Below the pieces are notes generated by a model. The model worked only from the letters and a program-made list of their open reading frames with translations. It was not told where the DNA came from and did not search any database. A DNA stretch of 64,000 nt. Origin: Myxococcota bacterium. Lineage in GTDB: Bacteria; Myxococcota_A; UBA796; CAJQPC01. The position numbers and the translations under genes are program-made. Positions 1 to 64,000 of this stretch are shown here, in pieces. The stretch lies in NCBI GenBank assembly GCA_036229005.1, contig JAZAMN010000008.1, forward strand, positions 32,001 through 96,000, given 5' to 3'. Within the stretch, counting starts at the first letter, position 1. Each line of letters starts with the position of its first letter.

Positions 1-164
1 ATCGAGAGCCAGCTCCCTTTGAAGGGTCCGTGCACCCCGAGGGCCTCCAGGGCGTAGGCCGAGCAGGTGGGGTGAAAGCGGCAGGTGGGCGGTTTCAGGG
101 GCGAGATCCAGCGACGGTAGAAGCGGATGGGGGCCTGCAGTACGGTGACGAGCACGGAACTCAT
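1..164 (-). CDS. yidD: membrane protein insertion efficiency factor YidD (partial, runs off window start)
   Basis: Manual translation [42 protein letters not shown].. carries the CRFxPTCSxY motif; lies downstream of rnpA with ATGA overlap. Confidence 0.9.
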
Positions 165-562
165 GCACGTCTCCCGGACTTGCGGCCGGATCGCCCCTTA
201 CGGGGGGAGCCTTGGCCCAGACGGCCGAAGGCGTGCTGCAGGTCCTCGCCCAGTGCCTGCAGACCCGCGTCTGCAGCCTTGGGGAAGGCGATCACCGCGA
301 CATCCCAGCGGCCAGAGACCTGGTGCCGGTGATGTCGGATCCCTTCCCGCAGCCAACGCTTGACCCGGTTTCGAGCCACAGCGTTGCCCACTTTCTTGCT
401 GACCACCAAGCCAAAGCGGCTCTCGCGGCTCCGGCTGGGCAGGTAGATCAACAACAAGTGGCGGGTGCGGACCTTGTGTCCGCGCCCCTGGACCCGGCGG
501 AACTCCGCCGAGCGACGCAGGCGCAGATCCTTGGGGAAGCCCAGAGTCGCGGGCTGCCCCAC
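161..562 (-). CDS. rnpA: ribonuclease P protein component
   Basis: [36 protein letters not shown] motif; GTG start just after rpmH. Confidence 0.93.
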
Positions 563-567
563 GTCGA

Positions 568-723
568 TCAGCGGTGCTTGGCGCCGACGTTGACGGCCAG
601 GCGCTTGCGGCCCTTGGCCCGACGGCGCTTGAGGACCTTGCGACCACCGGCGGTGGCCATACGGGCACGGAAGCCGTGGGAGCGCTTCCGCTTGATGTTG
701 CTGGGCTGGTAGGTGCGCTTCAT
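568..723 (-). CDS. rpmH: 50S ribosomal protein L34
   Basis: [42 protein letters not shown]. Confidence 0.98.
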
Positions 724-925
724 GTTTCCTGCTCCGGGCCGTGCGGCCATCTGGAGAAAAAGTGGGGTCGACTGCTGCGAACAAGGCGCAGGTCAGCCAG
801 ACAAGCCCGGCCCACTAATCCACCGGGCACCTCCGGGCAAGTCCTGGGGCTCAAGGGATCGCGGATCCCACCTGGGGTCGCAAGTCCACGGAAGATCAGG
901 CCCTTTCATCGGCGCTGCAAGGCGC

Positions 926-934
926 TTGTCCACA
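926..934 (+). promoter_or_regulatory. DnaA box upstream of dnaA
   Basis: TTGTCCACA, one mismatch to TTATCCACA, ~85 bp before dnaA start. Confidence 0.6.
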
Positions 935-1018
935 GGCTGTCCAGCCTGATAGCGTGCCCCTCCGCTGCGGGGACGGCCCCCCGCGACCGCCCCAGCGCCC
1001 CCCGACCACAGGAGACTC

Positions 1019-2392
1019 GTGTCCATCCAGGATCTCTGGCAAGACGTCCAGCCCCAGATCGAACAGCGCATCGGCGCCCAGAACCATGAGATCTGGGTGA
1101 AGCCCATCCGAGTCCTGGGCATGGACGGGGACCTTCTGGAGCTGGAGGTCCCCAACCGCTACTACTCCGACTGGGTCCGGGACAACTACGAGCAGATCTT
1201 CGTCGAGGAGCTCGCCCGCGCCTTCGGCATCCCTCTGCGCCTGCGCTTCACCGTCGAGGCAGACGCCCGCCGAGCCGCCCCCGCCCCCAGCCCGAGCGCA
1301 GCAGGGGAGCCGCCTCCACCGGCCGCCCCCCCTCCGGACAGCCCCCCCATCCGCAACCCGGTGCGCAGCCGGGTCCCCCGGAACAAGACCTTCGACAACT
1401 ACGTGGTGGGCGCCTGCAACAAGTTCGCCCACGCGGCCGCCCTGGCCGTCGCGGACTTCCCCGGCCAGAACTACAACCCCCTGTTCGTGTTCGGCGGCAC
1501 CGGCCTGGGCAAGACCCACCTGGTGCAGGCCATCGGCAACCGGATCCAGGACGCACGCAGCGATGCCGGGGTGATCTACACCACGGCCGAAGACTTCGTG
1601 AACGACATGATCCGCGCCCTGCGCTTCAAGAAGATGGACAGCTTCCGCCAGCGCTACCGCGACTCGGCGGACGTGCTGCTGATCGACGACATCCAGTTCC
1701 TCTCCGGCAAGGTGCGCTCGCAGGAGGAGTTCTTCCACACCTTCGAGGCCCTCAAGCTCTCCGGGAAGCAGGTCGTGCTGACCTCCGATGTCCTCCCCCG
1801 GGAGATCGAGGGCCTGGAGCCCCGACTGCGCACCCGCTTTGAAGGTGGGCTGCTGGCGGACGTACAGGCCCCCGACCTCGAGACCATGGTGGCCATCCTC
1901 CAGGCCAAGGCGGAGACCCTGCGCCTGCCCATCGGCGAGGAGTGCGCGCTCTGGATCGCCTCCCACGTCAACGGCAACATCCGCGAGCTGGAGGGCGCCA
2001 TCAACCGCCTGGCGGCCCTGGGCAGCTTCTACGGGGACGCCATCACCGTGGAGTTCGCCCGCGAGCACCTGGGCAGCATGCTGGTGCGCCAGCAGGAGGC
2101 CATCACGCCCGAGCGGGTGATGCAGGTGGTCGCCCGCTACTTCAACATCCGCGTCGGCGAGCTCAAGGGCCAGCGCAAGCTCAAGGGCATCGTGCTGCCG
2201 CGTCAGATCGCGATGTTCATCGCCCGCGAGCACACCGACCTGTCCTTCCCGGACCTGGGCCGCGCCTTCGGTGGCCGCGACCACAGCACCGTCCAGCACG
2301 CCTGCAAGAAGATCAAGCGGCTGGAGAAGACCGACCCCGACCTCCAATCCCACCTCCGCACCCTCGAGCGGAACCTGGGTGTGAGCCGATGA
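1019..2392 (+). CDS. dnaA: chromosomal replication initiator DnaA
   Basis: YNPLFVFGGTGLGKTHL Walker A, LLIDDIQF Walker B, NIRELEGA, GRDHSTV domain IV. Confidence 0.99.
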   Translation: MSIQDLWQDVQPQIEQRIGAQNHEIWVKPIRVLGMDGDLLELEVPNRYYSDWVRDNYEQIFVEELARAFGIPLRLRFTVEADARRAAPAPSPSAAGEPPPPAAPPPDSPPIRNPVRSRVPRNKTFDNYVVGACNKFAHAAALAVADFPGQNYNPLFVFGGTGLGKTHLVQAIGNRIQDARSDAGVIYTTAEDFVNDMIRALRFKKMDSFRQRYRDSADVLLIDDIQFLSGKVRSQEEFFHTFEALKLSGKQVVLTSDVLPREIEGLEPRLRTRFEGGLLADVQAPDLETMVAILQAKAETLRLPIGEECALWIASHVNGNIRELEGAINRLAALGSFYGDAITVEFAREHLGSMLVRQQEAITPERVMQVVARYFNIRVGELKGQRKLKGIVLPRQIAMFIAREHTDLSFPDLGRAFGGRDHSTVQHACKKIKRLEKTDPDLQSHLRTLERNLGVSR

Positions 2393-2671
2393 GGCCGTTG
2401 GGGACAGCTTGGGGACAGACGGGGGCACAAGGCTGTGGCGTCGGGTATGGAGGAGCTGCGGAGTGCTCGCCCCGAGGGGTGAGGCCCCGGTTGCCCACTG
2501 AGAGTCCACAAGGATCCTCCTCGGATCCCTCCCCAGCTCGCCCCCAGAAAACTTCCTTTGATTTCAAGCGCTTGGGAACATTGTCCCCAGCATCCATACC
2601 CATTGATCGATCTACGACTTGATCGATCCTGATCTGATCATAAAAGCCACATAAGCGGAGCTGCCTGTCCC
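2393..2671. other. probable replication origin (oriC) in dnaA-dnaN intergenic region
   Basis: Repeated DnaA-box-like TGTCCCCA motifs (2398-2407, 2409-2418, 2572-2589) followed by a lower-GC, GATC-rich segment (2601-2655). Confidence 0.65.
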
Positions 2672-3793
2672 ATGGAGCTGTACATCGACCGCGACGCCTT
2701 CTTGGGAGGGCTCTCCCGCGTGCAGGGCATCGTCGAGCGCCGGAACACCCCGAATCCCATCCTCTCGCACGTGCTCTTGCAGGCCTCCGAAGGTCGCCTG
2801 CGGCTCACCGCGACGGACACCGAGATGGCGTTCATCGGAGACTTCCCGGCAAACGTCACCACCCCTGGCGAGATCGCCGTGGACGCCTCCAGCGTCTTCC
2901 AGATCGCCAAGGTCCTGCCCGACGCCACCGCGCACCTGACCCTGGGCAGCCAGAACCGGGTGGAGCTGACCTCCGGCAGCGCCTGGTACAAGGTCAAGGG
3001 CCTCCCCGGTGAGGACTTCCCCCCGCTGCCCGACTTCGACGGCCGCAGCACCCTGCGTCTGCCCGCCGGCAAGCTGCGCTGGCTGATCGACCAGACCGGG
3101 TTCGTCGTCTGTCCGGACGACAACCGCTACGGCATCAACGGCGCCCACCTGGAGGTCGTCGAGGGCCCCGAGGGCACCCCCCTGCTGCGCATGGTCGCCA
3201 CCGATGGCCACCGGCTCTCCTACGCGCAGGTCCCCTTCGAGGGTGAGCTGGGCATGCCCGCCCGCATGCTCATCCCCCGCAAGGCCCTGGGTGAGATGAA
3301 GAAGCTCTGCCGCAGCGACGACCAGGTCCTGGAGCTCTCCTTCGGCGAGTCCAGCGCGCTGATCACCAGCGAGTCCGAGCGCTTCTACTTCCGCCTGATC
3401 GACGGTGAGTTCCCCGACTACCGCCAGGTGGTCCCCAGCGCCTCCCAGCGCCGGGCCGTCGTACAGCGCGAGCTCCTCAACGCCGCCCTCAAGCGCGTGG
3501 CCGTGCTCGCCCAGGACAAGTCCCGCCCGGTGAGCTTCGCCTTCGAGCCCACCGCCGTGACCATCTCCTCGTCCCACGTGGATCTGGGAGATGCGCGCGA
3601 GGTCGTGCCCCTGGAGATGGACGGAGATGCCCTGAACATCGGCTTCAACATCCGCTACTTCCAGGAGGTCATGGGCGCCCTCTCCGGCGAGCGCATCGTC
3701 CTCGAGCTGGGTGACGCCCTGTCCCCCGCGCTGGTCCGTGAGCCCGAGCAGGACGACGCGCTGCTGATCGTCATGCCCATGCGCCTGGACTGA
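2672..3793 (+). CDS. dnaN: DNA polymerase III beta sliding clamp
   Basis: PILSHVLL..LTATDTE, MVATDGHRLS, RLIDGEFPDY, C-terminal IVMPMRL. Confidence 0.98.
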   Translation: MELYIDRDAFLGGLSRVQGIVERRNTPNPILSHVLLQASEGRLRLTATDTEMAFIGDFPANVTTPGEIAVDASSVFQIAKVLPDATAHLTLGSQNRVELTSGSAWYKVKGLPGEDFPPLPDFDGRSTLRLPAGKLRWLIDQTGFVVCPDDNRYGINGAHLEVVEGPEGTPLLRMVATDGHRLSYAQVPFEGELGMPARMLIPRKALGEMKKLCRSDDQVLELSFGESSALITSESERFYFRLIDGEFPDYRQVVPSASQRRAVVQRELLNAALKRVAVLAQDKSRPVSFAFEPTAVTISSSHVDLGDAREVVPLEMDGDALNIGFNIRYFQEVMGALSGERIVLELGDALSPALVREPEQDDALLIVMPMRLD

Positions 3794-3800
3794 CCCCCGG

Positions 3801-7393
<3,593 letters not shown>

Positions 7394-7430
7394 TCCCGCT
7401 CCCAGCCCGCTGGGGCGTTATAGCTGGCCT

Positions 7431-8393
7431 GTGACAACGCCTCCATTCGACATCGCAGACCTCGTCTACGGCGGGGTCGTGCTCGTGACCGGCAAGGGGG
7501 GTGTCGGCAAGACCTCGGTCTCCGCCGCCCTCGGCCGACTGGCTGCTGCCCAGGGCCGCCGGGTGTGCCTCGTCGAGGCCGACAGCCAACAGTCGGTGTT
7601 GGCGGGGATCTTTGGCCGGACGGTGGGCTACGAGCCCAAGCAGGTGGCCGAGAACCTCTACGCCTGCAACGTCACCTGGTACGAGGCGCTGCACGAGTGG
7701 GTCGAGCGCGTCGTGCCCTCCCGGCGCATCGTCGACGCCATCCTGGACAACCGCATGGTCCGCCTCTTCCTGGACGCCGTCCCTGGCAACCGGGAGGTCG
7801 TGACCCTGTCCAAGATCACCTGGCTGTCCGAAGAGTTCGATCTGGTCATCGTGGACCTGCCGGCCTCCGGGCACGCCACCGCGCTCATGCAGTCCCCCAA
7901 GCGCACCATGCGCCTGTTCGACGTGGGCCCGCTGCACCAGCGCTCAATGGAGTCCCAGCGCCTGCTGGAGGACCCCCGCACCCACCTGGTGCTGGTCGCC
8001 CTGCCCGAAGAGATGGTCATCAACGAGACCGTCGAGACCCACGCCATCCTGCGAAAGGACGTGCCCGGGCTGCGCGTGCCCCTGGTCATCCTGAACCGCT
8101 CCAGCTCCCCCAGCCTGGACGAAGGCGAGCGCGAGCTGCTCACCCGCCTCTCAGCGCTGGAGTCTTCCGGTGACGCCGCGGGGGACGCCGCCGAGCTGCT
8201 GCTGGCTGGTCGCTGGGAGATGCGCCTGGAGCAGGCCACCGCCGCCGCCATCGAGCGCATCCACGCCGAGATGGGCACCGCCTTGATCGAGGTCCCGCGG
8301 CTCTCCCAGGAGGAGGGATCCGGGAAGCTCGTGCAGCACCTCTCTGCCGCTCTGGCCCGGAGCTCCACCCGCGGCCTCCGGAGGCGCTCGTGA
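7431..8393 (+). CDS. ArsA/GET3-family ATPase (first of pair)
   Basis: GKGGVGKT deviant P-loop, VDLPASGH, LPEEMVINET. Confidence 0.85.
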   Translation: MTTPPFDIADLVYGGVVLVTGKGGVGKTSVSAALGRLAAAQGRRVCLVEADSQQSVLAGIFGRTVGYEPKQVAENLYACNVTWYEALHEWVERVVPSRRIVDAILDNRMVRLFLDAVPGNREVVTLSKITWLSEEFDLVIVDLPASGHATALMQSPKRTMRLFDVGPLHQRSMESQRLLEDPRTHLVLVALPEEMVINETVETHAILRKDVPGLRVPLVILNRSSSPSLDEGERELLTRLSALESSGDAAGDAAELLLAGRWEMRLEQATAAAIERIHAEMGTALIEVPRLSQEEGSGKLVQHLSAALARSSTRGLRRRS

Positions 8394-9541
8394 CCCCAAG
8401 CGAGGTCATCCTGGGCCGCAAGCTCATCGTCTGCGTGGGCAGCGGGGGCGTGGGCAAGACCACCTCGGCCGCGTCCATCGGTCTGTGGGCTGCGCGGCAG
8501 GGCAAGAAGGTCCTGGTGCTCACCATCGACCCCGCGCGGCGCCTGGCCAACTCCCTGGGCCTGCAGGAGTTCGGCAACGACGAGCGTGAGATCGACCTCT
8601 CGAGCGTGGACGTGGCCCCCGGCGGCAGCCTGTGGGCCATGATGCTGGACACCCAGACCACCTTCAACGAGCTGATCGTCGAGATGTCGCCCAACCAGGA
8701 CACCGCCCAGCGGATCCTGGACAACCCCATCTACCAGACCATGAGCGACACCTTCGCCGGCAGCCAGGAGTACATGGCCGCCGAGAAGCTGCACGACGTG
8801 GTCACCACCGGCCGCTACGACCTGGTCGTGCTCGACACGCCCCCGGTCAAGAACGCCCTGGACTTCTTCGAGGCCCCCGGCCGCCTGTCCCGCTTCATGG
8901 ACCGGCGCGTGATCTCCTGGTTCCTGAACCCCCCCAAGCGCACCGGCCTGCTGGGCAGCCTGCGCTCGGGCACCAGCGCCGTGATCTGGAAGATGCTGGG
9001 CTACGTGTTCGGCCACGAGTTCCTGGACGACCTCTCGGACTTCCTGCTGCTCTTCCAGGACATGTACGAGGGCTTCCGCGAGCGCCACGAGACCGTGCTG
9101 CGCCTGTTCCGCTCGGACGAGTGCCGCTTCGTGACCGTCTGCGCCCCCACCGAGCCCTCGGTCGAGGTCGCCGGCTTCTTCGCCGAGCAGTTGGCCGAGC
9201 GGCGCTACCCCCGCGGCGGCACCCTGATCAACCAGGTGCACCTGTGCAGCGGGCGGAACCTGGATCCCCAGGCCCTGCTCGGCGAGCTGGCCCAGGCCCA
9301 CGACCAGGGGCTGCCCGACTACACCGCCGCCTCGCTGCTGGCCCGCCTGGGGGTTGCCCACAAGCGCCTGCGGCAGCTCGCGGACACCGAGCGTCGCCTG
9401 ATCGACCGGGTGGACGACTTCTCCGTGGGTTTCCTGGTGGAGATCCCCCGCCTGGAGCACGAGGTCCACGACCTGCAAGGCCTGGGTCAGATCGGCGACC
9501 ACATCTTCCACGCGGTCGCCACCCCGCCTCTGGGCGAGTAG
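8390..9541 (+). CDS. ArsA/GET3-family ATPase (second of pair)
   Basis: GSGGVGKTT, TIDPARRLANSLG, YDLVVLDTPP; overlaps previous stop (GTGA). Confidence 0.88.
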   Translation: MTPSEVILGRKLIVCVGSGGVGKTTSAASIGLWAARQGKKVLVLTIDPARRLANSLGLQEFGNDEREIDLSSVDVAPGGSLWAMMLDTQTTFNELIVEMSPNQDTAQRILDNPIYQTMSDTFAGSQEYMAAEKLHDVVTTGRYDLVVLDTPPVKNALDFFEAPGRLSRFMDRRVISWFLNPPKRTGLLGSLRSGTSAVIWKMLGYVFGHEFLDDLSDFLLLFQDMYEGFRERHETVLRLFRSDECRFVTVCAPTEPSVEVAGFFAEQLAERRYPRGGTLINQVHLCSGRNLDPQALLGELAQAHDQGLPDYTAASLLARLGVAHKRLRQLADTERRLIDRVDDFSVGFLVEIPRLEHEVHDLQGLGQIGDHIFHAVATPPLGE

Positions 9542-9566
9542 CTTTTCGTCTCGAAGGAGACCCCCC

Positions 9567-10190
9567 TTGCGCAGCCCCCTGACCGCTCTGTCCGCCGCCG
9601 CCCTCACGGGCACCCTGGCCCTCTCCGCGCTGCTGCCCGGGACCGCCCACGCGGTGCGCCCGGCCATGGACCCCCAGGTCCGCATGCACGCTGGCCTCTC
9701 GGTGGTCGAGAGCCCCGCTCCCCTGGGCGCCGAGGTCGGCTTCGACTCCCGCCTGGGCCGCAACCTGGCCCTGGACGCCGGCGTGTTCTTCTCCCCCGAG
9801 ACCGAGCTGGGCACCACCCCGGACCGGGCCGTGGCCCGCGACCACCTGTCCATGCGCCACGGCCTCTACGCGATGCCCGGTCTGCGCCTGCCCCACTCCC
9901 AGCCCCGCAGCTTCCGCTGGGACCTCTATGGGCGCGCCGGCGGCGGCGTGATCTGGGTCGAGGACCGCTACGAGCGCAACAGCGGCTCCGTCACCGGACA
10001 GATGGACGTGGCCGGCTACGTCGGCGCCGACGCCGTCATCATGAAGGACGCCTGGGGTGTGCGCGCCCACGCCCGCATGGCGCTCACGGGCGTGTACGAC
10101 AACCAGCTCCAGAACGACGTCTTCTACTGGGGCAGCCAGTACGGCGTGGAGCTGGTCTACCAGTTCGGCTACCGCGGCGAGAGCTACTGA
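9567..10190 (+). CDS. secreted, probable outer-membrane beta-barrel protein
   Basis: Signal peptide ending AHA, alternating aromatic/hydrophobic strands, C-terminal VELVYQF; AAGGAG RBS. Confidence 0.6.
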   Translation: MRSPLTALSAAALTGTLALSALLPGTAHAVRPAMDPQVRMHAGLSVVESPAPLGAEVGFDSRLGRNLALDAGVFFSPETELGTTPDRAVARDHLSMRHGLYAMPGLRLPHSQPRSFRWDLYGRAGGGVIWVEDRYERNSGSVTGQMDVAGYVGADAVIMKDAWGVRAHARMALTGVYDNQLQNDVFYWGSQYGVELVYQFGYRGESY

Positions 10191-10771
10191 GCGCCGGGCC
10201 CGGTCTGCCGCGGGAGGCTGCGCGAGAGCAGCAGCATCTCCATCTTGTCCTGACCGGCCGCCGTGATCTGCACCCGCACCGGCGGCCCGGGCTGCTCGGG
10301 CGCGAAGTCATAGACGGCGCGCTCCCCGCTCGGGTCCTGGACGCTGTAGCGCGTGCACACAAAGTCCCCGGCGGGGGTGGTCACGGCAACGTTGTCCTCG
10401 ACGGTGGTCCAGGCTGAGACAAAGGCGCTGTGTTGGGCCAGCTCGTCCCAGCGGTGGACCTTGATCTCCGAGGGCCCCAGCGCCGCTCCTCCCTCCTGAA
10501 CCGGCGTGTAGGCGATCTGCACCTGCGTGTCGTCGGCGGAGCGCACCTCCCACTGGATGGCCGCCGGCTCGGAGCCCGCCACGGTGCTGCGGTAGACCAG
10601 GGTCAACCCCACGGGCATGCCCGCGCGGATCTCCTGGGGGGAGAAGTGCGGATCTCGGCGCTCGGGGGGGCTGGGATCCACCGCCTGGGTTTGGGGGTCT
10701 GGAGGGGACGCAGCAGACACAGCTTCCTCCGGCGAGGACAGGGTGGCGCAGGCCAGCAGGGTGAACAACAT
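10184..10771 (-). CDS. hypothetical lipoprotein
   Basis: MLFTLLAC lipobox-like start; GC3-biased codons. Confidence 0.7.
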   Translation of the reverse strand: MLFTLLACATLSSPEEAVSAASPPDPQTQAVDPSPPERRDPHFSPQEIRAGMPVGLTLVYRSTVAGSEPAAIQWEVRSADDTQVQIAYTPVQEGGAALGPSEIKVHRWDELAQHSAFVSAWTTVEDNVAVTTPAGDFVCTRYSVQDPSGERAVYDFAPEQPGPPVRVQITAAGQDKMEMLLLSRSLPRQTGPGAQ

Positions 10772-10824
10772 GGGGGCAGCGTAGCCCGGATCGAGGGCGC
10801 GCAGGTGCGTGGTAGCGTCGCGCC

Positions 10825-13308
10825 ATGCTCTTGCTCCTGCTCGCCTGCCAGCGGTCGACTCCGGACACCACGGACTCGGCGGATCCGTCCACTGCAGCCT
10901 CGCTGAGCCTGCCCGCCTACCTGCTGATCCCCAGCGGAGGACAGGGGGAGCTGACGGCCACGGCGCTGGACGCGGCCGGGGATCCGGTGGCGGTGGAGGT
11001 CACCTGGCAGGTGGCGGACCCGGAGCTGCTCTCGGTGAGCGATGGCGTGGTGACGCCGAACGCGGAGCTGGGATCGACGGTGGTCACGGCGCAGTCTGGC
11101 GAGCTGGTGTCGAACCCGGTGACGGTCTACATCGCGCAGCCGGCGCCGGATGCGGTGCTGATCCCGGACGCCGCGGTCGGGGAGCTCCAGGTGCTGGAGG
11201 AGGACCCGGAGGACCTGTGGGACCTGCAGTTCTCGGCGGAGCTGGACGCGACGCTGCAGGTGGGGGACCTGGTGATCGGCAGCGGAGAGCGCTTCCCGCC
11301 CGCGCGGGTGGTGGAGGTGGGCACGCCCTACGTGATGTCGCTGGTCGCCGTGGACGAGGCCTTCGAGGCGCTGGAGGTGTCCGGCGAGGTCGCGGACTAC
11401 GTGATGCCCGAGCCCGAGCTGGACGTGGACGCGCCGTTCATCAGCGTGTCGGTGGGCAAGCCCCTGGTGTTCGCGGGGATGGACTGCCGCTTCTCGACCA
11501 CCAGCGACACGGACCTGCTGACCTTCACCAAGACGGACTTCACCCTCAAGCAGGCCCTGCGGCCCAGCTACGACTACCGGGTCAGCGGCTTCTCGCTGGA
11601 GCACGCCGAGGTGCTGGTTCAGGGGGAGCTGGAGGTCAGCGCGGACGTGGAGGCGCAGGTCTCCGACACGGTGCAGGGCAAGGTGAACTGCGGGCCCGAG
11701 AAGCCGATCTACGGGCGCTTTCCGCTGCCGCCCTTTCTGGGAGGACCCTTTGTGCAGGGCTTCGTGCCGATCGGCGCGGGGGTGGAGCTTGACGTGCAGA
11801 CCCAGGACTACGGGCCGGTGGTGGGCTTTGCGTTCTCGGGGGACGTGTCGGTGTCCGCTGGGGCGGTCTACGACGGCGAGGGGATCGAGGGCGTCGGGGA
11901 GTTCGAGCAGGACTTCAGCTTCACGCCGACGGTGGACATCCCCGTGGACGACGACCGGCTGCAGGTGACCGCGTGGCCCTATGTGAGCGTGGGCGTCGGT
12001 CCGGGCATCCCGACGGTGCCCCCCAAGTACTTCCCCTGGTACGAGGCGGTGGTCGGGCCGAAGCTCAAGGCGGATCTGGCCGCGCCGGAGAAGCAGGTGC
12101 AGGACAGCGAGGTCGTCTCGTCGCTGGCCCTCGACCTGGGCTGGCAGGTGGGGCCGCCCCAGAACGTGACGGACTGGGTCAACAAGCGCGCCGGGCACTG
12201 GCTGCTGGGCAAGCTGGGGGGCAACATCACGCAGATGGTGACCTTTGGGGAGGACATCCCCATCTGGAGCTCACCGCAGGGCGCGCTGACGGTCGACACC
12301 CTGGGCAGCGACGCGACCGGGGGCACCCTGACCCTGGACGGGCCGGCGGGCTGGGCGGCGGACGCGGTCACCATCCGCGCCTGGGATGGGAGCGCCCTGA
12401 CGGAGCTGGATGAGCAGCCGCTGGGGGAGAGCGACACCGAGCTGAGCTGGGCGGGGGCGGGCAGCGACGCGGAGGTGTACGCCGCCTTCCTGCAGACCAG
12501 CCTGCTGGACCTGCCGCTGCAGGTGGACGTGGTCAACCTGGGCTGTCAGCAGGTGAACATGGTGGTGGACCAGGCGACCTTCGCCGCGGACGTCGCGGGG
12601 GACGGCGTCGACGCGGACGAGTCGCTGGAGGCGCAGGCCGAGCTCACCGAGCTGCTGATGCAGTACCACTACTCCCAGTCGACCTATTGGTATGGCCAGG
12701 GCCAGTACTCCCTGGGCGACTACCACCTGAGCGTGGCCAACAACCTGGCGAACGAGGCCGTCGGGGACATCGGGACCTGGGGCGCGGTGAAGAACCTGGA
12801 CCAGGGCCTGCTGGATGCCAAGGGGGGCGCGGAGTCCGATGACTTCCGGGACGTGCCCTCTGCGCTCACCCAGGTGGTGCTGGAGGCCGGCTCCGCCAGC
12901 AGCGCCGAGGTCCCCGCCTGGGAGGACTTCAGCGAGCACTCCGCCACCCACCGCTTCCTGGTCGCGGGGGAGTTCGACGGCGACTACCCGCTGCTGTGGC
13001 TGTGGAACTGGAAGGCCGCCACCACCCTGGACGGCAAGGTGCTGCTGCGCTTCCAGGACTTCACCGGGGTCATGGCCTACGGCTCCACCACCACCTGGTC
13101 GCTGACCCTGGACGGGCAGGAGCTGTGGGGCGGTGGGGCTGTGGTCGTCGAGCAGGGCCAGAGCGTGCCCCTGACCCTGGGCGTGACCAGCACCGGCTAC
13201 TCCGCCGCGGACTACCCCAGCGCCACCGAGAGCGGCTCCTACGGCGGAGACGTGCTCCGCCTGGATGTGCACTTTGAGGTGACTGGGGAGGGCTGCGCTA
13301 CGGAGTGA
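10825..13308 (+). CDS. large acidic lipoprotein with N-terminal Ig-like domain
   Basis: MLLLLLAC start; LTATALDAAG..VTWQVADPELLSVSDGVVT resembles a bacterial Ig-like (Big_2-type) repeat. Confidence 0.7.
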   Translation: MLLLLLACQRSTPDTTDSADPSTAASLSLPAYLLIPSGGQGELTATALDAAGDPVAVEVTWQVADPELLSVSDGVVTPNAELGSTVVTAQSGELVSNPVTVYIAQPAPDAVLIPDAAVGELQVLEEDPEDLWDLQFSAELDATLQVGDLVIGSGERFPPARVVEVGTPYVMSLVAVDEAFEALEVSGEVADYVMPEPELDVDAPFISVSVGKPLVFAGMDCRFSTTSDTDLLTFTKTDFTLKQALRPSYDYRVSGFSLEHAEVLVQGELEVSADVEAQVSDTVQGKVNCGPEKPIYGRFPLPPFLGGPFVQGFVPIGAGVELDVQTQDYGPVVGFAFSGDVSVSAGAVYDGEGIEGVGEFEQDFSFTPTVDIPVDDDRLQVTAWPYVSVGVGPGIPTVPPKYFPWYEAVVGPKLKADLAAPEKQVQDSEVVSSLALDLGWQVGPPQNVTDWVNKRAGHWLLGKLGGNITQMVTFGEDIPIWSSPQGALTVDTLGSDATGGTLTLDGPAGWAADAVTIRAWDGSALTELDEQPLGESDTELSWAGAGSDAEVYAAFLQTSLLDLPLQVDVVNLGCQQVNMVVDQATFAADVAGDGVDADESLEAQAELTELLMQYHYSQSTYWYGQGQYSLGDYHLSVANNLANEAVGDIGTWGAVKNLDQGLLDAKGGAESDDFRDVPSALTQVVLEAGSASSAEVPAWEDFSEHSATHRFLVAGEFDGDYPLLWLWNWKAATTLDGKVLLRFQDFTGVMAYGSTTTWSLTLDGQELWGGGAVVVEQGQSVPLTLGVTSTGYSAADYPSATESGSYGGDVLRLDVHFEVTGEGCATE

Positions 13309-13309
13309 C

Positions 13310-14101
13310 TCAGGGGGCGGCCGTACAGTAGGCCTGATGGCAGACCCGCCAGTCGGGGCGGGTGTTCAGGCGGTAGGTGCAGACATCTCGGGCCATGCTC
13401 TCGGTGCCCCAGCACTCCCAGGCGCCGCGCAGGCGGGGGTGCTGCCACATCCAGCTCTGCAGCATCCAGAGCTGCACGCCGTAGGCGCCCTCGGTGTCGT
13501 CGTCGCACTGGTCGTTTTCGTCGGCGGTCTGGTGCTCGCAGGGCACATGGCCCACCCGGGCGTGGCTGGCCTCGTGCACCAGGATGGCCCCGGTCACCAG
13601 GGGGAAGTCGCCCAGGATCCAGGTGGCGGCCCAGTGGTGCTCGGGGAAGGTCACGGTGCCGTCGGAGAAGCTGGCCAGGTGGTCGCTGTCCTCCATGTCC
13701 TCCACGATCCGGGTGTGCTCGATGTGGGCCGAGACCAGGGAGAACCACCCCCAGCCGACGGGGTCTTCGGGGGACACGCCGGAGGCCATCGCGCCATCGA
13801 GCAGCAGCTCCTGGGCGAGCTCAGGGGCGTCGGGGTCCTCCAGGGCCTCCCCCAAGGTCTGGCTGTCGTCGGCCAGCAGGGTGAGCAGGCCGAGCAGGAT
13901 GTGGGCCTCGGTGGTGTTCGCTGCAGGCGGGCTGTACAGCGGCAGGCCGATCCCCTCGGCCAGCGCGCTCCAGCAGTCGGGGGACACCTGGGCCGCGGTC
14001 TCGGCGTAGCTGTTGTAGGGGTCCACTGCGGGCAGCGCCTCTTCGCAGGCGGCCACGGTGCGGGGCAGCGGGTCGCTGCAGGCGAGCATCCAGATCCACA
14101 T
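13310..14101 (-). CDS. lipoprotein with HExxH motif (putative metallopeptidase)
   Basis: MWIWMLAC start; ILVHEASHARVGH motif; several Cys. Confidence 0.6.
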   Translation of the reverse strand: MWIWMLACSDPLPRTVAACEEALPAVDPYNSYAETAAQVSPDCWSALAEGIGLPLYSPPAANTTEAHILLGLLTLLADDSQTLGEALEDPDAPELAQELLLDGAMASGVSPEDPVGWGWFSLVSAHIEHTRIVEDMEDSDHLASFSDGTVTFPEHHWAATWILGDFPLVTGAILVHEASHARVGHVPCEHQTADENDQCDDDTEGAYGVQLWMLQSWMWQHPRLRGAWECWGTESMARDVCTYRLNTRPDWRVCHQAYCTAAP

Positions 14102-14204
14102 GGGTCGATCCCCCGGTCGCTCGCGGGTGCATCCCAGAGCGAGAACACCCTCCAGGTGCGCTGGAGGGTGCTCAGGGATCACTGGGGGACGCGCCCCCGG
14201 GGGC

Positions 14205-16160
14205 TCACTCGCTGAGCTGCTGCCCGTCGGCGTCCAGGATCTCCCCCTCGATGACCACGGGCGCGTCGGCGGTCTCGGTGGGCGCGGCGGGCTCGGGGTG
14301 GGGGGCCTGCTCGGCGCTCACGCCCAGGGCCTGGGCGGCCAGAGCGGAGAGGGTCTGCAGGCGCTGCACCAGGCCGGCGGGGTCACGGACCTCGCCCTCG
14401 ACCAGGCGGGCCTGATCCAGGAGCAGCCAGGCCAGGGGCTCGGCTTCGGAGGCGCGGCCATCCTTGTGGAGCTGGTCCAGGGTGCGCACCAGGTCGTGGC
14501 TGGGGTTGATCTCCAGGATGCGCATGCTGGCGGGCAGCGACTGGTTGAGCTGCTGCATGATGCGCTGCATGTTGTTGCTCACGCCGTACTCGTCGTCCAC
14601 CAGGACGGAGGCGGAGGCGGTCAGGCGCTTGGAGCTGCGCACCTTGGAGACCTCGCCGGCGAGCACCTGCTGGATCCAGGTGGTCAGGTCTTCGGAGACC
14701 TGGGCGGTGGGCTCAGACTGCTCGTCTTCACCCAGGTCCACCTCGCCCCGGGAGATCGAGACGAGCTTCTTGCCCTCGAACTCGGCCAGGGAGGGCAGGG
14801 CCCACTCGTCGACGGTGTCCCAGGAGAGCAGGACCTCGACGCCCTTGCGCTTGAAGGCCTCCAGGTGGGGGCTGCGCTTGACGGAGTCGTGGTCGGGGCC
14901 GACCAGGTAGTAGATCTCGTCCTGATCTTCGCCCATGGCCTCGACGTACTGGGCCAGGCTGACCTGGCCGCTGGGATCGTCGTGGCGGGTGGAGTTGAAG
15001 CGCACCAGGGTGGTCAGGCGCTCCTTGTCCTTGGAGGAGCTGACGTTGTGCAGGCCCTCCTTGAGCACGGCGCCGAAGTTGGCCCACAGGGTCTCGTAGG
15101 TCTCGGGCTGCTTCTTGGCCAGGGACACCAGGTGGCGCAGGACCTTGGAGGTCAGGGCGGACTGGAGCTTGTCCACCACGGCGGTCTGCTGGACCATCTC
15201 GCGGGAGACGTTGAGCTGCAGGTCCTCGGTGTCGACCACGCCGCGCACGAAGCGCAGGTAGTCGGGCACCAGGAAGCTGGCCTGGTCGTCGATCAGCACG
15301 CGGCGCGCGTAGAGCTTGATGTCGCGGCGGCCGTCGGCGTGGTTCAGGTCGTAGGGGGCGGCGGCGGGCAGGAAGAGCAGGGCCTTGTACTGCAGGGGGG
15401 CGTCGGCGCTCCAGTGCAGGTGGCTGGCCGGGTCCTGGAAGTCGCCGGTGAGCTGCTTGTAGAAGGCCTTGTACTCGTCGTCCTCGACCTCGCTGGGGCT
15501 GCGGGTCCACAGGGCCTTGGGCTCGTTGGCCTGCTCCTCGGCGACGAAGATCGGGTAGGACACGAACTCCGAGTAGCGCTTGATGATGTCGCGCAGGCGG
15601 TCCTCGTCAGCGAACTCCTGGGCGTCCTCCCGCAGGTGCAGGATGATGTCGGTGCCGCGGTCCCCGCGCTCGGCGGCGGTCACGGTGTACTCGGTGGAGC
15701 CGTCGCACTCCCAGAGGATGGGGGTGGCGCCGGGCTTGCCGGACAGGGAGCGCACCTGCACGCGGTCGGCGACCATGAACGCGGCGTAGAAGCCCACGCC
15801 GAACTGGCCGATCAGGTTGTGCTCCTGCTCCTTGAGGGCCTGGGCGAAGGCCTTGGTGCCGGAGTGGGCGATGGTGCCCAAGGCGGCGATGGCCTCGTCC
15901 TCGGTCAGGCCCACGCCGTTGTCGGAGAGGGTGATGGTGTTGTTGACGGTGTCCACAGACACGTCGATGCGGGGCTCGCCGGCGGCCGCCTGGAAGCCCT
16001 CCTCCTGGAGGCCGACCACGCGGGCCTTGTCCAGGGCGTCCGAGGCGTTGGAGATCAGCTCCCGAAGGAAGACCTCCCGCTCGGAGTAGAGGGAGTGGAT
16101 GACCAGGTCCAGTAGCTGGCGGACCTCGGCGTCGAAGGTGTGGGTCTTGGTCTCGGACAT
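14205..16160 (-). CDS. htpG: molecular chaperone HtpG (Hsp90)
   Basis: IHSLYSEREVFLRELISNASDALDK, IGQFGVGFY, YLRFVRGVVDTEDLQLNVSRE, ILEINPSH. Confidence 0.98.
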   Translation of the reverse strand: MSETKTHTFDAEVRQLLDLVIHSLYSEREVFLRELISNASDALDKARVVGLQEEGFQAAAGEPRIDVSVDTVNNTITLSDNGVGLTEDEAIAALGTIAHSGTKAFAQALKEQEHNLIGQFGVGFYAAFMVADRVQVRSLSGKPGATPILWECDGSTEYTVTAAERGDRGTDIILHLREDAQEFADEDRLRDIIKRYSEFVSYPIFVAEEQANEPKALWTRSPSEVEDDEYKAFYKQLTGDFQDPASHLHWSADAPLQYKALLFLPAAAPYDLNHADGRRDIKLYARRVLIDDQASFLVPDYLRFVRGVVDTEDLQLNVSREMVQQTAVVDKLQSALTSKVLRHLVSLAKKQPETYETLWANFGAVLKEGLHNVSSSKDKERLTTLVRFNSTRHDDPSGQVSLAQYVEAMGEDQDEIYYLVGPDHDSVKRSPHLEAFKRKGVEVLLSWDTVDEWALPSLAEFEGKKLVSISRGEVDLGEDEQSEPTAQVSEDLTTWIQQVLAGEVSKVRSSKRLTASASVLVDDEYGVSNNMQRIMQQLNQSLPASMRILEINPSHDLVRTLDQLHKDGRASEAEPLAWLLLDQARLVEGEVRDPAGLVQRLQTLSALAAQALGVSAEQAPHPEPAAPTETADAPVVIEGEILDADGQQLSE

Positions 16161-16233
16161 GGGGATCCTCCCGGTTTTCCGGGCAGGTAGACCCCAGGAT
16201 AGGAACGTCAAGCAACCCGGCCCAGGAGACCCC

Positions 16234-16800
16234 GTGCTGCCCGAGCTGATCGCCGCGATGGAGCAGGAGATCCCGGGCTTCCGCATCCGCTTCAAGGAGC
16301 GCTCCCGCCTCCAGCGCCTGCTCGGTCGCCTGCTGCAGCCCCTGAACCCCGACTACCTGCGCGGCTACATCACGGTGCTCGGCCGCACGGTGTGGTGGCC
16401 AAGCCAAGCCGCCCTCCACGCCGATCCCCAGCGCAGCGCCGCCACCCTGCTCCACGAGCGCGTGCACCTCTGGGACTGGCGCGACCACCCCATCTGGTTC
16501 CCGCTCTCCTACGCCCTGGTCTGGCCGGCCTTTCGGACCCAGCGCGCCCACTGGGAGCGCCGCGGCTACTGCGTGGACCTGGTGATCTTGAGCCGGAAGG
16601 GGAGGACCCCGGAGCAGCTCAAGGCCTGGATGCTCACCGTCTTCACCTCCTCGGCCTACGGCTGGATGTGGACGGATCGCCCCGCAGTCGAGGAATGGGT
16701 GGACCGCGTGTTGGCCCAGGGCCTGTCAGCGGAGCTGGACGGGGAGCTGCTCGAGAGCACCCAGCGCTGGGTGGATCGGCTGCTGGAGCCGGGGGCTTAG
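16234..16800 (+). CDS. hypothetical protein with HExxH motif
   Basis: AGGAG RBS before GTG at 16234; LLHERVHLWD..WERRGY. Confidence 0.65.
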   Translation: MLPELIAAMEQEIPGFRIRFKERSRLQRLLGRLLQPLNPDYLRGYITVLGRTVWWPSQAALHADPQRSAATLLHERVHLWDWRDHPIWFPLSYALVWPAFRTQRAHWERRGYCVDLVILSRKGRTPEQLKAWMLTVFTSSAYGWMWTDRPAVEEWVDRVLAQGLSAELDGELLESTQRWVDRLLEPGA

Positions 16801-16807
16801 CAGCCTG

Positions 16808-17050
16808 CTAGGACTCAGGACCCGCCGACCCCGTGGTCCACCCCGCCGCGGCCAAGGCCTCCGGATCGCCCAGCAGCTCCGGGTCCCAGGCGTCCATCAG
16901 CGGCGCCAGGCGTGCGTCCCCAAATGTCCGGCTCCACTCGGGCTCGGTCTGGGTCGGCGCGTTCTTGGCCTTGCGCCTGGCCTTCTGTCTGTCCAGCTTG
17001 GCCTGCCGCCGCCGCGCCTGCTTCTTGTTCTTCCCTGCTCGCTTGGCCAT
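16808..17050 (-). CDS. small basic hypothetical protein
   Basis: MAKRAGKNKKQARRRQAKLDRQKARRK..; GGGGGA RBS-like sequence; may be a gene remnant. Confidence 0.4.
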   Translation of the reverse strand: MAKRAGKNKKQARRRQAKLDRQKARRKAKNAPTQTEPEWSRTFGDARLAPLMDAWDPELLGDPEALAAAGWTTGSAGPES

Positions 17051-17221
17051 GGGGTCCCCCTGGGTTGAGCCCGCAGCATAGGCAAGGCCCCAAAGCTCAG
17101 GGAAGAAAAGGGCGATCCAGCGCGCAAATCGTTCCCCAACATCCAGGATCAACGCCAGCTTACAGAAAATCGATCCCACCACAAGCGAGGTCACCCGCAG
17201 CGCAACCGAGCCCCGGGGGGC

Positions 17222-17839
17222 TCAGGGTTCAGGCCCCCGGAGCAGGCCCTCCAGCACGGCCTCGCCCATGCCCGGCGCGATGCTCGCCCAGTCCCGCTCG
17301 GGGCAGAGGGCGATCATGCGCAGCAGGCCCCCCAGCCAGGCGGTCAGGGCCAGGCTCGCACCCTCGACGTCCAGGTCGGCGGGGAGTTGGCCCCGCGCCA
17401 CGGCCAGGCGCATCAGCTCCTTCTCGTGGAAGTGCACCTTGTCGGCGTTGTCCCGGAGGCGGTCCAGGATGTCGGAGCCCTCGGTGGCCTCGACCCGCAG
17501 AAAGAGCACGCTGAGCAGCTTCTGCCGCTGGGGGTCGGTGGTGTTGGCGTGGGTGATCCGCGCCACCCAGGCCCGCAGGGTGCCCAGAGGGTCTTCGGCG
17601 CCCTCCTCGCGCATCTGCTCCAGCACCTCGGCCGGGAAGAGGTAGCGATCACAGAGGGCGTTGAACAGATCCGCCTTGTTGCGGAAGTGGCCGTAGATCG
17701 CACCCCGCGTCATGCCGGCCCGCTCAGCCACCTTGGTGAGACTGGGGCGGGCCACGCCCTCCTCCGCGAACACCTCCAGGGCGGCGTCCAGGAGGCTTTC
17801 GCGGGTCTGAAGAGCTTGTTCGGGGGTGCAACGTGCCAT
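17222..17839 (-). CDS. TetR/AcrR-family transcriptional regulator
   Basis: LLDAALEVFAEEG..SLTKVAERAGMTRGAIYGHFRNKADLF HTH; divergent from RND operon. Confidence 0.95.
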   Translation of the reverse strand: MARCTPEQALQTRESLLDAALEVFAEEGVARPSLTKVAERAGMTRGAIYGHFRNKADLFNALCDRYLFPAEVLEQMREEGAEDPLGTLRAWVARITHANTTDPQRQKLLSVLFLRVEATEGSDILDRLRDNADKVHFHEKELMRLAVARGQLPADLDVEGASLALTAWLGGLLRMIALCPERDWASIAPGMGEAVLEGLLRGPEP

Positions 17840-17865
17840 GGGCGGACGCCTACTCTATCAGATAC

Positions 17866-17883
17866 ATTCATACATGCATGAAT
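17866..17883. promoter_or_regulatory. putative TetR operator palindrome
   Basis: ATTCATACATGCATGAAT near-perfect palindrome in the AT-rich gap between tetR and the efflux operon. Confidence 0.7.
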
Positions 17884-17903
17884 AAAAGAGGCCTCCTCCA
17901 AGG

Positions 17904-19022
17904 CTGCTGACGCTCCTCGCCCTTGGCTGCGCCCCCGATCCCGCCCCCGCCGAGCGCCCCCCACCCCAGGTGGGTGTGCTCCACGCCCAGACCGAATCCC
18001 TGCCCGTCCAGCTCGAGCTGCCCGGCCGCGTCGAGGCCGTCCGCACCGCCCAGGTGCGCGCGCGCGTGACCGGCGTGGTGCTGGAGCGCAGCTTTGAAGA
18101 GGGCGAGTGGGTGGAGCAGGGCCAGGTGCTCTACCGCATCGACCCCGCCCCCATGCAGGCCGCGCTGGCACAGGCCAAGGCCCAGGTCTCCGTGGCCCAG
18201 GCCAACCTGCAGCTCGCCCAGAGCACCGCCCAGCGCCTGGAGCCCCTGGCGGGCACCAAGGCCGTGAGCGCCCAGACCCTGGATGACGCCCGGGCCGCCG
18301 AGGCCCAGGCCCGCGCCAGCCTGGAGCTCGCCAAGGCCCAGGCCCAGTCGGCGGCGCTGGATCTGCAGTACGCCACCGTGCGCGCGCCCATCTCCGGGCG
18401 CATCGGGCGGGGCCTGGTCACTGAGGGTGCCCTCGTCAGCGCCGGGGAGCTCACCCCCATGGCGAGCATCGTGCAGCTCGATCCGGTGTACGTGAACCTG
18501 TCGGTGCCCGTGGCGGAGCTGCGGGCACTGCGCGCCCAGTCCGGCACCTCCCTGGAGCAGGAGCAGGGCGCTCAGGTCACCCTCTCCGACGGCGACTGGC
18601 AGTACGCCCACACCGGCAGCCTGCTGTTCACCGACGTGAGCGTGGACCCCCAGACCGGCAGCACGCTGATCCGCGCCAGCTTCCCCAACCCCGACGCGGA
18701 GCTGCTCCCGGGCATGTTCGTGCGCGGCTCGGTCCAGGGGCAGCGCAAGGAGCTCGCGGTCTCCCTGCCCGAGGAGGTCATCCAGCGCTCCGGCGGCGAG
18801 TCCAGCGTGATCGTGGTGCAGGACGGCGTCGCCAAGCAGCGCAGCGTCCAGGTGCGCCGCACGGTCGGCACCCAGGTGGTGGTCCAGGGCCTGGAGTCCG
18901 GGGACGCCGTGGTGACCGACGGCTTCCAGAAGCTCACGGTGGGGCAGCCCGTCACCGCCGTCGAGGTCCAGGCCCAGGCCGAAGCCCCCCAGACGCCCAC
19001 CGTGGCGCAGGCGGAGGAGTAG
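17904..19022 (+). CDS. RND efflux periplasmic adaptor (AcrA/MexA-like); start uncertain
   Basis: ELPGRVEAVRTAQVRARVTG, VRAPISGRIG, FPNPDAELLPGMFV; in-frame LLTLLALGC lipobox from 17904 but no in-frame ATG. Confidence 0.9.
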   Translation: MLTLLALGCAPDPAPAERPPPQVGVLHAQTESLPVQLELPGRVEAVRTAQVRARVTGVVLERSFEEGEWVEQGQVLYRIDPAPMQAALAQAKAQVSVAQANLQLAQSTAQRLEPLAGTKAVSAQTLDDARAAEAQARASLELAKAQAQSAALDLQYATVRAPISGRIGRGLVTEGALVSAGELTPMASIVQLDPVYVNLSVPVAELRALRAQSGTSLEQEQGAQVTLSDGDWQYAHTGSLLFTDVSVDPQTGSTLIRASFPNPDAELLPGMFVRGSVQGQRKELAVSLPEEVIQRSGGESSVIVVQDGVAKQRSVQVRRTVGTQVVVQGLESGDAVVTDGFQKLTVGQPVTAVEVQAQAEAPQTPTVAQAEE

Positions 19023-22000
19023 ATGTCCCAGTTCTTCGCCAAGCGGCCCGTCTTCGCGTGGGTCGTGGCCATCTTCCTGGCCCTGGGTGGCCTGCTGGCG
19101 CTCTTTGAGCTGCCCGTCGCCCAGTACCCCACCGTGGCCCCGCCCACGGTCAACGTCTCCGCGACCTGGCCCGGCGCCTCCGCGGAGCTCATCGACGAGT
19201 CGGTGACCTCGGTGATCGAGCAGGAGCTCAACAGCGCCGAGAACATGCTCTACATGGAGAGCCAGAGCCAGGCGGGGCAGGCGCAGATCAGCGTCTCCTT
19301 CCAGCCCGGCACCGACCCCCAGCTCGCCACCGTCGACGTGCAGAACCTGATCAAGCGGGTCGAGGCCAAGCTGCCCGCCGCCGTGCAGTCCCAGGGCGTG
19401 CAGGTCACCCGCTCCAGCTCCTCCTTCCTGCTCATCGCCTCGCTGGTCTCCGCCGACGGCAGCATGAGCTCGGTCGAGCTGGGCGACTACATCAACCGCA
19501 GCGTGGCCAACGAGCTGCGCCGGGTCAACGGCGTCGGCGAGGTGCTGGTCTTCGGCACCGAGCACGCCATGCGCGTGTGGCTGGAGCCCGAGCGCCTGGT
19601 GGCCCACGACCTGACCGCCGCCGAGGTCAGCGCCGCCATCGCCGCCCAGAACCTCACCGTCTCCGCCGGCACCGTGGGCGCCCGCCCCCTGACCCCCGAG
19701 CAGCAGCTCTACGCGGACATCAACGTCCAGGGCCAGCTCGGCAGCGTCGAGGAGTTCAAGGACATCGTCGTGCGCGCCAACAGCGACGGCTCCCTGGTGC
19801 GCCTGGGGGATGTCGCCCGGGTCGAGCTGGGCGGCCAGAGCTACGCGACCACCGCCCGCACCAACGGCCAGCCCTCCGCCGCGATGGGCGTGCGCCTGTC
19901 GCCCACCGCCAACGCCCTCGCCACCGCCACCGCCGTCAAGGATCGCCTGGACGAGCTCTCCTACGGCTTCCCGGACGGCGTGGAGATCGTGCTGCCCTTC
20001 GACTCCTCGACCTTCATCGAGATCTCCATCGAGTCGGTGCTGCACACCCTGCTCGAGGCGATGGTCCTGGTGTTCCTGGTGATGTTCATCTTCCTCCAGA
20101 ACCTCCGGGCCACCCTCATCCCCACCATCGTGGTCCCCGTGGCCCTGCTGGGCTCGCTGCTGGTGCTCTACGCGCTGGGCTACTCCATCAACGTGCTCAC
20201 CATGTTCGGCATGGTGCTCGCCATCGGCATCCTGGTCGACGACGCCATCGTGGTCGTCGAGAACGTCGAGCGCATCATGGCCGAGGAGCACCTCTCCCCC
20301 CTGGCCGCCACCCAGAAGGCCATGGGTCAGATCCAGGGCGCCATCGTCGGCATCACCCTGGTGCTCGTGGTCGTGTTCCTGCCCATGGGCCTCTTCGGCG
20401 GCGCGGTGGGCGTGATCTACCGCCAGTTCTCCGTGACCATGGCCAGCTCCATCCTCTTCTCGGCGCTGCTGGCCCTCACCCTCACCCCGGCCCTGTGCGC
20501 CACCCTCCTCAAGCCCCACGACCCCGACGCGGAGAAGAAGGGCCTGTTCGCCTGGTTCGACCGCGTCGTGGAGCGCAGCACCGAGGGCTACGTGTCCTGG
20601 ACCGCCCGCTTCGTCCGGCGCCTGGGCCCGTCGATGGCCGTCTACCTGGGGCTCACCCTCCTGGCCGGCCTGGGCTACTCCCTGCTGCCTGGCGGGTTCC
20701 TGCCGGATGAGGATCAGGGCAGCGTGCAGACCCTGGTCCAACTCCCCTCCGGCGCGACCGGCAACCGCACCCAGGAGGTCGTGGGCGCCATCGAGGACAC
20801 GCTGGCCCAGCAGGACGGCGTCCGCGACTACCTGACCGTCCAGGGCTTCTCCCACATGGGCCGCGGCCAGAACGCCGCCATGGCCTTCACCCAGCTCGAA
20901 GACTGGGACGAGCGCGAGCTCTCCGCCCAGCAGATCGTCGGCTCCCTGAACGCGCAGCTCTCGCAGCTCCGCGACGCCCAGGCCTTCGCGGTCAACCCCC
21001 CGGCCATCCGGGGCATGGGCAACAGCAACGGCTTCGCGTTCCGCCTGGAGGACCGCAGCGGCCTGGGCCACGAGGCCCTGATCGACGCCCGCAACCAGCT
21101 CCTGGGCATGGCCGCCGAGTCCCCCGTGCTCGCCGGGGTGCGCCCCGAGGGCCTGGAGGACGCCGCCCGCCTGGAGCTGGACATCGACCGCGAGAAGGTC
21201 GTGGCGATGGGGGTCGACTACTCCGACATCTCCCGCGCCCTGAGCATCTCCGTCGGCTCCTCGTACATCGGCGACTTCCCCCGCGCGGGCCGGCAGCAGC
21301 AGGTGATCCTGCAGGCCGACGCCCCCGCCCGCATGCACGCCGAGGACCTCTCGGAGATCTACGTGCGCAACGACGCCGGCGCCCTGGTGTCCCTGGCCGA
21401 GCTGAGCACCCTGAGCTGGGGCAGCGGCCCCATCCAGCTCACCCGCTACAACGGCTACTCGGCGGTCAAGCTCACCGGGCAGCCCGCCGAGGGATACTCC
21501 ACCGGCGAGGCCATGGCCGAGATGGAGCGCCTGGCCGACCAGCTCCCCACCGGGTTCGGCTACGAGTGGACCGGGCAGTCCCTGCAGGAGGCCACCTCCT
21601 CCAACCAGGCGCCCATGCTCTTCGCCCTCTCGCTGCTGGTGGTCTTCCTGTGCCTGGCGGCCCTCTACGAGAGCTGGTCCATCCCCACCGCGGTGCTCCT
21701 GGTCGTCCCCCTGGGCGTGCTGGGCACCGTGATGGCCACCGGCCTGCGCGGCCTGAGCGATGACGTGTACTTCAAGGTGGGCCTGATCGCCGTGATCGGC
21801 CTGTCCGCCAAGAACGCCATCCTGATCGTGGAGTTCGCCAAGGACCTGCAGGAGCAGGGCATGGGACTCATCCAGTCCGCGATCGAGGCCGCCCGCCTGC
21901 GCTTCCGCCCCATCGTGATGACCTCCCTGGCCTTCTCGCTGGGGGTGGTGCCCCTGGTGATCTCCAGCGGCGCCGGCTCCGCCAGCCAGCGGGCCATCGG

Positions 22001-22148
22001 CACCGCGGTGTTCGGCGGCATGGTCGTGGGCAGCGTGCTCGCGGTCTTCCTGGTCCCCGTCTTCTACGTGGTGGTGCGCCGCATCGCGCCCCTGCAGGAG
22101 CCCACCCCCACCGCCTCCCCCGAGCTCACGGAGGGCGCCCATGCTTAG
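19023..22148 (+). CDS. RND efflux permease (AcrB/MexB-like)
   Basis: FFAKRPVFAWVVAI, GILVDDAIVVVENVER, GLSAKNAILIVEFA, RFRPIVMTSLAF. Confidence 0.97.
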   Translation: MSQFFAKRPVFAWVVAIFLALGGLLALFELPVAQYPTVAPPTVNVSATWPGASAELIDESVTSVIEQELNSAENMLYMESQSQAGQAQISVSFQPGTDPQLATVDVQNLIKRVEAKLPAAVQSQGVQVTRSSSSFLLIASLVSADGSMSSVELGDYINRSVANELRRVNGVGEVLVFGTEHAMRVWLEPERLVAHDLTAAEVSAAIAAQNLTVSAGTVGARPLTPEQQLYADINVQGQLGSVEEFKDIVVRANSDGSLVRLGDVARVELGGQSYATTARTNGQPSAAMGVRLSPTANALATATAVKDRLDELSYGFPDGVEIVLPFDSSTFIEISIESVLHTLLEAMVLVFLVMFIFLQNLRATLIPTIVVPVALLGSLLVLYALGYSINVLTMFGMVLAIGILVDDAIVVVENVERIMAEEHLSPLAATQKAMGQIQGAIVGITLVLVVVFLPMGLFGGAVGVIYRQFSVTMASSILFSALLALTLTPALCATLLKPHDPDAEKKGLFAWFDRVVERSTEGYVSWTARFVRRLGPSMAVYLGLTLLAGLGYSLLPGGFLPDEDQGSVQTLVQLPSGATGNRTQEVVGAIEDTLAQQDGVRDYLTVQGFSHMGRGQNAAMAFTQLEDWDERELSAQQIVGSLNAQLSQLRDAQAFAVNPPAIRGMGNSNGFAFRLEDRSGLGHEALIDARNQLLGMAAESPVLAGVRPEGLEDAARLELDIDREKVVAMGVDYSDISRALSISVGSSYIGDFPRAGRQQQVILQADAPARMHAEDLSEIYVRNDAGALVSLAELSTLSWGSGPIQLTRYNGYSAVKLTGQPAEGYSTGEAMAEMERLADQLPTGFGYEWTGQSLQEATSSNQAPMLFALSLLVVFLCLAALYESWSIPTAVLLVVPLGVLGTVMATGLRGLSDDVYFKVGLIAVIGLSAKNAILIVEFAKDLQEQGMGLIQSAIEAARLRFRPIVMTSLAFSLGVVPLVISSGAGSASQRAIGTAVFGGMVVGSVLAVFLVPVFYVVVRRIAPLQEPTPTASPELTEGAHA

Positions 22149-23547
22149 CGCGCTGTTGGGCCTGGCCTGCCTGGCCCCCAAGTACACCCCCCCCGCCGCC
22201 CCGGTGCCCACCGACTTCCCCCAGCAGGTGCAGGCCCAGAACGCCCAGGACCTGCCCCCCTGGCAAGAGGCCTTCACCGACCCCGAGCTGCAGGGCCTGA
22301 TCCAGACCGCCCTGGACAACAACCGCAGCCTGCGGACCACCCTGCTCAGCGTCGAGCAGGCCCGGGTGCAGCTCCGCCTGTCCTCCTCCGCGCTGGCGCC
22401 TCAGTTGGGGCTGGAGGCCGGCTTCACCTCGGTGGGGACGCCGGCCTCGGTGTCTGCTTTTGGAGAGGGCTACCAGGTGAACCAGTACCGCGCGGGGCCC
22501 ACCGTCTCGTGGCAGATGGACCTGTTCGGCCAGCAGCGCTACGCGCGGCGGGCCTCGGCTGTGGAGCTCTCGGCCGCCGGCGAGGACTGGCGTGCTGCGC
22601 GCATCTCGCTGATCGCCCAGGTGGCCAGCGCCGCCTTGCAGGAGCGGGTGCTGCTGCAGGAGCAGGCGCTGGCGGCGCAGGCTCTGGCTGACCGCCAGGA
22701 GTACGCCGAGCTGGTGCGCGTGAAGGTGGAGGCGGGCCTGGCCTCGGAGCTGGACCTGCACCAGGCCAACGCGCTGGTCTCCAGCGCCCAGGTCACCCAC
22801 GCCCAGCTCGAGCGCGGCGCCGCCCAGGCCCACAACGCGCTGGTGCTGCTGGTGGGCGCCCCCGTGGCCCCGCTGGAGGCCCTGGACCGGCCGGCCCAGG
22901 AGCTGGTACGCACCACCCTGGACCCCGGCCTGCCCTCGGAGCTGCTGCTCTCCCGGCCCGATCTGCGGGCCGCCGAGCAGCGCCTGATCGCGGCCCACGC
23001 CAACATCGGCGCGGCCCGGGCGGCCTTCTTCCCCAGCATCTCGCTGACCGGCGGGGTGAACTCCGCCTCGGCGTCGCTGGGGGGGCTCTTCCAGCAGGAC
23101 ACCCTGGCCTGGAGCTTCACGGGGCCCACGGTCTCTCTGCCCATCTTCGATCTGGGCGCCCGCCGGGCCAACCTGCGGGGCTCCAAGGTGGCCCGCGAGC
23201 AGGCGCTGGCCTCCTACGAGGCGACCATCCAGACCGCCTTCCGGGAGGTCGCGGACGTGCTGGTGGCCTGGCCCACCTACGAGGCCCAGGTGGCCGCGCA
23301 GCAGGAGCTGGCCCAGACCCAGAGCCTGCGGGTGGACCTGGCCGAGCAGCGCTACGAGGGCGGCGTCTCCGACTACCTGGAGGTGCTGGACGCCGAGCGC
23401 GAGCGCCTCACCGCCGAGCTCGCCCTGCGGGAGGCCGATCTGGCCCAGGCCCAGCTCGCCGTGAGCTGGTTCTTGGTGTTGGGTGGCGGCGCGGAGTCCG
23501 AGGTCGGGATCCCGGAGTGGGAGTCGGTGCGCAGCGAGCAGCCCTGA
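22141..23547 (+). CDS. RND efflux outer-membrane factor (OprM/NodT-like)
   Basis: Lipobox LGLAC, PGLPSELLLSRPDLRAAEQRLIAAHANIGAARAAFFPSISLTG, YLEVLDAER. Confidence 0.95.
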   Translation: MLSALLGLACLAPKYTPPAAPVPTDFPQQVQAQNAQDLPPWQEAFTDPELQGLIQTALDNNRSLRTTLLSVEQARVQLRLSSSALAPQLGLEAGFTSVGTPASVSAFGEGYQVNQYRAGPTVSWQMDLFGQQRYARRASAVELSAAGEDWRAARISLIAQVASAALQERVLLQEQALAAQALADRQEYAELVRVKVEAGLASELDLHQANALVSSAQVTHAQLERGAAQAHNALVLLVGAPVAPLEALDRPAQELVRTTLDPGLPSELLLSRPDLRAAEQRLIAAHANIGAARAAFFPSISLTGGVNSASASLGGLFQQDTLAWSFTGPTVSLPIFDLGARRANLRGSKVAREQALASYEATIQTAFREVADVLVAWPTYEAQVAAQQELAQTQSLRVDLAEQRYEGGVSDYLEVLDAERERLTAELALREADLAQAQLAVSWFLVLGGGAESEVGIPEWESVRSEQP

Positions 23548-23553
23548 AGGAGG

Positions 23554-23587
23554 GAACCCGGCGAGCGTTGTCCATCTCGCCGGGTTC
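23554..23587. terminator. 12-bp hairpin between convergent transcription units
   Basis: GAACCCGGCGAG-N10-CTCGCCGGGTTC; no U-tract, so terminator function is unproven. Confidence 0.55.
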
Positions 23588-23595
23588 GGGGGGCG

Positions 23596-23955
23596 CCATT
23601 TGTCCTGCAACAGCGGTGGAGCTCGATTGATTGAACGTCGATGTGTTCTCTACACCATCGGGGCACAGGTGGAGCCCCAAGCCGGGTACGAGCCGGCGGC
23701 TTCGACGAGTGTCTCGCTCCGGGGATTTGCAGGCAGCGCGGTTTGGATTCAGCTTCCAGCACGCAGTCTCTGTTTGATGCCCCTGTGTGACCCCGGGCTG
23801 TGATGGGCCCTGCGTCTACCAATTCCGTCACCCCCGCGTAGATGGTGCGGGGGGGAGGACTCGAACCTCCACGGGTCGGGGCTGAGCTTGTCGTTGTGGT
23901 TGAGCTTCCTCGCTGGGGGGGGTGGCCCTCATCGGGGCCAAAGACAAAGGGGAGT
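23596..23955 (-). ncRNA. putative structured ncRNA with two circularly permuted tRNA-like domains
   Basis: Domain 1 (23805-23882): GGAGG-TTCGAGT-CCTCC, CCCCCGC-A-CCA, TCTAC, GCGGGGG-TG-ACGGAATTGGTAGACGC. Domain 2 (23636-23707): GCCGG-CTCGTAC-CCGGC, TTGGGGC-T-CCA, CCTGT, GCCCCGA-TG-GTGT-AGAGA-ACAC. Flanked by long-range helices. Confidence 0.75.
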
Positions 23956-24699
23956 TCAGGGGATGAGGTAGCGCATCAGCCGGTCACCCAGAGCGGACTG
24001 CTCCACCTCCAGGTCGTTGGCCTGCTCCACGGCGAACTGGATGGCCCGCCGCACCCGCTCGATGCGCTCGAGCAGCTCACGCTTCTCGGGGGCCGGCAGC
24101 GCGGCGCTGGTGTCGGTCTGGACCCAGTGGCCCACGACCTTGTTCACGTCGACCAGCTCGGACTGGGCCGGGTGCTCGACGGTGGCCTGGACCAGGACGA
24201 TGGGCTCCTTCACCCGCTCGGTCTTGGCCCGCTTGATCACCTCCGCGCGGTACTGGCCGCTGGCGGCATCCAAGGTCCAGACCTTGGAGTTGTCCAGCAC
24301 GGGGAGCTGGCCCACCAGCTCCGCGAGGTCCTTGAGGCGCTTCTCCAGGGTGAGCAGCAGGGGGACGGGCACGTCCTCCAGCAGGGTCTGGCCGTCGACC
24401 ACCACGTCGGCCTTGGCCTGCATGTTGCCCACATCGCAGGTGGCCACCACGTTGATCCAGTCGGACATCAGGGTGCGGACGTCGCGGAGCAGCTCCGCGG
24501 CGTCGGCCTGGATGACCTTCTTCTCGTCGGGGTACAGCCCCTCGTTCTCGGTGGTCAGGGCCTCGAACTTCTTGTGCATCCCCACAAAGTCACCGGGCTT
24601 CTTGGCCTGGTGGTAGTGCTTGGAGAGCTGGGAGGTGGCGCGCTGCGCGGCGCCCTTGCGGATGCCCACCCACTGGTTGAGCTTGGTCTTGGTCGTCAT
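23956..24699 (-). CDS. conserved hypothetical protein (from memory resembles the DUF7873-type family; unverified)
   Basis: MTTKTKLNQW..AKADVVVDGQTLLEDVPVPLLLTLEKRL..LPVLD..ATVEHPAQ..VGHW..ALP..AVEQAN; strong GC3 bias. Confidence 0.85.
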   Translation of the reverse strand: MTTKTKLNQWVGIRKGAAQRATSQLSKHYHQAKKPGDFVGMHKKFEALTTENEGLYPDEKKVIQADAAELLRDVRTLMSDWINVVATCDVGNMQAKADVVVDGQTLLEDVPVPLLLTLEKRLKDLAELVGQLPVLDNSKVWTLDAASGQYRAEVIKRAKTERVKEPIVLVQATVEHPAQSELVDVNKVVGHWVQTDTSAALPAPEKRELLERIERVRRAIQFAVEQANDLEVEQSALGDRLMRYLIP

Positions 24700-24787
24700 T
24701 TCTCTTGCCTGTGTTCTGGGCAGGAGTAGTCCCCGGCTTCGGGGGGACCAGATGCGACACGGATCCGTCACAAATGGAGCTTGAAGC

Positions 24788-26785
24788 TCATGGTTGGGCC
24801 ACCGCCGCCTGCAGCTCCACGACCTCCCACGCGCCGGGGGCGGTCTCGGTCACGACACGCAGCACCTCGCCGTCGCTGACGATGTCGCGTACCCGACCTC
24901 CGAGGGGCTCACAGCCCGAGGCGGTGCAGAGCTGATCCTGGACCACCCACGCAGCCTCTCCTCCCCAGAACACGGGGGGGTGCTGCAGGGAGAGCGCGGG
25001 GGAGGCGGCCAGGATCTCGGGGGAGGACCAGCTCTCGCCGCCGTCGGTGGAGGTGACGCGCAGGAGCTGGGTGGATTCGTCGCCGCGGCTGAGGACCAGC
25101 AGCTCCAGGGCGCCGTCGCGCGCCTGGAGGGTGGGCCAGGCCAGGCGCCAACTGCCGGAGAGGGGCTGGGCGTCGGCGAGATCGACGGGCTGGGTGCCCT
25201 CGAAGACCCAGTCGCTGCCCTGCCAGTGGCCGGTCTGGAGGTAGACGCGGCGGCGGTCGCGGGCCTCGTTGTTGGGGGGGCTGGCGACCAGGGGGAGCAG
25301 GACGCGGCCGTCGTCCAGGAGCGCGGCGCTGTGGAGCTCGGGGTAGAGCAGGCCGTCGTCGGTGTTGACGCCCTGGACCCAGTCGCCGCCCTCCAGGCAG
25401 GCGTGGCGGATGGCGACGGAGTTGTCGATGCCGGCGCTGGCGATGTCGTCGGGGTTGTAGGGGTAGCTCAGGCAGAGCCGGCCCTGGGCGTCGGTGGCCA
25501 TCGCGGGGCGCCAGAAGGGGCCGACCTCGGCCTCGGGAGCGGGGAGCTCGGAGACCAGGGCGCCGTCCTGGAGCAGGGCGCAGCGGGGGACCCAAGGCAG
25601 GGTGATGTCCCAGTCGACCAGCTCGCGCCAGCACACCGCCTGCTGGCCGCCGAGCTCCAGGCCGACGGGGGCCTCGGCGGCGCGGGAGTCGGGGTCGGAG
25701 AGCTGCAGATCGCCCACGAACACGGCGCTGCGGTGGGCGGGATCGTCGGTCAGAAAGCGCTCTTGAAGCGCCGGAATCCGCGATGTGCGGGAGACGCCCT
25801 GGCGGGGGGACTCGGGGGCGGACTCCATGGCCTCGCTGATGGGGAGGCCCTCGGCCCAGGGCAGGTCCACGCCGGCCAGCGCGGCGATGGTGGGGGCGAC
25901 ATCCTGCAGGGCCCAGGGCCCCTCGACCACCTTCCCTGCGGGCACGCCGGGGCCGATCAGCAAGAGGGGGATGTCGCGGTCGCCGGTGGAGCTGTTGCCG
26001 TGGTTGCGCCAATACTCCTCTTCGGTGGAGTAGTCCGAGCGGTGGCGGCCGTGGTCGGAGGTCACGACCAGCAGGGTGTTCCCGGCGTAGAAGGGGTCGA
26101 GCTGGAGCTGCTCCCAGAGGGTGACCAGGGGGGCGTCCACGTCCTCGATGGCCTTGAGGTAGCCGTCCAGCTCGGGGGCGTAGTGGCCGGTGCGGTCCAC
26201 CGCCTTGAGGTTCACCATCACGTAGGTGGGGTGCTGCTCGCTCAGCAGGCGCGAGAGCTGGGCGAAGGCCGGGGCGTCCTCTCCGGCGGGCTGGATGGAG
26301 CCGGGCTCTTCGGGCACGAAGGCCCACTCGGCGCCCAGAGTCTGCCCGCCTTCGGGGTGCAGGGACCAGGTCATGGGCTCGATCAGCGACTGGTTGGCCA
26401 GCACCATGGCCTGCTCGTCGGGGTGCTGGGCGCGCGCGGCCTCGATCCAGGTGGGCACGAGGGGCCGGTAGCTGCCCGCCCCGAAGTCGTTGGCGAAGTT
26501 CGCCAGGGGCGTGCGGCGCCCGGTCATCAAGATCGCGTGGGCCGGCGCGGTCGTGGTCGTCCCGTAGTTGCGCACCCCCTGGACCAGCGTGCCCTGGGGG
26601 ACCAGCAGCTCGTGGATCAGGGGCAGGCTCTCCTTCCCGGGCAGGCCCGTCAGCTCGCTGCGGGTCTCGGAGAAGCCGTCGTCGGTGCGGATCCCGTCGA
26701 TGACCACCACGATCACGTTCAGCGGGGGCTCGGTGGCGGTGCGGCAGCCGCTCAGGGACAGCAGCAAAGGGAGGGTCGCGAGCAT
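24788..26785 (-). CDS. alkaline phosphatase/sulfatase-superfamily lipoprotein
   Basis: LSLSGC lipobox; VIVVVIDGIR, TTTAPAH, VDRTGH, VVTSDHGR, DVAPTIA. Confidence 0.8.
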   Translation of the reverse strand: MLATLPLLLSLSGCRTATEPPLNVIVVVIDGIRTDDGFSETRSELTGLPGKESLPLIHELLVPQGTLVQGVRNYGTTTTAPAHAILMTGRRTPLANFANDFGAGSYRPLVPTWIEAARAQHPDEQAMVLANQSLIEPMTWSLHPEGGQTLGAEWAFVPEEPGSIQPAGEDAPAFAQLSRLLSEQHPTYVMVNLKAVDRTGHYAPELDGYLKAIEDVDAPLVTLWEQLQLDPFYAGNTLLVVTSDHGRHRSDYSTEEEYWRNHGNSSTGDRDIPLLLIGPGVPAGKVVEGPWALQDVAPTIAALAGVDLPWAEGLPISEAMESAPESPRQGVSRTSRIPALQERFLTDDPAHRSAVFVGDLQLSDPDSRAAEAPVGLELGGQQAVCWRELVDWDITLPWVPRCALLQDGALVSELPAPEAEVGPFWRPAMATDAQGRLCLSYPYNPDDIASAGIDNSVAIRHACLEGGDWVQGVNTDDGLLYPELHSAALLDDGRVLLPLVASPPNNEARDRRRVYLQTGHWQGSDWVFEGTQPVDLADAQPLSGSWRLAWPTLQARDGALELLVLSRGDESTQLLRVTSTDGGESWSSPEILAASPALSLQHPPVFWGGEAAWVVQDQLCTASGCEPLGGRVRDIVSDGEVLRVVTETAPGAWEVVELQAAVAQP

Positions 26786-26819
26786 CTGTGACATCCTAGC
26801 CCCCCACAGCGAGGACAGC

Positions 26820-28532
26820 ATGTCGCAGGGCGGAGATTGGGCCTGGATCGTCGGGGCGGGGTCGGTGGTGCTCATGGCCGCCGGGTGCGCGGGGATGCTC
26901 GGGGTTGGGCTGATGCGGGGCGTGGAGATGCCCGAGGTCGAGGTCCCCACCCCCACCCTCCCGCAGCCCGCGGACATCTCGGAGCCCCCCTCCACCAGCG
27001 AGGACACCCTGCCCCTGACCGAGCCCGCGGAGCCCGTGGAGCCGCCCCCCGAGCCCTCCGAGCGCCCGGAGACGCGGCTTCAGCCCGACCAGGGGTTGGA
27101 CCGGGGGGTGGAGATCCTGGCGGCCGCCTATGGGCAGGGGTTGATCTGGCCGGAGGCGACGCTGTCGGTGTCCCTGGACGGCCTCTGCGCCCAGGGCATC
27201 GCGGCGGCCTGCAACCAGCCGCGGGGGCTGCAGTCCGCCCCCGAGAGCACGCTCACGGTGAACTGCCACGACCAGAACGACGCGCTGTCCTGCCTGGTGC
27301 TGGGCTGGAAGCTCACCCAGCGCGACGCCCGCGGGCGCCCGCACCGGGACCGCCACGACATGCAGTGGGTGGCCCTGAGCGACGTGGACGTGGAGGACAC
27401 GCCGCGGGACATCGAGGGCGCCGACGCCTTCCACCAAGGCTGCGCGCAGCGGGACCCGCGGAGCTGCGCGGAGCTGGGGCGGCTCTATGGCTGGGGCATC
27501 GGGCGCGCGCACGACCCGGAGCGGGCCACGGAGCTGTTCGAGGCCGCCTGCGGGGCGGGGGACGCGCTGGCCTGTAGCTGGTGGGGGGACCGCTTCGTGG
27601 AGAGCGATCCCCAGCAGGCGCTGGCGCTCTACACGCGGGCCTGCGAGGGGGGCTCAGGCGAGGGCTGCCGCAACCAGTACGCGCTCACCGAGGGGGAGGG
27701 CCGGAACGCCATCCTGGAGGGCGGCTGTCTGGAGCACCAGGACGGGCGGGCCTGCACCTGGCACTCCCAGAACCAGGTGGAGCAGGAGCTGGACCCCGAC
27801 GCAGGCATCGCGCGGCTGGAGCTGCTCTGCGACGGGGCGGGCGCCCAGGTCGGGCTGGCCTACCCCTGCGATCTGCTGGCTGGCTACGCCCTCAACGGGG
27901 TGGGCATGCCCTCCAACGCCGCCTGGGCGGTGGAGCTCAACCGCAAGGGCTGCGACGCGGGCGACCCGGCGGCCTGCGCCCACCTGGCCTACCGCTACGA
28001 CGACGGTCGGGGCGTTGCCGCCGACCCGCGGCAGGCGCTGCGTCACCTGCGCATGGCCTGCGACGCCGACTTTGCCGAGGGCTGCCGGTCGCTGGCCGAG
28101 CTGCGCTACTCCAGCGAGCTGGACGACCCGCCGGCCCCCGACAACAGCGAGGCCCTGCCGGCCATGAAGCGCGCCTGCGAGCTGGACGACGGCGAGGCCT
28201 GCAACCGCCTGGCGATCATCTACACCAGCGGCCTCAAGGGGGCGCCGGTCAAGGAGGACCTGGTGGCCGACCTGCACGCCCAGTCCTGCGAGCTGGGCTT
28301 TGCCTGGGGCTGCTTCAACCACGCCTGGTGGGACGACCAAGGGGACAAGGGCAAGGAACCCTGGGCCGCTGCGCGCCTGCTCCAGTCCTGTGAGCTGGGC
28401 CTGGGCGAGGGCTGCGAGGCCTACGCCGACCGCCTGGCCGAGGGGCGGGGGGTGGACGGCGATGCCGGCGCGGCGGCGGCGTATCGGGCGAAGGCGTGTG
28501 AGCTGGGGGTGGCGGGCGCCTGCGAGGGCTGA
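26820..28532 (+). CDS. membrane-anchored Sel1-like repeat protein
   Basis: N-terminal TM, Pro-rich linker, repeated CAELGRLYGWGIG..ACGAGDALAC / ACELDDGEAC motifs. Confidence 0.85.
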   Translation: MSQGGDWAWIVGAGSVVLMAAGCAGMLGVGLMRGVEMPEVEVPTPTLPQPADISEPPSTSEDTLPLTEPAEPVEPPPEPSERPETRLQPDQGLDRGVEILAAAYGQGLIWPEATLSVSLDGLCAQGIAAACNQPRGLQSAPESTLTVNCHDQNDALSCLVLGWKLTQRDARGRPHRDRHDMQWVALSDVDVEDTPRDIEGADAFHQGCAQRDPRSCAELGRLYGWGIGRAHDPERATELFEAACGAGDALACSWWGDRFVESDPQQALALYTRACEGGSGEGCRNQYALTEGEGRNAILEGGCLEHQDGRACTWHSQNQVEQELDPDAGIARLELLCDGAGAQVGLAYPCDLLAGYALNGVGMPSNAAWAVELNRKGCDAGDPAACAHLAYRYDDGRGVAADPRQALRHLRMACDADFAEGCRSLAELRYSSELDDPPAPDNSEALPAMKRACELDDGEACNRLAIIYTSGLKGAPVKEDLVADLHAQSCELGFAWGCFNHAWWDDQGDKGKEPWAAARLLQSCELGLGEGCEAYADRLAEGRGVDGDAGAAAAYRAKACELGVAGACEG

Positions 28533-28533
28533 G

Positions 28534-30273
28534 TCAGATCTGGTTCAGCCCCTCCTTGAGGTCGGCGGTGGCCGCGGCGAAGGGGCCGCTCGAGGCAGCG
28601 CAGCTCTCGGCCCTCTGGACCAGCGAGAGACCACTCTGGCGGACCCTGTCCTGCTTCTTGAGCTGGGTCTTGGCCTGCTGCTTGGCGTCCTGTTCCTGCT
28701 TGGTGTCTTCCGGTTCGGGGGTCTTTGAGATCTCGCCCCAATTGTCTCGGGTGTTGTCCCAGAGGTTGTGGGCGGTGACCACCTTGTCGCCGTCCAGGCG
28801 GGGGTTTCGGTAGCCGGTCGCCTTGCCGGCGACCTCGGACCAGATCCCCTCTTGGCCTTGGGCGGTGCTGCTCTCGTAGTTTGTCTGCGCGTCCAGGAAG
28901 CTCCCGTCGCCGCGAGCGCCGACCAGCAGCCCAACGCCACCCAGAGCTGCGCTCTTGAGGTGCTCTCCGGACTGGGACTGAGCAGCCAGCTTGTGCTTGA
29001 GCCGGGTCTTGTTCCGGGAGCTGATGTACTTGGTCCAGATCCCCAGCCCCAGCGACAGCGCGGCCTGGATCACCTTGATGATCACCAGCGCCCCGGTCGC
29101 CGAGAGGGCCACCGGGATCGCGCCCACCAGAGTGGCCCAGATCGCGAAGGTCCCGATGGCTCTGGAGAACACACCGAGTACATCCTGGAAGGTCAGCAGG
29201 TGGTGGTAGAGACCGTTGAGCGGCTCTCCGAGCTCTGTGGCCTTCACCCCAGCCTTCTTCTGGGCATCGGCGAGCTCAGCGATGAAGCCCTTGAAGCCCT
29301 GCTGGGTGGTGATCTTCCGCCCGCCGTCCCCAGGGGTGAGGGTCTCGGTCGGCTTCCCATCTGAGGTGCTCCCGGAGCTGGCCTTCATGCCATGGTTCTG
29401 GTCCTTCACCAGCCTGGCAACCGACTCCCAGGTCACAGCGCCCCCGGTCAGCATCTCCACGGCGCCCGCGACCAGCTTGGAGCCAACCCACTGCGCCAGG
29501 CGTCCGAGCCAGCTGCTCATGTAGGCTGGCTTCCACTGGAAGCCCACCTCATCCTCAAAGAACTCCCGGGTCCCCTCGGCGCGCGCCATCATCCGATTGG
29601 CCTGCACGCGGCGGTCCTGTAGCTGCTTGACGGTGGCCAGCTCCGAGGAGATGTCCGCGCCCCTGGCCGACTTGTCGCCGATGCTGTCGTAGGCGTCGCT
29701 GGCCTGGTCTGTCCAGGTCTCCGTGAGCTGTTGCCAGAGGAGCAGGTCTTCGATGCGCGCCTCCGCCGAGCGGCTGTCGACTGCCAGCAGGTCGGCGTTC
29801 CAGCGCGGGTCCCCCTCCACCTTCTTGGGGTCATCCTTCAGCTGTTTCTTGCGGGCATCCAAGAGCTGGAGACCCTCGCCGGCGAGCCGGTGATACTCCC
29901 GGAGCTCACTGTTCCTCTTGGACAGGTGCTTGTAGGTCTGCTTTGCCCGCTTCCGAGCCCGCTTCGCCACCTTCTTGCCCCTGGCGCCGTCCAGGTCCTT
30001 GCGGATGTCCCCGGCCTTCTCCGTCTTGGTCCGCAGCCCAAACCAGGTCTTGTGGGTCAGCTTCTCGGCCTCCGCGTCCTGCCCGGCCAGTCCGAAGATC
30101 TTCCGCGTATACCGGTTGGCGTTGAAGCGGCGCAGCGCCGCGTCCCCGTCCAGGGGGTCCTTGAGCGGGTCCTGCATGCTGGCGGGGCCCTGTTCCTGGG
30201 CCGACTCAGCGTGCTCCTGCTCCCCGCCGCCCCTCTCGGACTCCGCGTCCGCCGCCAGCATCTCCTGATCCAT
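28534..30273 (-). CDS. hypothetical protein with hydrophobic hairpin (possible membrane-active effector)
   Basis: 579-aa ORF with GGAGG RBS, weaker GC3 bias than neighbours, long hydrophobic stretch VFSRAIGTFAIWATLVGAIPVALSATGALVIIKVIQAALSLGLGIW. Confidence 0.7.
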   Translation of the reverse strand: MDQEMLAADAESERGGGEQEHAESAQEQGPASMQDPLKDPLDGDAALRRFNANRYTRKIFGLAGQDAEAEKLTHKTWFGLRTKTEKAGDIRKDLDGARGKKVAKRARKRAKQTYKHLSKRNSELREYHRLAGEGLQLLDARKKQLKDDPKKVEGDPRWNADLLAVDSRSAEARIEDLLLWQQLTETWTDQASDAYDSIGDKSARGADISSELATVKQLQDRRVQANRMMARAEGTREFFEDEVGFQWKPAYMSSWLGRLAQWVGSKLVAGAVEMLTGGAVTWESVARLVKDQNHGMKASSGSTSDGKPTETLTPGDGGRKITTQQGFKGFIAELADAQKKAGVKATELGEPLNGLYHHLLTFQDVLGVFSRAIGTFAIWATLVGAIPVALSATGALVIIKVIQAALSLGLGIWTKYISSRNKTRLKHKLAAQSQSGEHLKSAALGGVGLLVGARGDGSFLDAQTNYESSTAQGQEGIWSEVAGKATGYRNPRLDGDKVVTAHNLWDNTRDNWGEISKTPEPEDTKQEQDAKQQAKTQLKKQDRVRQSGLSLVQRAESCAASSGPFAAATADLKEGLNQI

Positions 30274-30347
30274 CTGGACCTCCTGGCGGCTAGGTTTATC
30301 GAGCGCAGAATCTCAGTAAAGACGTAATCATACGGGGCCTTGGGAGC

Positions 30348-31079
30348 TCAGCGCCGCAGCATCGCCCCCACCCCGAACAACCCACCAATCACCAGCGCCA
30401 GCAGCCCGTGCGCTGAGAGCAGGTGGGTCAGGTCGTTGGCGGCGCAGTGGAGCTGTTGGACGAGCAGGCCGACCAGCCCGCCGGCGGTCGCGGCCATCGC
30501 CAGGGTGTTGCGGTCCTTGCGCACCCAACGCGAGAAGAAGAGGATGCCACCCGCCGTCGCCAGGGCCACCACGCTCCCCATCGAGAAGCAGCCCACGATG
30601 GGCTTGAGCGCCCCGTGCGTGTCCATCCCGGGGACCGGGATCAGGGAGATCAGCAGCGGGCTGAGCAGCGCCCCCAGGGCCAGGGCCCAGCCGCCGCGCA
30701 GGGGGGGCCGGTCGGGGCCGCGCAGGCTCATCGCGAGGCTGATGGCGGCGGCGATGGCGGCCAGAGCGGCGGGCAGGGCCATGCCTCGCAGCACCTCGCT
30801 GTCGCCGAGATCTCCGCGGATGCCGCTGCTCACCGTCAGCGCTGCAGCGGTGGTCCCCCCGACTGCGAGGGCCGCCAAGCCCACCCTCACCGGCGTCGGC
30901 AGCGACAGGACCCGCTCCCGAAGCCCCGGGGACTCGGTCTGCGCGTGCAGGTCCGCGAGCATGGACTCCATGTCCATGACCTCGTCGTCGCTCGGCAGCT
31001 CGGGCAGCTTGTCCACCATGGGCTCAGAGATGCCAGAGGACCCCGCCGGGTTCCGTGGATCCGGTGTCAACTCGCTCAC
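30348..31079 (-). CDS. membrane anti-sigma factor (NrsF-like)
   Basis: Multi-TM, QLHCAANDLTHLLSAH motif, coupled to the ECF sigma gene. Confidence 0.75.
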   Translation of the reverse strand: MSELTPDPRNPAGSSGISEPMVDKLPELPSDDEVMDMESMLADLHAQTESPGLRERVLSLPTPVRVGLAALAVGGTTAAALTVSSGIRGDLGDSEVLRGMALPAALAAIAAAISLAMSLRGPDRPPLRGGWALALGALLSPLLISLIPVPGMDTHGALKPIVGCFSMGSVVALATAGGILFFSRWVRKDRNTLAMAATAGGLVGLLVQQLHCAANDLTHLLSAHGLLALVIGGLFGVGAMLRR

Positions 31080-31609
31080 TTGTCCTCCCCCAGCAGCGCC
31101 TGCAGCGCCTTGTAGGCCCGGTGCGCGCGGACCTTGGCCGCCGAGCGGCTGATGCCCAGCACCTGGGCGACCTCCTCCATGGGCAGGCCCTGGTACCAGT
31201 GCAGGATCAGGACCTCGCGCTGGCCTTCATTGACCGCCATCAGGGCCCGGCGAACGGCCCGCTGCTCGGGGGTCGAGGCCTTGGGGCCGACGCTGGGTTC
31301 GTGGGCGTCGGGCTCGTAGGCGACCTCCGGCTTGCGGGCGCGGCGGCGGTGGTGCATGCGCCGCAGGTTGGCGGCGATGGTGTAGATCCAGGGCCGAAAG
31401 GGCGCCCCCGGCTGGTAGTCGCGGCGGGCGCGGTGAAGCTGCAGGAAGCTCTGCTGGACCAGGTCGCGGGCGGCCTCGGGGTCCCCGATCTGCCGCAGGA
31501 AGAAGGCGTTGAGCTTGCCCGCGTAGCGGCGAAAGAGCGCGTCGAATGCGCTGGGGTCATCGCCCTCGCGCACCCGCCGCATCAGCTCCTCGTCGCTGCG
31601 GGCGTTCAC
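31076..31609 (-). CDS. ECF RNA polymerase sigma factor
   Basis: SDEELM..AFDALFRRY..ARDLVQQSFL..FRPWIYTIAAN..EEVAQVLGISRSAAKVRAHRA. Confidence 0.93.
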   Translation of the reverse strand: MNARSDEELMRRVREGDDPSAFDALFRRYAGKLNAFFLRQIGDPEAARDLVQQSFLQLHRARRDYQPGAPFRPWIYTIAANLRRMHHRRRARKPEVAYEPDAHEPSVGPKASTPEQRAVRRALMAVNEGQREVLILHWYQGLPMEEVAQVLGISRSAAKVRAHRAYKALQALLGEDK

Positions 31610-32349
31610 TTGCCGGTTGCCGAGAAGTGCTGGTAATCCTTGGAGTTCTTCCAGGTCCCGCCCCAGCCCCAGCCGATCTCGGCGAAGGCCTTCACCACCA
31701 GCCCGTCGGCGTGCACCAGCCCGGGCAGATCGGCCTCTCGGTCCAGGAAGTCGGCGCCGCCGGGGGGCATGACCTTGCCGCCGCGCACGTAGGGGTTCCA
31801 CAGGGGGTTCAGGTCCAGGGCGTGCCCGAAGCTGTGCTCGGAGTAGCGGCTGCCTCCGCTCACCGGCCGGCAGTTGAACGCCGAGGTGTTGTTGTCCGCC
31901 ATCATCGCGTCGTCGTCGCCGCCGTAGACATGGGCGGGCTTCATCTGCTGGATCACGAACCCGGCCTCGAACAGCGTCCCAAAGACCTGCGAGAGCCCCT
32001 GGGCGTGGGCGCTGTTGACGATCAGCAGGCCCTGGTGCACCTGCCCGTCCAGCCCGTGGTGGTTCAGGTGCAGCTCCGAGAGCCCGTCGAGGGCGACCGG
32101 GCAGCCCTCCTTCCAGGTGCCGGCCTCCAGGATCGCGGCCCGGGTGTCCTCGCTGAGGGGCTGGATCGTCGCGGTGTAGGTGGGCACAGCAGGCTCAGGC
32201 GGTGGGGAGGGATCGGGTGCAGGCCCATCTTCCCCCACCTCCTGGACCTCTGGGCCCCCGCCCTGGTCGGCACCCCCCTCCACCGACGAGGACAGGCTGG
32301 GTGTGACCGGAGCGGGCGCAGTTGAGCAAGCGAGCAGGAGGAGCAGCAT
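31606..32349 (-). CDS. M15-family metallopeptidase lipoprotein
   Basis: MLLLLLAC; NNTSAFNCR, SEHSFGHALDLNP, WGGTW..DYQHF. Confidence 0.88.
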   Translation of the reverse strand: MLLLLLACSTAPAPVTPSLSSSVEGGADQGGGPEVQEVGEDGPAPDPSPPPEPAVPTYTATIQPLSEDTRAAILEAGTWKEGCPVALDGLSELHLNHHGLDGQVHQGLLIVNSAHAQGLSQVFGTLFEAGFVIQQMKPAHVYGGDDDAMMADNNTSAFNCRPVSGGSRYSEHSFGHALDLNPLWNPYVRGGKVMPPGGADFLDREADLPGLVHADGLVVKAFAEIGWGWGGTWKNSKDYQHFSATGK

Positions 32350-32369
32350 GGGGGGAGTCTACTGCGTGC

Positions 32370-32804
32370 TCACTCCTCGCCCAGTTGGGGGGCCCCCGAA
32401 GCTCCGACGCGGAGCAAGGGCAGGGGCGGCAGCGGGAGGCCCATGCGGGCGCTCAGGCTGGAGACGAGCTCGCGCAGGTAGGGCCAGGCGTTGAACAGGC
32501 CGTTGTGCTGGGCGAACTCGTCGACGTCGCGCTGGGTGGGGACCATGCCCTCGGGCAGCCTGTAGTGGATCCGGTAGGTGGCCTCGATGTCCAGCGTCTC
32601 CTCGTCTCGGCTCAGGCCGACGAAGCGCGCGCGCGCGAACACGGTGAGCCGGCTGTGCTCGGGGTCGAAGTCCGCCTCTGCGTCCTGTCTGAGCTGGAGG
32701 TTGGGGGGCTCCTCAGGCAGGGTGAGCGGGTCCAGCAGTGTGCGGGCAGAGCAGGACAGGAGCGCGACGTGCTCCAGGGTCACGAAGGGCGAGAGCACGG
32801 ACAC
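32370..32804 (-). CDS. SecB-like chaperone (TAC third gene)
   Basis: LDIEATYRIHY..FAQHNGLFNAWPYLRELVSSLSARMGLPLPPLPLL SecB-like signature. Confidence 0.8.
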   Translation of the reverse strand: MSVLSPFVTLEHVALLSCSARTLLDPLTLPEEPPNLQLRQDAEADFDPEHSRLTVFARARFVGLSRDEETLDIEATYRIHYRLPEGMVPTQRDVDEFAQHNGLFNAWPYLRELVSSLSARMGLPLPPLPLLRVGASGAPQLGEE

Positions 32805-33152
32805 TCAGGCCGCCCCTTGCCAGGTCGCGGCGTGCCACTTGGGGCGGCTGGGGAGGATCACGGGGTTCCAGGTCGCAGGCTGGGGGCTGGGGTGTCCGAG
32901 CGAGGCGACGAACTCGAGGTCCAGCGCGCGCGCGACCTGGCGTAGGCGGCGCACGCCGACGTTGCCGCTGGCGTCGAAGAAGCGGGTGACTGCAGCTCGG
33001 CTCCAGCCCAGGCGGCGGGAGAGCTCGGCTTTGGAGATCCCTTGTAGCTGCATGCTGCGGTGGAGTTGATCCACCAGGTCGAGCACAAAGTGCTCGTCGG
33101 CCAGCTCGTTGGCCAGGGTCGGGTCGTCGCGGAGGGTGTCCAGGTAGCTCAT
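32805..33152 (-). CDS. XRE-HTH antitoxin (HigA-like) with C-terminal extension
   Basis: GISKAELSRRLGWSRAAVTRFFDASGNVGVRRLRQVARALD; overlaps toxin stop (ATGA). Confidence 0.82.
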   Translation of the reverse strand: MSYLDTLRDDPTLANELADEHFVLDLVDQLHRSMQLQGISKAELSRRLGWSRAAVTRFFDASGNVGVRRLRQVARALDLEFVASLGHPSPQPATWNPVILPSRPKWHAATWQGAA

Positions 33153-33547
33153 TCTTCCTCTCCAGTGTGCGTGGGGCGGGCGCGGTGCTCCGTCAGGATG
33201 CGCAGGGCCCGCTGTCGGTCTTGGGGCCGGGTCCTCTGCTGCTTCTTCACAAAGCCGCAGAGGAGCAGGAGCAGCACTCCTTCTTCCTGCCAGGCGCAGG
33301 CCAGCCGCAGGTTCCCGGCCTTGAACTCGTAGAGCTCGTCCCCCAGGTGCTTGAAGTGGTGCTCATTGGAGTCCGGCCCGTTGTCCGCCAAGCGCTCCAT
33401 CTTGGCGAGCAGGTTGGGGACCTTGGTGTTGCGGCGCTTTCCCTGGTGGAGGCTGTCCAGGAACTCGCGGGCAGGGAGGCGACCCCGCGCATCTCGCGCG
33501 AAGCGCAGGGTGACGGCCCTGCCAGCCTTGAAGAGGTCATCCTGCAC
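33149..33547 (-). CDS. RelE/HigB-family toxin
   Basis: PAREFLDSL..HFKHLGDELYEFKAGNLRLAC..LLLCGFVKKQQRT; start position uncertain. Confidence 0.82.
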   Translation of the reverse strand: MQDDLFKAGRAVTLRFARDARGRLPAREFLDSLHQGKRRNTKVPNLLAKMERLADNGPDSNEHHFKHLGDELYEFKAGNLRLACAWQEEGVLLLLLCGFVKKQQRTRPQDRQRALRILTEHRARPTHTGEEE

Positions 33548-33579
33548 TCCGGTCCCGGGTCTCCGGTCCCCGGTCCCCT

Positions 33580-33607
33580 GGTGTGTTGACTCTGAAGTTA
33601 ACACACC
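33580..33607. promoter_or_regulatory. inverted repeat upstream of TAC operon (putative antitoxin operator)
   Basis: GGTGTGTTGACT-CTGA-AGTTAACACACC, 11 of 12 positions pair. Confidence 0.6.
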
Positions 33608-33619
33608 GAGCCGGAGCGT

Positions 33620-35428
33620 CTACCCCCGGCGCCGCCGCAGCAACGCCAAGCCCCCCAACACCACCAGCGCACCACCGCCGCCGGTGCCGCCGCATCCGCC
33701 GCATCCGCCCTGGGTTTCGGAGCCGCTGCCCTCGCCGGTGTCCACAGGCTGTTGATCGTCCTGGGGATCACTGTCCGGGACGGTGGAGTCTCCCGTGTCG
33801 CTGTCCATAGGCCCCGTGTCGACCCAGGCCTGATCGAAGCTCCAGGTGGCGTCGTGGGCCAGGAAGCCGGTGGGGTCGGCGCTGCCGCTGGCGTAGGGGG
33901 CGTTGAGGTAGTCGGCGCCCTCGCTGCTCAGGACCAGGCGGGCGGTGAAGGGGTAGTCGCCGGCCTGGGTGGCCCGCAGGGTGAGGCCCACGGTGCGCTG
34001 GCTGTGCTCGGGCAGGGTGCCGACCAAAAGGGTGCCCGCGCTGGTGGCGGTCCAGGCGCCGGCGTCGGGGAGCGCCACGCTCTCGCCGTACACAAAGGGG
34101 GTGGCCGTCCAGTTGCTGTTCTCGGGCTGGATCTGCACCTTGGCGTCGTGGGTGAGGACGATGGTGGCCTCGCCGACCGCGCCGCGGTTCTCCAGGTTCA
34201 AGCTCCAGCTCCCGGTGGTGTCGAAGTAGCCGTCGCTGGGGGCCTCGATGCCGGGGACCGCGGTGGCCAGGGCGCCGTGCACGCTGAGCCGGCCGTGGGC
34301 GACCTTGGTGGGCAGGTCGCCGACCTCGACCGCGGAGGCCTTGAGGACGCGCGCGACGTCGACGGCGGAGAGGTCGGGGTGGGCCTCGAAGACCAGGGCG
34401 GCGGCGGCGGCCACCAGGGGCGCGGCGTAGGAGGTGCCGGCGGCCACGTCGTAGTCATCGGTGGACTGCACGCCCAGGCTGCACAGGCTCACGCCGGGCG
34501 CGGCCAGGTCCACGGTCGCGGGGCCGTAGTGGCTCCAGGTGTTCAGGTCGTCGGTCTGGGTGGAGCCCGCGACGCTCAGGATGTGGCTGCCCGACAGGTT
34601 GGCCGGGTAGAGCGGGTAGCTGTCGTTGTTGGCGTCCGTGCAGTTGGCGTAGCCGCAGTTGCCCGCCGCCGCGACCAGCAGGATGTCCGCGCTGCCCAGG
34701 CCGGCCACCGCCTCCGTGAAGCCCGTGGTGGTGCTGGAGCTGGCGATGCTGTAGTTCAGCACCCGCACGCCCAAATCGCCGTCCGCCAGGTCGTCCATCG
34801 CCCGGATCGCGTAGGACCAGTAGAAGTTGCCCCCGCTGTCCGCGATCTTCTGCAGGTTCAGCCGCAGGTCCGGGCCCAGGCCCGCCCGGCCGATGCCGTT
34901 GTCGCCGATGGCGGTGATCATGCCGGCGATGAAGGTGCCGTGGCCGGGGACCCCCGCCGCCCAGGCGACCTCGGGGACGCTGTCGCTGTCGCCGTAGTCG
35001 AACTGGCCGCTGATCTTGGCGTTGCCGAAGTCCTCGTGCTGCCAGTAGAAGCCCGCGTCCTCGATGGCGACCACCGGGGCGTTCACGCCGGTGACCGGCA
35101 GGGTGCCGGCCTCCAGCAGCTCCAGCTCCCAGAGATCCGGGCACTCGCTGGTGCCGGTGCCATCCCAGGGCGCGGCGGGGAGCTGCGGCGGCTGCACGGG
35201 CCACTGGATGTCCATGACCGCATCGGCCTCGACGTAGCGCACCCCGGGGAGGGAGGAGAGGGCCTGCAGGTCCGGCGCACGCGCGCCCTCAACGATGCAG
35301 ATGGGGGCGATGTCCAGACACTCCACGGCACCAAATGGCGCCAGCGAGGTCATCGGAAAGTCAGCTTCGACGCCCACGATCGCGGTGTTGGGGCCAGCGT
35401 GTGCGCTCAGCACGGACAGCAACCACAT
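33620..35428 (-). CDS. S8 subtilisin-like serine protease with MYXO-CTERM-like tail
   Basis: VAIEDAG (D), GHGTFIAG (H), AAAGN, GTSYAAP (S); C-terminal GGCGGCGG..ALVVLGGLALLRRRR. Confidence 0.9.
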   Translation of the reverse strand: MWLLSVLSAHAGPNTAIVGVEADFPMTSLAPFGAVECLDIAPICIVEGARAPDLQALSSLPGVRYVEADAVMDIQWPVQPPQLPAAPWDGTGTSECPDLWELELLEAGTLPVTGVNAPVVAIEDAGFYWQHEDFGNAKISGQFDYGDSDSVPEVAWAAGVPGHGTFIAGMITAIGDNGIGRAGLGPDLRLNLQKIADSGGNFYWSYAIRAMDDLADGDLGVRVLNYSIASSSTTTGFTEAVAGLGSADILLVAAAGNCGYANCTDANNDSYPLYPANLSGSHILSVAGSTQTDDLNTWSHYGPATVDLAAPGVSLCSLGVQSTDDYDVAAGTSYAAPLVAAAAALVFEAHPDLSAVDVARVLKASAVEVGDLPTKVAHGRLSVHGALATAVPGIEAPSDGYFDTTGSWSLNLENRGAVGEATIVLTHDAKVQIQPENSNWTATPFVYGESVALPDAGAWTATSAGTLLVGTLPEHSQRTVGLTLRATQAGDYPFTARLVLSSEGADYLNAPYASGSADPTGFLAHDATWSFDQAWVDTGPMDSDTGDSTVPDSDPQDDQQPVDTGEGSGSETQGGCGGCGGTGGGGALVVLGGLALLRRRRG

Positions 35429-35505
35429 TCAAGCCTCCCGGCAGGGTGCCCAGGCTATCCCGCTGCTCCGCCGGGTGGCGCACGCCGACTGGGGCGGCTC
35501 CGTGT

Positions 35506-36168
35506 CTATCCGGCGCAGAGGCTCCCGGCGGCGGCGCCGTCCACGCCCCAGGCCGCGCAGCCGCTGCACTCCTGGCCCAGGCGCAGGGTGTGGGTCTGCT
35601 CGCCCTCCAGCAGCAGCAGGCCGTCCACCGGGCTCTCGCACTCGGGCATCAGGCGGAAGGTGCCCTCGACCTCGACCGCGCCCAGGGAGGGGGTGAGCAG
35701 GGTGCCGCTGACCAGCACGTCGGTCAGGCCCTCGCGCTCCACCAGGGTCCAGCTCAGGTCGGTCTGCGCGCAGCCGTCGGCGTCGCAGAAGGTGCCCGCC
35801 ATCTCCAGGGTGGAGAGGTCGCCGGCGACCTGGTGCTCGATGGCGCCGTCCAGCTGCTCCCCGTTGAGGACCAGGCCGGAGACCTCCATCCAGGCGCCCT
35901 GTCCGTCCTCGTAGCGCTCGAGGGCGCCGCGGGCGGGGGCGTCGGGGCAGGCCTCCCAGTACTGACGCAGGCCGGGGCCGTCGTCGAAGTCCTGGGTGGG
36001 GCAGGCCAGGGGCAGCTCGGTGATCAGCGCGTCCAGGGGGACCAGGGCGACGCTGGGGTCGAGCCAGGTCACCGCGTCGGCCACGGCCCGCTCGGTCTCT
36101 GCGCTGGGCGCGGAGCTGCGGGGGGTGTCTGGGCCGAGGCAGCCCAGGGCGAGCATAAGGAGGGTCAC
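35506..36168 (-). CDS. hypothetical lipoprotein
   Basis: LLMLALGC lipobox; GC3 bias. Confidence 0.65.
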   Translation of the reverse strand: MTLLMLALGCLGPDTPRSSAPSAETERAVADAVTWLDPSVALVPLDALITELPLACPTQDFDDGPGLRQYWEACPDAPARGALERYEDGQGAWMEVSGLVLNGEQLDGAIEHQVAGDLSTLEMAGTFCDADGCAQTDLSWTLVEREGLTDVLVSGTLLTPSLGAVEVEGTFRLMPECESPVDGLLLLEGEQTHTLRLGQECSGCAAWGVDGAAAGSLCAG

Positions 36169-36310
36169 TGACTGGATCTAAGGTCCGCAGGCTCGGGGCG
36201 TCAAGGGGGCTGCGGGTGTCCTCGCTGTGCAGATCGGGTGCGGGATCGCCTGTCGTACGGGAAATCGTTAGGTGGTGGGGAGCGTAGTGTCGCCAGATCT
36301 GGAGTCCCCC

Positions 36311-36895
36311 TTGTCCCGCAAGTACAGCATCTTCGCTGTGGTCGCCGTCCTGAGCGTGGTCATCGACCAGGCCACCAAGTGGTGGGTGAACCAGAACATC
36401 GACCCGTGGAAGGGACGGATCTCCGTCATCGACGGCTTCTTCGAGCTGGTGAACTTCAAGAACACGGGCGCGGCCTTCGGCGTGGGCACTGGCTGGGGCA
36501 GCGCGATGCTCGTGTTCGCCATCTTCACCATCGTCGCCCTGGGCGTGATGGGCTGGATGCTCTGGAAGCTCCCGGACGAGGACCGCTTCGAGGCCGGCAT
36601 GATGGGCCTGATCACCGGCGGCGCCATCGGCAACGCCATCGACCGCGCCCGCTTCCAGGAGGTCACCGACTTCCTGCGCTTCTACACCTCGGACCCCGAG
36701 CTCGCCGCCAAGCTGCACGACAACTTCGGCATGGCGGAGTGGCCCAGCTTCAACGTGGCCGACACCTGCATCGTGGTCGGCGTGATCGTGTTCTTTGTCT
36801 ACACGCTGGTGCAGGACCGGATGCGCAAGCAGGCCGACGACACCCTGGCCGAAGACGAGGGCGCCCTGCCCGAGCTGGAGAAGGTCGCCGACTGA
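36311..36895 (+). CDS. lspA: lipoprotein signal peptidase II (paralog 1)
   Basis: IDQATK, NTGAAFG, GGAIGNAIDR, VTDF, WPSFNVAD. Confidence 0.93.
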   Translation: MSRKYSIFAVVAVLSVVIDQATKWWVNQNIDPWKGRISVIDGFFELVNFKNTGAAFGVGTGWGSAMLVFAIFTIVALGVMGWMLWKLPDEDRFEAGMMGLITGGAIGNAIDRARFQEVTDFLRFYTSDPELAAKLHDNFGMAEWPSFNVADTCIVVGVIVFFVYTLVQDRMRKQADDTLAEDEGALPELEKVAD

Positions 36896-36908
36896 TGGGG
36901 CGCCGCTG

Positions 36909-38396
36909 ATGGGCCGCAGCGCGGCGGTGGCCTGGAGCGCGCTGACCGGTGCGCTGATCCTGTGGATGGCCCGGGACCTGGCCTGGGCCAGCCCGGAGGC
37001 CCTGCAGGCGCTGATGGCGGCGGACCTGTTCGTGGACGGCGGGCCGCTGTCCCTGTCCACGCGCCTTCTGTGGAAGCCGGCCGCGAGCCCGGGCTGGGTG
37101 CGGGTGGCCCAAGGGGTGCTCGCGCTGGGGCTGGAGCCGGTGGGCGCGCTGCGGGCGCTGGGTGTGGCCGCGCTGGTGGGGCTGGGGGTGCTGTGGACCT
37201 GGGCGCTGCGGACCCCGTGGCCCACCGCTCTGATAGCGCTCTGTGTGCCCCTGATCCAGGCATCGTCCGCCGGCGAGGCCATGTCGGTGGCGTCCTTGCT
37301 GGTGGCCCTCTCGCTGCTCGCGGCCGCGTCGAGCCAGGGGCGGCGCCTGGCGCTGGGCTCCCTGGCCGGGGCGCTGGGGGCGGGGCTCTATCCCCCGGCG
37401 GCGGCGGCCTGGTTCGTCGGCCTGGCGGTGGCCTGGCGGCGCGGGCTGGCCCGGGACTACGCCTGGGGCGGGATGCTGCTGGGGCTCTTCTGGGCGTGGT
37501 CGGCGGGGCTGACGGGCTGGAGCTGGCCGCAGTGGGACCCCGCCGGCGGCTGGGCGGCGCTGTGGCCGATGTGGGTGGGCACGCCCCTGGCGGCGGCGGC
37601 CTGGCTGGCGCTGCCGAGCGCCTGGAGTGACCGCCGGGTGCAGGCCCTGGGCGGCGGGGCGCTGGCGGTGTGGGGCTGGGCGCTGTGCACGGGCGGCTCG
37701 CTGACGGTGGGCAAGCCCTACTTTGTGGCGCTGCCCTGGCTGCTGGCGGCGCTGGGGCTGTGCATGGCGCGCTGGCGGCGGGATCGGCGGGTGCTGGTGG
37801 GCATGGCCGCGGTGTCCTCGCTGGCGCTGTCGGTGCAGGTCCAGGGCTTGCTGCCCCAGGAGCCGGACGGTCTGCCACCCCGTGCCGTGGGCTACACGCA
37901 CCTCTTCTTCTCCCTGGACCGCCTGGAACAGGCCCGCCAGGACGGGCTGGCGCTGGGGGCAGCGCTCCCGGACCCGACGCCGGGGATCGCCCTGCAGCCC
38001 GGACAGGAGGCGCTGGCGTACTACGCCGGGGTGACCTCGCTGGTGCCGTGGTTGCCGGAGAGTGAGGCGGCGCCAATGGCGGCTCAGGGGGTGGACCTGC
38101 GGCTTGCGTGGCACTCCCCAGCCCCTCCGGCCAACTCCCACACCCTGGCGACGGTGGGTGGGCTGCCTGTCGAGCTGCTGCGCTACCACACCCCGACGGT
38201 GCAGGGGCTGGTCCGGGAGGGCGCGGTCATCGTGGACTTTCCGGCCAACCTGCCGGCGTGGATCCAGCAGGTCCTGCCCGGCCTGAGCCCCGAGCAGGCG
38301 GGGGCGGTGCTCGCGGAGTTCGACGCCTACTACTTCGACCACAACCTGGACCCCGGACTGCGGGCGCCTCTGGCCGCGGCGGCGGGTCGCGATTAG
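36909..38396 (+). CDS. multi-pass membrane protein of unknown function
   Basis: About 10 hydrophobic Trp/Ala/Leu-rich segments plus a soluble C-terminal domain. Confidence 0.65.
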   Translation: MGRSAAVAWSALTGALILWMARDLAWASPEALQALMAADLFVDGGPLSLSTRLLWKPAASPGWVRVAQGVLALGLEPVGALRALGVAALVGLGVLWTWALRTPWPTALIALCVPLIQASSAGEAMSVASLLVALSLLAAASSQGRRLALGSLAGALGAGLYPPAAAAWFVGLAVAWRRGLARDYAWGGMLLGLFWAWSAGLTGWSWPQWDPAGGWAALWPMWVGTPLAAAAWLALPSAWSDRRVQALGGGALAVWGWALCTGGSLTVGKPYFVALPWLLAALGLCMARWRRDRRVLVGMAAVSSLALSVQVQGLLPQEPDGLPPRAVGYTHLFFSLDRLEQARQDGLALGAALPDPTPGIALQPGQEALAYYAGVTSLVPWLPESEAAPMAAQGVDLRLAWHSPAPPANSHTLATVGGLPVELLRYHTPTVQGLVREGAVIVDFPANLPAWIQQVLPGLSPEQAGAVLAEFDAYYFDHNLDPGLRAPLAAAAGRD

Positions 38397-38405
38397 CTGG
38401 CCCGG

Positions 38406-38960
38406 GTGTCGGACACTCCCCTCTACGCGCAGCGAAAGACCGGGCTCTTTGTGGGCTTGACGGCGCTGCTTGTTGTGCTGGACCAACTCAGCAAGTGGTG
38501 GGTGCGCGAGAACATCGCGCTGGGCAGCGAGCGCGTCGAGGTCATCCCGGGGCTCTTCGAGCTCGTCCACGTCGAGAACACGGGGGCGGCCTTCGGCATG
38601 CTCTCGGGGCAGTCCTGGGCCATGTGGCTGTTCATCCCCTTCACGGTGATCGCCGGCCTGGTGCTGGTGTCCATGCTGCGGGATCTGCCCGATGACGTCG
38701 TGCTGGAACCCCTGGTGCTGGGCAGCATCTTTGGGGGGGCCATGGGCAACTTCCTGGACCGCGTGCGTGTGCAGGGGGTCACGGACTTTCTGCGGGTCTA
38801 CACCGAGCAGCCGGACATCCAGGCCTTCCTGCTCAAGAACCTGGGCAGCGCCGAGTGGCCCAGCTTCAACGTCGCGGACATCGCCATCGTGGTGGGCGTG
38901 ACCTGCTTTGTCGCCATCGAGATATTCGGGCGGGGCCGCCACCCCCAGAAGGAGGGCTGA
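38406..38960 (+). CDS. lspA: lipoprotein signal peptidase II (paralog 2)
   Basis: LDQLSK, NTGAAFG, GGAMGNFLDR, VTDF, WPSFNVAD. Confidence 0.93.
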   Translation: MSDTPLYAQRKTGLFVGLTALLVVLDQLSKWWVRENIALGSERVEVIPGLFELVHVENTGAAFGMLSGQSWAMWLFIPFTVIAGLVLVSMLRDLPDDVVLEPLVLGSIFGGAMGNFLDRVRVQGVTDFLRVYTEQPDIQAFLLKNLGSAEWPSFNVADIAIVVGVTCFVAIEIFGRGRHPQKEG

Positions 38961-39829
38961 TGCATCCCATCGCCTTTGAGATCGGAGAGTTCGCCCTGCA
39001 CTGGTATGGCGTGCTCATCGCCATCGGCGCCATCCTGGCCATCTTCATCGCCAACAAGTGGGGCGACGCGGAGGGCCTCCCCAAGGGGCTCTTTGGGGAC
39101 CTGGGCTTCTGGAGCATCATCCTGGGCATCGCCGGCGCCCGCGGCTGGTACGTGCTCCAGCACCTGGACAAGTTCGACAGCGTGGGCGCGATGCTCAACG
39201 TGCGCAGCGGCGGCCTGGTCAGCTACGGCGGCCTGCTGGGCGTGCTGGCGGCCTTCGGGATCGTGGTGATCCGCAAGAAGCAGCCCCTGCTCAAGGTGCT
39301 GGACATCCTGGCGCCGCTGATCCCCCTGGGGCACGTGTTCGGGCGCCTGGGCTGCTTCATGGCGGGCTGCTGCCACGGGCACGCGACGGACGTGGCCTGG
39401 GCGGTGACCTTCACCGACCCGCTGGCGAGCATGGACCCCACCATGCTGGGGCAGCCTCTGCACCCCACCCAGCTCTACGCGGCCGGCTACCTGGCGGCGC
39501 TGGCGGGGGCGCTGATCTGGTACCGCGGGCGCAAGCGCTTTGACGGTGAGCTCATCCTGATCTACCTGACCGCCTACCCCATCCTGCGCAGCATCAACGA
39601 GATCTACCGAGGTGACTCGGTGCGCGGCTACCTGATCGAGGGCTGGGTGACGACGGCCCAGGCGACCAGCTTCGTGATCGCGCTGGTGGCGCTGGCCGGC
39701 TGGTGGTGGATGGGCAAGGTGAACCGCGACCGGGCCGAGCGCAAGGCGGCGGCTGCGGCCAAGGCGGCCGCCAAGGAGTCCGCTGGGGAGTCCACCGAGG
39801 AGCCCGCCGAGTCGACCCCCGAGGCCTGA
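38960..39829 (+). CDS. lgt: prolipoprotein diacylglyceryl transferase
   Basis: LHWYG, GARGWYV, GGLVSYGG, GRLGCFMAGCC, HPTQLY. Confidence 0.93.
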   Translation: MHPIAFEIGEFALHWYGVLIAIGAILAIFIANKWGDAEGLPKGLFGDLGFWSIILGIAGARGWYVLQHLDKFDSVGAMLNVRSGGLVSYGGLLGVLAAFGIVVIRKKQPLLKVLDILAPLIPLGHVFGRLGCFMAGCCHGHATDVAWAVTFTDPLASMDPTMLGQPLHPTQLYAAGYLAALAGALIWYRGRKRFDGELILIYLTAYPILRSINEIYRGDSVRGYLIEGWVTTAQATSFVIALVALAGWWWMGKVNRDRAERKAAAAAKAAAKESAGESTEEPAESTPEA

Positions 39830-39830
39830 C

Positions 39831-42050
39831 TCAGCTCTCGGACGGCAGCGCCCACCAGGGCCGCTCGGGCACCGCTGCCCAGTCGCTCCAGCGCCCGTCC
39901 CAGGCCCGCCAGCGCAGGGTGTCCCCCAGGGAGATCTGCAGGGTGCCCTGGGTGTCGGTGCGCAGCACGGGCCAGCCCCGGTGGGCGTGGAGGGTCTGGG
40001 GATGCGGGTGGCCGAACTGGTTGTCCACGCCGCAGGAGATCACGGCCACCCGGGGGCGGAGGGCGGCCAGCAGCGCGGGGTCGGAGCTGGTGCGGCTGCC
40101 GTGGTGCGCGACCTTGAGCACGTCGATGGGGCCGGGGTCGCTGTGGCGCAGGGTGTCCTCGCCGGCGGACTCGATGTCACCGGTGAACAGCACGCTGTGG
40201 CCCCGGTGGTGAAAGGAGATGACCAGGCTGATCTCATTGGCCTCCTCCTCGAAGCGCTCCAGGAAGGGGGCGCTGGGGTGGTGCAGGCGCAGGCGCGGGT
40301 CGGGCAGGGGGTCGTCGGGCCCCAGGATGGGGACGCCCCGGTGGATGGCCAGGGCGAGCAGGCGGGCGTAGTCGGACTCGCCGGGCAGGGGGCCGCGGGG
40401 GACGCGGACGGCGCCGACCTCCAGAGACTCCAGGAGGGGGGCGAAGCCGGCGTAGTGGTCGGGGTGGGGGTGGCTGATGATGAGCTCGTCGATCCGGGTC
40501 AACCGCCTGCGCCGCAGCAGCTTGAGCAGGGCCGTGTTGGACGGGCCCCCATCGACGAGGACCAGCTTGCCGTCTCCGAGCTGGAGGATCGCGGCGTCCC
40601 CTTGGCCGATGGCCAGAAACTCCACGGTGGGCTGGGTGGGGCGCGCGCGCAGCAGGCTGAGGGTGAGCAGCGCCAGGGAGAGCTGGGGGCGCTTGACCAG
40701 GAGCACGGCGGCGGCGAGCAGGAGGACGCCCAGGGGGCCCACAGCGGGGTGGAGCAGGGTCCAGTCGGGGGCGCGGTCCAGCCAGTGGAGCCACTGGAGG
40801 GTCCAGTGCACGGCGCCGTCGGCCAGAGCGGCGGGGAGGGTCCAGCCGCGGGAGCCCAGCAGGCTGGCGGGCACGGCGACGGCGCCCATCAGCGGGACTG
40901 CGACCAGGTTGGCGATGGGGCTGAGCAGGGGCAGCTCCTGGAAGTGCCAGGCGACGGCGGGCAGGGTGCCCAGGCTGGCCCCGGTGGACGCGGACACCGA
41001 GCGCGCCACCCAGGCCAGGGGCCAGGGGGTGTCGGGGGGCAGCAGGCGCTCGATGCGGGGGCTCACGCTGAGAAGGCCGGCGACCGCGCCAAAGGAGAGC
41101 TGAAAGCTCAGCTCTGTGGGGGCGGCGGGCTCCACCAGGCAGACGGCGGCCATGGCGCCGCCCCACAGATTCCAGGGTTGCACGCCGCGGCCCATGGCGT
41201 TGCCGATCAGGCCGCAGCCCACCATCCAGGCGGCGCGCTGGGCGCTCACGGGGCTGCCCACGGCCCATGCGAAGCCCGCCGCGACGCAGACCCCCACCAG
41301 CGCGGGCAGCAGGCGGGTGGGCCAGGCCAGGCGGGGGCGGCGCAGGGCGAGCAGGGGCAGGGTGAGGGCTCGGGCCAGCCAGGCGGCGCCCAGGGCCAAG
41401 AGCCCGATGTGGAGGCCGGAGATGGCCAGCAGGTGGCGGGTGCCGGTGCGCTTGAGCAGGGCGTTGTCGGCGGGGTCCACCAGGCTGCGGTCGCCGCTGG
41501 AGAGGGCCCGCAGCAGGCCGGGGTGGCGGGCGTGGGGGAAGCTCCCTTGGAGCACGCGGCGGCCGGGCCGCAGGACCACCAGGCGCTGGGCGCGCAGCTC
41601 GCTGTGGACGCCGCGCAGGCGGGTCTGGGCGTGGGGGTCGGGGTCGCCGGGCAGGGCGAGCTCCCGGAGGGGGCCGATGGGGCCGAAGGCGGCGATCACG
41701 TCGCCCACACGGGTGTCCTCGCTTGTGCGCACGAGCAAGGGACCCTGCGCGGGGGCGCCGTCCAGCTCCCGGAGGTGGACCAGGATGCGCGAACCCTTGA
41801 TGGACCGCACCTCTCCCTGCACCGTCACCCCGGGAGCGCGCTCCACAGGCCCCGACAGCCGCGTGGCCCCGGCGAGGACACCGAGGAGCAGGCTGGCGGC
41901 CGCCGCAGCAGGCCAGGAGCGCCCCGCCCACGCCAGCAGCGCGCAGGCCAGCAGGCCCGCCAACACGGGGCCCGGCGCGGGGTCCAGGTGGGGGACGCAG
42001 AGGATGCCGGCGGCGATCAGCGGGCCGACCAGGAGCAGGGGGTTTCGCAT
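39831..42050 (-). CDS. comEC: DNA internalization competence protein ComEC/Rec2
   Basis: HLLAISGLH, SFQLSF, IGQGDA, ISHPHPDH, LFTGDIE, LKVAHHGS, FGHPHP. Confidence 0.92.
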   Translation of the reverse strand: MRNPLLLVGPLIAAGILCVPHLDPAPGPVLAGLLACALLAWAGRSWPAAAAASLLLGVLAGATRLSGPVERAPGVTVQGEVRSIKGSRILVHLRELDGAPAQGPLLVRTSEDTRVGDVIAAFGPIGPLRELALPGDPDPHAQTRLRGVHSELRAQRLVVLRPGRRVLQGSFPHARHPGLLRALSSGDRSLVDPADNALLKRTGTRHLLAISGLHIGLLALGAAWLARALTLPLLALRRPRLAWPTRLLPALVGVCVAAGFAWAVGSPVSAQRAAWMVGCGLIGNAMGRGVQPWNLWGGAMAAVCLVEPAAPTELSFQLSFGAVAGLLSVSPRIERLLPPDTPWPLAWVARSVSASTGASLGTLPAVAWHFQELPLLSPIANLVAVPLMGAVAVPASLLGSRGWTLPAALADGAVHWTLQWLHWLDRAPDWTLLHPAVGPLGVLLLAAAVLLVKRPQLSLALLTLSLLRARPTQPTVEFLAIGQGDAAILQLGDGKLVLVDGGPSNTALLKLLRRRRLTRIDELIISHPHPDHYAGFAPLLESLEVGAVRVPRGPLPGESDYARLLALAIHRGVPILGPDDPLPDPRLRLHHPSAPFLERFEEEANEISLVISFHHRGHSVLFTGDIESAGEDTLRHSDPGPIDVLKVAHHGSRTSSDPALLAALRPRVAVISCGVDNQFGHPHPQTLHAHRGWPVLRTDTQGTLQISLGDTLRWRAWDGRWSDWAAVPERPWWALPSES

Positions 42051-42152
42051 GCCCCAGCGCCCATGCAGGGAGCGGGCCAGCTCAAGCAGGGCGTGATTTC
42101 AGGTGCTTGGAGGGTCGGGTCGGCCGGGGGTGTCGGCTGTTCGACACCCCTG

Positions 42153-42974
42153 TCAGGGCAGGGCGGCGCTCATGTCGCTCAGTCCCCAGCAGCTCGGGCC
42201 GCTGTCCAGCAGGGCGCACATCAGCGTGCCGTCTCCGGCGTCCAGGGCGCAGGCGTCGCTGGGGGCGGTCTCGGTCAGGTGCTCGCCAGCGTGGCCGTAG
42301 CAGGAGGTGCTGCCCTCGGCGTCCAGCACGCAGGTGAAGCCCTGGCCGGCGCTGATGTCCACCCAGCCGTCGCCGGGGGGGATCAGCGCCTGGGGGGCGT
42401 TCCAGCAGTGGGCCCGGCCGTCTTCGTCCAGCGCGCAGCCGTGGCAGCCGCCCTGGTCGACCTCGGTGTAGGCGATGTCGGCCTCGGGGGCGCCCTCGCC
42501 GCAGGTGGACATGTTGCCGTCGCAGTCCACGGTGCCGTCGGAGTGGACGCCGCAGAGCTGGTGTCCGGCCAGGTGCAGCTCCACGAAGGGGCCGCGCAGG
42601 CTGGGCATCACGCGCTCCCAACCCCAGCACTCGGGCTCTCCGGCCAGGGTGAGGCCGCAGGAGAGGCTGTCGCCGACGACCACCTGCAGGAACGCGGTGC
42701 TGGGCGGCTGGGTCTCGCCGTAGTGGTCCTCTCCGGCGCAGTGCGCCTGGCCCTCCGCGTCCAGCCCGCAGGCGTGGTTGCGGCCCAGGGAGACCGTGGC
42801 GGAGTCCAGCTCGCTGGCCCACTCGGCGGCGGGTCCCCAGCAGTGGAGCAGACCCTGGGGGTCCAGGGCGCAGACGCTCTGGCCCGTCACGGAGAGGCTG
42901 GACCACTCCTTGGGGGCGGCGCTGTCACCGGTGTCTGCGGGGGGCTCGGCGCAGGCGAGCAGGAGCAAGAGCAT
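42153..42974 (-). CDS. RCC1/BLIP-II-like repeat lipoprotein
   Basis: MLLLLLAC; repeated (G)xxHxCxLxxxGxxxCWG units. Confidence 0.8.
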   Translation of the reverse strand: MLLLLLACAEPPADTGDSAAPKEWSSLSVTGQSVCALDPQGLLHCWGPAAEWASELDSATVSLGRNHACGLDAEGQAHCAGEDHYGETQPPSTAFLQVVVGDSLSCGLTLAGEPECWGWERVMPSLRGPFVELHLAGHQLCGVHSDGTVDCDGNMSTCGEGAPEADIAYTEVDQGGCHGCALDEDGRAHCWNAPQALIPPGDGWVDISAGQGFTCVLDAEGSTSCYGHAGEHLTETAPSDACALDAGDGTLMCALLDSGPSCWGLSDMSAALP

Positions 42975-43069
42975 GGGTGCAGGCTAGCCGGGTCCAGGGC
43001 GGGGTGGCAGCCCCCTCGGCCTGACATCTCCCTGCGCGCCGGCCCAAAGCTCAGGGCTGAGGCCGGGGC

Positions 43070-43636
43070 TCAGTACTGTGTAAAGAGCGTCAGGGTCTCG
43101 ATCTCGGCGTGATCTCCGACCGCGCTGACCTTGGCGAGCTGGGCCCGGTCGGGGCCGACCGAGATCACGACGATTCCGGGCTCCGGCAGCATGGACCCCG
43201 GCGCCACGACGATCTCGGTGCCGTCGGGCAGGCCGATGGCTGCGCGGGGGGGCTGGGCGTTGGGCAGGGTCTCCAGCAGGCGCACGCCCCAGGCGGCCTG
43301 GGTGGCCATGCCCACGGGGGGCGGCGGCGGCGCGGCGGGCTCCGGGGTGGCCTCGACGATGGTCTCGGTGACCACAGGGCGCGCGGGCTCAGTGGGCTCA
43401 GCGGTGGGCTCCGGCTCTTCCTGGATCAGGTTCCCGTCGGAGTCGCAGGCGAAGGGGTCGTCGATGCAGATCTGGGGCTTCTTGTCGCCAAAGCCGCTCT
43501 CCGCCGGCGCGGTCTCCTGGGCGCCCTCGCAGTCGCAGGGGGGGCACTCGCTGGCTTGCGAGGTCTCCACGGGCTGGACGAGGCCCTTCCAGGAGGGTTC
43601 GGCGGACTGACAGGCGATGAGCAGGGCGAAGAGCAC
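43070..43636 (-). CDS. hypothetical lipoprotein
   Basis: MLFALLIAC; Pro/Glu-rich linker; GGAG RBS. Confidence 0.7.
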   Translation of the reverse strand: MLFALLIACQSAEPSWKGLVQPVETSQASECPPCDCEGAQETAPAESGFGDKKPQICIDDPFACDSDGNLIQEEPEPTAEPTEPARPVVTETIVEATPEPAAPPPPPVGMATQAAWGVRLLETLPNAQPPRAAIGLPDGTEIVVAPGSMLPEPGIVVISVGPDRAQLAKVSAVGDHAEIETLTLFTQY

Positions 43637-43676
43637 TGGGATCTCCAGGGGACTCCGGGCACCCTAACCCAGGCGA

Positions 43677-45437
43677 TCAGAGGGGCACGCCCACCGACAC
43701 GGTCCCAGCGACCAGGTCCTGACTCCCGGCGCGCACGCCCGCCTGCACCCAGGCCCGGCTCCACACCAGGCGGCGGGCGCTCACGGAGAGCTCTCCCCCC
43801 AGGCTGGGCTGCACCAGCCCGCGCGCGCCCAGGGTCACCCAGTTGTCGGTGCCCACGGCCAGCTCCAGGGCGCCGGCCAGGTCCAGCTCGCTGTCCGTGG
43901 CGCCGTAGCTGTAGACGTCGATGCCGCCCTCGTCCAGGGCCTGCTCCCAGTCCAGGGCCCAGGTGCCCTGCTCCCAGCCGGCGCGCACGCCCCAGCGCAG
44001 GCGCTCGCTGGGCTGCCCCTCCACCCGCAGCACGAGCTGCTGCAGGCGCTCGCTGTAGAGGTCGTTCTGGATGGGGTCGTCGTCGTCCACGAGCCCGCCG
44101 CCGGCGGCCAGGAAGCGGTAGCGGATCAGCAGGTCGATGTCCTCGCTGAGGGCCAGCCGCGGCGAGATCTCGAGCTGCACGCGCTGCCGGGTGATGGGGA
44201 TCCCATCCTGAGGGAGCGTGGCCCCCGCCGCCCCGAGCTGCAGGAGCAGGGACTGCCGCGGGTCCTTGCCGAAGCGCAGGCTGGCCGCCGCGCCGCCCTG
44301 TCGGGTGTCGGGGTGGCTGAGCCCCCAGGCCGAGACGCCGACGGAGGGGTGATCCCGGAAGCCCAGGGCGACCCGCCCGCCCAGGCCGTCGCCGGCGCTC
44401 CAGGGCTGGAGCTGTCGGGTGGGGCCGCCGTCCAGGGAGACGCCGTGCAGATCCAGGCTGCCGGGGACCTGCTGGGCGTAGCGCAGCTCCGCGCTGATGC
44501 CGTAGCGCCCGGTGGACTGACCGAAGGCGGTCCAGGCGCTGACGCCGCTGTCGGGGGAGAGGCTGGTGCCGAGCTCGGCGGCGCGCATGGGCAGGTCCGG
44601 GAGCCAGGCGCCCTGGAGGCCCCGGTCCAGGTTCGAGGGCAGGGCGCCCATGGACGCGATGGTGCGGGCGCGGCCGCCGTCGTAGGCCCGGGGGTCCCGC
44701 TCGCTGACCCAGCCCTCGTCCTTCTCGGGGAAGGTGGGCTTCACGCGCTCCACGCCGGGCTCCAGGCTGCCGTCCCAGCGGGGGCCACCCACGTAGCCGT
44801 TGTCCTGCAGGGCGACCTGGCAGACCTGGCCAAAGCTGAGGTTCTCCGCGCCCTCTACGTTCTGGGGGACCCAGCTCGCCAGGCGCTGGACGCCCTGGAG
44901 GGTCCAGCCCTCGGCGGCCAGGGTGTAGATGCCGTCGATGTCGTCCTGGGGCGGCGGATCGGGGACCTCGCGGTCGGTGCGGCCGTAGAACTCGGCGAGG
45001 ATGGCCTGGTTCTGTGTGACGGTGGGCTGCCAGGCCGGGGGCGCCGGCTCCGCCTCCTCCAGGACCTCCTCCTGCGGGGGCGGATCGGGGCGCACGACCT
45101 CCTCCTCCTCGCCCAGGGCGGTCGCCAGGTGGGACTCCAGGATGGCGGCCAGGGTGGCGCGGTCGGCCCCGTCCACGTTCGCGGCGATCCAGCGCACGGC
45201 CTGCTCCAGCTCGGCGGCGCTGCGGCGGCTGTCCAGGAGGGCCTGCACGTCGTCCTCCAGGAAGGCCTCGGCCGGCGGGGTGCGCCCGGTCAGGCTGTAG
45301 AAGAGGCGGGCGATGCGCACGGCGTCCGCTTCGGCGAGCTCCTCGTTGGGGAGCTGCTGGGCCTGGACGACGGGGGAGGAGAGGATCAGAGTGAAGAGCA
45401 CGCCCAGGGTGTATCTCCTGAGCGTGCTCCCGTTCAC
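43677..45437 (-). CDS. secreted protein, possible C-terminal beta-barrel
   Basis: Signal peptide ending VQA; two related helical N-terminal units (LFYSLTGR / EFYGRTDR); beta-strand-rich C-terminal half. Confidence 0.6.
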   Translation of the reverse strand: MNGSTLRRYTLGVLFTLILSSPVVQAQQLPNEELAEADAVRIARLFYSLTGRTPPAEAFLEDDVQALLDSRRSAAELEQAVRWIAANVDGADRATLAAILESHLATALGEEEEVVRPDPPPQEEVLEEAEPAPPAWQPTVTQNQAILAEFYGRTDREVPDPPPQDDIDGIYTLAAEGWTLQGVQRLASWVPQNVEGAENLSFGQVCQVALQDNGYVGGPRWDGSLEPGVERVKPTFPEKDEGWVSERDPRAYDGGRARTIASMGALPSNLDRGLQGAWLPDLPMRAAELGTSLSPDSGVSAWTAFGQSTGRYGISAELRYAQQVPGSLDLHGVSLDGGPTRQLQPWSAGDGLGGRVALGFRDHPSVGVSAWGLSHPDTRQGGAAASLRFGKDPRQSLLLQLGAAGATLPQDGIPITRQRVQLEISPRLALSEDIDLLIRYRFLAAGGGLVDDDDPIQNDLYSERLQQLVLRVEGQPSERLRWGVRAGWEQGTWALDWEQALDEGGIDVYSYGATDSELDLAGALELAVGTDNWVTLGARGLVQPSLGGELSVSARRLVWSRAWVQAGVRAGSQDLVAGTVSVGVPL

Positions 45438-45479
45438 CCTCTGCCGGCAGCTCTGTGCGCCAGCGAGGTCACCCTGGGC

Positions 45480-45977
45480 TCAGCCGCGCCGCTCGCGCTC
45501 GCCGTCGGGGCCGCGCCGCTCGGGGCCGCGCTCACCGTCGGGGCCGCGCCGCTCGCCGCCGCGGGCCTGCTTCTCGGGGCCGTGCTTTCCGTGGCTGCGG
45601 GCCTTGTCGGGGCCGCGCTCGCCGGACTTCATTCCGCGCTGGTGGCGCTCGCCGCGGGCCTGCTTGTCCGGGCCGCCCTTGCACTCGCCGGCCGCGAAGG
45701 CCTCGCCGCGCTCGGGGCCGCCGCGCCGGGCCTGCCGCTCGTCGTGCTTGCCGCGCCGCTGCTCGCCTCGGGCCCGGCCGCGCTCGGCGTCCATCTGACC
45801 GCGCTTGTGCTCCTTGGCGTGCTCCCCGCGCTCGGGGCCGCGCGCCTGCTTCTCCTCGCCCATCGCGGAGCGGAGCAAGCGGGCGGGGGCGGCGTCCGGG
45901 GCCAAGACGCTCTGCGCGTTCATGGCCAGGGCGGCGGCGGGCTGAGCGAGGGAGAGGAGGAAGAGGATGGGGCTCAT
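45480..45977 (-). CDS. secreted low-complexity charged repeat protein
   Basis: GGAGG RBS, signal peptide, repeated GPERGE/ERRGPDGE units. Confidence 0.6.
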   Translation of the reverse strand: MSPILFLLSLAQPAAALAMNAQSVLAPDAAPARLLRSAMGEEKQARGPERGEHAKEHKRGQMDAERGRARGEQRRGKHDERQARRGGPERGEAFAAGECKGGPDKQARGERHQRGMKSGERGPDKARSHGKHGPEKQARGGERRGPDGERGPERRGPDGERERRG

Positions 45978-46077
45978 GTGAACCTCCCTTGTGTTGGGTT
46001 CGCTGGGTACGACGCGCTGGCCCCCGGGACTCTTCGCCGCCTTTACACTCCTTCGGAATCCATCACAGAAGGCCGGC

Positions 46078-47019
46078 ATGCTCCCCTCCGACGCCCCCCC
46101 GCTGCGCGACCCCGAGGCTCTCCTCGAGGCCCCCCCGGACGCGCCCCAGACCCCCCTGGAGCGGGTGGCTTTCACCCTGGACTTGTTCAGGTGGACCCTG
46201 GGTTCTGGGCGCGGTCAGGTGCTGCTCCAGCGCATCGAACAGGAGCCCCGCGCCATCGGCTGGCTGCGGGACATCGCCTTCAAGGCCCAGGCCCTGGACC
46301 CTGTGGCCGCCGCCCGGTGGGACCACATCGCCCTGAGCGTCGGCGATCAGATCATCTGGTCCACCCAGCGGCTCTACCAGCTCTTTCACCCCGAGCTGCG
46401 CCCCTGGCTGCTCCAGGTCCTGGCCTGCTGGCCGGAGTCGCTCCCGGTCGAGGTCAACGTGGGTCCTCCGCTGGGCACCCGCACCCCACCGTCCCACAGC
46501 GGGGTGCGCTTCCCCTCCGCGACGCTGAGCTACCCAAGCGAGGTCACCGAGACCGAGCGCACCGACGGCGTGCAGATCGCTCTGGAGCGCGCCGGAGCCT
46601 CCCTGGCCGAGCAGGACGCCTGCCTGCGCGCCATGCAGGACCAGGGCTTCACCGCCGCGGCCCGCTGGCTGGCGCTGCCCGATCCCCTGCCCACGCTCTA
46701 CTCCCCCTTCGCCCGCGCGGTGGGCCTGCCCTACATGACCGCGATGGGCGTGGTGATCCAGCGCGAGCCCCCCGGCCGCGCCGAGCTCCGCGTGGTGGAG
46801 GCCGTCGACCTGCAGAGCCTGCGGGCCGCCACCCGCATGGACCCCGACCTGATCCACATCCCGCCCCAGGGCCTGGACGCCATCGGCGACGAGCAGGTGG
46901 AGCAGCTCCTGTACATGGGCCTCACGGTCTGGATGGAGGGCCTCAGCGGCGCGCGCGCCGAGCGCTGGGCCGCCCACCAGGCGCAGGTCTACGCGGACAA
47001 CCCACCCGAGGCGCTCTGA
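46078..47019 (+). CDS. hypothetical protein
   Basis: 313-aa ORF with GC3 bias. Confidence 0.6.
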   Translation: MLPSDAPPLRDPEALLEAPPDAPQTPLERVAFTLDLFRWTLGSGRGQVLLQRIEQEPRAIGWLRDIAFKAQALDPVAAARWDHIALSVGDQIIWSTQRLYQLFHPELRPWLLQVLACWPESLPVEVNVGPPLGTRTPPSHSGVRFPSATLSYPSEVTETERTDGVQIALERAGASLAEQDACLRAMQDQGFTAAARWLALPDPLPTLYSPFARAVGLPYMTAMGVVIQREPPGRAELRVVEAVDLQSLRAATRMDPDLIHIPPQGLDAIGDEQVEQLLYMGLTVWMEGLSGARAERWAAHQAQVYADNPPEAL

Positions 47020-47034
47020 GGCTGGACACCCCGC

Positions 47035-47352
47035 GGCTACGCCGGCTGAATGAGCGGACCCCCATGGCTACGGGGTCTGAGTGAGCGGCCCCCCCTGGCT
47101 ACGCGGTCTGAGTGAGCGGTCTGCTGAGGCTACGCCGGCTCGGTGAGCGATTCGTCCACCGGTGGAGCCCGATTTCGCTCTCCAGGGCCCCAGATGGGCC
47201 GATTTCGGCCCCGATTCGGCCAGATCGGTGGGCAAAACGCTCACTGAGTCCCCGTAGCCTCGCGAGCTCGCTCATTCAGGGCCCGTAGCCTCGGGGTCTC
47301 GCTCACTGAGTCCCCGTAGCCTCGGCTGCCCGCTCACTCGGAGCCGGTAGCC
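47035..47352. repeat. mirror-symmetric array: 4 direct plus 4 inverted 22-bp units at 31-bp period
   Basis: GGCTAC-N5-CTGAGTGAGCG-like units at 47035, 47066, 47097, 47128; reverse complements at 47238, 47269, 47300, 47331. Confidence 0.9.
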
Positions 47353-48216
47353 CTACTCCAGCGTCACCCCAGGGAACTCCGCCGCCTCCCAGGCCGCTGT
47401 GTCGCCCAGCATCGCCGCGTCCAGGTAGCTGTCCAGCACCCGCCAGGCGTCTGCGCGGCTCTCTTCGGCCGGGCGGTCGTGGGGGCTGTCCTCTTTCTCC
47501 TGCTCGGCCTCGGTGACGTCGTCGGTCCAGTCGTAGTGGTTCATGCCGTCCACGATCGCCAGGGTCCCGTCCTGGAAGCGCTGGGCGCCCTCCTCCACGT
47601 CCTCCAGGGCCGCGCTGCCGTCCAGCACCCCCGTGATCGAGAGCACCGGGGTGCCCCCGCGGTCCTCCACGTCGTCCCCGCCAGTGGGGTAGGAGGCCAC
47701 CAGGATCAGCGCCTCGAAGTCTCCCGGGTGCCGGGCCCACTGCTTGGCTGCGACCACACCACCCAGGCTGTGACCGGCGATCCCCGCCGGCTCAGGACTC
47801 AGGGCGCCAGCCAGGAGCGGGTCTCCGTCCTGGTCCAGGTTCCGGGCCCGCTGCAGGGCCTCGTGTGCGCGGTTGGAGCCGAAGATCGCCAGGTCATTGG
47901 GGAACTGGGGGGTGAGCACGACGTAGCCCCGCGAGGCCAGGTGTTCGCCGATCCAGTGGTAGCGCTCGCGCTCGACCGCGCCGCCCTGCACCCAGAGCAC
48001 CACCGGGTGCTCGCCCTCCGCCATCCAGCCGTCGCTGTCCGCGGGGAAGTGCAGGTCCACCGGGAAGCTGCGCGAGGTGGCCCGCGTCGCCCGGTACTGC
48101 GAGCGCCCCACCCCGAAGGGGCCCAGCTCGCCGGGCTGCCCGCCGCGGGTCTCGTCGGGGTCCAGCAGCAGGGTGGGGTCGGAGGTGGGCGCGCAGGCCA
48201 GCAGGAGCAGGAGCAT
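47353..48216 (-). CDS. alpha/beta hydrolase lipoprotein
   Basis: MLLLLLAC; EHLASRGYVV, GHSLGG nucleophile elbow, LDG, GMNH. Confidence 0.85.
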   Translation of the reverse strand: MLLLLLACAPTSDPTLLLDPDETRGGQPGELGPFGVGRSQYRATRATSRSFPVDLHFPADSDGWMAEGEHPVVLWVQGGAVERERYHWIGEHLASRGYVVLTPQFPNDLAIFGSNRAHEALQRARNLDQDGDPLLAGALSPEPAGIAGHSLGGVVAAKQWARHPGDFEALILVASYPTGGDDVEDRGGTPVLSITGVLDGSAALEDVEEGAQRFQDGTLAIVDGMNHYDWTDDVTEAEQEKEDSPHDRPAEESRADAWRVLDSYLDAAMLGDTAAWEAAEFPGVTLE

Positions 48217-48288
48217 CAGATCCACGGGGGTGGGAGGGGGTGTCCGATCTGGGCCGGCAGGGTCTGCGCGATTGCGTCCAGGGTGGGT

Positions 48289-49977
48289 TCAGCCCGCCTT
48301 GCGCGCCGCTTGACCCGGGGCCCACTCGGCCAGGGCCCGCAGCAGGGCGTCGCGGTCGATCGGCTTGCTCAGGAAGGCGTCCATGCCTGCTTCGAGGCAG
48401 GCCTCGCGGTCTTCGGCGAATGCGCTGGCGGTGAGGGCGATGATGGGCCGGTCAAAGCCCTGCGCGCGCAAGGCGCGGGTGGCCGCCAGGCCGTCCATCA
48501 CGGGCATCTGCTGGTCCATGAGCACAAGGTCGATGTCTTCGGTGGCCAGCTCCAGCGCCTGCCGGCCGTTGGTGGCCACGGCGGTCTGGACGCCGGCGTG
48601 GCTGAGCTGGGCGACCACCACCTTGCGGTTGATGGGCTCGTCTTCGACTACCAGCACGCGCATCGCGGCCGGCAGCAGGGTGACCTCGTCGATGCCAGCG
48701 GGGGCTTCGGCCTGGGGGAGCAGGACCTTGGCCTGGAAGGTGGACCCCTGACCCTCCTGGCTGTCCAGCAGCCGCAGCGTCCCCCCCATCAGCGCGATCA
48801 GCCGCGCCGAGATCGCCAGCCCCAGCCCCGTTCCGCCGTAGCTGCGGTCCCGCCCCTGGTCGGCCTGGGCGAAGGCCTCGAAGATGAGGCTCTGGGCCTC
48901 GGCGGGGATGCCGACCCCGCTGTCCTGGACCTCGAGCTCCAGGTGCAGGCCCTGGCCGCTCTGCACCGCGCGCAGGCGCAGCTCCACGAAGCCGCGGTGG
49001 GTGAACTTGAGGGCGTTGGAGAGCAGGTTGACCAGCACCTGCCGCAGGCGCTGGGCGTCGCCGTGTACCCACAGGTGCTCGCCAGCGGGCAGCGCGGTGC
49101 GGAGCGTCACGCCCTTGGTCTTTGCGGTGGGCTGCAGCACGGAGACGACGTTGCGGCACAGGGCCAGCAGGTCAAAGGGCGCCTCCTCGAGCTGGATGCG
49201 GTCGGACTCCACTCGGGACAGGTCCAGCACGTCGTCCAGCAGCCCCAACAGGTGGCTCCCGGAGCGCTGGATCTGCTCGGCCATCTCCCGGTCCTCGGCG
49301 GGCAGAGGGCGCTCGCAGAGCAGGCCGGAGAGGCCGATGACGGCGTTGAGCGGGGTGCGGATCTCATGGCTCATGGTGGCCAGGAAGGTGCTCTTGGCCT
49401 GGCTGGCCACCTTGCTCTGGGCCTCGCTCGCCCGCAGGGCCTGGTTGCTGCGCTCCAGGGACTCGGCGCGCTCCAGGGCGATGCGGTGGAAGGCCAGGGT
49501 GATCCAGCCGCTGGCCACCGTCGCGCCCACGCTGGTGATCAGCAGGGAGGCCTGCATGCCCAGGTCCTCCCAGGTGGTGCGGGCCACGATCACCGGGAAC
49601 ACCGCCAGGGAGGCCCCCAGCCAGAACCGCCCCGAGCGCTGGCCGCCGGTGAGGGTGCCGAAGGGGGAGGCCACGATCAGCGCGGAGATCAGGGTGGTCT
49701 GCAGCCCGAACTGCCACGCAGAGCTCAGGGCCAGCAGCAGGATCAGGGTGGCCAGGATGTGCCCCACCAGGGCCATGCGGTGGGTCTTTCGGAGCAGCGC
49801 GGCCATGCCCCATGCGCTCAGCCAGAGCACCAGCGCCCGGTAGAAGCCGCTGGCCATCCCCTCCCCGCTGCCCACGGCTACGAAGGCGAGCGCTGCGACC
49901 GCCGCGAAGCCGCCGATCAGCATCAGGCCCTTGGTGAAGGCGGTCTCGAATGGGTGGCGCTCTGGTGGCATCTGCAC
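48289..49977 (-). CDS. membrane hybrid histidine kinase with receiver domain
   Basis: FLATMSHEIRTPLN, NLLSNALKFT, GGTGLGLAIS, LMDQQMPVMDG. Confidence 0.93.
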   Translation of the reverse strand: MQMPPERHPFETAFTKGLMLIGGFAAVAALAFVAVGSGEGMASGFYRALVLWLSAWGMAALLRKTHRMALVGHILATLILLLALSSAWQFGLQTTLISALIVASPFGTLTGGQRSGRFWLGASLAVFPVIVARTTWEDLGMQASLLITSVGATVASGWITLAFHRIALERAESLERSNQALRASEAQSKVASQAKSTFLATMSHEIRTPLNAVIGLSGLLCERPLPAEDREMAEQIQRSGSHLLGLLDDVLDLSRVESDRIQLEEAPFDLLALCRNVVSVLQPTAKTKGVTLRTALPAGEHLWVHGDAQRLRQVLVNLLSNALKFTHRGFVELRLRAVQSGQGLHLELEVQDSGVGIPAEAQSLIFEAFAQADQGRDRSYGGTGLGLAISARLIALMGGTLRLLDSQEGQGSTFQAKVLLPQAEAPAGIDEVTLLPAAMRVLVVEDEPINRKVVVAQLSHAGVQTAVATNGRQALELATEDIDLVLMDQQMPVMDGLAATRALRAQGFDRPIIALTASAFAEDREACLEAGMDAFLSKPIDRDALLRALAEWAPGQAARKAG

Positions 49978-50037
49978 ATTCCATCGGACGACGGGTGCCT
50001 TTGCCAGAGCTTTGTTTTCTCCGCCCCCACCCTGCGC

Positions 50038-51516
50038 TCAGTCCATGTACCCCAATGCCCGCAGCCGCTCGCGCTCCGCCTCGCTCAGTCCGACCTCCTG
50101 CATGGCCGCTCCGGTGTGGGTCAGCGGGCCGCTCTGCTGTCCGGCCTTCACGGGCGGCTGCTCGCCGTGCTGGAGCTGGGCATCGACGGGGATCACGGCA
50201 AAGTCCAGGGGCTGGCCCACCTCCCAGGGCTGCGTCTGCAGCGCCCCTTGGGCGAAGATCGCTGCGTCCTGGGCGACGACGAGGCCAGGCTGGGCGTGCC
50301 AGGGGGTGCCCAGGGCGGAGATCAGCTCGGCCTCCAGGCGGGCGCGGTCCTCGGGGCGCTGGGCGGCCACGTCCTGGGTCTCCAGGGCGTCGGCGTAGAG
50401 GCGCTGGGTGCCGCTGACCAGGTCCCAGTCCAGGCGCAGGCCGTGGGCGTACCAGCCCAGGCGGTTGGTCTCAAAGCGGCTGGTGTCGCCCAGCAGGCCG
50501 CGCGCCGGGATGTCCTCGCCGGTGGAGAGGTTGTCCCAGAGGCTCAGGCCATCTCCGGTCCAGCCCTCCCCCAGGAGGGCGGCCAAGGTGGGGGCGATGT
50601 CCTGGGTGGCTACGGCCCCCTCCTCGACCTGGACCTTCACGCCGGGGCCCTGGACGATCAGCGGGACGTGGAGCTGCTCGGGGTTGAGGGTGTGGGCGTG
50701 GCCCCAGCTCCCGCGCTCGCCGAACTCTTCGCCGTGGTCGGCGGTCACCACGATCAGCGGCTGGCGGCCGGCGGCCCAGAAGGACTCGACGAGCTGGCGG
50801 AAGGCGTGGTCGACGTAGGCGATCTCCTCGTCGTACTGGGCGATCTGGTGCGCCATCTGCTCGTCGCCGACGGGGTGCTCCAGGTAGCGGAAGTAGTTCT
50901 TGTAGCGCAGGTCGCCCTTTTGGCCCTTGCGGTCGTACTTCTCCTCCCAGTCGCCGGGGGCGGCGTAGGGGTAGTGGACGTCGTAGACGTGCAGGAACAG
51001 GAACACCGGCTCGCCGGGGTGGTCGGCGGTGAACTGGGCGGCCGCGCCAAAGACCTGCTCGGCGTCGACGGTGCCCTTGAGGTTGTTCTTGCGGTTGACC
51101 CCGAAGTCGTCAAAGCGCTCAAAGCCGCGGGAGAACCCGAACTTGCGGCCCACAAAGAGGGTGGCCACGGCGGCCCCGGTGGCGTAGCCGGCCTGGGCGA
51201 AGCGCTCCTGGATCAAGGGCACCTGGTCGGGGATCCCGCCGCCGTCGTCGACCACGCCGTGGTGGATGGGGAGCTGCCCGCTCAGCATGGTGGTGTGGGT
51301 GGGCAGGGTCCAGGGGCTGGGGCTGCGCGCGCTCTCGTAGCGGGTGCCCTTGGCGGCGAGCTCGTCCAGGAAGGGCGTGGTGTCGCGGTGGTAGCCGTAG
51401 GCGCCCACGTGGTCGGCCCGCAGGGTGTCGATGGACAGCAGGATGACGTCGGGCTGGGCCCCACCGGCCGGGATGTCCGGGGTCTTGGTGCAGGCGAGCA
51501 GGAGGAGCCAGGTCAT
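50038..51516 (-). CDS. sulfatase-family lipoprotein
   Basis: MTWLLLLAC; SIDTLRADH, SPWTLPTH, HVYDVHYPY, TADHGEEF, HVPLI. Confidence 0.88.
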   Translation of the reverse strand: MTWLLLLACTKTPDIPAGGAQPDVILLSIDTLRADHVGAYGYHRDTTPFLDELAAKGTRYESARSPSPWTLPTHTTMLSGQLPIHHGVVDDGGGIPDQVPLIQERFAQAGYATGAAVATLFVGRKFGFSRGFERFDDFGVNRKNNLKGTVDAEQVFGAAAQFTADHPGEPVFLFLHVYDVHYPYAAPGDWEEKYDRKGQKGDLRYKNYFRYLEHPVGDEQMAHQIAQYDEEIAYVDHAFRQLVESFWAAGRQPLIVVTADHGEEFGERGSWGHAHTLNPEQLHVPLIVQGPGVKVQVEEGAVATQDIAPTLAALLGEGWTGDGLSLWDNLSTGEDIPARGLLGDTSRFETNRLGWYAHGLRLDWDLVSGTQRLYADALETQDVAAQRPEDRARLEAELISALGTPWHAQPGLVVAQDAAIFAQGALQTQPWEVGQPLDFAVIPVDAQLQHGEQPPVKAGQQSGPLTHTGAAMQEVGLSEAERERLRALGYMD

Positions 51517-52862
51517 TTCGGCAGGTACCCAGGCAGGAGGAACCAGGTCATCAGCGGCGTGCAGATGAGCAGGAGCAGGGTCGCGGCGACCAGGCGCCAG
51601 CGGGTGGCGCCCAGGGTCTGGAGGGTGCCCTTGGGGTCGGCGGCCAGGGCGGCGGTGAACACCAGGAACAGAGCGTCCAGAGGCACGCGGTAGCGGGAGA
51701 GGCCGGCGACCAGGCCGATGGCGGCGACGTGGTAGCCGACGATCAGCAGGGGCACCCACAGGCGCCAGGAGCGGGCCTTGCCGAAGGCGCCCACGATGCC
51801 GCCCAGCACGGCCGCGAAGGACCAGAGCCAGGTGGCCCACAGGATGGGCTCGCCGATCCACGCGGGCAGGTCCCAGCGCCCCTGGCGGATGTGCCGGGTG
51901 ACGAAGGAGTTGGGGTTGAAGAGCTGGGCCCAGCGCAGGGGGATGCGGCGGATGAACTCGCCAGGGTTGGCCGCGATCCAGGCCTTTCCGTTGGCGGTCT
52001 CGCAGGCGTCCCAGGCCTTGACCCCCAGCTCCAGATCGCAGTGGGGGCGCCCGGCGGCCGTGTGGGCGTCGTACTGGGTGACGTGCAGCGGCCCGACCCC
52101 GTAGTCGAAGGTGACCGGCGCAAAGTCGTTGTTCCCCAGCCACATCATCTGGCCCAGGGTCGCGTCCGAGAGGATCAGGCCCCCGAACCTGGCGCTCGCG
52201 TAGGCCGCGTAGGGAGCGACCACCGCCGCCGCGCCCAAGACCAGCGCCCCGGCGCCCAGCCAGGCCTTGGGCTCCTTGTGGCGCGCCCAGAGGAGGCCCA
52301 GAGCGAACAGCGGCAGCATGTAGGTGGCCACGCCGCGGAAGAGCACGCAGGTCCCCACCAGCACGCCGGGCAACAGAGCGCGGGCGATGCCCCCCTTGCG
52401 CGCCCAGCCCAGGGTCCACAGCGCCCCCAGCAGCAGGGTGGTGTAGATCGACTCGCTCCACAGGTGCCCGGAGAAGAACACCAGGGTCGGCGAGCACGCC
52501 AGCAGCCACGCCGCCCAGCGCCCGGCCTTGGGCCCCGCCAGCTCCCGCGCCAGCAGGTAGCCAAAGAGGATGGCCGCGGAGAAGAGCAGGATCTGCGTGC
52601 CCACGATGCTCTCGGCGAACCCGGTGAGCTTGGCGTGGCCGGCCATCAGAGTGGGGTAGCCCGGCGCCCACAGCCAGCCCCGCTCGCTGGCGGTCATGCC
52701 CTGCCCCTTGACCATGTTCTTGGCCAGGTGCATGTAGGTGCACTCATCGCGCACGCAGGGGTCGGACTGCCACATGGCCAGGGGCAGCACGCGCAGGAAG
52801 GCCCCCACGAGCATGGCCCACCACAGGGAGAAGTCACGGGTCCAGCGGGGGTCGTCGGCCAT
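51513..52862 (-). CDS. ArnT/GT39-like membrane glycosyltransferase
   Basis: RDECTY..LA, APGYP, WSESIY, RYRVP; multi-TM. Confidence 0.75.
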   Translation of the reverse strand: MADDPRWTRDFSLWWAMLVGAFLRVLPLAMWQSDPCVRDECTYMHLAKNMVKGQGMTASERGWLWAPGYPTLMAGHAKLTGFAESIVGTQILLFSAAILFGYLLARELAGPKAGRWAAWLLACSPTLVFFSGHLWSESIYTTLLLGALWTLGWARKGGIARALLPGVLVGTCVLFRGVATYMLPLFALGLLWARHKEPKAWLGAGALVLGAAAVVAPYAAYASARFGGLILSDATLGQMMWLGNNDFAPVTFDYGVGPLHVTQYDAHTAAGRPHCDLELGVKAWDACETANGKAWIAANPGEFIRRIPLRWAQLFNPNSFVTRHIRQGRWDLPAWIGEPILWATWLWSFAAVLGGIVGAFGKARSWRLWVPLLIVGYHVAAIGLVAGLSRYRVPLDALFLVFTAALAADPKGTLQTLGATRWRLVAATLLLLICTPLMTWFLLPGYLPK

Positions 52863-52871
52863 CGCGGGCGT

Positions 52872-53738
52872 CTAACCGGTCTCCGTCTGCCAGCGGGCCA
52901 CTTCCTGCCGAAGGAAGTCCAGCACCGCGCGCAGCCGCGGCACCCCCCGGAGCTGGTGGTGGAACACCGCCCAGGCCTGCTCCTGTCCCGGGAGGGTCTG
53001 AAGCCGCTGCCAGCCCATGCCCCGGCCGATCAGGTCGCCCACCACCATCGCCCCAAGCCCTCGGTCGACCGCCTGGATCTGCACGCTCAAGGAGTTGCTG
53101 CGCAAGGCCCAGGAGGGGGAGGGATCCAGGTCCGCGAGCATCCTGGCCTGCCGAATGTGGCTGAACTCCACACTCCAACCCACCCAACGCGTCGGCATCG
53201 GCGAGGACAGGCTGGCCGCGAACGCCGGGTGCGCCCACACCCCGACGCCGCCCTCCCAGAGCTGGACCCCCACCAGCTCGGGGTGGGTTGGGGCGGCGGT
53301 GCGCAGGGCGAGCTCGGCCTGGCCGGCGACCAGGTCCACCACCCGCGCGGACTCCAGCAGCTCGACGTAGAGCTCGGGGTACTGGGCGTGCAGGCGGGGC
53401 AGGGCGGGCAGCAGCAGGAGCTCGGCGGCGCCGGGGGGGATGGCCACGCGCAGGCTGCCGCTGGGGGCGGCGTCCAGGGTGGCCAGAGCGCTGCGCAGAC
53501 CCCGGGCGCTGCGCTCCATGGCCTGGGCGTGGGGCAGGGCCTGCTCGCCGGCGGGGGTCAGGCTCAGGCCGCGGGGCCCCCGGTCAAAGAGGCGGTGGCC
53601 CAGGGCGTGCTCCAGGGCGGCCAGGCGGCGGGAGAGGGTGGCTTGGCCCAAGCCCAGCTCCCGGGCGGCTTCAGTCAGCGTGCCGCAGCGCGCGGCCACG
53701 GCAAAGAGCTGCAGGTCTCGCCAGAGTGCGGCGTCCAC
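52872..53738 (-). CDS. LysR-family transcriptional regulator
   Basis: WRDLQLFAVAARCGTLTEAARELGLGQATLSRRLAALE..LFDR..LTPAG. Confidence 0.92.
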   Translation of the reverse strand: MDAALWRDLQLFAVAARCGTLTEAARELGLGQATLSRRLAALEHALGHRLFDRGPRGLSLTPAGEQALPHAQAMERSARGLRSALATLDAAPSGSLRVAIPPGAAELLLLPALPRLHAQYPELYVELLESARVVDLVAGQAELALRTAAPTHPELVGVQLWEGGVGVWAHPAFAASLSSPMPTRWVGWSVEFSHIRQARMLADLDPSPSWALRSNSLSVQIQAVDRGLGAMVVGDLIGRGMGWQRLQTLPGQEQAWAVFHHQLRGVPRLRAVLDFLRQEVARWQTETG

Positions 53739-53857
53739 AAAGAGCCATCCATTTATGAATAGCAGGGTGCCAGTTTGGGCTATAGCTTGTCCATAACGGA
53801 TGGACAAAGTTGTGGACAAGCCCCGGGCGCTGGAGCCCGGGTTCAGGAGTTGTCCCC

Positions 53858-54739
53858 ATGTCCCTGCTCGCCTCTCTGCTCCCCGCCCTGCTCTCCGGCT
53901 GCGCGACCCCCCACCTGCCTGCGGCGCCCGTCGCGCTGGAGTCGGCCCCGGTGACCTCGCCGGCGCCCGATGTGACGCTGGGCGTGGAGACGCACGTGAT
54001 GGCCTCGCTGATGCTGCCCAGCGCGGGGGTGCTGGACCTGCAGGATCCCAAGGCGGTGGACTACACAGCCCCGGAGACCGAGGTCCTCCTCCTCCTCCAC
54101 CTCATCGAGCACCCGCAGCACGGGGTGTTCGCCATCGACACGGGGGTGGGGCAGGCGCCCGGCGAGCGCGTGGGGGGCGTGGGGCCGCTGATGGGCGCGG
54201 TGCTCAAGGATCTGGAGGTCCAGGAGAGCACCGCGGAGGCCCTGGACGGGCGGGCGCTGGCGGGGGTGTGGATGACGCACCTGCACAGCGACCACGTGCT
54301 GGGGCTGCCCGACATCCCGGCGGACGTGCCGCTGTGGGTGGGGCCGGCGGAGGGAACGGATCGCAGCGGGCAGAACCTCTTGCTGCGGCCGTGGATGAAG
54401 GACGCGTTCGGGGACCGGGCGCTGCAGGCGGTGGACCCGGCGCAGGCGCAGGCTTTTGGGCCGGTGGAGCTGGCCTGGGACTTCTTCGGGGACGGCTCGC
54501 TGTGGCTGCTGAGCACCCCGGGGCACACGGCGGGGAGCCTGGCGATCTGGGCGCGGACGGACCAAGGACCGGTGCTGTTTGTGGGCGACAACTCGCACAC
54601 GCGCTGGGGCTGGGAGCACGACGTGGCGCCCGGCAGCTACACCCACGACCACGCGGGGAACCGGGAGAGCCTGGGGGTGCTCAAGGAGCTGGCGGCGCTG
54701 GATCCGGCGACGCGGGTGGTGTTTGGGCACCAGCTCTGA
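53858..54739 (+). CDS. metallo-beta-lactamase-fold hydrolase lipoprotein (AHL-lactonase-like)
   Basis: IDTG, THLHSDH, DFFGDGS, TPGHTAG, VGD, FGH; divergent from LysR. Confidence 0.85.
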   Translation: MSLLASLLPALLSGCATPHLPAAPVALESAPVTSPAPDVTLGVETHVMASLMLPSAGVLDLQDPKAVDYTAPETEVLLLLHLIEHPQHGVFAIDTGVGQAPGERVGGVGPLMGAVLKDLEVQESTAEALDGRALAGVWMTHLHSDHVLGLPDIPADVPLWVGPAEGTDRSGQNLLLRPWMKDAFGDRALQAVDPAQAQAFGPVELAWDFFGDGSLWLLSTPGHTAGSLAIWARTDQGPVLFVGDNSHTRWGWEHDVAPGSYTHDHAGNRESLGVLKELAALDPATRVVFGHQL

Positions 54740-54787
54740 GCGCAACCCCGGGGGGGCCTCTGGCATCCTGCGGACAACGGAGGTCCC

Positions 54788-55585
54788 TTGCTCGCTCTAC
54801 TGCTGACCCTGGCCTGCGCTTCGGACACCCCGCTGGAGTCGGACAGCGCGGTGGAGGCCGACGCGGACACCGACGCCGACTCGGACACCGACACCGACGC
54901 GGATACCGATGCTGACGCCGACACGGACGTGCAGGTCGCCCTGACGGGGGTGATCACGGACCTGGACGGGGACCCCCTGACCGGCGCCCGCGTGCAGCTC
55001 TGTCAGGAGTCGTGTTGGTTCGCCGAGACGGACGCCACGGGGGCCTACACCTTCGGGGACCTGCCGGTGCAGACCTACGCCTGGGAGGTCGTGCCCGTCG
55101 GCGAGGACTGGCCGGTCGCGCTCGCGCCCTTGACCCTGAGCGAGGGGCTCTCCGTCGACCTGGCCATGCCCCGCTTGAACACGGGGGCGGCGATGCCTGA
55201 GACCCCCACCGAGGTGTCTCCGACGCCTGGCCTGTGGCTGACGATCTCCGGAGGCGAGCTCACGCTGCCCTTTGGCGCGGATGGGAGCATGGTGCGGGGC
55301 GCGCCGATCCCGCTGGAGCACCTGCCGCCGACCGAGGGGGTGAGCGGGACGATCGTGGGGGGCTGGTATCTGACCCCCTTCGACGCCCACCACGACGCTG
55401 GCGGAGTGCCCTTCCGGGTGGACGCCGCGCGCCTGGGGATCGGCGACGGAACCCAGGTGGAAGTCTGGTTCTCCCGCTACCTGGAGGCGGACTGGGTGCG
55501 GCTCGGGCCCTTCACCGTCCAGGACGGGCGGCTGGAGGGTACGGGGCTCTCCGTACTCTCTACGCTGCTGATCACGACGCCCTGA
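54788..55585 (+). CDS. lipoprotein with Asp-rich linker and carboxypeptidase-regulatory-like domain
   Basis: [20 protein letters not shown] repeat; [25 protein letters not shown]. Confidence 0.75.
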
Positions 55586-55622
55586 CCTCAAGGGTGGGGG
55601 GTCGGGGTTCGATGCGCTCTGT

Positions 55623-56999
55623 GTGACGACGAAGACCCCAACGCCGAACGCCGCGCAGCCCTGGAGCCTGGGCACTCTGCTGCGCGTGCTGGTTCTACCT
55701 GCCCCGCTCCTTCCCCTCGGGGTCCTCTTGGGGACCGCCGGGCCGGAGGGTCCAGATCCAACGCTGCTGGGTCGCGCGCTCATGGTCGGCGTCGCCCTGC
55801 TGTTGGTGGTGGGCGTGCTGTTGGAGCGCCTTCGCAGCGTCGGCATGGGGGTGCTCCGGGAGCGGGAGCGGGAGCTCTCCGAGGCGCTGGAGCGGGCCGA
55901 GGCGGGCAACCGCGCCAAGGACGCCTTCATGGCGAACATCAGCCACGAGGTGCGCACGCCCTTGAACGGGGTGCTGGGCATGACGCGCCTGCTGCTGGAT
56001 GGCCCCTTGGACTCGGAGCAGCGCGAGCTGGCGGAGTCCGGGCTGCGCTCTGGCGAAGACCTGCTGGGGCTGCTCACCCAGCTCCTGGATCTGGGCCGCC
56101 TGAGCGCCCGCCGCCTGGAGCTGGACCCCCGGCCGCTGTCGCTGTCCCAGTTCATGCAGGCGCTGGAGCAGCAGCACAGCGCGCGGGCCCAGAGCGTGGG
56201 GCTGGACTGGCGGGTCGAGGCCGATCTGCCCACCACCCAGATCTGGGTGCTCGCGGACGCGCCTCGACTGGAGCAGCTCGTGCAGGCCCTGGTGGACAAC
56301 GCCTTCAAGTTCACTCCGGACGGCGGGGTGCGGGTGACGCTGGCCTGGGATGGCGTGCTCCAGGTGGACGTGCAGGACACGGGCATCGGCATCCCCGAGA
56401 CGAACTGGGCGGCGCTGTTCGACCCCTTCTCGCAGGTGGACGGCAGCAGCACGCGGCGCTTTGGCGGCAGCGGCATGGGCCTGGCCATCGCGCAGCGGCT
56501 CTCCCGCCTGATGGGCGGAGATCTGAGCCTGCGCTCGACGGTGGGGCAGGGCAGCACCTTCACCCTGCGCTTGCCTCTGGAGGCCTGCGCGGCGCCCGAG
56601 CCCATGGTGGTCCCCGACGTAGACGCGCCCCTGAGGATCCTGCTGGTGGAGGACAACCCCGTGAACCAGCTCCTGGCGCGGCGCCTGCTGGAGCGTCACG
56701 GCCACCACGTGGAGGTCGCGGAGAACGGGGCCGTGGGTGTGGAGGCTGTCTCGGCCCACCGCTTCGACCTGGTGCTCATGGACTGCCAGATGCCCATCAT
56801 GGATGGCTACGAGGCCACCCGTAGGATCCGCGAGCTGGGCACACGCCTGCCCATCGTGGCGCTCACCGCCAACGCGATGGCCGGCGACCGGGAGCGCTGC
56901 CTGGCCGCCGGGATGGACGACTACCTGACCAAGCCGGTGGACCCGGAGCTGCTGGAGAGCACGATCCGGCAGCTCACCGGGGTGGAGCTGGCCGCGTAG
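55623..56999 (+). CDS. hybrid histidine kinase with receiver domain
   Basis: [41 protein letters not shown]. Confidence 0.92.
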
Positions 57000-57012
57000 C
57001 CGCCCGCGCCGA

Positions 57013-57537
57013 TCAGCCCTTGCGGGAGCTGACGCCGGTGGCCTCGAACTCGAAGACCTTGCCGTCCTGGGCGTTGGTCTTCTCGGGCATGTTCTCGGGG
57101 TGCTCCGACTCGCTGGCCAGGTGCTCGATGAACTCGGGGTCCAGCTCGCGGACGGTGACGGTGCCCTCGACCATGCAGTCCTGACCAGCGATGTCCATGT
57201 CGACGCCGAAGGCGTGGTCCTTCATGAGCACGCGCATGGTCTTGTCCTGGTCGGCGATCACCATCCAGCAGCCCTTGGCCTGGCAGACCTCTCCGATCTT
57301 GCCGCTGACCTTGAGGGTCTTGCCCTGGTACTCAGCGGGGTTGGCCAGCAGGGTGGCGGCGGGGGTCACCTGCTCGACGGTGAACTCCTCTCCCCAGTGC
57401 TTCCAGCCGTCGGCGTCGGCCTCGGCCTTGGGGGCTGCGGCCATGTCGGCCTGCTCCTGGACCAGCGCGGCGGACTTCTCGTCCTTGCTCTGGGGGGGCT
57501 CGGTGCTGCAGGCAAAGAGAAGCGTGAGGATCAGCAT
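57013..57537 (-). CDS. DUF4920-like OB-fold lipoprotein
   Basis: LLFAC; VSGKIGEVCQAKGCWM..MKDHAFGV. Confidence 0.75.
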   Translation of the reverse strand: MLILTLLFACSTEPPQSKDEKSAALVQEQADMAAAPKAEADADGWKHWGEEFTVEQVTPAATLLANPAEYQGKTLKVSGKIGEVCQAKGCWMVIADQDKTMRVLMKDHAFGVDMDIAGQDCMVEGTVTVRELDPEFIEHLASESEHPENMPEKTNAQDGKVFEFEATGVSSRKG

Positions 57538-57608
57538 GTCGGATCTCCTGTTGAGCCGGCGATTAACCCGCCCGCCGCGCGAGATCCCCTCTCGGACAGG
57601 GGGTGCGA

Positions 57609-58055
57609 CTATTCGTCCTCCACCGCCTCATCGATCGTGCGCTCCAGCACCGGCTCGGCCTGGGGGCGGGGCGCGTCCTGGAAGCGCGCCGCCAGCGCCG
57701 CGATGGCGTCCTTGTCCATCCCGCAGGGGGCCGGCAGGGGGAACTGGCCGGGGTTGTCGGTGGGCACCAGGTGCACGTGCACGTGGGGGACCTCCCAGCC
57801 CATGACCGTGACGATCACGCGCTCGCAGCCCATGCGGGCCTGGATCTTGGCCTCCACCCGCCGCACGGCCTCCCACAGGGCGCCGTACTCCGCCGGGCTC
57901 AGGTCGAAGAGGTAGTCGACCTCGCGCTTGGGGATCACCAGGGTGTGCCCGGGGGCCACGGGCCGGATGTCCAGGAAGGCCAGGTGGTGCTCGTCCTCCC
58001 AGACCTTGTGGCAGGGGATCTCGCCAGCGACGATGCGGGAGAAGATGCTGGGCAT
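57609..58055 (-). CDS. HIT-family nucleotide hydrolase
   Basis: SIFSRIVAGEIP, FLDIRP..GHTLVIPK, VPHVHVHLVP. Confidence 0.93.
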   Translation of the reverse strand: MPSIFSRIVAGEIPCHKVWEDEHHLAFLDIRPVAPGHTLVIPKREVDYLFDLSPAEYGALWEAVRRVEAKIQARMGCERVIVTVMGWEVPHVHVHLVPTDNPGQFPLPAPCGMDKDAIAALAARFQDAPRPQAEPVLERTIDEAVEDE

Positions 58056-58185
58056 GGGCGCTCCAAGTCAGGTGTCCTGGCGGCAGCATAGCGACTGGGA
58101 CGGGCGCTCGGGCGCTGGGGTCCGGGGGCGGCCTTAGGGGAGGCTCGGCCCTCCGGCGTTATCGGCGCTCACCCCGGAGAATCCG

Positions 58186-59322
58186 ATGTTGCTGCTGCTG
58201 CTCGCCCTCGACGCGCTCCCCACCCAGTATGTCCACGGCGACGTGGTGCGGGTCCGCGACTTCCCCGCCGAGAGCGCCGGCATCACCGCCCGGCTGCGCA
58301 TCAACACCCCCGTCAGCGTGCTGAGTCGCCAGGGCGACTGGGCGCGTGTGCGCATGGACCAGGGGCTCTTCGTGGCGGACCCGGTCGTGGGCTACGTCCA
58401 CGGCTCTTTGCTGGGGGAGGCTCCCTTGGAGGCCCAGGAGCTCCGAGCCGCCGCCGAAGCCGGAGACCGCAGCGCCGCCACCCGCCTGGAGGCCCTGGAG
58501 CCCACCCGGCGCTCCAGCGTCGAGCTCGCCGTCTGCCAGCGCCTGGATCAAGGCCCCAACCGCGCGCTGCACCTGGGCCGCTGGACCCCCGGTGAGCCCC
58601 TCGGCGAACAGGACTGGCTCAGCGAGAGTCAGCGCACCCCGGGGCCGCTGGGCGCGCTGGGCTGGCAGCTCCTGGACGCCGTCGAGGGCCCCGCCGCGCC
58701 GATCTCCGGCACCCCCTTCCCGCGCCCCTACCTGAGCTACGTCTACAACGAGGGCCCGTCCACCGCCCTGCGGCCCAGCCCCCAAATCCCCGCGATCGGC
58801 GGTGACGAGAAGGACCTGGTCGTCCTGGGCCCCTGCCCTGGGGAGGAGGGGGACTGGCTGGTGAGCGGACCTCTGGAGCCCACCGCTCTGGTCCAGGACC
58901 CCGCCCGCACGGAGCGGATGCTGCACAACGCCAGCGAGGTCAGGCTGGGCGAGATCACCTGGGCCGGACACCTGGACGGCAGCGGCTCCCTGGTGGGCAC
59001 CGGCACGCCGGCCGGACTCCCCGGCGAGGTCCACCTGGTCCTGCGCACCCACGACGAGCCCGCCGAGTACGGCGACACCGTCCACAAGGTCCAGACCCTG
59101 GAGATCTTCATCGGCGGCGAGCCCGTGGCGCTCAGCGACTACCGCTGGGGCTTCGTGGAGAGCATGCGCTGGCTGCGGGACCCCCAGACCGGGACCTACC
59201 TGGGCCTGCTCCAGACCCACTGGACCAAGCACCCCTCCCGCGCCCAGGTGCTGGTCGAGGTGGACCCGGACAGCCGCCGCGTCACCCACCGGGTCGTCCA
59301 GACCTACGGCGTGGGCTGCTGA
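58186..59322 (+). CDS. exported protein with N-terminal SH3-like domain
   Basis: YVHGDVVRVRDFP..V.VLSRQGDWARV..GYV. Confidence 0.65.
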   Translation: MLLLLLALDALPTQYVHGDVVRVRDFPAESAGITARLRINTPVSVLSRQGDWARVRMDQGLFVADPVVGYVHGSLLGEAPLEAQELRAAAEAGDRSAATRLEALEPTRRSSVELAVCQRLDQGPNRALHLGRWTPGEPLGEQDWLSESQRTPGPLGALGWQLLDAVEGPAAPISGTPFPRPYLSYVYNEGPSTALRPSPQIPAIGGDEKDLVVLGPCPGEEGDWLVSGPLEPTALVQDPARTERMLHNASEVRLGEITWAGHLDGSGSLVGTGTPAGLPGEVHLVLRTHDEPAEYGDTVHKVQTLEIFIGGEPVALSDYRWGFVESMRWLRDPQTGTYLGLLQTHWTKHPSRAQVLVEVDPDSRRVTHRVVQTYGVGC

Positions 59323-59328
59323 GAGCGC

Positions 59329-60357
59329 TCAGGTGTGGGGGACCTGACCGCGCAGGTGCTCGGTGGGCAGCCCCCACTGGCGGAGCTGCTCGATCAGGGC
59401 GTCCTGGCGGCGCTCCTCGTCCTCCCAGCGGGCCAGGGTCGCCTGCCGCTCGCGGCGCAGGCGCACCGCGCCGAGCAGCATCAGGGGCACCATCAGCGCG
59501 AAGAAGCTGCCCTCGGCCGCGAAGGCCGCCAGCCACAGCCCGCTGTCCTGGAAGCGCTCCAGCCAGCGCTCCTCCAGCTCCACCGCGCCCAGGCCGGTCG
59601 CGGCGCGCAGCGAGGCGTTCATGGTCTGCCCGCGGGCCATCTCGGCGACCAGGACCTGTAGCCCGGGCTCACCGTGCTCGGAGGCGATCCAGTTGATCAG
59701 GTCGGCGGACTGGGCGTAGGCCAGATCGGCGCGGCGCGGGTCCCGGGGGAAGCCGTAGGAGAGGTCCTCCAGGGACAGCAGCCCGCCGCCCACCATCCCG
59801 CGGGCGATGCGCTCGGGGAGTTGGGGGCTGATCTCCCCGGCGTAGTACTGGGCCAGCCCCTCCTGCAGCCAGGTGGGCACCCGCCGCTCGCCGAAGGCGC
59901 GGCCCAGCAGGACGTGGATCAGCTCATGGTCCAGCACCTGGGCCAGGGGCTCGGCGGTGCCGGCGCGGGCGCCGGGGGCGTGCAGGTAGATCAGGCTGCG
60001 GTGGGGCCACGCAGTGCCCTCGGCCCAGTCGTGGGTCTTTCCGGGCTGCAGGCTGTGGAACTCGCGGTCGTCGTGGGCCAGCACGATGTCCATGCTGCGG
60101 CCGGTGCCCACGCCCAGACGCTGCGCGAGGGTGGGGATCCGGGTCTCGGTCAGGGCCAGGACCTGGTCGGCGGCCGCCCGGTCGCTGTTGCGCGCATAGA
60201 CCGTCGCGTAGGTGCCCACGAAGGCCCGGTATTCACCCGGGAGCGCCGGCATGGGCTCCAGCGCCACCGAGGTGTCCACGCTGGGCGCCGCCTCCCAGGA
60301 CTGGGCCTGAGCGGGGGAGAAGAGCAGGGAGAACCAGAACAGCAGGGCAGCGAGCAT
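59329..60357 (-). CDS. peptidase MA-like metallohydrolase
   Basis: Signal peptide; VLDHELIH..PTWLQEGLAQY..AYAQS; C-terminal TM. Confidence 0.82.
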   Translation of the reverse strand: MLAALLFWFSLLFSPAQAQSWEAAPSVDTSVALEPMPALPGEYRAFVGTYATVYARNSDRAAADQVLALTETRIPTLAQRLGVGTGRSMDIVLAHDDREFHSLQPGKTHDWAEGTAWPHRSLIYLHAPGARAGTAEPLAQVLDHELIHVLLGRAFGERRVPTWLQEGLAQYYAGEISPQLPERIARGMVGGGLLSLEDLSYGFPRDPRRADLAYAQSADLINWIASEHGEPGLQVLVAEMARGQTMNASLRAATGLGAVELEERWLERFQDSGLWLAAFAAEGSFFALMVPLMLLGAVRLRRERQATLARWEDEERRQDALIEQLRQWGLPTEHLRGQVPHT

Positions 60358-60483
60358 GGGGGGACTCTGTGCGCGGGGGCGTGCTGCGACAAGGCGCACG
60401 CCCCAGGAACGCAGTGTTGCACCGGCTGGGACTTGTCGCCAGATCCACCGGGTCAGCGCCCAGGATCGCGGACCGACCCGCCT

Positions 60484-61614
<1,131 letters not shown>

Positions 61615-61690
61615 TCGGGTCTCCGGAAGGCGGGGGCGGGCTGGGAACTTGTGGCCTCTCTGTGCCACGTCGCGTTCTATGATGCAGGGC

Positions 61691-62695
61691 ATGTTCACCC
61701 TCCGCACCGAGCGCCTGGATCTGCACCCTCTGTCCATGCAGGACGCCGATCTGCTGCGGGCGCACTGGGACGATCCGGCCGTGCGCCGCTGGATGTGGGA
61801 CGGCGAGTCCCCCAGCGCCGAGCAGGTCGAGGAGATCATCACGGCCTCGGCCGAGCGCTTCGCGGAGGGCGGGGTGGGGCTGTGGTCTCTGCGCTCCGAG
61901 GGGTGGCTGATCGGGGTCGCGGGGCTGCAGCCAGTGACGGGTCATCCCGAGCACACCGAGCTGCTCACCTCCATACAGCCCGCCTGGTGGGGACAGGGGC
62001 TGGCCACCGAGGCCGCCGTCGAGGTGCTGCGATCCGGCTTCGCGTCCGGCATCGAGCACGTGGTGGTGGGCGAGACCGACAAGCTCCACACGCGCGGCCG
62101 CTCCTTCGTGGTGGGCCTGGGCTTCTCGGGGGTGCTGGAGCTGACGCAGCCCCTGGGCCAGGTGCGCTACTGGGGCCTGACGCCGGAGCGCTTCGCGCAC
62201 TTCCACCCGCTGCGCTGGCACTGGAAGAGCTTCGGCGCGCTGGACACCCGGGCGCTCTACGACCTGCTGGCCCTGCGCCAGGAGGTGTTCGTGGTCGAGC
62301 AGGAGTGCGCCTACCTGGACGCCGACGGCAAGGACCCCCAGGCCATGCACCTGCTGGGCTACGACGGTGACCGGCTCGCCGTCTATCTGCGGGCCTTCGC
62401 GCCCGGGGTGCTGCGGCGCGAGGCCGTGATCGGCCGGGTGGTCACCGCCCAGGACAGCCGGGGGGTGGGTTGGGGTCGGCGCCTGATGGAGGAGGGCATC
62501 CGCCGGGTCTGGCGACACTGGGGCCAGGGGCCCATCTTCCTGTCGGCGCAGTCGCACCTGGAGGACTGGTACCGGGCGCTGGGCTTCGAGATCTGCGGGC
62601 CGGGCTACCTGGAGGACGGCATCCCCCACCTGCCCATGTGCAACTCGGGCGAGGTGAGCGAGGTGATCGCCGACCCGCCCTCCGATCTGGCGTAG
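61691..62695 (+). CDS. tandem GNAT acetyltransferase (RimJ-like plus ElaA-like)
   Basis: LRTERLDL..WWGQGLATEA; LYDLLALRQEVFVVEQECAYLDADGKD..IGRV..YLEDGIPH. Confidence 0.85.
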   Translation: MFTLRTERLDLHPLSMQDADLLRAHWDDPAVRRWMWDGESPSAEQVEEIITASAERFAEGGVGLWSLRSEGWLIGVAGLQPVTGHPEHTELLTSIQPAWWGQGLATEAAVEVLRSGFASGIEHVVVGETDKLHTRGRSFVVGLGFSGVLELTQPLGQVRYWGLTPERFAHFHPLRWHWKSFGALDTRALYDLLALRQEVFVVEQECAYLDADGKDPQAMHLLGYDGDRLAVYLRAFAPGVLRREAVIGRVVTAQDSRGVGWGRRLMEEGIRRVWRHWGQGPIFLSAQSHLEDWYRALGFEICGPGYLEDGIPHLPMCNSGEVSEVIADPPSDLA

Positions 62696-62755
62696 TTCTC
62701 CGAATCACAAGTTCCGACACCCTTCGAGTGTCGGAACTTGTGCTGCAGAGAACTA
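62693..62755. repeat. long intergenic hairpin (REP/MITE-like or terminator)
   Basis: TAGTTCTC..CACAAGTTCCGACAC-CCTTCGA-GTGTCGGAACTTGTG..GAGAACTA. Confidence 0.7.
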
Positions 62756-62877
62756 TTGTCTTCTCCGGGGGACACCCCCGGAAATGCGCCTCACGGCGCA
62801 ACCCCCGCGGGCCCACTCGGGCCCGGGTTCTGCCGGAAGCTCTACAGGCTTGTCATTTCGGACCGGCAGAACCAGGT

Positions 62878-63672
62878 CTACTCCAGGCAGCTCTCGGGCA
62901 GCCCGTAGCCGGAGCCGCCGCCCGCCTGGAGCTGGATGTGCACCACCTGGTTGGGCTGGGCGTTGAAGCGGCTGCGGGCGATCAGGGTGTGGCCGCCGGC
63001 GCCGTCGCTTACCCAGGCCTCCAGGGTGTTGGAGCCCGCCCGGGCGTCGAGCACAAAGAACTCGCCGCTGCGGTCGGTGGCGCTGGTCGCGGAGCTCGGG
63101 AGCCCGTCGCTGTTGGGATAGTAGGTGCTGCCGCCCTCGATCAGGACGATCTCGGCGTTGCCGACGCCCATGCCGATGCAGTCGACCACGCTGCCGTAGA
63201 CGTGCGCGCCCCCGTCGCGGATGGGCTTGCCGACCGCGCCATAGGCCACGCTGTTGGCGCTCTCGGAGACGTACTCCAGGTCCAACTCGCCCAGCTCGGG
63301 CACGGCCTTGGGCCAGGCGTTCACCCACTCACCGACGCTCACCTGCACGGAGGTCGCGGTGCACGCAGGCAAGGTCGCCGAGGCGCTCCCGTCCTGCAGG
63401 GCGACGCTGCTGCCCTCGATGGTCAGGGTCTCGCCGGTCTCCCAGCCCTCCCGCCAGTCCAGGACGCGGATGTCGGTGGGGGTGCTGGTGGTGGTGACCG
63501 GGCAGGCCTCCAGCCAGTCCGACACGCAGTCCAGATCGCCGGCCGGGGCCTCTGCGACGCTGAGGTCCTCCGGGGCCGTCCCCTGGATGTCCACGCTCTC
63601 GCAGGTGGCGGCGGAGTCGCTGTCGGAGGAGCCGCCCTTGGTGCAGGCGGCCAGCAGGATCAGGGGGAGCAT
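62878..63672 (-). CDS. hypothetical lipoprotein
   Basis: MLPLILLAAC; C-terminal TDRSGEFFVLD carboxypeptidase-regulatory-like segment. Confidence 0.7.
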   Translation of the reverse strand: MLPLILLAACTKGGSSDSDSAATCESVDIQGTAPEDLSVAEAPAGDLDCVSDWLEACPVTTTSTPTDIRVLDWREGWETGETLTIEGSSVALQDGSASATLPACTATSVQVSVGEWVNAWPKAVPELGELDLEYVSESANSVAYGAVGKPIRDGGAHVYGSVVDCIGMGVGNAEIVLIEGGSTYYPNSDGLPSSATSATDRSGEFFVLDARAGSNTLEAWVSDGAGGHTLIARSRFNAQPNQVVHIQLQAGGGSGYGLPESCLE

Positions 63673-63950
63673 TGCTGAGACCAGTCCGGGTCGTCGGGGT
63701 AGAGCACCGGGCTGTCGGGCAGGCGGCAGGCGTCGGTGTAGTCGTTGACCCACTGGCGGGCCTCCGACCGGGTGATGGGGCTGTCCTCGTCCCGGCACTG
63801 GGCCCAGGCGTCGGTGCTGCTGTACCGGGCCTCCCACTCCTCCATGCAGGTGGGGACATCCCCGTCCTGGGTGCAGGTGCAGTGGGCTTCGGAGAGGTCC
63901 GCCCAGTAGTCTTCGACGGTGTAGGTGCAGGCGAGGAGGAGCAGTATCAT
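63660..63950 (-). CDS. small Cys-rich lipoprotein
   Basis: MILLLLAC; six further Cys; overlaps next gene. Confidence 0.65.
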   Translation of the reverse strand: MILLLLACTYTVEDYWADLSEAHCTCTQDGDVPTCMEEWEARYSSTDAWAQCRDEDSPITRSEARQWVNDYTDACRLPDSPVLYPDDPDWSQQCSP

Positions 63951-64000
63951 GGCCCCACGCTATCCCCACCGCCTGGGCCTTGCCACGGCCCACACAGCAG

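Follow-up and report, generated by a model that had tools for sequence, protein, structure and literature searches.

DUF7873 genes are accompanied by a conserved RNA that carries two tRNA-like modules in circularly permuted order. The copy with which we began lies in a 64-kb stretch of a Myxococcota genome (the window), and comparison with other loci confirmed that the two-module RNA downstream of DUF7873 is real and conserved. Gene and RNA likely form a ribonucleoprotein, the binding being predicted. The topology of each head is already known from the YrlA Y RNAs; the two-headed architecture, the repeat tracts and the partner protein are new. To our knowledge, few bacterial tRNA mimics have a dedicated protein partner (tmRNA-SmpB and Y RNA-Ro60), and the DUF7873-RNA pair, a large family found in several phyla and in phages, adds to them. 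It offers a first way into the function of DUF7873, and bears on the purpose of tRNA-like Y RNA heads and on why phages carry tRNA-like RNAs.

An earlier note on the window had described two permuted tRNA modules after the 247-aa gene, on the same strand, and every element that it named lies on the minus strand where the note placed it (Table 1). In both modules the T-arm is followed by a 7-nt acceptor 3' strand, the discriminator, CCA, a 5-nt linker, the acceptor 5' strand, U8-G9 and the D-arm, and each acceptor stem pairs at 7/7 positions. The linker of exactly 5 nt is true of both window modules but is not a feature of the family, in which linkers measure 3-89 nt and up to 606 nt. The proposed length of about 360 nt gave way to a core of about 310 nt (23916-23604). 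A closing helix drawn between 23948-23943 and 23604-23599 overlaps the 23610-23604 strand by one base, and only 5 bp of it can coexist with that strand. The strong hairpin at 23554-23587 is present, has no U-tract and was not called as a terminator; such 3' hairpins come after many homologues.

The window copy is not a typical one. Module 1 has an A10-C25 mismatch, and its halves match the 3' and 5' ends of host tRNA-Leu genes with the order swapped (blastn E 3e-4 to 0.004). Module 2 has a T-loop without U54/A58 and a D-loop without G18G19, and scores 44 bits with the covariance model R1 (below) versus 65-127 for typical copies. When the whole 6.4-Mb genome was scanned for permuted modules, 11 candidates lay above threshold, the two modules of the window RNA ranking second and fifth; ranks 1, 3 and 4 were tandem tRNA-Pro or tRNA-Ser genes listed by ARAGORN. 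ARAGORN made no call on the window RNA, and the host genome has an ordinary tmRNA at another site. The folding energy (z -1.77) is weak evidence alone; conservation and covariation carry the case.

Table 1. The DUF7873 gene and the elements of its RNA, in window positions.
Feature	Position	Strand	Basis or remark
DUF7873 gene, 247 aa, PF25283	23956-24699	minus	Pfam E 2.8e-72
5' hairpin ahead of core	23923-23940	minus	sequence and fold; variable among homologues
Core of two-headed tRNA-mimic ncRNA, about 310 nt	23604-23916	minus	alignment of 53 copies, compensatory change at 43/46 pairs; approximate ends
Helix P1, 5' strand; links piece A to piece B	23911-23916	minus	partner 23756-23761; partner-swap test
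Tract A, four period-6 repeats (two degenerate here); predicted, likely protein-binding sites	23882-23907	minus	U-N-A spacing versus shuffles
Anticodon-like stem of module 1, 3' strand	23873-23883	minus	partner 23779-23793; sequence and MFE fold
Permuted tRNA module 1, whole	23812-23870	minus	sequence, genome scan, conservation
Module 1 T-arm	23854-23870	minus	
Module 1 acceptor 3' strand	23847-23853	minus	
Module 1 discriminator A	23846	minus	
Module 1 CCA	23843-23845	minus	
Module 1 linker	23838-23842	minus	
Module 1 acceptor 5' strand	23831-23837	minus	
Module 1 D-arm	23812-23828	minus	
Extra hairpin between D-arm 1 and anticodon-like stem	23795-23810	minus	in a subset of copies
Tract B, U-N-A repeats either side of P1 3' strand (23756-23761)	23749-23777	minus	column conservation, 53-copy alignment
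B-C arm, 5' strands	23702-23733	minus	compensatory change in 7/7 and 8/8 pairs of two helices; fold
B-C arm pairings	23727-23733/23604-23610; 23716-23720/23618-23622; 23702-23706/23637-23641		last pairing is anticodon-like stem 2
Permuted tRNA module 2, degenerate in window copy	23643-23697	minus	sequence, conservation, 44.4 bits, E 7e-9
Module 2 T-arm	23681-23697	minus	
Module 2 acceptor 3' strand	23674-23680	minus	
Module 2 discriminator U	23673	minus	
Module 2 CCA	23670-23672	minus	
Module 2 linker	23665-23669	minus	
Module 2 acceptor 5' strand	23658-23664	minus	
Module 2 D-arm	23643-23655	minus	
Strong hairpin on the 3' side, which probably terminates transcription or protects the 3' end	23554-23587	minus	fold; without U-tract

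Conservation was measured in a main sample made up of the best 80 of 563 bacterial and the best 80 of 282 viral loci, eight phage records, the locus L001 and the window; the best-80 samples are biased to one DUF7873 subgroup and rich in Streptomyces. A pattern scan covered the 700 nt downstream of the gene, for which 168 loci were long enough and two too short. It found 0, 1, 2 and 3 modules in 6, 22, 138 and 2 loci, that is, at least one in 162 and at least two in 140, while the same scan gave 9/163 upstream, 1/168 in shuffled sequence and 1/168 on the reverse strand. The covariation downstream of homologues that the earlier note had asked for is also there: in an alignment of 53 copies, picked for short linkers, both sides change in 43/46 pairs, and 94.6% of the cells are paired versus 65.9% after shuffling and 42-50% with slid partners. 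The long non-tRNA helices of the RNA covary in this alignment as well. Helix P1 (CCAGCG/TGCTGG), already drawn in the note, held up in a partner swap, with a 5-bp match to its own partner in 51/81 RNAs versus a mean of 10.7 (maximum 18) for swapped partners.

We built the covariance model R1 from module 2 and its arm. R1 matches 80/80 bacterial and 75/80 viral loci, of which 49 had gone into the model. Its five viral misses are two contig ends, L143 (184-nt linker) and two near-identical phages, L138 and L140, that have DUF7873 without the RNA; the intact DUF7873 gene of L176 has no RNA nearby either. In independent samples R1 matched 6/6 actinobacterial genes and, of 12 genes of the host's own phylum, nine with strong scores and two, a divergent paralogue, with weak ones; the twelfth gave no match. 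Across 151 whole genomes all five matches of at least 65 bits adjoin DUF7873; the 14 weaker matches that were checked comprise 13 tandem tRNA genes and, in L196, a single permuted module that stands without the gene. Tandem tRNA genes reach 53 bits with R1, and the 44 bits of the window copy falls in the same weak band.

A motif scan that started from the RNA returned at least 165 loci, at least 109 of them with a permuted module and at least 82 of these with 500 nt or more upstream; some of its viral contigs are shared with the 80-locus viral sample. Among the matches listed, 77/82 copies have DUF7873 alongside. Of the remaining five, four are copies of a single spurious, AT-rich match, and the fifth is L292, in which a deletion has fused the DUF7873 start to the RNA and the RNA survives the loss of the gene. 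In L033, L177, L179, L180 and L182 the RNA lies on the strand opposite to DUF7873 and still adjoins it; the RNA therefore works as a separate transcript rather than as a cis element. Several copies have lost module 1 or closed it off (for example L082, L141, L142, L144, L157 and L174); the repeats and P1 are retained where it is lost.

The RNA is a dumbbell, in which segment A is joined to segment B by P1 and anticodon-like stem 1, and segment B to segment C by anticodon-like stem 2 and two helices. As the earlier note had proposed, the rest of the RNA takes the place of the anticodon loops, with both stems running into long covarying helices. The unpaired tracts between the helices carry a period-6 motif, A-R-N-Y-U-N, with four repeats in A, three to four in B and two in C, and tract A has at least three U-N-A at 6-7-nt steps in 73/102 RNAs versus 4.3% of shuffles. 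No covariation among the tracts was found that would point to pairing between them. The repeats can be read as Lys/Arg-Leu/Phe codons, with a 7-nt step in 19/101 RNAs, suggesting that the constraint on them is most likely on RNA and not on codons. The period-6 U-N-A tracts do not appear in the earlier description of this RNA.

The middle segment measures 97-137 nt in 96/102 RNAs. The T-loop, the D-loop and the Levitt pair are retained in both heads across phyla; the Levitt pair (15:48) is A-U or G-C in 100/102 RNAs for each module and covaries, with A15:U48 in head 1 of 96/102. The discriminator is A73, as in tRNA-Leu, in 81/102 of the first heads, and U or G in the second. Acceptor pairs 2-7 vary freely, and this together with U/G73 in module 2 indicates that no single tRNA species is imitated.

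Signals of processing were counted in 102 non-redundant RNAs out of 137 two-module loci. The linker after the discriminator is 3-82 nt long in module 1 and 5-89 nt in module 2. The longest, of 606 nt (L118), contains a whole HNH-type gene, and acceptor pairing is still 7/7; linkers also accept tandem repeats, and the one in L120 contains a tRNA-like gene. CCA is encoded in 34/102 RNAs for module 1 and 51/102 for module 2, and C74 in 75/102 and 96/102. The leader bases U-1 and purine -2 favour RNase P; a purine at -2 is present in 84/102 (module 1) and 88/102 (module 2) versus 43% within linker interiors, and U at -1 in 44/102 and 67/102. Among canonical tRNA genes at these loci, 110/360 encode CCA and 156/360 have U-1. 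The YrlA RNA of M. smegmatis, which among the members tested is the one with a 7-bp acceptor, is cleaved by RNase P and gains CCA in vivo (PMC4201824). From the CCA and leader bases, the variable linkers and this precedent, three base-paired pieces with two CCA ends would be expected. We thus consider it probable that RNase P cuts before 23837 and 23664 and that each 3' end becomes CCA by trimming or by completion.

The protein had been described in the note as DUF7873-like, which proved correct. Its 243.8 bits with the Pfam profile, over positions 2-242 of 244, lie well above the gathering score of 27 bits. A GTG-started frame that begins further upstream, at 24771, was set aside, since the alignments with homologues start no earlier than about residue 4 of the ATG form. 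The AlphaFold model (pLDDT 93, pTM 0.84) predicts a helical bundle with two long beta-arms, at about residues 39-64 and 136-199. The arm strand 155-170 is basic, with a mean of 4.2 K/R versus 0.7 D/E in 149 homologues, among which K159 is K/R in 92% and R162 in 97%. In four short homologues (about 170 aa) both beta-arms are missing and no RNA lies nearby, which, in this small sample, points to the beta-arms as the RNA-binding part. A four-copy complex prediction scored 0.27 against a mark of 0.42.

Foldseek found no match for the model in the PDB at E<=0.001, and a sequence search of the PDB found no convincing one. In the VIA structure search the top hit (Z 8.3) was a designed helical bundle, inside the background range. 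TolC shows a loose likeness in helix/strand arrangement (Z 6.6), and a TolC-like fold was set aside because the rmsd is 13 A. Searches of PHROGs, NCBIfam and PADLOC with the protein gave nothing significant.

The family comprises 2,025 representatives of clusters at 50% identity and is present in 74 GenBank phage records. With its RNA it ranges over several phyla and over phages whose hosts are Gram-positive or Gram-negative, carriers including culturable Streptomyces and the phages Gordonia Phendrix, Arthrobacter Mimi and Ralstonia RSL1. Its spread is patchy: 3/61 relatives have the gene, as do 15/251 genomes of the own phylum (full-length in 11) and 7/301 of Actinomycetota. In the window the pair is flanked by a convergently transcribed TetR-RND efflux operon and, upstream, by a phosphatase-like gene; these do not recur at other loci, and across the loci compared we found no recurring third gene or defence neighbourhood. 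A promoter scan in the window found none.

Phage copies of DUF7873 sit in tRNA arrays, some near RtcB, TROVE or Pth2 genes. The earlier note had remarked on a YrlA-like topology with no Ro60 nearby and suggested a genome search for TROVE and rtcB; neither TROVE/Ro60 nor RtcB was found in the 94%-complete host genome. Within 5 kb, TROVE clusters occur at 4/170 loci and RtcB at 5/170, all viral (genes seen once being unannotated). Genome-wide, TROVE is present in 6/11 carriers versus 14/240 other genomes of the own phylum (Fisher p 4e-5, overstated by kinship and genome size), in 4/6 carriers versus 7/294 in Actinomycetota (the seven including the unpublished G386), and in 30/55 carriers picked by locus. 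DUF7873-RNA and Ro60 share a niche, an enrichment confounded by kinship and genome size, and partnership with Ro60 is not obligatory. One conserved internal loop looks like a Ro60 site and is kept in 16/29 copies with TROVE and 14/24 without; a reading of it as a Ro60 site was set aside, as it does not track TROVE.

The comparison with the Rfam models of YrlA, tmRNA and tRNA, also proposed in the note, leaves the novelty of the RNA standing. The window RNA matched no family and gave no YrlA match at E<=10, and nothing reached gathering score in 11 homologous loci. The best YrlA (RF02553) score, 31.2 bits against a gathering score of 69 bits, came from the Streptomyces locus L062, whose repeat aligns with the YrlA 5' motif. 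YrlA with Ro60/Rsr has the same permuted T-arm/acceptor/D-arm head with an anticodon stem that runs into a long rod (10.1101/312249), and likewise occurs in bacteria and phages. The DUF7873 RNA has two heads and YrlA one, and at about 310 nt it is longer than Y RNAs, described as 80 to about 220 nt (PMC4201824; 10.1101/312249). It differs also in its 7-bp acceptors, open linkers of any length, often encoded CCA and repeat tracts, and its partner gene is DUF7873 rather than a TROVE protein. A YrlA RNA is expected to have a Ro60/TROVE gene within about 4 kb on the same strand (PMC4201824), and the window RNA has no such neighbour. By the account of their search in PMC4201824, Chen et al. (2014) searched only TROVE-carrying genomes, and nearly all best matches lay within 4 kb of TROVE; their supplement includes four YrlA copies 81-389 nt from Ro60. 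The GNCGAAN0-1G motif of YrlA occurs in strict form in segments A/B of 15/102 of our RNAs and in the basal-stem window of 3/53; the conserved element at the basal stem is A-U-C-R-A.

In two-piece tmRNAs the T-arm and CCA come first, followed by a removable segment and the acceptor 5' strand, and the pieces are base-paired. The DUF7873 RNA resembles them in permuted order and base-paired pieces, but has a full D-arm, an anticodon-like stem and two modules, and has neither G3:U70 nor a tag frame. The alanine identity of tmRNA (RF00023) is absent, pair 3 being G-U in 2/102 and 4/102 RNAs with D stems present; neither ARAGORN nor Rfam called a tmRNA, and a tag frame would be broken in 19/101. Nor is it a permuted true tRNA gene, in which splicing of the termini would restore the anticodon loop; the anticodon-like stems run into covarying long helices and there is no anticodon loop. 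TRAP-type ribonucleoproteins have short triplets repeated in unpaired RNA and bound by a protein oligomer. The DUF7873 RNA likewise has conserved, unpaired triplets, at 6-7-nt steps, fit for an oligomer; unlike TRAP targets, it differs in triplet and spacing, its protein has no convincing match among solved folds, and it is free-standing rather than a leader.

A possible sister pair is formed by DUF6847 (DIP1984; PF20935; PDB 3KDQ) and its RNA. The likeness of predicted structure to DUF7873 is weak, with a TM score of 0.44-0.49 by query, under the Atlas naming bar, and sequence homology between the two was sought and not found (HHalign probability 0.6%). A conserved T-arm RNA lies downstream in 9/13 DUF6847 loci, sometimes alongside TROVE and YrlA. 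In contrast to DUF7873, DUF6847 has 150 aa and no long beta-arms, and the RNA beside it carries a single T-arm without a permuted acceptor. In the open-access literature we found no paper naming DUF7873 or DUF6847, and DIP1984 only in an unrelated mention; the DUF7873-RNA pair is undescribed in the titles and abstracts covered.

We propose the following mechanism. After the RNase P cuts and 3' maturation, three base-paired pieces would result, the middle one of 168 nt. Several DUF7873 subunits very probably bind the unpaired U-N-A repeats through the basic beta-arms and hold the pieces together. Seen from the elbow and the CCA end, the heads would resemble mature tRNA, though they would have no anticodons, and, protected in this way, could sequester toxins or nucleases directed at the tRNA elbow or the CCA end. 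Translation would thereby be shielded, both in cells and in the course of phage infection. We favour the decoy role because phage copies sit in tRNA arrays, RNA-repair genes are associated with the pair and acceptor identity is free; the sink function itself is tentative, and the whole chain, from ribonucleoprotein through pre-tRNA-like cutting to two CCA-ended decoys, is a working model that falls somewhat short of an even chance. Against it, no single tRNA is imitated, module 1 is lost in some copies, and module 2 of the window is without elbow bases. We give close to even chances, as one joint estimate, to a reading in which the heads are aminoacylatable and held at a fixed distance, a new-fold DUF7873 oligomer reads U-N-A along a three-piece RNA, and the setting is phage-host tRNA conflict, the pair being maybe one of several Ro60-independent protein/tRNA-mimic pairs, DUF6847 another. 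The interpretation in the earlier note as a whole is partly supported. The pair suggests a naturally multi-piece RNA scaffold that would be matured by RNase P.

Other explanations were weighed against the same evidence. The RNA may be a tether like a Y RNA: DUF7873 would sit on the repeats much as Ro60 sits on the Y RNA stem, and for the surveillance or repair of RNA the heads would recruit an effector that recognises tRNA (an exonuclease, the CCA enzyme, EF-Tu or the ribosome). The YrlA head topology, the 31-bit Streptomyces copy with its repeat on the YrlA 5' motif and the enrichment of Ro60 in carriers speak for it, but about half of the carriers, the host genome included, have no Ro60 match, the Ro60-site-like loop does not follow Ro60, and no linked effector gene occurs at the loci compared; we consider a tether unlikely. 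If the heads were only handles for processing or stability, the working part would be a ring, filament or cage of DUF7873 on the repeats. Such a scaffold would explain why the repeats and P1 outlast module 1 and why acceptor identity is unconstrained, and about ten repeats suggest an oligomer. That both heads have kept T-loop, D-loop and Levitt pair in different phyla, and that there are two of them at so narrow a spacing, goes beyond what stability needs, which leaves this explanation improbable.

More doubtful still is a guard or toxin-antitoxin arrangement, in which the RNA holds DUF7873 inactive until attack on the heads frees a toxic or channel-like protein. The near-obligate gene-RNA linkage, the patchy spread and the loose TolC likeness would suit it; the beta-arm is basic and not membrane-like, PADLOC gave no match, phage copies lie inside tRNA arrays, intact genes occur without RNA nearby (L138, L140, L176), and in L292 the RNA persists where the gene is deleted. 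We regard it as very improbable that the repeats are a tmRNA-like template, in which alternating Lys/Arg and Leu/Phe codons tag proteins or template a beta-strand peptide. The topology of two-piece tmRNA, wobble-like variation among the repeats and the Leu-like head 1 (A73, A15:U48) agree with a template. The 7-nt step breaks its frame, all Arg codons in the first tract A repeat are AGR (where the anchor demands an initial A), there is no in-register stop codon and no G3:U70, and a long helix at the anticodon position would presumably not fit the decoding site. Functionless remains of tandem tRNA genes, or a scar left by integration, might be suspected from the tRNA-Leu likeness of module 1 and from the bit scores that tandem tRNA genes reach with R1. 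This reading is effectively refuted by the covariation, which extends to the long non-tRNA helices, and by the RNA-first linkage of the copies to one gene.

With carriers among culturable Streptomyces and laboratory phages, every step of the proposed decoy mechanism is directly testable. Transcription was looked at for the Streptomyces locus L062. In a soil metatranscriptome, mainly the gene was covered at L062. The transcriptome of a related isolate contains one contig, about 92% identical and at a depth of 255 in an assembly of 2.6 Mb, that spans the DUF7873 gene, both linkers and the 3' hairpin. This supports transcription of gene and RNA in a relative, as seen in one isolate without a silent-region control. 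The contig crosses both linkers, and uncut RNA therefore exists, at least as a precursor.

The permuted tRNA module and the DUF7873 gene (PF25283) were each also found without the other. A lone module at locus L196 lies in a genome, G136, in which a genome search gave no match to DUF7873 and none to TROVE, the Ro60 protein that is the usual partner of YrlA. Conversely, four loci (L183-L186) encode DUF7873 relatives of about 170 aa that lack both of the long beta-arms and have no RNA, and these armless proteins would serve as natural controls for RNA binding. At L003, in genome G047, the DUF7873 gene is disrupted by a deletion and a stop, and no RNA was found downstream of it. Second, divergent copies of DUF7873 are present in genomes G188 and G193 (L187 and L188). 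Downstream of each of these paralogues lies a variant RNA that carries repeats and a single head, the acceptor of which is short and closed; an ordinary tRNA gene comes next.

Linker 1, between the CCA position and the acceptor 5' strand of module 1, carries a nested gene at two loci. At L118 the acceptor keeps full pairing despite the putative endonuclease gene lying between its two strands.

Features mapped at the collected loci and in the window
Feature	Position	Remarks
Lone permuted tRNA module	L196:1501-1632 (G136), minus strand	7-bp acceptor
HNH-type endonuclease gene	L118:5821-6426	inside linker 1; family named from motif
tRNA-like gene	L120:5840-5934	nested in linker 1; Rfam tRNA, 41 bits; no call by ARAGORN
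tmRNA gene, Gordonia phage Phendrix	L006:569-1097	Rfam, 89 bits
Gene 126, Gordonia phage Ziko	L005:3491-3700	annotated small hypothetical CDS
TetR gene and divergent MFP-RND-OEP efflux operon	window 17222-23547	operon converges on the RNA
ORF, 579 aa	window 28534-30273	no match in Pfam

The GenBank record of Phendrix annotates nothing in the stretch that holds this tmRNA gene. A tmRNA gene is present at L146 as well. Ziko gene 126 overlaps the DUF7873-linked RNA, and this CDS is probably a mis-annotation.

The DUF6847/DIP1984 gene (PF20935) and the RNA downstream of it may form another, so far uncatalogued, pair of protein and RNA. A T-arm hairpin lies within 350 nt downstream of 9 of the 13 DUF6847 genes (loci among L217-L220 and L223-L232), and motifs flanking it are common to the loci; in the upstream control, such a hairpin was found in 1 of 13, and that match was YrlA-like. 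An Rfam search downstream of the gene at the nine actinobacterial loci gave no match, and no paper was found under the name DUF6847 in the open-access literature. The family includes PDB 3KDQ. TROVE-YrlA operons are present at two of the DUF6847 loci.

Inspection by eye of loci among L039-L092 revealed, in many from Streptomyces and Nocardia, a TANNNT box about 6-7 nt upstream of the DUF7873 start codon. This box suggests that the transcripts would be leaderless and would arise from a housekeeping-type promoter.

Follow-up and report, generated by a model that had tools for sequence, protein, structure and literature searches.

Positions 23733-23604 on the minus strand form the second of two tRNA-like heads in a conserved, uncatalogued RNA of ~360 nt, which lies directly 3' of a DUF7873 gene in a layout that recurs downstream of homologous loci. 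That this stretch has the structure described below and belongs to a DUF7873-linked family of two-headed RNAs is regarded as practically certain. In the reading favoured here, to which we assign a probability of about 0.5, the RNA is likely part of a DUF7873 particle that would present tRNA-like ends as decoys or mimics to host tRNA-binding proteins. The window denotes throughout the whole stretch of 64,000 nucleotides that was analysed.

Architecture and fold of the RNA in the window

The RNA occupies an intergenic gap behind the intact DUF7873 gene, convergent with an efflux operon. It consists, in this order, of repeat array A, a permuted tRNA head (head 1), repeat array B, a long stem with head 2, and an end hairpin. 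The features are as follows.

23956..24699, minus strand: DUF7873 gene (PF25283), 247 aa, intact, Pfam E 3.9e-72; likely protein partner
23882..23911, minus strand: repeat array A, about four 6-nt units with conserved U-N-A, two units degenerate in the window
23811..23870, minus strand: head 1, permuted tRNA-Leu-like domain (descriptor, model match, likeness to host tRNA-Leu)
23870-23854, minus strand: T arm of head 1
23853-23831, minus strand: acceptor hairpin of head 1 with A73-CCA
23830-23811, minus strand: D arm of head 1
23810-23795, minus strand: extra hairpin after D arm 1, pair probability 0.98
23793-23779, minus strand: 3' strand of stem P1, pairing with 23882-23873, pair probabilities 0.1-0.5
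23748..23776, minus strand: repeat array B between the two arms, degenerate in the window
23593..23739, minus strand: long stem of arm 2 (fold and family helices)
23739-23735/23597-23593, minus strand: outer helix of arm 2
23733-23727/23610-23604, minus strand: helix P3 of arm 2
23720-23716/23622-23618, minus strand: helix P4 of arm 2
23636..23707, minus strand: head 2 (sequence, fold, model match)
23707-23702/23641-23636, minus strand: anticodon-position stem of head 2, 6 bp
23697-23681, minus strand: T arm of head 2, with C54 and U58
23680-23674/23664-23658, minus strand: acceptor stem of head 2, 7 bp
23673 and 23672-23670, minus strand: U73 and CCA of head 2
23655-23643, minus strand: D arm of head 2, 5-nt loop without GG
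23554..23587, minus strand: end hairpin, 12 bp, GGACA-containing loop, pair probability 1.0, conserved in the family

The preliminary description of this DNA had proposed a cloverleaf resting on two further helices. The quoted sequence is present on the minus strand at 23733-23604, and both the minimum free energy fold and the centroid fold of this segment reproduce the proposal exactly: CCTGCAA/TTGCAGG (P3) and GGAGC/GCTCC (P4) are followed by a 6-bp stem in the anticodon position, a T arm, a 7-bp acceptor hairpin and a 4-bp D stem, with U-CCA inside the 9-nt acceptor loop. The loops are degenerate as described, the T loop being devoid of TTC and the D loop of GG. Folded in isolation, the segment is moderately more stable than chance (z -2.21; 4 of 200 shuffles equal it). 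In the whole RNA its helices form with pair probabilities of 0.96 (P3), 0.95 (P4), 0.84 (anticodon position), 0.82 (T arm), 0.91 (acceptor) and 0.85 (D stem), and the two-head fold lies only 1.5 kcal/mol above the free minimum. When the stem strands of arm 2 were exchanged, 4 of 20 foreign partners paired with those of the window as well as their own partner; across the family the cognate strands gave the best duplex in 50 of 95 loci.

No sigma-70 promoter was detected by a consensus scan, and TANNNT occurs upstream in only 18 of the 52 loci that carry GRAG just 5' of array A. Rfam (gathering and E-value thresholds) and ARAGORN returned nothing relevant in the window.

Conservation and identity of the two heads

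A genome scan with the single window protein found no relatives; an alignment-based scan did. Using a query alignment of 51 proteins, the best 80 of 587 confirmed genomic loci and the best 80 of 164 viral loci were collected. Of 152 non-redundant loci, a descriptor search of up to 600 nt past the stop codon located two strong heads in 111 and a single one in 28, leaving 13 without any, as compared to two heads in 0/152 antisense, 0/149 upstream and 0/142 further downstream controls. The feature counts given below refer to 115 two-head loci, window included (117 unique loci minus the mis-registered L105 and L110). Since the descriptor was biased towards canonical T and D loops, the independent observations on the tRNA-Leu likeness of head 1 are limited to A73, the Levitt pair and the type of D arm.

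A covariance model, R1, was built from arm 2 of 43 diverse short-loop homologues with the window excluded. It matches the window at 23759-23592 on the minus strand over its full length (model positions 1-176) with 41.8 bits and an E-value of 1.4e-9, a score near the bottom of the family range (86/169 loci searched). Head 1 scores 27 bits and the best match outside the RNA 9 bits. In the 6.4-Mb genome arm 2 of the window ranks first, followed by tandem tRNA genes. Such genes (e.g. G000 C6:96056-96198) mimic a permuted head when adjacent and produce false matches to YrlA (37.8 bits) as well as to R1, so that only matches spanning the long stem should count.

RNAalifold on the 43 homologues recovers the T, acceptor and D stems together with two long-stem helices. 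The expectation of covariation in homologous loci is borne out, as two-sided changes were found in 28 of 29 consensus pairs. This compensatory change, together with the pairing of acceptor strands inside each head described below, upholds the earlier proposal of structural selection, rather than chance or a recent duplication, and fold and homologues jointly confirm that the domain is tRNA-like and circularly permuted, sits on a long stem and shares the topology of YrlA. Paired cells amount to 94.7% in the arm 2 alignment, versus 63% in shuffles and 40-45% in slid controls. The choice of loci worked in favour of the T, acceptor and D stems but had no such effect on the two long-stem helices; the family counterparts of P3 and P4 are 92% and 88% paired, with two-sided changes at every pair. 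The anticodon-position stem, six pairs long in the window, has at least four pairs in 69 of 115 loci versus 8% with foreign strands.

Two other ways of assembling a tRNA from this RNA were rejected. Acceptor strands pair within heads (6.9 of 7 positions) rather than across them (4.0 of 7), which rules out a non-permuted tRNA assembled from both heads. A canonical or split/permuted tRNA gene is excluded likewise, as no 7-nt anticodon loop is recoverable and the anticodon-position stem opens into the long stem.

The acceptor ends are well conserved. C74 is found in 87 of 115 loci in head 1 and 108 in head 2, G+1 in 94 and 102, and U at position -1 in 55 and 76; CCA itself is encoded in less than half of the heads (45/115 and 54/115). 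The length of the acceptor loop is unconstrained and varies from 4 to 83 nt across loci. The Levitt pair covaries between A15:U48 and G15:C48. A GG(A/C/T)-type motif occupies the loop of the end hairpin in 115 of 127 loci.

Head 1 resembles tRNA-Leu. Compared with 347 reference tRNAs, its D arm comes closest to Leu in 113.5 of 115 loci; in controls, 43 of 49 tRNA-Leu D arms were assigned to Leu, as were 7.5 of 298 non-Leu ones. A73 and A15:U48 occur together in 91 of 115 loci, and the tRNA-Leu elements A73, A14, A15:U48, G18G19 and U54:A58 are all found in head 1, the last two in loops that the descriptor favoured. In the window, the D and T arms of head 1 are near-identical to those of the host tRNA-Leu(GAG/TAG). 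The short-loop Leu type prevails in actinobacterial loci (30/31) and the long-arm type in other bacterial loci (18/24). With both types of bacterial tRNA-Leu, I and II, as these are defined in the accessible parts of PMC6614811, head 1 has in common the D and T arms as well as A73 and A15:U48. Unlike tRNA-Leu, head 1 is permuted, has no anticodon loop and is part of a larger RNA. Ancestry could account for part of its Leu likeness. Across the family, the D arms of head 2 are of mixed type, position 73 is U or G and G3:U70 is rare; head 2 therefore carries no fixed amino-acid identity.

Eight loci (L042, L049, L060, L015, L018, L144, L167 and L169) are single-head variants in which head 1 is lost or replaced by a plain hairpin, with arrays, head 2 and end hairpin retained. 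When one head is lost, head 2 is the survivor. As head 1 is missing in several lineages, Leu mimicry is dispensable.

Repeat arrays, protein and gene–RNA linkage

Chains of at least three 6-nt units were found in 86 of 94 loci versus 102 of 1880 shuffles, and in the aligned arrays U and A are fixed every six bases; arrays A and B of the window are eroded. Phase slips speak against a coding function, which was rejected: 36 of 269 steps in array A are out of phase (5, 7 or 13 nt), and 1-nt insertions occur in 4 of 40 aligned rows. A conserved pairing of array A with array B, possible in single sequences, finds no consensus support, as cognate arrays paired best in 15 of 91 loci, covarying columns fell into inconsistent registers and RNAalifold returned no helix. 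The simplest reading of the arrays is that they are single-stranded protein sites. In a Klebsiella jumbo phage (L166) and in Ralstonia phage RSL1 (L168) a divergent DUF7873 is accompanied by altered repeat units, ending for example in CGU in RSL1, hinting at co-evolving specificity. A tiny frame, MSFKLHL, at 24768-24791 on the minus strand of the window overlaps the upstream stop codon 5' of the DUF7873 gene and resembles the array hexamers; it could be an autoregulatory site or chance.

DUF7873 comprises 2,688 clusters at 50% identity and is present in 75 deposited phage records. Of the loci examined, 31 of 80 viral but 2 of 80 cellular ones are situated within tRNA clusters, and a PTH2-type peptidyl-tRNA hydrolase gene is located nearby in five viral loci (e.g. 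L097:1350-1775). The predicted structure (pLDDT 82) shows an elongated bundle of helices together with long beta-hairpins, and the invariant polar residues T173, H176, P177 and Q179 are placed near the tip of one of the long hairpins. The protein is near neutral (median net charge -2). Of 15 near-invariant K/R columns the window protein retains 8; how many basic columns a protein retains does not follow the quality of its arrays (rho 0.14, p 0.08, n 155). Searched by fold, PDB (Foldseek) and BFVD yielded neither a clear match nor a known RNA-binding or transferase fold, PHROGs and NCBIfam profiles held nothing for DUF7873, and no match to TROVE was seen in Pfam or the fold searches. A third conserved gene was not found at DUF7873 loci, nor a conserved defence, toxin or biosynthetic neighbour. 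Our literature search retrieved no paper on DUF7873.

Gene and RNA occur together. Among 141 Streptomyces genomes, 75 carry a DUF7873 gene and all 75 of these the RNA, and where a second gene is present, in two genomes, so is a second RNA. Among the 66 genomes lacking the gene are two with 5'-truncated relics and two with short partial, tandem-tRNA-like matches (model positions 63-126). In the 61 genomes around this one, full-length RNA was detected only here (G000) and in G051, both with an intact gene. These figures are tallies rather than a test, since kin are not independent. The gene, a single copy in this genome, is in two pieces in G047 (C89, L003/L004), G172 and G203; the RNA is retained in G172 and G203, and no full RNA was found beside the split gene of G047. 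In Herpetosiphon the RNA is kept ~1.8 Mb from the gene and in L043 it lies on the opposite strand, which indicates that it can act in trans. It is located behind inserted genes in L008 and L037 and is duplicated in the latter. Taken together, the genomic association suggests that RNA and DUF7873 probably form a particle.

The DUF7873 locus was not found in 21 same-family genomes searched. In three genomes of the same genus, the block at ~17200-24800 of the window (TetR/RND efflux genes, RNA and DUF7873) was absent downstream of the sulfatase-like gene, relative to which genomes it looks inserted. In G003 the sulfatase-like gene is directly followed by htpG, which suggests an insertion in the window lineage.

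Possible mode of action and alternative readings

From the architecture, the covariation, the gene–RNA linkage and the Leu likeness of head 1, all of which are observed, we infer a sequence of four steps. First, a DUF7873 oligomer would bind the single-stranded U-N-A hexamer arrays and hold both arms. Second, host RNase P would cut 5' of each acceptor stem, and 3' trimming and CCA addition, as in M. smegmatis YrlA, would open the loops, giving a pieced RNA with two CCA ends. Third, LeuRS may recognise and possibly charge head 1, whereas head 2, lacking an amino-acid identity, would serve as a generic acceptor end. Fourth, as the heads have no anticodons, they would not decode, and may instead soak up or redirect proteins acting on tRNA ends or elbows. 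The individual parts differ in strength. Opening of the heads by RNase P and CCA addition is somewhat favoured by analogy to YrlA, and the strict 7-bp acceptors, C74 and the U at -1 point in the same direction. In the accessible parts of Chen et al. (PMC4201824), cutting by RNase P and the addition of CCA are demonstrated for M. smegmatis YrlA and tied to the 7-bp stem. Leucylation of head 1 by LeuRS is conceivable from its sequence, at slightly under even odds. It is plausible because bacterial Leu identity resides in A73, A14, A15:U48 and the elbow, not in the anticodon, and Streptomyces LeuRS charges short-loop tRNA-Leu, according to the accessible parts of PMC9976931 and PMC6614811. The decoy role as such is tentative and well below even odds. 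The favoured reading is weakened by the lack of conserved defence or toxin neighbours, by a near-neutral protein that resembles no known RNA-binding fold, by basic columns that do not vary with the arrays, by the minority of heads that encode CCA and by the lineages that do without head 1. In the window, with C54, U58 and no GG in head 2, a canonical elbow probably cannot form; as the elbow contacts would be lost, this head 2 probably works at most as an acceptor/T minihelix.

The RNA defines a large tRNA-mimic family without Ro60, in which the permuted head of YrlA is doubled and one head bears leucine identity elements; to our knowledge, bacterial tRNA mimics are few, namely tmRNA and YrlA. 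It also provides a testable function class for an unannotated protein family. Lineages with one head, lineages with two, and the window copy, whose second head has lost its elbow and kept its acceptor end, form a natural experiment that can show which features of a tRNA mimic count. A more far-reaching version, which we consider doubtful, is a new RNP class across bacterial phyla and phages: an oligomer that reads 6-nt repeats and displays two host-processed heads, one leucylated by LeuRS and the other uncharged, and that would work outside decoding as aminoacyl carrier or as decoy against tRNA-targeting defence, with DIP1984/DUF6847 and its own repeat RNAs as a sister system.

The first alternative concerns the window copy only and holds that the family is functional while this member is decaying under relaxed selection. 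In head 2 of the family U54 is present in 114 and A58 in 111 of 115 loci, and the D-loop GG in 90; the window head 2 has lost the GG and is the only one of the 115 with both C54 and U58. The T-loop degeneracy thus belongs to the window copy and is not a family trait. Decay would also fit the low R1 score, the degenerate arrays, the 8 of 15 basic columns kept and the absence of the locus from the 21 same-family genomes. Still, the gene is intact and every helix is kept despite the divergent sequence. Head 2 retains its 7-bp acceptor stem, U73-CCA, G+1, the U at -1 and U8, head 1 and the end hairpin are undamaged, GG is also absent from head 2 in 25 of 115 loci, and the T loop of L083 is degenerate in its only head. 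Decay is rated as rather unlikely; lineage divergence may account for the degeneracy as well.

A tether of the Y RNA type is unlikely. In this reading, which draws on the resemblance to YrlA (RF02553), DUF7873 would stand in for Ro60, the loops of the heads would remain unopened, and the RNA would connect the protein with an effector, for example PNPase. In both RNAs a T arm, an acceptor hairpin and a D arm make up a permuted head, the anticodon stem runs into a long stem, and an anticodon is lacking; the overall shape agrees with that of YrlA in the accessible parts of 10.1101/312249 and PMC4201824, and the 7-bp acceptor is of the type that in M. smegmatis is a substrate of RNase P and receives CCA. 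Moreover, RF02553 scores 22-23 bits in two of five homologous loci, far below its cut-off of 69 bits, and 5 of 160 loci have a TROVE gene no more than ~5 kb away, the distance for YrlA being typically within 4 kb. Yet no TROVE (PF05731) gene was found in this genome, which is 94% complete, DUF7873 has no TROVE match, and no more than 11 of 120 loci bear the Rsr motif GNCGAAN0-1G on the 5' strand of the stem; its sole match in the window is not in the outer stem but falls across the anticodon stem and the variable loop. In head 2 the D stem is variable, not near-invariant, and the conserved acceptor ends point to opened loops. Unlike YrlA, the RNA measures ~360 nt, usually has two heads with variable D and T stems, carries hexamer arrays, an end hairpin and a Leu-like head 1, and is partnered with DUF7873, not Ro60. 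Identity with YrlA or Y RNA is ruled out by the missing Ro60, the scarce Rsr motif and the low RF02553 scores. The Y RNA membership suggested by the preliminary description does not hold: its proposed Infernal check with RF02553 gave no match at the locus at E-values up to 10, and what had been taken for a free-standing Y-like RNA is one arm of a larger, two-headed one.

Alternatively, head 1 could be a leucyl donor: it would be charged by LeuRS, and DUF7873 or a recruited factor would transfer leucine to an acceptor, possibly on head 2. The Leu-type D arm, A73 and A15:U48 across phyla and in both Leu types, as well as the invariant residues near the hairpin tip of DUF7873, would suit this function. 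As several lineages exchange head 1 for a plain hairpin while gene and head 2 persist, and neither a transferase fold nor conserved biosynthetic neighbours are found, it is judged quite improbable.

In two-piece tmRNA the 3' half, with acceptor and CCA, is encoded ahead of a variable spacer, which the 5' half follows, and the molecule is likely opened by RNase P and 3' processing. The order of T arm, CCA, spacer and D arm is the same here, phage copies lie in tRNA clusters, and in one frame the arrays alternate between polar and hydrophobic codons; DUF7873 might accordingly be imagined as an SmpB-like partner in ribosome rescue with the hexamer arrays as message. This is very improbable, as G3:U70 occurs in 0 of 115 heads 1 and 8 of 115 heads 2 (C3-G70 in head 2 of the window), the array phase slips, and the host has its own normal tmRNA elsewhere in the genome. 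In contrast to two-piece tmRNA, both heads have full D arms. Identity with tmRNA is excluded by the scarcity of G3:U70, the lack of a conserved tag frame and the negative ARAGORN and Rfam results at the locus. Finally, a cis-acting 3' UTR element steering processing or stability of the DUF7873 mRNA would explain why the RNA directly follows the stop codon in most loci, and is scarcely credible in view of the unlinked, opposite-strand, displaced and duplicated copies described above.

In the literature covered, which includes subscription journals thinly, no paper describing this RNA was found; it is not described in the accessible parts of PMC7824862 and PMC7609411, and the supplement of PMC4201824 may list some of the loci as YrlA candidates.

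A weak structural neighbour of DUF7873 is DIP1984/DUF6847 (PF20935; PDB 3kdq via sequence search), with a TM-score of 0.44-0.49 by query and 0.60-0.66 by target; 3kdq is absent from the listed fold-search matches of DUF7873. Comparison of the profiles by hhalign gave a probability of 1.3% (E 0.04); the two are at most candidate homologues. DIP1984/DUF6847 is a shorter protein with a different RNA motif. In L213-L230 a conserved non-coding element of ~200 nt is located 3' of the DUF6847/DIP1984 genes, for which Rfam returned no match in the three loci scanned. It features GGTAG close to its 5' end, GCAY in short repeats and, on the 3' side, a GAGGGYGG-type motif (15/16 loci versus 1/16 upstream controls), and in L213 and L214 it includes a T-arm hairpin. 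DUF6847/DIP1984 and this element are possibly a second uncatalogued protein–RNA pair.
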